Shown here one piece after another: positions 1-12,293 of a stretch of 12,293 bases of DNA. Positions within the stretch are counted from its first letter, which is position 1; every line of letters begins with the position of its first letter. Below the pieces are notes generated by a model. That model was given only the letters and a program-made list of their open reading frames with translations. It did no database searches and was not told the origin of the DNA. The stretch is from Bradymonadia bacterium (GTDB taxonomy: Bacteria > Myxococcota_A > Bradymonadia > UBA7976 > UBA1532): positions 99,764 to 112,056 of the forward strand of contig JBKAGE010000072.1 of NCBI GenBank assembly GCA_046290225.1, in the 5' to 3' direction. The translations under genes were made by a program, and so were the position numbers.

Positions 1-238
1 CTGACCTCTCCGGTCGGGGCGACACCATCGACGCCTCCCTCGACGGCCACCCGGCCGTCCCCAGGGGAGGCCACGTGACCAGAGAGTTGGGTGCCAGTGT
101 TGGGGGCCAACAGGGCCGCGATGAGCAGGAGGCCGGCGCTCAAGTGGATGTTCCTCTCGTGCAGGTGGCGATTCTTATCAACGGACACGACGTCGAGAGC
201 ATCGTATACATTGAGCCGTATTTGTCTTTGGAGCACTC

Positions 239-1318
239 GTGGCAGACATCTTCCAGCGTAAACGTGATCACATCGCCCTCTCTCACACCGGTGACGTCGG
301 TCATGGCCAGCACCGCGGGCTCTTCGAGCACGTGCACCTCGTGCATCAGGCCATCCCTGAGTTGTCGATGGACGCCCTCGACCTCACCACCCCCTTCGGC
401 CACCGCGAGCTCTCGGCCCCCCTCATGCTCACGGGCATGACCGGCGGCCCGCCAGAAGCCGGTGACATCAATCGGGATCTCGCCCGCATCTGCGACGCCC
501 TCGGCCTCGCCTTCGGGGTGGGCAGCCAGCGGGTGATGACCCGGGCCGACGTGGCCACGCCCACGTTCCAGGTCCGCAGCCACGCCCCCAACGTGGTGCT
601 CCTCGGCAACGTGGGCATCAATCAGGCCCGGGACATGGGCACTCAGGCGGTGAAGGATCTGATGGAGGCCATCGAGGCCGACTTCATGGCGATCCACCTC
701 AACCCCGCCATGGAGCTGGTCCAGCCCGGCGCCGACGCAGATCGCGACTTTCGGGAGGGCTACGACACCCTCGGCCGCCTCATGGAGGCCCTCGACGGCC
801 ACATCGTGGTGAAGGAGTGTGGCTCGGGCATCAGCCCCGCGGTCATGTCCCGCCTCGTTTCCCTCGGCGTGCCCCTCGTAGACGTAAGCGGCAGCGGCGG
901 CACCAGCTGGGTGAAGGTAGAGGCGCTGCGGGCTCAGGGCCCCCTCGCCGATCTCGGACTCACCTTCGCCGACTGGGGGATCCCCACCGCCGCCGCCGTG
1001 GCCCTCGCCGCTGACGCCAGAGCTCAGGTTTCGGCCTCGAAGACGCAGATCATCGCCAGCGGCGGCATCGCCAACGGTCTCACCGCCACCAAAGCCCTGG
1101 CCCTCGGCGCCGACATCGCCGGGATGGCCCGGCCCGCTCTACAGGCGTACATGGATCACGGCGTCGAAGGGGCGACCACGTTTCTGAAGACGGTGATCTC
1201 CGGGGTCCGCATGGGCATGGCGCTCACCGGCTCTCGACGGCCGGAAGAGGTCCGCACGGCGTCGAAGATCATCACAGGCGATCTGCAGGCGTGGGTGCAG
1301 CAAGGCCGCCTTGGATGA
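239..1318 (+). CDS. fni: Type 2 (FMN-dependent) isopentenyl-diphosphate delta-isomerase
   Basis: GTG start at 239 with GGAG 7 nt upstream (228-231). N-terminus ...QRKRDHIAL... matches the conserved IDI-2 N-terminal R-K-x-D/E-H-I motif. Glycine-rich FMN/TIM-barrel motifs are present (VSGSGGTSW, IASGGIANG). The 359 aa length is typical for IDI-2. TGA stop at 1316-1318. Confidence 0.9.
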   Translation: MADIFQRKRDHIALSHTGDVGHGQHRGLFEHVHLVHQAIPELSMDALDLTTPFGHRELSAPLMLTGMTGGPPEAGDINRDLARICDALGLAFGVGSQRVMTRADVATPTFQVRSHAPNVVLLGNVGINQARDMGTQAVKDLMEAIEADFMAIHLNPAMELVQPGADADRDFREGYDTLGRLMEALDGHIVVKECGSGISPAVMSRLVSLGVPLVDVSGSGGTSWVKVEALRAQGPLADLGLTFADWGIPTAAAVALAADARAQVSASKTQIIASGGIANGLTATKALALGADIAGMARPALQAYMDHGVEGATTFLKTVISGVRMGMALTGSRRPEEVRTASKIITGDLQAWVQQGRLG

Positions 1319-1376
1319 GACATAGAATAAAATCGATATATCGGAGTCTACGCCGGAGTTTTCCACCAGGGCGACC

Positions 1377-2321
1377 TTGCGCCACGAGGCTCCTCAGATG
1401 ACCTTCAGCATCCCTACACTCGCATGTCTCGGTCTCGCCCTGCCTCTCGCTGCTCATGCAGAGGTGTGTGTCTCGGTGGACACGCAGGCCGACACCCTCA
1501 ACCCTGAAGAGCGCAAGGCCGCTGTCTTGCTGGCCCGTGGAGTCTTCGAAGACGCCGGCGAGTCGGTGGTCGACGCCCCGTGTCAGGCCGAGTATCGCCT
1601 CAGCAACGTGCGGCTGGGCACGCTCATCACTGCCCGCATCTCGGGGCCCAAGGGCACCAGCAAAGGCCAAGCCCAGTCTCTCGAAGAGCTCGGCGCCGTG
1701 TACGCGCGCTTGATCCCGAATTTGTTGTCCTCCGAGGCCGAAGCGGTCTCGGCGGCGACCTCGACGAAACAGAGCGCGCCGAGGGTCCGCGAGCGGGACG
1801 TGTGGTACATGCAGATCGGCGGGGGTCGACTGATCAGCGAAGACGCCGGCATGGGGGTGGTGAGGTTTGGGATGGGCAACCGCATCGACATGTCGGCCAA
1901 CATCGCGCTGGATTTCTCTGGCAGGGCGATCTTCGACACGGGGTCCGAAGAAGACAACGAGAGGGCTGGCGCTGGCGCCCTCGACGTCGGTGTCCGCGCC
2001 ATGGGCCTCTTCTTTCTCAACGACAGAGGCGATGGCAGCCCCTTCGCCGGCGCGGGCCTTGGCTACAACGTCACCTTTCTCGAGCACGCAGACGAGAGCT
2101 ACTCGGGCCATGGCCTCACAGCTGAGCTGTCTATGGGGTACGCGCTCTTCAGAACCTCACGAGGGAGTGTGTTTGCGCAACTCGACGCCACCTTGCCACT
2201 CTATTCAGTCGAGACAGATCAACTGAACGAGCTGATCGGCGTCGAGAGCGAAGACACCCTCACGCAGTACGCCCCCACCGTCACCCTCTCGCTGGGCTTC
2301 GGTTTCGACACCACCCGTTGA
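1377..2321 (+). CDS. Hypothetical secreted / outer-membrane-like protein with a signal peptide, inserted between fni and HMG-CoA reductase
   Basis: ORF 1377-2321 in the six-frame track. The TTG at 1377 (AGGG 6 nt upstream) gives n-region MRHEAPQ, a hydrophobic core MTFSIPTLACLGLALPLA and an AHA|E cleavage site. An alternative ATG start at 1398 (GAGG 8 nt upstream) gives a signal peptide without the charged n-region. The mature protein is Gly/Ser/Ala/Asp-rich, has alternating hydrophobic patterns and ends ...LSLGFGFDTTR, which is beta-barrel-like. I recognise no catalytic motif. Confidence 0.55.
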   Translation: MRHEAPQMTFSIPTLACLGLALPLAAHAEVCVSVDTQADTLNPEERKAAVLLARGVFEDAGESVVDAPCQAEYRLSNVRLGTLITARISGPKGTSKGQAQSLEELGAVYARLIPNLLSSEAEAVSAATSTKQSAPRVRERDVWYMQIGGGRLISEDAGMGVVRFGMGNRIDMSANIALDFSGRAIFDTGSEEDNERAGAGALDVGVRAMGLFFLNDRGDGSPFAGAGLGYNVTFLEHADESYSGHGLTAELSMGYALFRTSRGSVFAQLDATLPLYSVETDQLNELIGVESEDTLTQYAPTVTLSLGFGFDTTR

Positions 2322-2373
2322 CATCGCTTGGCACTCTCTGCACCTTCTGCTCGATCTGCACAGGAGCATCTCA

Positions 2374-3654
2374 ATGGCCGACAGCCGGATCCCGGGCTTC
2401 TACACCCTGCCTTTGTCCGAGCGCCACGAGGCGCTGAGCGAGCGCTTCGACCTCGACGAGGCTGATCTCGATCTGCTCCGCGCCGGCGGCGGCCTGCCCT
2501 TCGAGCGGGCCGACAAGATGGTGGAGAACTGCATCGGGGTCTTCGGCCTGCCCATCGGCCTGGGCCTGAACTTCACCATCAATGATCGCGACTACGCTGT
2601 GCCCATGGTGGTGGAAGAGCCTTCAGTGGTGGCGGCGGTGAGCAACATGGCCCGCACGGTCCGCAAGGCCGGGGGCTTCACCGCTGAGGCCGACGAGGGG
2701 GTGATGATCGCCCAGGTGCAGGTGGTCGACGTGCCCGATCTCGACGCCGGGGTGCAGGCCCTGCAGGCCGCCGAAGATCACATCCTCGCCAAAGCCAACG
2801 CGGTCCACCCCAATATGGCAGCCCGGGGGGGTGGGGCGCAGGCCATCGAGGTCCGTCGCTTCGACGAGCCCTGGCCCATGCTGGTGTTGCACCTTCTGGT
2901 GGACTGCTCCGACGCCATGGGGGCCAACGCGGTGAACGCCATGGCCGAGGGCGTTGCCCCGCTGGTGGCCGATCTCACCGGGGGTCGAGTCTACCTGCGC
3001 ATCTTGAGCAACCTCGCTGATCGTCGTCGGGCTCGGGCCATGTGCAAGATCCCCGTTGGCCTGATGGCGGGCAACGGCTTCGACGGTGCCAGCGTCGCCG
3101 AAGGGGTGGTGCAGGCCTGGCGCTTCGCAGCTGTGGATCCGTACCGCGCCGCCACCCACAACAAGGGGGTGATGAACGGCATCGACGCCGTGGCCATCGC
3201 CACGGGGAACGACTGGCGCGGGGTCGAGGCCGGCGCCCACGCCTTCGCCGCCCGCGATGGCCGCTACACCTCTCTCACAGAGTGGTGGCTCGAAGACGGT
3301 CACCTCTGCGGCGGCATCGATCTGCCCATGGCCGTGGGCACTGTCGGCGGGAGCACCAAGGTGCACCCGGTGCTGGCGGTGCTGCGCAAAATCCTCGGGG
3401 TAGAGTCGGCGAAGGAGCTGGCCATGGTGATGGCCTGTGTGGGCCTGTCACAGAACCTCGGCGCCCTGCGGGCTCTGGCCACCGAGGGCATCCAGCGCGG
3501 TCACATGTCTCTCCACGCCCGCTCCGTGGCCCTCGCCGTAGGGGCCAGCGAGACCGAGGTGGATCACGTGGCCCGACAGCTGGTGGCCCGGGGCAAGGTG
3601 AAGCACGACGAGGCGGCGGCGATCCTCGCCGACCTCCGCGCCACGGGCCGCTGA
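2374..3654 (+). CDS. mvaA: Class II (bacterial, Pseudomonas mevalonii MvaA-type) HMG-CoA reductase
   Basis: ATG at 2374 with CAGGAG 10 nt upstream. The 426 aa product aligns by eye along its whole length with class II HMGR. Matching blocks: ENCIGVFGLPIGLGLNFTIND, VPMVVEEPSVVAA, DAMGANAVNAMAE, RILSNLADRRRARA, AAVDPYRAATHNKGVMNGIDAVAIATGNDWRGVEAGAHA, ALATEGIQRGHMSLHAR. The last block contains the catalytic His of class II enzymes. Confidence 0.93.
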   Translation: MADSRIPGFYTLPLSERHEALSERFDLDEADLDLLRAGGGLPFERADKMVENCIGVFGLPIGLGLNFTINDRDYAVPMVVEEPSVVAAVSNMARTVRKAGGFTAEADEGVMIAQVQVVDVPDLDAGVQALQAAEDHILAKANAVHPNMAARGGGAQAIEVRRFDEPWPMLVLHLLVDCSDAMGANAVNAMAEGVAPLVADLTGGRVYLRILSNLADRRRARAMCKIPVGLMAGNGFDGASVAEGVVQAWRFAAVDPYRAATHNKGVMNGIDAVAIATGNDWRGVEAGAHAFAARDGRYTSLTEWWLEDGHLCGGIDLPMAVGTVGGSTKVHPVLAVLRKILGVESAKELAMVMACVGLSQNLGALRALATEGIQRGHMSLHARSVALAVGASETEVDHVARQLVARGKVKHDEAAAILADLRATGR

Positions 3655-3657
3655 CCC

Positions 3658-4611
3658 ATGACGACTCCTCGGCGAGGCACCGGCGCCGCGCCGGGCAAGG
3701 TCATCCTCTTCGGCGAGCACTCCGTGGTGCATGGCCAGCCGGCCATCGCCGCCGCCCTGGGCATCGGCCTCGGCGCCACCGCCACGGCGGGCGAGGGGCC
3801 ACCACAACTGAGCATCCCTGCATGGCAACAACAGATTCAGCTCAAAGCCAGCGGCGCCGGCTTCGACGCCCTGGACCGCGGCTTCGCCGCAGCGCTCGAA
3901 GCGGTGGGCCTCGATCCGACCCGTACAGCGGTGAAGGTCACCGTCGACGGTGAGCTGCCCCCGAGCGTGGGCCTCGGCAGCAGCGCCGCCTTCGCCGTGG
4001 CCCTGGTCCGGGCGCTCTCGAGCTTCGCTGGCGAACGCCTGAGCACTGATCGAGTCAGAGCTGCTGCAGAGCAGGTCGAGCGGGTGTTCCACGGCACCCC
4101 CAGCGGCCTCGACCACACCGTGGCCACCCTCGGCGGGTGTCTGCACTACCTGCGCACATCTGAAGGCCCACAATTCACCCCCATCACCCTGGCCCGGCCG
4201 ATCCCGGTGGTGGTCAGCTGGAGCCCACGGCGCGGGAGCACCCGCCAGGCAGTGTCCCACGTGGGCGCCCGGGCTGCCCGCTGGCCCGATCTGTACGGCC
4301 CGGTGCTCGAGGCCATGGGCCGTATCGCTCGAGAGGGCCAGGCAGCCCTCGAGGCTGGTGATCTGGCGCGCATCGGCGCCCTGTTCGACATCAACCATGG
4401 TCACCTGAACGCCCTCGGCGTGAGCAACGCCGACAACGAGCGCCTCGTGGCCATCGCCCGAGAGGCAGGGGCCCTCGGCGCCAAGCTCACAGGTGCAGGG
4501 CTCGGTGGCGCCGTCATCGCCGTCGCCCCGGAAGATCCCACACCGCTGCTCGAGGCTTTCGAGGCTGCCCGTTGTCCTGCCTTCGCCACCACAGTGGGCC
4601 GCGGCGATTGA
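3658..4611 (+). CDS. mvk: Mevalonate kinase (GHMP kinase family)
   Basis: ATG at 3658, 3 nt after the mvaA stop (TGAcccATG). GHMP motif 1 PGKVILFGEHSVVHG, motif 2 PPSVGLGSSAAFAVALVRAL and motif 3 KLTGAGLGGAVIAV are present. The 317 aa length is typical for bacterial MVK. Confidence 0.9.
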   Translation: MTTPRRGTGAAPGKVILFGEHSVVHGQPAIAAALGIGLGATATAGEGPPQLSIPAWQQQIQLKASGAGFDALDRGFAAALEAVGLDPTRTAVKVTVDGELPPSVGLGSSAAFAVALVRALSSFAGERLSTDRVRAAAEQVERVFHGTPSGLDHTVATLGGCLHYLRTSEGPQFTPITLARPIPVVVSWSPRRGSTRQAVSHVGARAARWPDLYGPVLEAMGRIAREGQAALEAGDLARIGALFDINHGHLNALGVSNADNERLVAIAREAGALGAKLTGAGLGGAVIAVAPEDPTPLLEAFEAARCPAFATTVGRGD

Positions 4612-5297
4612 TGAACCTCTGGCACCGGAGCCTCCTGGCGGCGCTCTGCCTTCTCTGCCCTGCCCTCACCTGGGCCGAGGGACCTTCAGAGAGCGCCCGC
4701 CATGCCACCACCCGGCTCTCCGGTGGGTACCTCAGCGGCCAATGGCGGCTGAGCGAGCGGCCCGAGCGCCTGCGGGCCGAGGGCCTCGTCTTCGGCGCCC
4801 GGCATCTCTGGGGTGACGCCGACGCACAGTGGCAACTCACCCTCGCCGGCCGTCGCTTGACGCTGACCCCCCAAGAAGACGGCGCTCGAGAGACATGGTG
4901 GGCCACATCCGCCCACGGTGGCTGGCGTGGCCGCTGGATCGCCTTTGAGTTGGGCGTACAGTGGTTCGAGGGTGCTGATGAAGCGTCGAACATTCTCCCC
5001 TCAGGGCGCCTGCGCCTTGGCCCCGAGTCGGCCTGGCTCGAAGTGTCGAGTGGAGACTGGGCTGCCCCCGTCCCCGTCCCCGGTCAGCATCGCGTGGGCG
5101 CGTCGGCGGCAGTGGGCCCCGGCCGTCTATGGGTGGGCGGCACCCTCGACGGACCAGATCCTGTCGCAGCGGTGCTCGCTGGCACCATCCCGCTCGGAGA
5201 GCGACTCCAGTTCGGGGTCTCGGCCTCGATGGCGCCGCGAGATGCAGATGACTTCACCCTCATCATGGCTCAACTCAGCGGAGGGCTGGACTGGTAG
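4611..5297 (+). CDS. Hypothetical secreted / outer-membrane-like Trp-rich protein, translationally coupled to mvk
   Basis: ATG at 4611-4613 overlaps the mvk TGA (4609-4611) as TGATG. N-terminus MNLWHRSLLAALCLLCPALTWA|EGP is a classical type I signal peptide with no lipobox. The 228 aa product is Trp/Gly/Arg-rich and ends ...QLSGGLDW, a C-terminal aromatic residue as in outer-membrane beta-barrels. The longer track ORF starting at 4572 would overlap mvk by 40 nt and is less likely. Confidence 0.6.
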   Translation: MNLWHRSLLAALCLLCPALTWAEGPSESARHATTRLSGGYLSGQWRLSERPERLRAEGLVFGARHLWGDADAQWQLTLAGRRLTLTPQEDGARETWWATSAHGGWRGRWIAFELGVQWFEGADEASNILPSGRLRLGPESAWLEVSSGDWAAPVPVPGQHRVGASAAVGPGRLWVGGTLDGPDPVAAVLAGTIPLGERLQFGVSASMAPRDADDFTLIMAQLSGGLDW

Positions 5298-5323
5298 AGC
5301 AGCCGTTAGAAGTCCGCTCTACC
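5293..5323 (+). other. 8-bp stem-loop overlapping the stop codon of the 4611-5297 gene
   Basis: GGTAGAGC (5293-5300) pairs with GCTCTACC (5316-5323) around a 15-nt loop, and the TAG stop at 5295-5297 lies inside the stem. No U-tract follows. It could be a stabilising 3' hairpin or an attenuator ahead of the NYN-CSD gene, which starts 91 nt downstream at 5414. Confidence 0.3.
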
Positions 5324-5413
5324 TGCGTCCAGCCTTTCACTGATCATCAGCAACATCCGATTGATTCAGTGTGATACAAGTCCGCGCTCACAACTCGAAA
5401 AGGAACCCTACCC

Positions 5414-6175
5414 ATGTTGAAAGCGGGTGTTTACGTCGACGCCGAGAACGTCGCACGCTGTGGGGGGTGGGGCATGCGTTTCGATATCTTGCGACAGTTC
5501 ATCGAGGCTCAAGGCGTACGGGTGCTCCGAGCCAATGTCTACCTCGCGGTGGATCAGGAGAGAGAAGAGAAGGACTGGCTCTACCGCGACAAGAAGCTGG
5601 CCTACCGGGCGGTCCTGAGGCGCCAGGGCTACAAAGTGGTCCCCAAATTCGTCAAACGCTACCGCAACGAAGAAGGCGAGCTGGTCACCAAGGCCAACGC
5701 AGATCTCGACCTCGCCGTCGACGCCCTGCTGCAAGCACAGCGCCTCGACTACATGATGCTGGTGAGCGGCGATGGCGACTTCGTACGGCTGGTGAACGCC
5801 CTGCAAAACTTCGGCTGTCGGGTGGACGCCCTCGGCTTCCACAACGTCTCCAGGGCCTTGCGCGACGCCGTGGACACCTACCACTCGGGCTTCTTCGTGC
5901 CCGAGCTGCTGCCCACCACGGATGATCGTCTGCGCGGCTTCATGCACAGCGTCGACGAAGAAAAATACTTCGGCTGGATCACCACCTGGGGCGACTTGAG
6001 CCCCGAGAGCGTGAGCACTGACATCTTCGTGCACGGAAACGACGTGGAGGGCGGCACCCTGAGCAATGGGCAGTTCGCCAACCTCAAGGTGCATCAGACG
6101 CCCATCGAGTTCACCCTCGACGTGAACGACGAGGGCCAGCCGCGGGCGGTGGACGTGAAGATTCTGCGGCCATGA
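5414..6175 (+). CDS. NYN-domain (LabA-like, PIN-fold RNase) protein with a C-terminal cold-shock/OB-fold-like domain
   Basis: ATG at 5414 with AAGGAA upstream. The N-terminal ~160 aa show the NYN/LabA signature: VYVDAENV near the N-terminus, then ADLDLAVDALLQA and MMLVSGDGDFVRLV, with conserved acidic residues of a PIN-like nuclease. The C-terminal ~70 aa (YFGWITTW..DIFVHGNDVEG..GQFANLKV..GQPRAVDVKIL) parallel the CspA pattern (KGFGFI..DVFVHFSAI..GQKVSF..GPAAGNVTSL). That pattern is an OB-fold nucleic-acid-binding domain. The long antisense ORF 5408-6337 is rejected. Confidence 0.78.
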   Translation: MLKAGVYVDAENVARCGGWGMRFDILRQFIEAQGVRVLRANVYLAVDQEREEKDWLYRDKKLAYRAVLRRQGYKVVPKFVKRYRNEEGELVTKANADLDLAVDALLQAQRLDYMMLVSGDGDFVRLVNALQNFGCRVDALGFHNVSRALRDAVDTYHSGFFVPELLPTTDDRLRGFMHSVDEEKYFGWITTWGDLSPESVSTDIFVHGNDVEGGTLSNGQFANLKVHQTPIEFTLDVNDEGQPRAVDVKILRP

Positions 6176-6177
6176 TG

Positions 6178-6328
6178 CTGTGAGCGGACGGCCGTGCCTT
6201 CGGCAACGCCTGTAGCGGACGACCCAGCAAAAGCTTTCGCTTCGCTGCGTCTGTAGCGGACGCCTCGCCTTCGGCGAGAGCTGTAGCGGACGCTCATTTG
6301 CCTCCGGCAAATTCCCTGTAGCTTTTTT
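6178..6328. repeat. Left arm of the hairpin-module repeat array: 5 copies of the CTGTAGCGGACG motif on the + strand
   Basis: Read directly from the sequence. Motif copies lie at 6178-6190 (CTGTGAGCGGACG), 6209-6221, 6251-6262, 6281-6292 and a truncated 6315-6322 (CTGTAGC) followed by T6 (6323-6328). Each inter-motif spacer holds its own short perfect hairpin: TGCC-TTC-GGCA (6195-6205), CAGC..GCTG around an AAAGCTTT palindrome (6225-6247), CTCGCC-TTC-GGCGAG (6264-6278), ATTTGCC-TCC-GGCAAAT (6296-6312). Confidence 0.85.
6296..6328 (+). terminator. Weak intrinsic-terminator-like element for the + strand NYN-CSD gene
   Basis: A 7-bp hairpin ATTTGCC(TCC)GGCAAAT at 6296-6312 is followed 10 nt later by TTTTTT (6323-6328). 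The hairpin-to-U-tract distance is longer than canonical, so this is weak. Confidence 0.3.
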
Positions 6329-6447
6329 GAAGATCACTTTGGGGGCGTGGGCTCATCTACCGCGAACGTTGTGACCCAATGACGCACCAGCTCCGGCGTA
6401 AGCCCCAACCTGGGCTGAGAAGCCCACCAAGTGCAGCATAACTCTCT

Positions 6448-6479
6448 AAAAAAGCTACAGCCCAGGCTGCCGGAGGCAG
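6448..6479 (-). terminator. Weak intrinsic-terminator-like element for the - strand flavoprotein/Fe-S membrane operon
   Basis: On the - strand a 5-bp hairpin CTGCC(TCC)GGCAG (6479-6467) is followed by ~13 nt and then TTTTTT (the complement of A6 at 6448-6453). It faces the + strand element across the 119-bp core. Confidence 0.3.
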
Positions 6480-6593
6480 ACTCGGCGTCCGCTACAGCTC
6501 TGCAAGGCGAAGCCGAAGCAGGCGTCCGCTACAGGCGGTGCGCAGCACGGCCGTCCGCTCCAGACGCAGCGAAGCTGGGTCGTCCGCTCAACA
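6448..6593. repeat. Right arm of the array: 5 copies of the same motif on the - strand, in mirror-image order
   Basis: The reverse-complement motif CGTCCGCTACAG lies at 6486-6497 and 6523-6534. Variants CGTCCGCTCCAG lie at 6552-6563 and CGTCCGCTCAACA at 6581-6593. The truncated copy A6-GCTACAG is at 6448-6460. Spacer hairpins read on the - strand are CTGCC-TCC-GGCAG (6467-6479), GGC-TTC-GCC / GC-TTCG-GC composite (6498-6521), GTGC-TGC-GCAC (6538-6548) and CAGC-TTC-GCTG (6567-6577). The outermost units of the two arms are near-identical (GAGCGGACGGCCGTGC, GAGCGGACGACCCAGC). Confidence 0.85.
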
Positions 6594-6595
6594 CC

Positions 6596-7972
6596 TCAGC
6601 TCTTGAGCGACTTGATGAGCTCCGACAGGGGGGCGTCGGCGCCGTCGAAACGATCGCTCACCTTACCGTTCTCCAGCTTGAGCACCCCTCGGGGGCACAC
6701 CGCAGCGCAAATGCCGCAGCCCACGCAGCTCGCCCGGACGATGTTCTCACCCTTCTGAGCGTATTTACGCACGTCGATGCCCATCTCGCAGTAGGTCGAG
6801 CAGTTACCACAGGAGATGCACTGCCCGCCGTTGGTGGTGATGCGGAACCGGCTGAAGAAGCGCTGACCCAGACCCAGAATCGCGGCCATCGGGCAGAAGA
6901 AGCGGCACCACACCCGGCTGCCCATCAGGGGGTAGAAGCCCACGCCGACGACGCCGGAAAGCATGGCGCCCACGAGGAAGCCGTAGGTCTTCGACGCCGC
7001 CTGGCTGAAGTCCCCAAGGACCTTGCCCTCAGTGTAACTGTTGATCCAGATCACCAGGGTGACCACGGTGATCGACACCAGCACTAGGTGAATCGCCCAG
7101 CGCTCGAAGCGCCACGCCTTGATGGACTTGTCGCTGAGATGCCGGAAGGGATCACCGGCGGTCTCGGCAAGACCACCGCAACCACACACCCACGAGCAGT
7201 ACCAGCGCTTACCGAAGTACCATGTGAGCAGTGGGGTCAGGATGAAGCTCGCGGCGATGCCCCAGAACACCATGAAGGTGCCCAGGCCACCAGGCTGCTC
7301 CATGAGCCACTTGATGTCGTTGGGGAACAAGTAGTTGTACTTCAGGGGCCAGAAGTAGGTGAAATAGAACTCGGGCTGACTCATCAGCTTCAGAAACTGC
7401 GGGATCAAGAACCCGAAGCCCAGCTGGAAGAACATCACCGAGAGCGTACGGAAGATTTGGTACTTGTTGTGGCGGTAGCGGAAGATCATCCGCACGCCCA
7501 TCAGCACCACCCCGAAGGTGTACAGGGTGCCATAGAGGAACCACTGATCAGCGCCCTTACCGTTGAGCAGCTTGCCCAGCGGCTCCACGAGGGCGATGGC
7601 CCCTGACAGCGAGCTGCCGTGCCAGTAGAGCATCACGTACAGCGTGGTGATGACTACCCCGAGGATGATGCCCACCGTACCGCGGGACTTGGTGCCGTCG
7701 GTCATGGTGCCGTTGTTCTTGATGCCCGGTACCGTTCCGCTGTAGGTGGCGACGATGTGACCGATGGTGCCCACAGTGATGGGCCCGAAGACCGAGAAGA
7801 AACCCACCCAGCCACCGAGACGCCAGCCAAAGAGAGCGGCGGCAAAGAGGGCGGCGCTCAGCAGAATCAGGCCGGTGCTGATTTTGCGGAGCTGTTGCAT
7901 TTGAGCGCTCACCTCGTGGGTGGCACCGTGACCGTCGACGAGAGAGATGCTTGCGTTGATCGGGTTGCTCAT
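6596..7972 (-). CDS. Polytopic membrane iron-sulfur protein of the NapH/MauN/NosR/CcoG (FixG) type, with a C-terminal 2x[4Fe-4S] ferredoxin domain
   Basis: The true start is ATG at 7972-7970 (MSNPINAS...). The ORF track's 95-aa N-terminal extension overlaps the upstream gene and is rejected. There are about 9-10 hydrophobic helices. Two CxxxCP-type membrane-proximal motifs, KRWYCSWVCGCGG and RVWCRFFCPMAAILG, match the R-x-(F/W)-C-R-x-x-C-P-x-G signature of NapH/MauN-family proteins. The C-terminus carries CISCGNCSTYCE and CVGCGICAAVCP (CxxCxxCxxxC[P/E]). The stop (TGA) is on the + strand as TCA at 6596-6598. The start overlaps the upstream flavoprotein stop as ATGA, which suggests translational coupling. 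Confidence 0.8.
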   Translation of the reverse strand: MSNPINASISLVDGHGATHEVSAQMQQLRKISTGLILLSAALFAAALFGWRLGGWVGFFSVFGPITVGTIGHIVATYSGTVPGIKNNGTMTDGTKSRGTVGIILGVVITTLYVMLYWHGSSLSGAIALVEPLGKLLNGKGADQWFLYGTLYTFGVVLMGVRMIFRYRHNKYQIFRTLSVMFFQLGFGFLIPQFLKLMSQPEFYFTYFWPLKYNYLFPNDIKWLMEQPGGLGTFMVFWGIAASFILTPLLTWYFGKRWYCSWVCGCGGLAETAGDPFRHLSDKSIKAWRFERWAIHLVLVSITVVTLVIWINSYTEGKVLGDFSQAASKTYGFLVGAMLSGVVGVGFYPLMGSRVWCRFFCPMAAILGLGQRFFSRFRITTNGGQCISCGNCSTYCEMGIDVRKYAQKGENIVRASCVGCGICAAVCPRGVLKLENGKVSDRFDGADAPLSELIKSLKS

Positions 7973-9252
7973 CGGACCTGCTCCATGAACGTGCCTACGA
8001 TGTTGCGCTCGTGCTTCCGGTAGAACTCGGGATCGAAGTTCGCATCCCGCATGTGGGCGAAGACGTACTCCGCATCTCTCTCCTCGGCGATCCACCGCTC
8101 GCAGACCCGGTGTCGATACCGGATGCCCATGGCGTTCACACCCTTGATGATCCCGTCTTGGAAGACCAGACGCATCGAATGCCGACGACTGGGGTGCTCC
8201 CAATACAGGTTCTTCTCGCGCTCGAGGTCCCGCTTCACCTGACCGTAGGTGTGCCACTCGAGATCGAGGAACTTGGCAGAGTTGAACCAGATGCCCTGCT
8301 CATAGGTGCGATCGATGCCGCTGATGACGTCGCCGGCCACCTGCCCCTGAGCCTTGCCGGTGTACCAGACCTGCTCGATGGTGTTCCGGGCGTCTCCGGG
8401 GTTCACCAGCTCGGCGCAGTCGCCCACGGCGTAGACCCCTTCGACCTGCGTCTGGAGCTTCCAGTCCACCAGGATCCCACGACCGGTGGGGATGCCTGAG
8501 CCTTCGAGTGCGGACAGGTTGGGCCGTACACCCGCGGTGAGGCCCACGAACTCGCAGTCGATGCGCTCGCCGTCTTTGGTCATCACGCCGCAGACGCGCC
8601 CATGGCCATCATCCAGGATCTCGGCGAGCTCGGTCTCGAGACGCAGATCGATGTGCTGCTCGTAGATGTGGTGGTTCACCAGGGCCGACTCTTCGGCGGG
8701 GAGCACGTTGCTCCAGTACGACTTCTCACGGGCGAGGATGCTCACGTGCTTGCCGCGTGCATGGAGCATCTCGGCGAGCTCGATGCCGATGAGGCCCCCA
8801 CCGACGATGACCCCGCGCTTGATGCGATGGCTGTTGGCCTCGAGGCTGTAGAGATCCTGCAGGCTGTACATGCCGTGCACGCCTTCGAGATCCTGACCGG
8901 GCCAGCCGAACTTGTTGGGCTGGCTGCCCACGGCGAGCACCAGCTTGTCGTAGGCGATCGAGGTGCGGGTGTCGTTGACGCTGTTGAGCGTCAGCCGGCG
9001 GTTCTCGGTGTCGATGTGGGTGACCCAGCCCTGCACCCGCTCGATGCGGTTGAGATCCCATACATGGTTCTCGTACGGGCGGGTCTGGGCCTCGGTCATG
9101 TGCCCCATGTAGATGTACATGAGGGCTGGTCGCGAGAAGAAGTACTCCGACTCTCCGGAGATCAGCGAGATGCGCCAGTCAGGATGGTTTTTGCGTATGC
9201 GAAACGCTGTGGTCACCCCTGAGATGCCGTTGCCGATGATCGCGATGTGCAT
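7969..9252 (-). CDS. FAD/NAD(P)H-dependent oxidoreductase of the two-dinucleotide-binding-domain fold (ferredoxin-reductase / pyridine nucleotide-disulfide oxidoreductase family)
   Basis: Start chosen at the second Met (ATG 9252-9250; MHIAIIGNGISGV = FAD GxGxxG) because AAGGAAGGGAG lies 4-8 nt upstream. The track ORF begins 11 codons earlier at 9285. The NAD(P) Rossmann motif KRGVIVGGGLIGIELAE and the second FAD motif GVYAVGDCA are present. No redox-active CxxxxC or single active-site Cys appears near the N-terminus, which makes a ferredoxin/rubredoxin-reductase-like enzyme more likely than a disulfide reductase. The stop TGA is TCA at 7969-7971 on the + strand. Confidence 0.85.
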   Translation of the reverse strand: MHIAIIGNGISGVTTAFRIRKNHPDWRISLISGESEYFFSRPALMYIYMGHMTEAQTRPYENHVWDLNRIERVQGWVTHIDTENRRLTLNSVNDTRTSIAYDKLVLAVGSQPNKFGWPGQDLEGVHGMYSLQDLYSLEANSHRIKRGVIVGGGLIGIELAEMLHARGKHVSILAREKSYWSNVLPAEESALVNHHIYEQHIDLRLETELAEILDDGHGRVCGVMTKDGERIDCEFVGLTAGVRPNLSALEGSGIPTGRGILVDWKLQTQVEGVYAVGDCAELVNPGDARNTIEQVWYTGKAQGQVAGDVISGIDRTYEQGIWFNSAKFLDLEWHTYGQVKRDLEREKNLYWEHPSRRHSMRLVFQDGIIKGVNAMGIRYRHRVCERWIAEERDAEYVFAHMRDANFDPEFYRKHERNIVGTFMEQVR

Positions 9253-9510
9253 GGTCTCCCTTCCTTGCAGCCTCAACCGGCCCACACACGACCGCGCCTA
9301 CACCACCGGTGATGCCCAGCACGGGCTGTGGCCGATGAGGTGATACAGCGCGATGTATGCGTATGAGTGTATACCCAGATGTCGTCGGCGCGAGTTCAGG
9401 ACATGAGTTTCACGTCATGCTCCCGCGACGGCCTGGGCTGAAGAACTGCTCAATCTGTGTTCGTTGGAGTCTACGCGGCCAGAAAGACGGTGTTACACGC
9501 CTGTTTAAGT

Positions 9511-10596
9511 TTACAACGAGACGCTGAGTCCGGCGGGGCAGATGGGCAGGACCTCGACGTGCCAGCCGGCGGCCTCGTAGGCCGACTTCAAGGGAGCGAG
9601 GTCGGCTGCATAGCGGGGCAGAACCCAGGACATGTCTCCGCCAGCGGCGCCAGTGGGCTTCGCCGCAGCGCCGTGTGCCTCTGCGATGTACGAGATGGAT
9701 TCGTGGGCGGGGATGATGAGAGGCACCTCTGCGTCCTGGCCCAGGGCGGTGATGGCTTCAGCGCCCATCCTCACAGCCTCGACGAGGGCACTTCGATCTG
9801 CGTTGAAGAGCGCGCCCTGCCCTGCCCTGGCGGCAGCTTCGATGCCCGCTCTGCGCAGCCGCCACCCCTCAGGGTTCTGCTGCGCCCAACGCTTGATTTG
9901 AGGCACCAGCACCTTGGTGCTCGCCGACTGACCCGTCCACACCATCATGAGGGGGGTCTCTTCGAGCCACTGTGTGTGACCAGCCCAGCAGTACATCTCG
10001 TCGACGACAGTCCGCCACGCCGCCCAGGCGTTGAGATCGGTGCTGGCCTCGTGGATGGTCCTCAGCCGGTAGATGATCACGCCGCCCATGACCGAGGCGG
10101 CGACATCCGCGCCGCTGCCTGATCCTTGCACCGCCCGGTGGGCGCCGTGTACCCGCTCGAAGATGATTCGACGAATGTTGCGCTCTTCCGAACGCTGACC
10201 GCTGACGAGTTGACCTGCCCCACCTGCTGCGGCGAGGGCGCCAGCGAGGGCTACGCTGACAGCAGCACTGCTGCCAAGGCCCAGCTTGATGCCTTCGGCC
10301 TGACTGTAGAGGGCGCTGCTGTCGGTGGTGAACCGACCGGCGGAAGGCGCTGGCCATCGATCGAGCAGCCCCTGCACGAAGGCCAGTGGATCCCCAGAGG
10401 GGCTGTGCCGTCCGACATGAGCCAGCTGCTCGGTGAGTCCTGGCGCCGCGATTTCGGTCCGCTCTGGACCGAGGGTCACCGCACACTTCGCCCGACGCTC
10501 AACGGCAGCGACGATGGCGATGCAGTTGTCGAGCACTGCATACTCACCAAAGAGCATGACCTTGCCAGGGGCGCGGGCGACGTACGGCTTCAGCAT
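9511..10596 (-). CDS. mvaK2: Phosphomevalonate kinase (GHMP, ERG8/MvaK2 type)
   Basis: True start is ATG 10596-10594 (MLKPYVARAPGKVMLFGEYAVL = GHMP motif 1). The track ORF's 35-aa Arg-rich extension runs back into mvaD and is rejected. GHMP motif 2 GIKLGLGSSAAVSVALAGALAAA and motif 3 KPTGAGGGDMSWVL are present. Stop TAA is TTA at 9511-9513. The start lies 7 nt inside the mvaD 3' end (ATGCTGA). Confidence 0.85.
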   Translation of the reverse strand: MLKPYVARAPGKVMLFGEYAVLDNCIAIVAAVERRAKCAVTLGPERTEIAAPGLTEQLAHVGRHSPSGDPLAFVQGLLDRWPAPSAGRFTTDSSALYSQAEGIKLGLGSSAAVSVALAGALAAAGGAGQLVSGQRSEERNIRRIIFERVHGAHRAVQGSGSGADVAASVMGGVIIYRLRTIHEASTDLNAWAAWRTVVDEMYCWAGHTQWLEETPLMMVWTGQSASTKVLVPQIKRWAQQNPEGWRLRRAGIEAAARAGQGALFNADRSALVEAVRMGAEAITALGQDAEVPLIIPAHESISYIAEAHGAAAKPTGAAGGDMSWVLPRYAADLAPLKSAYEAAGWHVEVLPICPAGLSVSL

Positions 10597-11567
10597 GTCT
10601 CGACCTGCGCCCCCGGACCAGGCGCGGCGACGAGCACTTCGCTCACGCCAGGTACGGCCTTCAGGGTGCTGGCGATGTGCTCGGCATCCTCGGCAGCGCA
10701 CAACACCTTGACGTGGGGGCCTGCGTCCATCGTGTACCAGGCGCTCACGCCCTGCTCACGCAGCTGGTGCACCTGCTCCATGGCGGCGAGGGTGGCGGAG
10801 CGCCAATAGATGAGCGGTGGACGCCCCGCCATCATGCAGGCGTGCATCTTGAGGGTGGAGTGCTCCATCATCTCACCAAGCGTGTCCAAATCTCGCGCGT
10901 TGATGGCAGCCTCGGCGGCCTGCATGTCGGCCTCGTGGCTGCTCACCCAGGAGGCGAAGTAGGGACTGGTGCGGGCGGAGCTCTCCATGCCGACGCGAGA
11001 GCTGATTTTCTTGGGGCCCTTCTCGGTGAGGCAGAGCACCATGCGCAGCGGCCATGCCTCAGGCGTGGCAATCTGACGAATCTGTCCTTCGACCTTGTCG
11101 AGCACGACGAACCCGCCGAGCAATGATCTTGGCGCCGAGCCGGATCCGATCCGTGTGAGCTCGGCCTTGTGAGGATCTTCAGGGTCGAGGCCGGCAGCGG
11201 CCCAGGCAGCTGCGACGAGAGCAGCGAACCCACTGGCGCTGCTGGCGAGGCCCGCTGCGGTGGGTACGGTGTTCTCGCTGTTGACCCGAGCATGGGGCAA
11301 CGGGATGCCATGTGATCCAGCATGCTGTCGCACGGCGTCGAGAATGGGCTGTACCCGCCCGGCGTCGGCCTCGACGCCATTGAGCTGGAACTGGTGGTGG
11401 CTCAATGCGCTGTCGAAGATCACCTCGGTGCGGGTGCCGGGGGCGTCGAGGGTGAGCGACAGGCTACTGACTGCGGGCAGGTTGAGCTCGGCGTCTCGTT
11501 TGCCCCAGTACTTGATCAGGGCGACGTTGATGCCGGCCTGGGCGATGGCTCGGTGAGGCTGCTGCAT
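10590..11567 (-). CDS. mvaD: Diphosphomevalonate decarboxylase
   Basis: True start is ATG 11567-11565 (MQQPHRAIAQAGINVALIKYWGKRD). This sits 13 residues before the universally conserved NIALIKYWGKRD block, as in characterised MVDs. GHMP motif VPTAAGLASSASGFAALVAAA and RIGSGSAPRSL are present, and the C-terminal YTMDAGPHVKVL block matches MVD. The 43-aa N-terminal extension in the track ORF (PVPVPVPVPV..., Pro-rich) is read-through of the upstream microsatellite and is rejected. No SD-like motif lies upstream of this start. Confidence 0.88.
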   Translation of the reverse strand: MQQPHRAIAQAGINVALIKYWGKRDAELNLPAVSSLSLTLDAPGTRTEVIFDSALSHHQFQLNGVEADAGRVQPILDAVRQHAGSHGIPLPHARVNSENTVPTAAGLASSASGFAALVAAAWAAAGLDPEDPHKAELTRIGSGSAPRSLLGGFVVLDKVEGQIRQIATPEAWPLRMVLCLTEKGPKKISSRVGMESSARTSPYFASWVSSHEADMQAAEAAINARDLDTLGEMMEHSTLKMHACMMAGRPPLIYWRSATLAAMEQVHQLREQGVSAWYTMDAGPHVKVLCAAEDAEHIASTLKAVPGVSEVLVAAPGPGAQVETC

Positions 11568-11666
11568 GGGGGCTCGCTGGGCGGGGGTCGGAGGTGATGG
11601 ATGGGGTTGTTTTAGCGTGGGTGGGGGTGGTTGTGGAGGGTTCGCTCCGCGGGTGAGAGAGTTTTC

Positions 11667-11696
11667 GGGCACGGGCACGGGCACGGGCACGGGCAC
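11667..11696. repeat. (GGGCAC)5 perfect hexanucleotide tandem repeat, about 100 bp upstream of the mvaD start
   Basis: Read directly from the sequence: gggcac x5 at 11667-11696. It is preceded by a G-run-rich tract at 11581-11645 (GGGGG, GGG, GGGGG, GGG... on the + strand, so C-rich in the mvaD leader). Confidence 0.9.
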
Positions 11697-11936
11697 GAGT
11701 CGAATATCCCTGGGCTTTTTTGATGGATGGGCTGCTCGCCGAGCGTGGGGGGCGGCGTGTTGGCTTTTGGAGGTGGGCGCCAGGTTACGGGAACGTCACA
11801 CCCCACCCATTGTGGAACACCTGCACCAAACCGCTCCACAATGAAACGCAACGCAGAATGGGTCACAGGGTTAATGTGTGAGAAACGCTTAAAATCACCG
11901 TCTGGCACACAGCATGCATTTAAGTATGTGCGAATG

Positions 11937-11984
11937 CCCGGTGTCTGGCCCCTCCCTCCACCAGATGCCGGGTATTTTTTTGCT
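11937..11984 (+). terminator. Strong rho-independent-terminator-like hairpin plus U-tract on the + strand, with no upstream + strand gene (orphan)
   Basis: A 12-bp stem CCCGGTGTCTGG (11937-11948) pairs with CCAGATGCCGGG (11961-11972). It has 10 Watson-Crick pairs and 2 G-U pairs. The loop is the 12-nt CCCCTCCCTCCA. It is followed by TATTTTTTTT (11973-11982). On the - strand this would be an A-tract before the hairpin, so it works only for + strand transcription. Confidence 0.55.
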
Positions 11985-12293
11985 CCGGCGCTCCGCGGGG
12001 CACGTGCATATGTGGGTTATGGCTTTGTTGGGTTGGTGGGTTGGGGCTTTTTCACTCCATTCAGTGATGACTCTATAGATGATGAATTTGCCATACTTTT
12101 GGTGAGCAGCCCCTCTTGCGTGGGCTGATACACAGTGGATGTCCCTTCTCCTGTCACCTTGTAAGTCGGAGAAGTGTTGTGCATCCGCCCTGGTAGGGTA
12201 GGCGGGTCGCGGCGTAGTACCGCGTTGCCCGCCCCCCATCGCACCGGACGTGCGGATCTCCCGCATCCGGCGCTCCTGCATCAGTCGCCATCG

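Follow-up and report, generated by a model that had tools for sequence, protein, structure and literature searches.

We propose that the NYN-CSD gene and the hairpin repeats next to it, found in the 12,293-nt stretch of DNA analysed here (the window), are probably two separate things lying side by side, the second being a REP/BIME-like palindromic cluster between convergent genes. On this reading the adjacency of nuclease gene and hairpins is positional and is not a dedicated enzyme-substrate pairing; the picture of a nuclease together with its substrate, which was the original prediction for this locus, arose because a repeat cluster that is symmetric was read from one side only.

A 420-nt spacer separates the NYN(LabA-like)-CSD fusion gene (5414..6175, + strand; 253 aa) from a convergent gene for a NapH/MauN-like polyferredoxin (4Fe-4S; 6596..7972, - strand; 458 aa), and in both genes the TGA stop is followed after 5 nt by TGAGCGGACG. 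Rather than one co-oriented array of nine hairpins, there are eight units in two sets of four, each unit consisting of CTGTAGCGGACG and a variable hairpin, mostly with a C-TNC-G triloop. The units run head-to-tail inside each set and the sets are inverted to each other. The left set (6179..6328, + strand), which is in the sense orientation to the NYN gene, has hairpin types A, B, C and D, with motif copies at 6179-6190 (TGTGAGCGGACG), 6210-6221, 6251-6262 and 6281-6292 (CTGTAGCGGACG), and 6316-6322 (CTGTAGC), and a T6 run at 6323-6328 on the + strand. The right set (6448..6593, - strand) is sense to the 4Fe-4S gene, with hairpin types B, A, C and D; its motif copies, on the - strand, are at 6581-6593 (TGTTGAGCGGACG), 6552-6563 (CTGGAGCGGACG), 6523-6534, 6486-6497 and 6454-6460 (CTGTAGC), with a T6 run at 6448-6453 on the - strand. 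Both sets close with CTGTAGC and T6 in a terminator-like fold; the last unit of the left set, together with the AGCUGUAG/CUGUAGCU stem, is followed by a U-run, and a terminator-like site is predicted at 6470-6457 on the - strand. The central, non-repeated spacer (6329..6447), about 119 nt between the facing T-runs, makes up the apex of the long hairpin described below. There are eight motif matches in the spacer as compared with 1.4 expected by chance, and the longest exact match between the left and right sets is 17 nt. The tag is GTAG in five units, TGAG in two and GGAG in one. An Rfam search of the whole window (evalue mode) gives no match in the spacer, the sole match being to a group II intron on the edge of the window.

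Repeats do lie right after the NYN stop, but the second set likewise abuts the 4Fe-4S stop, and only four units come before the first T6 run downstream of the NYN gene.

The units are 26-38 nt long and contain imperfect palindromes of 17-29 nt, with perfect stems of 3-7 bp that are lengthened by extensions, a conserved base (CGG...CTG) and an upper stem that varies by compensatory changes. Hairpin types A-D are common to both sets and their stems differ in compensated pairs, CTCGCC/GGCGAG versus CTGC/GCAG, and TTTGCC/GGCAAA versus CTGCC/GGCAG. The most conserved stretch of the repeats is the 12-mer between hairpins, rather than the stems. The loops, first described as YNC triloops, are TNC triloops in seven of the eight units, unit +2 having a TTTC tetraloop. 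The hairpin potential attributed to the array is real, with perfect triloop stems in the unit spacers summing to 36 bp compared with 16.7 +/- 2.5 in 20,000 shuffles. Folded alone, neither set is more stable than its shuffled versions (z -0.79 and 0.05), and the full spacer folds into one long hairpin (z -11.9). Sense and antisense folding energies, compared in both sets as an indicator of RNA or DNA function, display no asymmetry, and an RNA-level function is thus not supported by folding energies.

The assignment to a REP-like class, which we regard as rather likely, comes from unit design and position, with copies known here at this locus and at its sister-species orthologue. GTAG REPs are palindromes of 20-40 bp, their stems measuring 6-13 bp and their loops 2-3 nt, built from a GTAG tag, a conserved stem base and variable, compensated upper stems; between convergent genes they are less than 20 bp away from the end of either ORF, the TAG stop is often supplied by the GTAG tag, and clusters and tandem arrangements occur, head-to-tail being the rarer arrangement (Di Nocera et al. 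2013, PMC3733652). The spacer units resemble GTAG REPs in being short, imperfect, G+C-rich palindromes with short loops (3 nt in 7/8), in carrying at one end an unpaired GTAG-type tag that supplies or abuts the stop codon, in having G-T pairs in the stem base and alternative complementary stem residues between copies, and in lying between convergent ORFs less than 20 nt from both stops. As in BIME clusters, the grouped units can fold into larger structures, although the alternating orientation of neighbouring units typical of BIMEs is not seen and only the two halves are inverted. The spacer also departs from the usual REPs in the head-to-tail order of units within each half, in a conserved 12-mer core that bridges one hairpin and the next, in a fixed series of four different hairpin types, and in the T-run that ends each half. 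The rarity of head-to-tail sets among REPs and the conservation of the 12-mer in place of the stems are points against a REP reading.

Two other kinds of element invite comparison. Like bidirectional intrinsic terminators of convergent bacterial genes, the spacer has, on either strand, G+C-rich hairpins that lead into a T-run, but here the two T-runs are separate, with about 120 nt between them, and four additional repeat-hairpin units lie ahead of each. A CRISPR array was considered and rejected, as the repeat is 12 nt (versus 24-48 nt), the 'spacers' are homologous hairpins common to both sets, and there are no cas genes.

To look for further copies we used a fuzzy motif search of about 17 kb around the locus, which finds no extra copy above chance; two strings that resemble the motif, located upstream of the NYN gene, fall short of significance. 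In contig collections scanned for the exact pattern CTGTAGCGGACG-N(12-40)-CTGTAGCGGACG, seven loci turn up among genome contigs and 12 among metagenome contigs, with no clearly homologous array. Tandem repeats within coding sequence, or gene 3' ends duplicated in tandem, account for most of these loci, and the only non-coding post-stop arrays are those of Haliangium (L004; a 42-nt unit in 14 copies) and Lamprocystis (L006; REP-like), which are like the spacer repeats in pattern. The lack of another copy in about 17 kb, and of clear homologous arrays in the collection scans, likewise speaks against a REP reading. There is no RAYT (Y1 transposase) gene in the window; RAYT-associated REPs were reportedly described by Nunvar in 2010 and by Ton-Hoang in 2012.

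A high dispersed copy number is the defining property of REPs, and it is hinted at by contig breaks together with the identical units of the sister species. Four short-read contigs extend into the array, and every one of them ends inside it, 17-61 nt past the stop, and the break of one of them (L008) within the array, where local exact matches are no longer than 17 nt, suggests further copies elsewhere, or polymorphism. In the sister species an identical 27-nt unit is present behind both the NYN and the 4Fe-4S genes, directly after TAG stops, and the repeats lie 0-4 nt from the stop codons. This unit, GTCGCCC-TTC-GGGCGAC, keeps GCGGAC and the loop and has a different stem.

Among the homologue loci compared, the NYN gene and the array occur together only at this orthologous locus of the sister species. 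Four more distant loci (P0004, P0005, P0014 and P0015; 55-59% identity) have no array, and the next gene begins 0-25 nt downstream; a fifth (P0003, 62% identity) is uninformative on arrays because its contig ends 7 nt past the stop. A more distant syntenic mevalonate cluster (L036) is without the NYN-CSD gene and without arrays. As gene and arrays are jointly present in both close species and jointly absent in L036, the phylogenetic pattern alone cannot decide whether they are linked. The proposed nuclease-plus-substrate module does not survive the comparison of neighbourhoods, four out of four distant homologue loci being without arrays. At this locus and at that of the sister species alike, a mirror-image array stands behind the convergent gene, which is unrelated to the nuclease.

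The protein itself is much as first described, with an N-terminal NYN/LabA domain (about aa 3-158) and a C-terminal cold-shock/OB domain (about aa 173-250), an annotation drawn from Pfam NYN, homologues, the structure model and Foldseek. The Pfam NYN match (aa 3-158) has an E value of 2.1e-26 and 93.6 bits against a cut-off of 24.2, and takes in profile positions 1-143 of 145. The acidic motifs quoted earlier are present, and an alignment of 41 sequences, this protein included, shows no change at D9, N12, D97, D103, D120, D122 and D138, in keeping with the acidic, metal-binding site of PIN-like nucleases. A PDB profile search with the family finds 2qip at E 6e-11. The structure prediction that had been suggested as a check gives a model of pLDDT 92.9 that recovers both a PIN-like and an OB fold; Foldseek aligns it to 2qip with E 1.1e-9 and a TM score of 0.76 normalised to the target, pointing to a PIN-like alpha/beta fold. 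For the single sequence, PF00313 (CSD) scores E 0.01 and 16.1 bits, under the cut-off of 27; many homologues carry PF00313, and the family profile matches PDB cold-shock proteins at E 1e-4 to 1e-2. In Foldseek the C-terminal domain of the model superposes on CRHSP-24 (TM 0.60) and on the Unr CSD. Five OB-fold strands are modelled (173-181, 186-192, 200-207, 231-237 and 243-250), the RNP1-/RNP2-like aromatic motifs KYFGWI and IFVH are present, and G187, F205 and H207 are conserved, so that the cold-shock-like OB fold also stands.

We find 289 full-length homologues, and a 50%-identity library contains 1644 representatives of the family at E<=1e-3, of which 90 reach E<=1e-30; its members, of about 260 aa, are widespread and have varied neighbours. 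NCBIfam has no family for the protein, and PADLOC gives a weak partial NYN match only, with no sign of a defence system. From sequence and model, 5414..6175(+) encodes a predicted LabA-type NYN nuclease whose acidic site is intact and which is joined to a cold-shock OB fold, and the protein is predicted to be a metal-dependent PIN-like nuclease of a widespread, experimentally uncharacterised bacterial family. In fold, conserved acidic residues and Pfam family it is like the LabA-like NYN proteins of the NYN.COG1432 group (PF01936; 2qip; Matelska et al. 2017, PMC5499597), and in the literature no LabA-like NYN (PF01936/COG1432) member has been assayed for ribonuclease activity. As in NYN-OST-HTH proteins, for which a role as stand-alone systems of RNA degradation has been predicted (Matelska et al. 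2017, PMC5499597), a nuclease domain is joined to an RNA-binding domain, although the partner here is a cold-shock OB fold and not OST-HTH. By analogy with those proteins, the OB domain would probably hand single-stranded RNA to the NYN nuclease.

That NYN-CSD binds or cleaves the adjacent hairpins, with autoregulation of its own mRNA via the 3' UTR or release of small structured RNAs, seems to us very improbable, notwithstanding the intact active site and CSD RNA-binding motifs, an array that begins 5 nt past the NYN stop, and the occurrence of gene and arrays together in two related species with both missing at the syntenic cluster. The array-free distant loci argue against it, as do the equivalent array that in both species lies behind the convergent, unrelated gene and the wide distribution of a family with varied neighbours; moreover, the arrays fit a generic repeat class and Regnase, the suggested parallel, is of another PIN-like family. 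Regnase-1/ZC3H12A is a eukaryotic PIN-like nuclease (PF11977) with a CCCH zinc finger, and with Roquin it recognises 3'-UTR stem-loops whose loops are Py-Pu-Py. A PIN-like nuclease and short triloop stem-loops in 3' UTRs are features in common, but the Pfam match of NYN-CSD is to PF01936 and not PF11977, and the spacer loops are mostly Py-Py-Py as against the Py-Pu-Py of Regnase. The Regnase analogy is a resemblance only, and a Regnase/ZC3H12-type nuclease with a conserved stem-loop partner is at odds with the PF01936 match and with the missing arrays at all four distant loci. Cleavage of the hairpins by NYN-CSD keeps a small probability, with adjacency as its one support. We give a very slim chance to a scenario in which NYN-CSD entered the mevalonate cluster of this lineage of Bradymonadia with the arrays and acts on them, the CSD on single-stranded AGCGG linkers and the NYN domain cutting at or next to C-TNC-G hairpins; this would set the 3' ends and half-lives of both convergent mRNAs, its own included, or yield hairpin-sized small RNAs.

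The remaining alternatives concern the repeats. Inverted duplication of a hairpin-rich 3' region could have produced a purely local structure, a locus-specific bidirectional terminator and 3'-UTR stabiliser with no dispersed family, and this would agree with the failure to find another copy within about 17 kb or homologous arrays in the public collection scans, with the hairpin and T6 at the end of both sets, and with retention at the orthologous position in the sister species. We nevertheless think it unlikely, as contig L008 breaks in the array though there is no local exact repeat above 17 nt, the sister species has identical 27-nt units at two sites, and the GTAG tag, conserved stem base and compensated variable upper stems are the design of REP families. 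It is quite improbable that a non-autonomous foldback or MITE-like element, whose long terminal inverted repeats would consist of four direct 12-bp transposase-binding sites at each end, as in Mu, Tn7 or Tn402-type ends, has inserted between the convergent genes. Such an element would explain sites that are direct within ends and inverted between them, the TG...CA-type termini (TGTGAGCGG... and ...CCGCTCAACA), a whole spacer that is a strong foldback, and assemblies that break at the array; the terminal TGTGAGCGGAC, which resembles the presumed Tn7 terminus TGTGGGCGGAC, is counted on the same side. However, there is no target-site duplication (the flanks being GATGC/CCTCA or TGCTG/ACACC) and no transposase gene nearby, the segments between the sites are conserved hairpins that arrays of transposase sites do not need, and the position is the same in the sister species despite diverged sequence.

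If the spacer is a REP/BIME-like cluster, as we favor, each set would most likely be transcribed as the 3' UTR of the mRNA of its upstream gene, and the sets would act as 3'-end structures in termination and in protection from 3'-5' exonucleases. On DNA, both sets together would form a foldback of about 410 bp.

The NYN-CSD fusion represents a predicted RNase family that is widespread, well conserved and intact in its active site; were it to act on the arrays, a LabA-type NYN protein would for the first time have an assigned substrate. Bradymonadia appear to have a REP-like element of unusual build, in which units run head-to-tail, the 12-mer at their junction is conserved and the stems vary with compensation. 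Should this element prove dispersed, the range of GTAG-type REPs would extend to Bradymonadia, and it could serve in typing and in studies of 3'-end control.

The NYN-CSD gene (5414–6175, + strand; 253 aa by ORF calling) and the convergent gene for a NapH/MauN-like polyferredoxin of 458 aa (6596–7972, − strand; the 4Fe-4S gene) are separated, according to the gene calls, by a spacer at 6176–6595. Within it the + strand has three copies of the 12-mer CTGTAGCGGACG or of a one-off variant (6210, 6251 and 6281), and the − strand has three more (6486, 6523 and 6552); in the whole window there are 8 matches at ≤2 mismatches where 1.4 are expected. Outer variants are situated at 6179 (+; TGTGAGCGGACG) and 6581–6593 (−; TGTTGAGCGGACG, the reverse complement of the top strand), and inner truncated copies, CTGTAGC followed by T6, at 6316–6328 (+) and 6448–6460 (−). 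From these positions and strands we define two inverted sets of four units each, and the anatomy is symmetric, as each set starts 5 nt past a TGA stop codon and is sense to its own upstream gene. Upstream of the NYN gene, a 116-nt spacer holds two motif-like strings in reverse orientation (5310–5322 and 5378–5392; reverse complements GTAGAGCGGAC and TGTGAGCGCGGAC), each a 1–2 nt insertion away from the array motif, and neither is significant in a fuzzy search.

Every inter-motif spacer forms a hairpin, with a C-TNC-G triloop (TTC, TCC or TGC) in seven of the eight. The original prediction of triloop hairpins abutting the NYN stop codon stands as to their start right after the stop and, for seven units, their loops; what it took for one array on the NYN side is two inverted sets. 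The same four spacer types (A–D) are present in both sets with the order of A and B swapped, and unit +2 corresponds to unit −1 with a 12-nt insertion, a longer stem and a TTTC loop. The hairpins are enriched, perfect triloop stems totalling 36 bp as against 16.7 ± 2.5 in 20,000 shuffles of the inter-motif spacers, and the stems of homologous units differ by compensated changes (CTCGCC/GGCGAG versus CTGC/GCAG, TTTGCC/GGCAAA versus CTGCC/GGCAG, and TGCC/GGCA versus GTGC/GCAC), with a constant closing C-G pair and CGG...CTG base. Neither set, folded singly, is more stable than its shuffled controls (z −0.79 and 0.05); the whole spacer folds as a single long hairpin (−237.6 kcal/mol, z −11.9). 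The sense and antisense strands of the sets fold about equally, so that thermodynamics favours neither RNA nor DNA as the functional form. In the last unit of both sets AGCUGUAG pairs with CUGUAGCU, including two G-U pairs, and a U-run follows directly; this looks like a terminator, and one of the two is also called as such.

Genomic context was retrieved for six NYN-CSD homologues (P0002, P0003, P0004, P0005, P0014 and P0015), of which P0003 (62% identity) gave no information on an array. There is no array at P0004 (59%), P0005 (59%), P0014 (57%) or P0015 (55%), where the next gene either overlaps the homologue or starts no more than 25 nt after it. At P0002 (85%) the TAG stop is followed by GCAG-GCGGACAG-GTCGCCC-TTC-GGGCGAC and then by the contig end. 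Directly after the stop of P0122, the 80%-identical 4Fe-4S orthologue, two contigs read TAG-GCGGACAG-GTCGCCC-TTC-GGGCGAC, and both then end. An identical unit thus stands 3′ of both genes, and this sister lineage has the same symmetric arrangement; its unit has another stem than that of the window but keeps GCGGAC and the TTC loop. In the syntenic mevalonate cluster of a more distant relative (L036; 66% 4Fe-4S identity) the cluster is kept, another gene adjoins the 4Fe-4S gene without a gap, and neither the NYN gene nor the arrays are present. Among 285 kb of fetched loci, GCGGAC with a TNC-triloop hairpin is confined, one chance match apart, to the window, its Logan twin and the sister contigs. 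Arrays are thus absent at the distant homologue loci and the sister unit also follows an unrelated convergent gene, a distribution that speaks against the predicted module of a nuclease with its adjacent substrate.

Several other features of the region were recorded. The polyferredoxin gene and that of an FAD/NAD(P) pyridine-nucleotide-disulfide oxidoreductase (6596–9252, − strand; the former NapH-like) have overlapping start and stop codons and sit within the mevalonate-pathway cluster of the window as well as that of L036 (8727–11368), the 66%-identity relative; they are a conserved redox pair of that cluster. A perfect hexanucleotide microsatellite, (CGGGCA) × 5.3, at 11666–11697, a short way 5′ of the diphosphomevalonate decarboxylase gene, reads (PV)n in the longest ORF. 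A group II intron domain V/VI match (RF00029; 12193–12275, − strand; 49.1 bits, E 2.5e-7, above the Rfam gathering score) is at the window's right edge, such that the intron remainder and any IEP gene would fall outside.

The NYN-CSD protein itself was correctly described as an NYN nuclease domain joined to a cold-shock-like domain. Pfam finds a full-length NYN domain (PF01936; aa 3–158, E 2.1e-26); the CSD (aa 175–249) is sub-threshold in the single sequence (E 0.01), yet PF00313 is found in many homologues, which are annotated as PF00313+PF01936 or as "LabA/DUF88 family protein/cold shock CspA family protein". The active site is intact, D9, N12, D97, D103, D120, D122 and D138 being invariant in a 41-member alignment, and the CSD aromatic motifs are retained (KYFGWI and IFVH in the window protein, KGFGFL and FCH in the alignment consensus). 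In a PDB profile search the family profile matches 2qip, a LabA-like structure, at E 6e-11 and, at E 1e-4 to 1e-2, several cold-shock proteins. A confident AlphaFold model (pLDDT 92.9, pTM 0.86) superposes on 2qip with a target-normalised TM of 0.76, and also on two CSD proteins, CRHSP-24 (TM 0.60) and Unr.

A database search returned 289 homologues at E≤1e-5, most of 250–300 aa and about 50% identical over their full length, from many phyla (Bradymonadia, Calditrichaeota, Caldilineaceae, Longimicrobiales and Polarisedimenticolia); the identical protein is recorded from a Bradymonadia MAG, on a contig of 112 kb. When 1.84 billion cluster representatives were searched exhaustively, 1644 relatives were returned at E≤1e-3, and 90 at E≤1e-30. 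No NCBIfam model covers the protein, and PADLOC gives a weak partial NYN match and nothing else. One homologue, P0004, lies in a mobile-element-like region (L009 395–9660) with Replic_Relax, HTH, DUF932 and PD-(D/E)XK proteins, so the family may sometimes be carried on mobile DNA. In two other lineages (L028 3472–5864 and L029 3434–5801) the homologue is one gene from IspD, which serves isoprenoid synthesis by the MEP pathway, and has an M23 peptidase as its immediate downstream neighbour; repeated nearness to isoprenoid genes, here the mevalonate cluster, may be coincidence. The architecture is already widely annotated and functionally uncharacterised, and by its domain the protein is predicted to be a genuine nuclease; according to a PIN-superfamily survey, nuclease activity had been tested for no NYN.COG1432 member, and earlier predictions cast NYN-OST-HTH fusions as stand-alone systems of RNA degradation (PMC5499597).

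Post-stop arrays also occur elsewhere. A non-coding tandem array of 14 copies of 42 nt in a Haliangium sp. MAG (L004 7087–7671) starts 27 nt past a stop codon and has the consensus TCCTGTAGCGGCGACTTCGGCCGGGGGCCGGGACAGGACGCG. Its unit carries a CCTGTAGCGG motif together with two G+C hairpins, and the array may represent a related class of repeats in Myxococcota. Those of two metagenome contigs (L018 and L022; 76–77% G+C) also bear CTGTAGCGGACG, consist of tandem duplications of the gene's last codons, the CTG-TAG stop and downstream sequence, and seem to be distinct in nature from the window array.

GTAG- and CGTC-tagged REPs are 20–40 bp palindromes with 6–13 bp stems and 2–3 nt loops, their stems showing G-T pairs and alternative complementary residues; the GTAG tag is unpaired, and GTAG termini often provide the TAG stop (PMC3733652). 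They lie mainly between convergent or co-directional ORFs, less than 20 bp from both ORF ends where genes converge, and form dimers and clusters, tandem head-to-tail arrangements being rarer (PMC3733652). The spacer has all the sequence-readable features of these REPs save alternating orientation within a cluster.

No further unit copies above chance are found in the ~17 kb around the locus. All four short-read contigs that reach the array terminate inside it, and no exact match shared by the two local sets exceeds 17 nt, too short to break a k=31 graph in L008 (k=31 being the value with which we assume the Logan contigs were built). This hints at multiplicity; so do identical 27-nt units at two sites in the sister species. 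Beside these hints a purely local inverted duplication is an unlikely account. More doubtful still is an element of foldback or MITE-like type in which transposase sites are iterated; no target duplication was found. Least probable is the module of the original prediction: in the three related lineages seen, gain or loss of the NYN-CSD gene goes with that of the arrays, but the comparative data weaken it.

We consider it probable that the spacer is a REP/BIME-like palindromic cluster beside the NYN-CSD gene, one that gives each of the two convergent transcripts a structured 3′ end. REPs are defined by a high, dispersed copy number, and the unit would then belong to a dispersed repeat family. 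In this REP/BIME-like cluster the + and − sets would be transcribed as 3′ UTRs of the NYN and 4Fe-4S genes respectively, each transcript's 3′ end would be closed by a hairpin and U6, and the sets would serve in termination and stabilisation.

Follow-up and report, generated by a model that had tools for sequence, protein, structure and literature searches.

A mirror-symmetric array of short hairpins between two convergent operons of a Bradymonadia bacterium

The described elements closest to the locus treated here are the REP/BIME clusters of Proteobacteria (for instance REP325 of E. coli, and the GTAG- and CGTC-tagged REPs), which consist of short GC-rich hairpins with loops of 2–3 nt and are found in clusters, mostly downstream of ORFs or between convergent genes (PMC3733652). 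REPs carry GTAG or CGTC directly at the foot of the stem, have complementary stem variants, and rarely form head-to-tail runs (PMC3733652). Since they lie in both orientations, one large hairpin is possible; the dispersed copies number tens to hundreds and have a palindrome in common. One REP cluster is documented to terminate transcription and also to stabilise the mRNA upstream of it (bioRxiv 10.64898/2026.03.23.713779).

Other elements offer partial likenesses. Bidirectional intrinsic terminators have the same position and symmetry and two-sided GC hairpins, but are normally a single hairpin of 30–50 bp with A and T tracts. In non-autonomous transposons of the foldback and MITE type with subterminal repeats, a unique core lies between long, imperfectly inverted arms composed of short direct subrepeats; the total of about 400 bp is also comparable. 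The mini-hairpin d(C-GNA-G) is extraordinarily stable and is found at the phage G4 origin, at RSF1010 ssiA, where it is recognised by the primase RepB', and in the early promoters of phage N4 (PMC13037366); the stability of such mini-hairpins depends on the closing pair (PMC3201870). These signals are single hairpins in replicons or phage promoters with a cognate primase or polymerase, and the two of RSF1010 (ssiA and ssiB) lie on opposite strands. CRISPR and ToxI arrays are regularly spaced short repeats that alternate with variable segments; in CRISPR the repeats measure about 23–55 nt, the spacers are unique and non-palindromic, all units have one orientation and cas genes are usually present, and in ToxI the tandem repeats are near-identical and sit just upstream of the gene for an endoribonuclease.

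Bradymonadia are a little-studied predatory lineage. Here we describe a convergent intergenic gap at positions 6176–6598 of a window (the whole stretch of DNA analysed, 12,293 nucleotides; GCA_046290225.1 JBKAGE010000072.1:99764-112056) from an uncultured bacterium of this group. The gap is filled by a 423-bp imperfect palindrome of short GC hairpins and a repeated 12-base linker, which matches no described family and most likely ends transcripts from both sides as a structure related to REP/BIME clusters. In our leading reading, which is tentative and of somewhat less than even probability, one Bradymonadia lineage has inherited the region vertically as a BIME-like two-way 3'-end module that is private to it.

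Anatomy of the array and its flanking genes

Two operons end at the array. On the + strand, a mevalonate-pathway block is closed by a gene (5414..6175, +) for a protein with an NYN nuclease domain (Pfam NYN, E=2e-26) and a weak C-terminal cold-shock domain (CSD, E=6.6e-4, which is below the Pfam cut-off and spans profile positions 2–64 of 66); its homologues have PF00313, and an earlier note on this DNA had predicted an NYN RNase/cold-shock-domain protein. The − strand operon comprises MDD, PMK, Pyr_redox_2 and Fe-S genes and ends with the gene of a NapH-like membrane polyferredoxin of 458 aa (6596..7972, −), the true start of which is the ATG at 7972, not 8257, and overlaps the stop of the upstream gene. 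An unannotated ORF at 4611–5297 was considered as a partner protein and rejected, its product having a signal peptide and being membrane- or secreted-like.

The array opens directly past the NYN stop (TGA, 6173–6175), and its last motif ends at 6592/6593, 2–3 nt short of the stop of the convergent gene (6596–6598). Mirrored arms (left, 6176..6328, +; right, 6448..6595, −) flank a non-repetitive core of about 119 bp (6329..6447); the array lies at the coordinates that the earlier note had given. Each arm contains four units of linker and spacer and a truncated CTGTAGC followed by T6. In the left arm, the linkers are an outer variant with a 1-nt insertion, CTGTGAGCGGACG (6178–6190), three exact copies of CTGTAGCGGACG (6210–6221, 6251–6262 and 6281–6292) and the truncated copy (6316–6322), with T6 directly after it at 6323–6328. 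The right arm, read on the − strand, has the outer variant GTTGAGCGGACG (6581–6592), a copy with one mismatch, CTGGAGCGGACG (6552–6563), two exact copies (6523–6534 and 6486–6497) and the truncated copy (6454–6460), next to which T6 appears as A6 on the + strand (6448–6453). Ten motif sites had been reported and ten are present, but only five are exact; one has a single mismatch, the two outer ones are degenerate and two are half copies. Start-to-start spacing is 31, 41, 30 and 35 nt on the left and 29, 29, 37 and 37 nt on the right; the earlier note had given 28–39.

The spacers are palindromic and 17–29 nt long. Those of the left arm (+) hold the hairpins L1, TGCC-TTC-GGCA (6195..6205, with two more outer pairs beyond a 2x2 mismatch), L2, a composite AC.CAGC...GCTG.GT with a nested AAGC-TTTC-GCTT (6222..6250), L3, CTCGCC-TTC-GGCGAG (6264..6278), and L4, ATTTGCC-TCC-GGCAAAT (6296..6312). 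Those of the right arm (−) hold R1, CAGC-TTC-GCTG (6567..6577), R2, GTGC-TGC-GCAC (6538..6548), R3, a composite CTGC..GGC-TTC-GCC..GCAG with a 4-bp outer stem and a 3-bp inner GGC-TTC-GCC (6498..6522), and R4, CTGCC-TCC-GGCAG (6467..6479, C-GGA-G when read on the + strand). A perfect and different hairpin had been claimed for every spacer. Six of the eight do have a perfect triloop hairpin of 4–7 bp, but L2 and R3 are composite, L2 and R1 have a common stem, and L4 and R4 a common apex. The arms had likewise been described as shuffled; this applies to the outer two units, which are swapped, but the arms are otherwise collinear inverted copies (L1~R2, L2~R1, L3~R3, L4~R4), with L2 equal to the R1 stem plus a 12-nt loop insertion that makes the nested hairpin. 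That the entire region is one imperfect palindrome had been overlooked.

The core is closed by an inner inverted repeat (CTGTAGCTTTTTTGAAGA / TCTCTAAAAAAGCTACAG), contains a hairpin TGGGCT-GAGA-AGCCCA (6411–6426) and folds with z = −3.9 (+ strand) and −3.1 (− strand); no convincing ORF, promoter-like site, sRNA or Rfam match was found in it. The best Rfam scores on 6100–6680 were 13–18 bits against cut-offs of 32–53, in keeping with the earlier note, which had not recognised it as a described element; the sole match at gathering score was a group II intron at 12193–12275.

These dimensions separate the array from CRISPR, since the units are 29–41 nt long, the 12-nt repeat is unstructured, the 'spacers' are palindromic, the halves are mirrored, and there are no cas domains in the window. 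The earlier note had also excluded CRISPR; the likeness to an 'inverse CRISPR' that it drew finds no mechanistic support. Relative to ToxI, the array lies downstream and not upstream of the nuclease gene, and its units are dissimilar and mirrored.

Folding and loop class of the hairpins

All five copies of the exact 12-mer are in the array, with none elsewhere in 16.9 kb of the source genome. At up to two mismatches, the window contains eight linker matches (mean of 1.4 and maximum of 6 in 200 shuffles), of which the best six are all inside the array. The MFE values of the eight spacers add up to −59.6 kcal/mol, compared with a mean of −27.6 and a best value of −50.0 in 1000 shuffles (p<0.001). 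On either strand, the region in its entirety folds as a single long hairpin (z = −10.5 and −10.8).

A MAFFT alignment of the units (n=8) was structurally inconsistent, and explicit hairpin scans replaced a covariance model. In the inter-arm comparisons made, stem changes between homologous units were both-sided and never one-sided: two such changes, with pairing kept, separate L4 and R4, and a loop-anchored comparison gave at least one in the outer stem of L3 and R3. Together with the same pattern in a second species, these changes support the part of the earlier proposal by which the spacers keep structure and not sequence.

A single loop class, which the first reading of the sequence had missed, runs through the array. 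In all six perfect arm hairpins, a C-G pair closes a TNC loop on the gene-sense strand, and the template strand reads C-GNA-G, the stable DNA mini-hairpin class. The background frequency of the class C-TNC-G/C-GNA-G is 5 of 97 and, in the comparison of the two species, 4–5%, as against 6/6 in the window and 6/8 in a relative (p = 3e-7 and 5e-7). It divides strictly by arm, with GNA on the − strand on the left and on the + strand on the right, and no clusters of such hairpins occur elsewhere in 410 kb of loci scanned.

This bias, present in 12 hairpins of two species, and the palindromic nature of the whole locus would fit an element that works in DNA, with C-GNA-G mini-hairpins, each beside a conserved linker, functional in single-stranded or supercoiled form. 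The hairpins could be strand-specific signals for an enzyme of ssDNA hairpins (primase-type ssi, HUH/RAYT-type, gyrase or a junction-binding protein), or the structure could absorb torsional stress between the convergent operons. To our knowledge, UNC triloops are no known stable loop class in RNA, while the complementary C-GNA-G is extra-stable in DNA, which likewise points to DNA. We nevertheless regard a DNA-level role as unlikely: positive supercoiling from convergent transcription opposes hairpin extrusion, two of the relative's hairpins have GTT/TTT loops, the site between housekeeping operons is stable across species, and no replication, transposition or primase genes are found near the array in the window or at the relative's locus. 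When the single hairpins were folded with nearest-neighbour energies, both as RNA and as DNA, the strands did not differ, because the models include no GNA bonus. The array also differs from the G4, RSF1010 and N4 signals in being a chromosomal 4+4 array between metabolic operons. A replication terminus or origin was rejected, as GC skew over 16.9 kb tracks gene orientation without a switch at the array, and so were a dif site, a DnaA box and an integrase att site (sequences of these kinds are absent, and there is no nearby integrase) and a retron (no adjacent reverse transcriptase).

The orthologous locus and the search for further copies

The only close relative found (ENA ERZ23498654, scaffold_119) has flanking genes that are 78% identical in DNA and an NYN-CSD protein that is 85% identical, and the array neighbours in both species are mevalonate-pathway, redox and glycolysis genes. 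The relative has kept a hairpin foldback at the same site, 400 bp long and flush with both stop codons, with the loop class and strand partition of the window. A hairpin of 6+7–8 bp, GGCGGA..GTCGCCC-TTC/TCC-GGGCGAC..TCCGCC, begins 0–3 nt past each stop codon. The two arrays are nevertheless unalignable, with no detectable sequence similarity. The relative's array contains no CTGTAGCGGACG, no GTAG linker and no T-run or U-tract, and uses other linkers, among them a recurring GGGGCCT. Between its own arms, linkers are conserved and stems replaced with pairing kept. What is conserved at the orthologous site is architecture, not sequence, and the 12-mer is not the conserved essence that the earlier note had taken it for.

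This turnover bears on the idea that a sequence-specific protein, most obviously the adjacent NYN-CSD nuclease, uses the RNA of the array as its scaffold or substrate. The 12-nt linkers, displayed single-stranded by the hairpins, would be bound by the CSD, and the 3' UTRs would be cleaved or sequestered, so that the nuclease regulates its own mRNA and the convergent operon is regulated along with it. In favour of this, five linker copies agree at 12/12 positions while their stems vary, diverse stems would avert misfolding between units, and in both species the NYN-CSD gene lies directly beside the array. Yet the linker is not conserved in the relative despite the similarity of the protein, the mirrored arm serves another operon, and NYN-CSD homologues elsewhere (L009–L011) have a 25-nt downstream gap and no array. 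We therefore treat the link to this protein as positional only and give the scaffold idea very little credence. Around more distant relatives of the Fe-S gene, the neighbouring genes are different and an array is lacking. Slightly more credible, although still very unlikely, is an undescribed element: a locus-bound, mirror-symmetric C-GNA-G/C-UNC-G string that is read by a factor, with sequence-specific linkers and with stems that are free or driven to diversify but remain paired. The strand-specific factor would be either an enzyme that recognises ssDNA hairpins or a nuclease that binds RNA, for example NYN-CSD, and the linker would co-evolve with it between species.

The 57 kb of sequence examined, 16.9 kb from the source genome and 40.2 kb from that of the relative, gave no further array unit and, in the relative, no second copy, and plasmid and phage collections gave no match; the generic dispersed family that the earlier note had set against its own interpretation left no sign in these parts of the two genomes. 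A scan of public collections for two exact 12-mers 14–42 nt apart gave 6 genome, 12 metagenome and 1 viral match, a number of about the order that chance might give for any 12-mer in the tandem repeats of collections this large. All were rejected as relatives, including a 42-nt x 14 array in Haliangium, being coding or unrelated tandem repeats that contain the 12-mer; nothing comparable to the tandem 12-mer pattern was seen in 185,579 species genomes or the metagenome collection.

Short loops, clustering, complementary stem variants and placement between convergent genes are all REP traits, and the linker CTGTAGCGGACG includes GTAG, with CGTC on the opposite strand. The array could in principle be an ordinary cluster of a genome-wide, GTAG-tagged REP family mobilised by a RAYT transposase, unique in appearance only because little of the genome has been read. 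We consider this most improbable. Each unit has a stem of its own and no palindrome is common to all, it is the unpaired linker that is conserved, GTAG lies 6–10 nt upstream of the next stem and not at its foot and does not occur in the relative's array, units of the same arm run head-to-tail, and there are no other copies in the 57 kb. These 57 kb also contain no RAYT (Y1 transposase) gene.

With its long, imperfect inverted repeats at the ends, short subterminal repeats and unique core, the array also resembles a non-autonomous transposon. It may be a relic, selfish or neutral, that goes back to a foldback/MITE-like insertion or an inverted duplication in the common ancestor, persists by inter-arm gene conversion and has no function beyond that of whatever terminator it replaced. 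The outer 39 nt of the relative's arms are 97% identical, which suggests ongoing homogenisation, and in several samples the assembly is interrupted at the array. Such breaks in Logan contigs were rejected as a sign of dispersal: those in the relative are due to the 39-nt inverted repeat, and the right-hand contig of the source sample ends as early as 220 nt before the array. The inverted arms are flanked by GATGC|TGT... and ...ACA|CCTCA without a target-site duplication, further copies and a transposase are lacking in the sequences searched, and the orthologous position was kept while the sequence turned over. Since neutral sequence would not retain pairing or a single loop class past alignable divergence, we judge a relic to be quite unlikely.

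The array as a proposed two-way 3'-end module

The array is mirror-symmetric relative to the direction of transcription. In both arms, the linkers and pyrimidine-rich loops are on the sense strand of the incoming operon, and no terminator candidate besides the array was found between the operons. We infer that the region is transcribed, that its hairpins act in RNA, and that it serves in termination, stabilisation or insulation. Each arm would be transcribed as the 3' tail of the operon running into it, giving an RNA in which short, GC-rich triloop hairpins follow one another with single-stranded linkers between them. Such hairpin strings could stop or slow read-through from either side, block 3' exonucleases and insulate the two operons from each other, as in the REP/BIME clusters of E. 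coli. The repetition of the CTGTAGCGGACG linker would have arisen by amplification of one unit within the lineage, and between the arms the linkers would stay alike while the stems drift by compensatory change. The stop-proximal hairpins of the relative, the persistence of the architecture in unalignable intergenic sequence, the both-sided stem substitutions, the spacers that outfold shuffles and the CTGTAGC with T6 that closes each arm of the window, with a terminator-like score on the − strand, are all consistent with the 3'-end module.

Bidirectional terminators are the obvious comparison, as T6 and A6 lie beside the window core; the array, however, extends over 400 bp, has 8–10 hairpins, most of which lack a U-tract, and includes conserved linkers. 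The intrinsic-terminator consensus is matched on the − strand by 6470–6457 with T6 and nowhere on the + strand, both within shuffle expectation. Several points argue against the 3'-end module. The U-tract is poorly placed in the left arm, where T6 starts 10 nt past the hairpin, and is missing in the relative. Folded singly, the arms do not exceed dinucleotide shuffles in stability (window arms, z = −1.4 and −0.65; right arm of the relative, z = −1.8). A pure hairpin role leaves unexplained why linkers are better conserved than stems. Canonical A-tract/hairpin/T-tract terminators occur elsewhere in the lineage (L033, 16448–16492; L038, about 12560–12640), so the array is not the usual local solution.

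The locus is unusual in that linkers are conserved while stems are replaced, the architecture outlasts alignable sequence, and one loop class, that of the most stable DNA mini-hairpin, is strictly partitioned by strand. It is of relevance to the evolution of nucleic-acid structure and to enzymes that read ssDNA or RNA hairpins and, in practical terms, such an array breaks short-read assemblies at the locus. If the 3'-end module is the true reading, convergent operons in Bradymonadia would be separated by a built-up, fast-evolving string of hairpins instead of a single terminator, and REP/BIME-like 3'-end regulators could be private, confined to a single locus, and present outside the Proteobacteria.

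Anatomy of the array

The array (6176-6598) fills the gap between two convergent genes, which are the final genes of blocks containing mevalonate-pathway genes. On its left lies a plus-strand gene (5414-6175) whose product has an NYN nuclease domain together with a weak cold-shock domain (NYN-CSD), and on its right a minus-strand gene for a NapH-like polyferredoxin, whose true span is 6596-7972 and whose ATG lies across the stop codon of the Pyr_redox_2 gene before it. Protein matches assign the window to an uncultured Bradymonadia bacterium. Elsewhere in the window, a GTGCCC repeat run (11672-11696) reads in frame as five Val-Pro repeats; it lies 5' to the likely start codon, an ATG at 11567, of the gene for diphosphomevalonate decarboxylase. 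A group II intron 3' end (domains V/VI) lies on the minus strand at 12193-12275, where Rfam RF00029 scores 49.1 bits (cut-off 40); the remaining parts, along with the intron's ORF, would fall past the window's right end.

The ten motifs described in the earlier note, five per strand, form mirrored sets of five, but only five copies are exact and the others are variant or truncated. The left arm carries, on the plus strand, the variant CTGTGAGCGGACG (6178), three exact copies of the 12-mer linker CTGTAGCGGACG (6210, 6251 and 6281) and, at its inner end, a truncated CTGTAGC (6316) followed by T6. The right arm carries, on the minus strand, GTTGAGCGGACG (6581-6592), CTGGAGCGGACG (6552-6563), two exact copies of CTGTAGCGGACG (6523-6534 and 6486-6497) and a truncated CTGTAGC (6454-6460) with T6 that mirrors the left. 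The exact 12-mer occurs nowhere else in the window; allowing up to two mismatches, there are eight matches in the window (shuffle mean 1.4). The arms, previously taken for shuffled relatives, are collinear inverted copies with one exception, the exchange of the two outer units. The entire region forms one long hairpin on both strands (folding z about -10.5), and inspection of the core (6329-6447) revealed no ORF and no promoter-like site.

A perfect triloop hairpin of 4-7 bp is present in six of the eight spacers (L1-L4 in the left arm, R1-R4 in the right) and not, as first proposed, in all of them, since L2 and R3 are composite. L2 is the hairpin of its mirror unit R1 enlarged by a 12-nt loop insertion (AAAAGCTTTCGC, 6229-6240), which makes a nested hairpin, AAGC-TTTC-GCTT. 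R3 has one outer and one inner stem and resembles a similar enlargement of L3; the hairpins of the array seem to grow by loop insertion. Most spacers are paired almost end to end, and together their folding energies come to -59.6 kcal/mol (1000 shuffles: mean -27.6, best -50.0). Single 4-bp hairpins arise by chance at about 6 per kb in this GC-rich DNA, so the evidence from the hairpins is collective; single arms folded alone were not more stable than dinucleotide shuffles. The claim that stems vary while pairing is kept was borne out by two both-sided changes between L4 and R4 and by at least one in the outer stem of L3/R3 in a loop-anchored comparison, all with pairing intact. L1 and R2 have a common 5' half and a rewritten 3' half, which pairs in a different register.

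Loop class and the array of a relative

All six perfect arm hairpins have a C-G closing pair and a T-N-C loop on the sense strand for the adjacent operon, and are C-GNA-G on the opposite strand, so that on the plus strand the left arm is entirely TNC and the right arm entirely GNA. This loop class and its strand partition were overlooked in the earlier note. In 16.5 kb of source-genome sequence the class accounts for just 5 of 97 background triloop hairpins (Fisher p = 3e-7). The d(C-GNA-G) motif is an "extraordinarily stable" DNA mini-hairpin found at the phage G4 origin, RSF1010 ssiA and phage N4 early promoters (PMC13037366), and its stability relies on the C-G closing pair (PMC3201870).

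The protein collection holds only one close lineage (NYN 85% and Fe-S protein 80% identical), whose 139-kb scaffold was found via cluster members and read over 40.2 kb. Gene order is identical, with 78% DNA identity in the flanking genes. An unannotated ORF with a signal peptide 5' of the NYN gene (4611-5297) and its counterpart (L033, 8959-9570), both without a match in Pfam and NCBIfam, are just 37% identical, against 80-85% for neighbouring genes.

The 400-bp gap between the equivalent stop codons is a large imperfect palindrome (z = -13), and a hairpin foldback thus recurs at the orthologous site. CTGTAGCGGACG is absent from the relative; a short GGGGCCT recurs 3' of the hairpins instead. 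The outer hairpins of both arms, GGCGGAcagGTCGCCC-TTC/TCC-GGGCGACtcaTCCGCC, lie 0-3 nt from each stop; the right one has the loop TTC in one strain and TCC in another. Further hairpins are GACCCC-GTT-GGGGTC, CAGCCC-TTT-GGGCTG and GGCC-TTC-GGCC in the left arm, and CAGCC-TGC-GGCTG, GCGGC-TGC-GCCGC and GGGGC-TGC-GCCCC in the right. Six of the eight belong to the C-TNC-G/C-GNA-G class (background 11/269) and are split by arm as in the window. The linkers are near-identical across arms (e.g. GCCTAAGGGGGAGACGG 17/17, TTGGCNCCAGGGGCC 14/15), and the stems between them are replaced from arm to arm. A local alignment of the two arrays scored 22, not significantly above the shuffle mean of 21; only GCGGAC and a GCC(C)-TTC-GG(G)C hairpin beside the stops are apparently common to both. 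By this comparison, architecture, loop class and position are conserved, and sequence is not. Short-read contigs of at least six samples invariably break off inside the relative's first array unit (L008, L025, L026, L034-L037 and L042 contig ends) because of a 39-nt, 97% inverted repeat.

Distribution and known element types

In the fetched loci, some 410 kb in total, clusters of at least three hairpins of this class were confined to these two arrays. The 16.9 kb read from the source genome (only 4.6 kb of it from Logan contigs) and the 40.2 kb of the relative contained no further array units, nor any sign of a generic dispersed family; an ordinary REP family not visible in the genome sequence read is given a smaller share of the probability. 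More distant Fe-S gene relatives (64-67% identity) have different neighbours and lack the array. The link to the NYN-CSD protein is one of position: homologues in other contexts lack the array, and a role as an RNA scaffold to which the adjacent NYN-CSD protein would bind likewise receives a smaller share. A 59%-identical homologue lies in an apparent mobile/defence island (L009, 1-20765) with LmuB_C, relaxase, PD-(D/E)XK, radical SAM and tyrosine integrase genes, so the protein family is not bound to the mevalonate locus.

Pairs of exact 12-mers separated by 14-42 nt were sought in 185,579 species genomes, a metagenome collection and viral contigs; the scan yielded just coding repeats and unrelated tandem repeats, in numbers probably of the order that chance would give. 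Intergenic tandem arrays with CTGTAGCGGACG beside GC palindromes in unrelated bacteria (period 42-50 nt; L003 7087-7671, a Haliangium MAG; L013 10320-10880; L014 1-150; L021 4720-4900; L005 4990-5150) were judged chance sharers picked by the search pattern; several begin directly after a stop codon.

Plasmid and phage searches gave no match, and Rfam contains no family for the array, which is neither a CRISPR nor a ToxI-type array. It lacks two features that define REPs, the shared palindrome and the tag at the stem foot. It shows no target-site duplication such as a MITE would have, and no extra copies turned up in the 57 kb read, plasmids and phages; with ssi signals it shares only the loop class.

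Possible function

A single class of loops, both-sided changes that preserve pairing, a strictly mirrored layout toward the incoming operons and persistence at one site beyond sequence alignability argue for selection on single-stranded structure rather than chance or recent insertion; a neutral or selfish foldback relic is accorded a smaller share. The simplest reading, which we hold tentatively, is a two-way 3'-end module: this is where the two operons have to end, and each arm would be the 3' tail of the operon running into it. REP/BIME clusters are strings of small GC hairpins at such positions, and one of them is a demonstrated terminator and stabiliser (PMC3733652; bioRxiv 10.64898/2026.03.23.713779). 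The other convergent gaps of the relative measure 10-40 nt, and canonical A-tract/hairpin/T-tract terminators are present in the lineage. A duplicated one, GAGCGCACGGAAYAAAAAAGCCCACCG(A)GGTGGTGGGCT twice in tandem, follows secG in the relative (L038, ~12560-12640) and adjoins an apparent tRNA gene on the opposite strand.

A 3'-end module leaves unexplained why the linkers are far better kept than the stems and why the loop class is one special for DNA rather than RNA. On these two grounds, action of the GNA hairpins at the level of DNA, although rather unlikely, stays a serious rival. The array is filed as a novel form of REP/BIME-like intergenic palindromic element, with a small but non-trivial probability of being a type apart.

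Follow-up and report, generated by a model that had tools for sequence, protein, structure and literature searches.

Two overlapping genes in the window (the whole 12,293-nucleotide stretch of Bradymonadia DNA that was analysed) encode a ferredoxin-reductase-type flavoprotein and a membrane iron-sulfur protein. The pair is real and apparently uncharacterised. Our favoured interpretation, offered tentatively, is that the two proteins form a self-contained reductase of two subunits that is bound to the membrane and depends on NAD(P)H, and that this reductase is a widespread general module and not an accessory of the mevalonate (MVA) pathway, whose genes adjoin it in the window. Domain content, topology, co-conservation and the absence of fixed neighbours were shown by the analysis and are described below. 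The features of the window are listed in Table 1.

Table 1. Position of the gene pair and its sequence features in the window
Feature	Position	Strand	Remarks
Membrane polyferredoxin gene, 458 aa	6596..7972	-	8 TM helices; N-terminal TM domain and NapH-like C-terminal half
CxxxCxC motif, CSWVCGC, residues 259-265 of membrane protein	7178..7198	-	Cytoplasmic loop after TM6
CxxxCP motif, CRFFCP, residues 356-361 of membrane protein	6890..6907	-	Cytoplasmic side, just past TM8
2x[4Fe-4S] ferredoxin-type domain, C385/388/391/395 and C416/419/422/426	6692..6820	-	Fer4_9, Fer4_7, Fer4_10 above cut-offs
TM5-TM6 loop, aromatic and near-invariant, QPEFYFTYFWPLKYxYLFP, residues 199-217	7322..7378	-	Predicted periplasmic
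ATGA stop/start overlap of flavoprotein and membrane-protein genes	7969..7972	-	Reads ...CGATGAGC...
Flavoprotein gene, 427 aa	7969..9252	-	Pyr_redox_2 (PF07992); ferredoxin-reductase-type FAD/NAD(P)H oxidoreductase without redox-active cysteine
FAD-binding GxGxxG motif, GNGISG, residues 7-12 of flavoprotein	9217..9234	-	
NAD(P)H-binding GxGxxG motif, GGGLIG, residues 151-156 of flavoprotein	8785..8802	-	
GDCA motif, residues 277-280 of flavoprotein	8413..8424	-	
Spacer, PMK stop to flavoprotein start, 258 bp	9253..9510	-	Shine-Dalgarno-like AAGGAAGGGAGA directly before ATG
Terminator-like hairpin, then T-run	6457..6470	-	

The two genes are conserved as a unit

The flavoprotein gene lies directly upstream of the membrane-protein gene and on the same strand in 128 of the 134 related loci with enough upstream DNA, a recurrence far beyond chance. 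Across these loci the genes often overlap by 4 bp or stand a few bases apart; the ATGA overlap noted in the preliminary description of this DNA is present, and the same 4-bp overlap occurs in L004, L085 and L086. The two genes are co-conserved, which that description had made a condition of its proposed isoprenoid link. In one locus an acyl-CoA dehydrogenase stands in the flavoprotein's place, which fits a module fed by different flavin dehydrogenases.

Orthologues of the membrane protein are 53-68% identical over at least 14 phylum-level lineages, and more than 8000 clusters at 90% identity match it. The bacteria that carry the pair include Bacteroidota, Rhodothermota, Gemmatimonadota, Myxococcota, Dadabacteria and Planctomycetota. 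Literature searches gave no paper on the membrane-protein family or on its pairing with the flavoprotein, only a general survey of NapH-like proteins (PMC8238504), in line with the earlier remark that no pairing with a cytoplasmic NAD(P)H flavoprotein had been described. Neither a solved structure nor a curated family was found for the membrane protein.

The flavoprotein resembles FAD subunits that feed iron-sulfur partners

PF07992 scored 177.3 bits on the flavoprotein (cut-off 26.1), and the two GxGxxG motifs and the GD that mark the fold were all found, as had been reported. The reported lack of a redox-active cysteine was also borne out. The first cysteine does not occur before residue 221, and in 69 orthologues there is no conserved active-site cysteine in the N-terminal region (residues 40-50); the only conserved cysteines are C233 (90%) and C279 of the GDC (97%). 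Since the conserved active-site cysteine is missing, the disulfide-reductase subclass (CoADR, Nox/Npx, GR) was rejected. SRPAL at residues 40-44 may correspond to the RPPLS segment of ferredoxin reductases. R175 and E176, which follow strand beta2, are each at least 90% conserved, and with both retained a preference for NADH or NADPH is not decidable from sequence.

The top PDB sequence matches were CoA-disulfide reductases, the FAD subunit of the tungsten aldehyde oxidoreductase (AOR; AorC-AorA) and ferredoxin/rubredoxin reductases. Residues 4-378 align with the AOR subunit (8c0z chain E) with an E value of 1.5e-28, and the flavoprotein also aligns with PadH (phenylglyoxylate dehydrogenase), NorW (flavorubredoxin partner) and HcaD. 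All of these are FAD subunits that link NAD(H) with an Fe-S or rubredoxin partner for electron exchange. In contrast to the AOR, PadH and NorW systems, the Fe-S partner is here an integral membrane protein, and there is no conserved catalytic third subunit. With BphA4, putidaredoxin reductase and TodA, the ferredoxin-NAD(P)+ reductases of oxygenase systems, the flavoprotein shares the two-Rossmann FAD/NAD fold, the C-terminal domain and the lack of a catalytic cysteine; unlike them, it has no oxygenase or soluble ferredoxin as a neighbour, and its gene is translationally coupled to that of a membrane protein. Its class is thus fixed at the level of sequence matches. All NCBIfam equivalogs scored far under their cut-offs (NirB as the best, 146.9 bits vs 578; PadH, 133 vs 475; NorW, 131 vs 392), and the flavoprotein reached the cut-off of none of the named ferredoxin/rubredoxin reductases (NirB N-terminus, NorW, HcaD, PadH, AndAa).

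The membrane protein carries all its iron-sulfur motifs on the cytoplasmic side

Fer4_5 (PF12801) matched the membrane protein in two stretches with 30.2 bits (gathering score 22), and several 4Fe-4S dicluster models also scored above their cut-offs. The C-terminal 2x[4Fe-4S] domain that had been proposed is confirmed by the Fer4 models and by eight invariant cysteines, which lie in the motifs CISCGNCSTYC (residues 385-395) and CVGCGICAAVCP (residues 416-427). Two CxxxCP-type motifs had been claimed as well; the second, CRFFCP, is canonical, whereas the first is a CxxxCxC in which G-C replaces the P. The protein has 13 cysteines, every one invariant in an alignment of 39 sequences, and no invariant histidine able to hold a haem. 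None of the cysteines is periplasmic, and the FMN_bind and FixG_C Ig-like domains were absent in a Pfam search. Comparison with the PDB by sequence returned generic ferredoxin-domain matches only.

Eight TM helices with both termini inside, and not the roughly ten that were counted before, were obtained from hydropathy, from the helices of an AF2 model and from the positive-inside charge pattern of 39 homologues; the AF2 model is of moderate confidence only (pLDDT 69.6), lowest over the NapH-like half. The charge pattern places all Fe-S motifs on the cytoplasmic side. The loops on that side are net-positive and show a majority-residue frequency of 0.81-0.92, compared with 0.58-0.70 in the loops of the other side. 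Conservation is strong from TM3 to TM8 and very high at the outer ends of TM3 and TM4.

The N-terminal TM domain (about residues 1-250) is family-specific, being represented by 259 representative clusters only, and a search for other architectures found it always joined to the NapH-like half. Some relatives have an extra N-terminal extension of ~190 aa without a Pfam domain. Among the 150 representatives listed, none was a fusion with the flavoprotein.

Relation to NapH and other membrane iron-sulfur proteins

The membrane protein had been described as NapH/MauN-type, but only its C-terminal half resembles NapH. Residues 251-434 align with NapH from E. coli, a part of the NapGH quinol dehydrogenase of the periplasmic nitrate reductase, with 25% identity and in the same order of TM helix, Cys motif, two TM helices, CxxxCP and cytoplasmic 2x[4Fe-4S]; CSWVCGC aligns with the first CxxxCP of NapH and CRFFCP with the second. 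Membership in the NapH/MauN family, on the other hand, was rejected on score, size and context. TIGR02163 gave 60.3 bits vs 213.05 and NapH PRK09477 gave 50.6 vs 234. NapH is a four-helix anchor of about 255-290 aa, whereas the present protein has 458 aa and eight helices, and its residues 1-250 have no NapH counterpart. NapH acts with the periplasmic NapG/NapA, whereas the partner here is a cytoplasmic flavoprotein, and tblastn with NapA, B, C, F and G from E. coli found no nap gene within 10 kb of the pair in the 166 loci compared. The only match of NapG in the window is to the pair's own membrane gene, in its ferredoxin domain.

CcoG/FixG, a polytopic cupric reductase whose clusters face the cytoplasm, has the same architecture of Fer4_5 and a ferredoxin-type dicluster. 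Unlike CcoG/FixG, however, the membrane protein lacks FixG_C and a ccoGHIS context and has a dedicated NAD(P)H flavoprotein. Its PF12801 membrane Fe-S core is also found in NapH-like proteins of the NosR/NirI/PceC type, which use it as a modular electron-transfer unit and have a periplasmic flavinylated FMN_bind domain in or beside them as well as respiratory reductases (Meheust et al. 2021, PMC8238504). In contrast, the pair is accompanied by neither FMN_bind nor a reductase neighbour, and its input would come from a cytoplasmic FAD protein.

The mevalonate setting is confined to one clade

In the preliminary description, the position of the pair next to mevalonate genes was taken as a hint at a redox function linked to isoprenoids. 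The gene order MDD-PMK-flavoprotein-membrane gene was found in only 4 of 167 loci (the window, L019, L085 and L099), all of them within one 15-leaf clade of a NJ tree; in the remaining 163 loci the pair has no adjoining MVA gene. In its general form the link therefore fails by the refutation criterion set in that description, while within the clade of the window the arrangement is operon-like. In L019, L085 and L099 the PMK and flavoprotein genes overlap or are at most 31 bp apart, which makes co-transcription with mvaD-mvaK2 plausible there; in the window the distance is 258 bp. In the loci compared, MVA co-location is not conserved across lineages, and the pair is unlikely to be a mevalonate-pathway accessory. 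The mevalonate setting is restricted to one small lineage and is no general clue to the function of the pair. The suggestion that electrons might go to the two secreted proteins encoded in the window did not hold either: these are not conserved partners, with 0 matches in the 166 related loci, and were rejected.

The neighbours of the pair vary from phylum to phylum. More common than MVA genes are those for DUF547 lipoproteins, GT2/GT-C glycosyltransferases and ArsS-type radical-SAM proteins, a linkage that recurs in two deep clades with differing gene orders. A DUF547 gene is present in 19 of 166 loci, in at least 8 directly upstream on the same strand; the encoded proteins begin with a signal or lipoprotein sequence and show a conserved C-x4-C-P motif. 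In 29 of 166 loci the pair comes with a small GT2, whose best matches, dolichyl/polyprenyl-phosphate hexose transferases (AglJ, 133 bits; PpgS), are far under the family cut-offs. An MptB/GT87-like GT-C occurs in 15 loci. ArsS was found in 6 and TIGR04282 in 10 of 166 loci, and in L012 and L025 the pair lies inside clusters with ArsS (TIGR04167, 452 bits, above cut-off), TIGR04282 and a TIGR04283-like glycosyltransferase. The arsenosugar-type clusters that hold the pair also contain a PHO4 transporter, a rhodanese and a SAM methyltransferase. A NAD kinase gene is near the pair in 11 loci, in about half of them divergent and adjoining, in others a few kb off. Single observations were an IDI-2 gene in one Ignavibacteria locus, at 8 kb from the membrane gene, and, in L009, a protein near the pair that has a DM13 'electron transfer' domain and a T9SS tail.

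Neighbour clustering and a Pfam census revealed no recurrent respiratory-reductase or oxidase-maturation genes near the pair, nor were cco-type genes or metal transporters recurrent. Neither a prenyl synthase or quinone-biosynthesis family nor FMN_bind is among the 25 Pfam families that are most frequent to either side.

Possible functions of the pair

With all Fe-S motifs on the cytoplasmic side, the minimal chain from NAD(P)H via FAD to membrane Fe-S clusters that had been put forward is the natural reading. The soluble FAD protein would accept hydride from NAD(P)H and hand electrons one at a time to the membrane subunit, at its cytoplasmic 2x[4Fe-4S] domain. From there they would move to a third site on the cytoplasmic face of the membrane, formed by the five invariant cysteines of the CxxxCxC after TM6 and the CxxxCP after TM8 and probably another [4Fe-4S] cluster, which would reduce a lipophilic acceptor held in the eight-helix domain. 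By analogy with NapH, a quinol/quinone-coupled relative, the menaquinone pool is the default guess for this acceptor; the pair would then be a non-canonical NAD(P)H:quinone oxidoreductase. The direction of flow, from NAD(P)H toward the membrane acceptor, we infer, as we do the third cluster and the acceptor.

Several observations argue for such a two-subunit reductase: the adjacency of the genes with their frequent 4-bp overlaps; the near end-to-end match of the flavoprotein to Fe-S-feeding FAD subunits (8c0z_E, PadH, NorW, HcaD and the N-terminal part of NirB); its lack of an active-site cysteine, next to the 13 invariant cysteines of its partner; the positive and best-conserved loops on the side of the Fe-S motifs; the motif-for-motif match with NapH; and the nearby NAD kinase genes. 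That no invariant histidine could hold a haem for transmembrane electron passage agrees with chemistry at the cytoplasmic face, and variable neighbours are expected of a general-purpose module. However, no quinone-binding site is identifiable in the membrane protein, and the organisms concerned presumably already have other NADH:quinone oxidoreductases. The conserved periplasmic loop and the outer ends of TM3 and TM4 are not accounted for by cytoplasmic-side chemistry alone, and the DUF547/glycosyltransferase/ArsS-type linkage in two deep clades hints at a more specific job. If the two proteins do make up a membrane reductase fed by NAD(P)H, reducing power from the cytoplasm enters the membrane by a route that has gone unrecognised, and this in environmentally dominant bacteria. 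The pair would also be the first module of the NapH superfamily with a defined cytoplasmic electron donor, which would inform the long-unclear wiring of NapH-like proteins.

A different, though unlikely, interpretation, which generalises the isoprenoid idea of the preliminary description, is that the Fe-S site reduces or tailors a membrane polyprenyl lipid; it might, for instance, saturate a polyprenyl phosphate carrier or the side chain of a quinone. The mevalonate operon in the clade of the window, with its tight PMK spacing, would thereby be tied to the polyprenyl-phosphate-type GT2 and the GT-C neighbours elsewhere, and the IDI-2 gene in Ignavibacteria would suit it. Reductive isoprenoid chemistry has precedents in [4Fe-4S] enzymes such as IspH and in the ferredoxin-fed geranylgeranyl reductase. 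Yet the MVA linkage, limited to 4 of 167 loci in one NJ clade, may be a single event, the GT2 matches are weak, prenyl synthase and quinone-biosynthesis families are missing from the commonest neighbours, and we know of no reduced polyprenol in the phyla with the pair. That the pair is an Fe-S/flavin reductase acting on a polyprenyl or isoprenoid-derived lipid together with DUF547 lipoproteins and polyprenyl-phosphate-type glycosyltransferases, throughout the FCB group, Myxococcota and allied phyla, is rather improbable. It could, for instance, make a saturated, dolichol-like carrier or tailor a lipid-linked glycoconjugate, and would then account for both the mevalonate operon in the clade of the window and the glycosyltransferase/ArsS clusters elsewhere. 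Tailoring of a lipid carrier or glycolipid would be a new piece of envelope biochemistry.

Radical-SAM clusters require a one-electron donor, and the clusters of L012 and L025, along with the other loci that have ArsS or TIGR04282, raise the idea that the pair is a membrane-anchored supplier of low-potential electrons, i. e. a dedicated NAD(P)H:ferredoxin-like reductase, for cytoplasmic-side enzymes, notably ArsS. We consider this quite improbable, as the pair is much more widespread than ArsS and a simple donor hardly needs an eight-helix domain that is 53-68% identical across phyla and strongly conserved from TM3 to TM8.

It is very unlikely that the pair exports reducing power from the cytoplasm to a partner on the far side of the membrane, be it the DUF547 lipoproteins or the secreted proteins of the window. 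Such a role has been proposed for NosR/PceC-type NapH-like proteins (PMC8238504), and the DUF547 genes, some of them directly upstream on the same strand, the signal or lipoprotein N-termini and C-x4-C-P motif of their products, the DM13 protein of L009 and the near-invariant periplasmic aromatic loop would agree with it. But with neither a haem-binding histidine nor a periplasmic cysteine nor an FMN_bind domain, nothing is visible that could bring an electron over about 30 Angstrom; moreover, DUF547 is missing from about 89% of the loci, and the related loci contain no homologue of the secreted proteins.

Least probable is that the pair reduces metals or metalloids, possibly Cu(II), Fe(III) or pentavalent arsenicals, at the cytoplasmic face of the membrane in the manner of CcoG, but with an NAD(P)H supply of its own: the Fer4_5-dicluster architecture, a fifth invariant cysteine (C265) beside the putative cluster and the gene content of the arsenosugar-type clusters speak for it, but the FixG_C/Ig-like domain is absent, oxidase-assembly genes and metal transporters are not recurrent neighbours, and the arsenic-type context is rare.

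Transcript boundaries in the window

The spacer between PMK and the flavoprotein gene has no terminator-like site on the minus strand, in accordance with the earlier description of a gap without a convincing terminator. A search of the spacer for riboswitches or other RNA elements gave no Rfam match, and its folding z-score of -2.4 is unremarkable. A sigma-70 promoter scan, which is uninformative for the lineage of the window, found none. The hairpin with T-run at 6457..6470 is likely the end of the transcript.

The flavoprotein and membrane genes form a unit

The flavoprotein gene and the membrane gene are a unit. A Pyr_redox_2 gene lies directly upstream of the polyferredoxin gene in all four gene-called loci (including Rhodothermota, Chitinophagales and Calditrichota), and the remaining neighbours in these loci show no relation among each other. 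In total, 166 loci with the membrane gene were collected, 80 from genomes, 80 from metagenomes and 6 from exact look-ups. The flavoprotein gene was adjacent and on the same strand in 128 of the 134 loci having at least 1.5 kb upstream (77/78 when only the first 84 loci are counted). In the exceptions it was missing from the available stretch or displaced (locus L167). In one locus from Ignavibacteria (L056) the position immediately 5' of the membrane gene is taken not by the Pyr_redox_2 flavoprotein but by an acyl-CoA dehydrogenase with all three ACAD domains (8386-9723, plus strand); an IDI-2 gene is found 8 kb away.

Compared with the window, the membrane proteins are 53-68% identical and the flavoproteins 42-62%. 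The lineages with the pair include Bacteroidota, Rhodothermales, Calditrichota, Ignavibacteria/Kapaibacteria/Chlorobiota, Latescibacterota, Krumholzibacteriia, Eisenbacteria, Fischerbacteria, Gemmatimonadota, Dadabacteria/Thermodesulfobacteriota, Myxococcota, Bdellovibrionales, Planctomycetota and Armatimonadota. Pontibacter, Pedobacter and Rhodocaloribacter litoris are examples of carriers that can be cultivated. The module thus occurs very widely; it has not been studied, and its function is one we infer.

Features of the window, genes of each strand in order (MDD, diphosphomevalonate decarboxylase; PMK, phosphomevalonate kinase)
Feature	Position	Strand	Remarks
IDI-2		plus	
OMP-like secreted protein		plus	
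HMG-CoA reductase		plus	
Mevalonate kinase	3658-4611	plus	
Second secreted protein	4572-5297	plus	241 aa, no known family
NYN-domain protein	5414-6175	plus	PF01936, 94 bits
MDD		minus	minus-strand genes converge on plus-strand genes
PMK		minus	
Spacer		minus	258 bp
Flavoprotein gene	7969-9252	minus	427 aa; Pyr_redox_2, 177 bits
Membrane gene	6596-7972	minus	458 aa; start ATG inside ATGA overlap with flavoprotein stop
Hairpin and T-run	6470-6457	minus	
Tandem repeat, 29 nt	6514-6588		2.7 copies, 77% matches
(CGGGCA) repeat	11666-11697		perfect, x5.3
Group II intron (domain V/VI) match	12193-12275	minus	Rfam RF00029, 49.1 bits vs gathering score 40, E 2.5e-7

The flavoprotein

The GxGxxG motifs for FAD and NAD(P) and the GDCA motif named in the preliminary description are present (GNGISG, residues 7-12; GGGLIG, 151-156; GDCA, 277-280). 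Likewise, the reported lack of a redox-active cysteine was borne out: the four cysteines (221, 233, 279 and 384) all fall outside the N-terminal active-site region, in which 69 orthologues have no conserved cysteine either. This rules out a disulfide reductase. The top NCBIfam models were the NirB N-terminus, CoA-disulfide reductase, PadH, NorW and HcaD, every score being far under the cut-off. The top sequence matches in the PDB were CoA-disulfide reductases, ferredoxin/rubredoxin reductases and 8c0z_E, the FAD subunit of a tungsten aldehyde oxidoreductase, with an alignment spanning residues 4-378. Together with the missing active-site cysteine, this pattern of matches assigns the flavoprotein, as judged from its sequence, to the ferredoxin-reductase type. 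It has no signal peptide. It resembles the FAD subunits which feed polyferredoxins (AorC, PadH) or ferredoxins (BphA4-type), with no equivalog cut-off reached.

The membrane protein

The overlap of the two genes was confirmed. The membrane protein matches an NCBI entry (P0001) with full identity; that entry comes from a metagenome-assembled genome of Bradymonadia. Hydropathy, the helices of an AF2 model (pLDDT 69.6, pTM 0.72) and the charge pattern of 39 homologues give eight helices, not the approximately ten counted before, with cytoplasmic N- and C-termini. In these homologues the net charge is +2.2 to +5.1 for loops 2-3, 4-5 and 6-7 and the segment after TM8, and about zero for the other loops. 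This topology places the Fe-S domain in the cytoplasm and all cysteine motifs on the cytoplasmic side. There are exactly 13 cysteines (C259/263/265, C356/360, C385/388/391/395 and C416/419/422/426), every one invariant in a 39-sequence alignment; the first of the two motifs described as CxxxCP-type is CxxxCxC instead. Conservation peaks on the side which bears these motifs: the majority-residue frequency is 0.81 in loop 4-5, 0.87 in loop 6-7, 0.90 in the segment that follows TM8 and 0.92 for the Fe-S domain, compared with 0.58-0.70 in the periplasmic loops and 0.42-0.47 in TM1-2.

Fer4_5 and several dicluster models scored above their cut-offs. Resemblance to the NapH/MauN type proposed earlier is confined to residues 251-434 (25% identity to E. 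coli NapH); TIGR02163 reached 60 bits, its cut-off being 213. Residues 1-250 are a separate domain which matched only 259 clusters in a search of 1.84 billion representatives, and all full-length examples inspected had the same NapH-like half attached. About ten family representatives (P0138, P0142, P0153, P0161, P0171, P0187 and others) are 580-664 aa long; in these the conserved core is preceded by an N-terminal extension of ~190 residues that matches no Pfam domain.

Mevalonate genes adjoin the pair in one clade

Genes of the mevalonate (MVA) pathway adjoin the pair in 4 of 167 loci: the window, L019 (a Myxococcales MAG), L085 (GCA_963169045.1) and L099 (a metagenome contig). All four belong to a single 15-leaf clade when the membrane proteins are placed in a neighbour-joining tree, so that a single ancestral rearrangement would suffice to account for the linkage; the other members of the clade lack it. 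No MVA gene adjoins the pair in L086, which is closer in sequence (67% identical). L085 has the complete arrangement of the window with a gap of 31 bp between PMK and the flavoprotein gene, and in L019 and L099 these two ORFs overlap or abut. This tight spacing makes it likely that MDD, PMK, the flavoprotein gene and the membrane gene are co-transcribed in the MVA-linked loci of this clade. In the window itself, a scan of the 258-bp spacer (9253-9510) found no terminator-like site on the minus strand, as had been stated, and no Rfam match.

The mevalonate context is thus lineage-specific synteny, and the isoprenoid link of the preliminary description stands as tight synteny within one clade but not as a general feature. 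A rival interpretation takes the pair as a polyprenyl or isoprenoid-lipid reductase. The two secreted proteins of the window, which had been suggested as electron recipients, can be dismissed in this role: neither they nor the NYN-domain protein have a homologue in any of the 166 related loci.

Other recurrent neighbours

Clustering of flanking ORFs and a Pfam census of ~60 dereplicated loci revealed no universal third gene alongside the pair. Several families recur.

Genes recurring near the pair, counted over 166 loci
Gene	Loci	Remarks
Small GT2	29	top matches dolichyl/polyprenyl-phosphate hexose transferases, well under cut-off
500-aa GT2_3/GT21-type glycosyltransferase	28	
DUF547 gene	19	directly upstream, same strand, in at least 8
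MptB/GT87-like GT-C	15	
NAD kinase	11	beside pair, divergent transcription in about half
TIGR04282	10	
446-aa protein, no Pfam/NCBIfam match	10	directly upstream; Dadabacteria-type loci
ArsS radical-SAM protein (TIGR04167)	6	

L025 has a one-strand cluster (3-11311) in the order ArsS, GT2, TIGR04282, GT2_3, GT87, unknown, DUF547, DUF547, flavoprotein, membrane gene. That of L012 (1245-15922) reads ArsS, rhodanese, TIGR04282, TIGR04283-like GT2, nucleoside phosphorylase, Omp85, PHO4, DUF547, DUF547, flavoprotein, membrane gene, GT2_3, Omp28, unknown, methyltransferase; the rhodanese, nucleoside phosphorylase, PHO4 transporter and SAM methyltransferase are present in L012 and not in L025. Three families of these clusters bear the NCBI name 'arsenosugar biosynthesis'. 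L025 falls in the clade of the window and gene order differs in the Bacteroidota loci; thus the association with DUF547, glycosyltransferases and ArsS has survived rearrangement. In a second rival interpretation the pair would serve radical-SAM or other enzymes as their dedicated source of electrons.

The DUF547 proteins adjoining the pair (in L009, at 7860-8648, and in 18 other loci) begin with a signal or lipoprotein sequence and share a conserved C-x4-C-P motif; no publication on DUF547 in bacteria was found. Electron export to DUF547 is another conceivable role. All 13 cysteines of the membrane protein being cytoplasmic, it is pertinent that the 39-sequence alignment contains no invariant histidine and thus no sign of a trans-membrane haem relay. 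Two genes upstream of the pair, L009 encodes a protein (6211-6858) that combines a DM13 ('electron transfer') domain with a C-terminal tail of the type IX secretion system. The 446-aa protein is exemplified by L006 (Dadabacteria/Thermodesulfobacteriota; 7247-8587), where its gene shares the strand of the flavoprotein gene and immediately precedes it, as in 9 similar loci; L006-type loci have a rhodanese-domain sulfurtransferase ~2.3 kb upstream.

Relation to known systems and possible electron path

In its mode of working the membrane subunit would be like the NapH-superfamily modules (NapH, NosR/PceC, CcoG). Its score and size, its accessory domains and the genes that accompany it exclude membership in any of these; nap genes were found in none of the 166 loci. 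A CcoG-like metal or metalloid reductase is a further rival interpretation. No solved structure resembling the membrane protein was found, and the sole relevant paper found deals with flavinylated NapH-like systems (PMC8238504), of which the pair is not one. Because of the NapH-like working, the failed membership tests and the lack of an equivalog, structure or paper, we class the pair, on sequence grounds, as a membrane Fe-S module of the NapH type that has a novel N-terminal domain and is served by a dedicated NAD(P)H flavoprotein in the cytoplasm.

In such a module, electrons would pass from NAD(P)H to the FAD of the flavoprotein and on to the two ferredoxin-type clusters of the membrane protein. 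From there they could reach a third site at the membrane surface, made up of the other five cysteines, and finally a lipophilic acceptor. Homology to NapH makes menaquinone the default acceptor, a reading that we rate as clearly less likely than not; it leaves unexplained both the recurrent DUF547/glycosyltransferase/ArsS context and the near invariance of an aromatic loop on the periplasmic side (residues 199-217, QPEFYFTYFWPLKYxYLFP).

Further features of the window

The window has a G+C content of ~65%. The NYN-domain gene lies between two convergent MVA operons, and no Pfam family matched the C-terminal ~95 residues of its product. As listed, the ORFs of mevalonate kinase and the second secreted protein overlap by 40 nt; the true start of the latter may be further downstream. 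The hexanucleotide repeat is directly upstream of the MDD coding region and would encode PVPVPV if a far-upstream GTG were the MDD start. The remainder of the group II intron would lie past the right end of the window. Directly after the membrane gene's stop codon comes the 29-nt tandem repeat, and beyond it lies the hairpin with its T-run.
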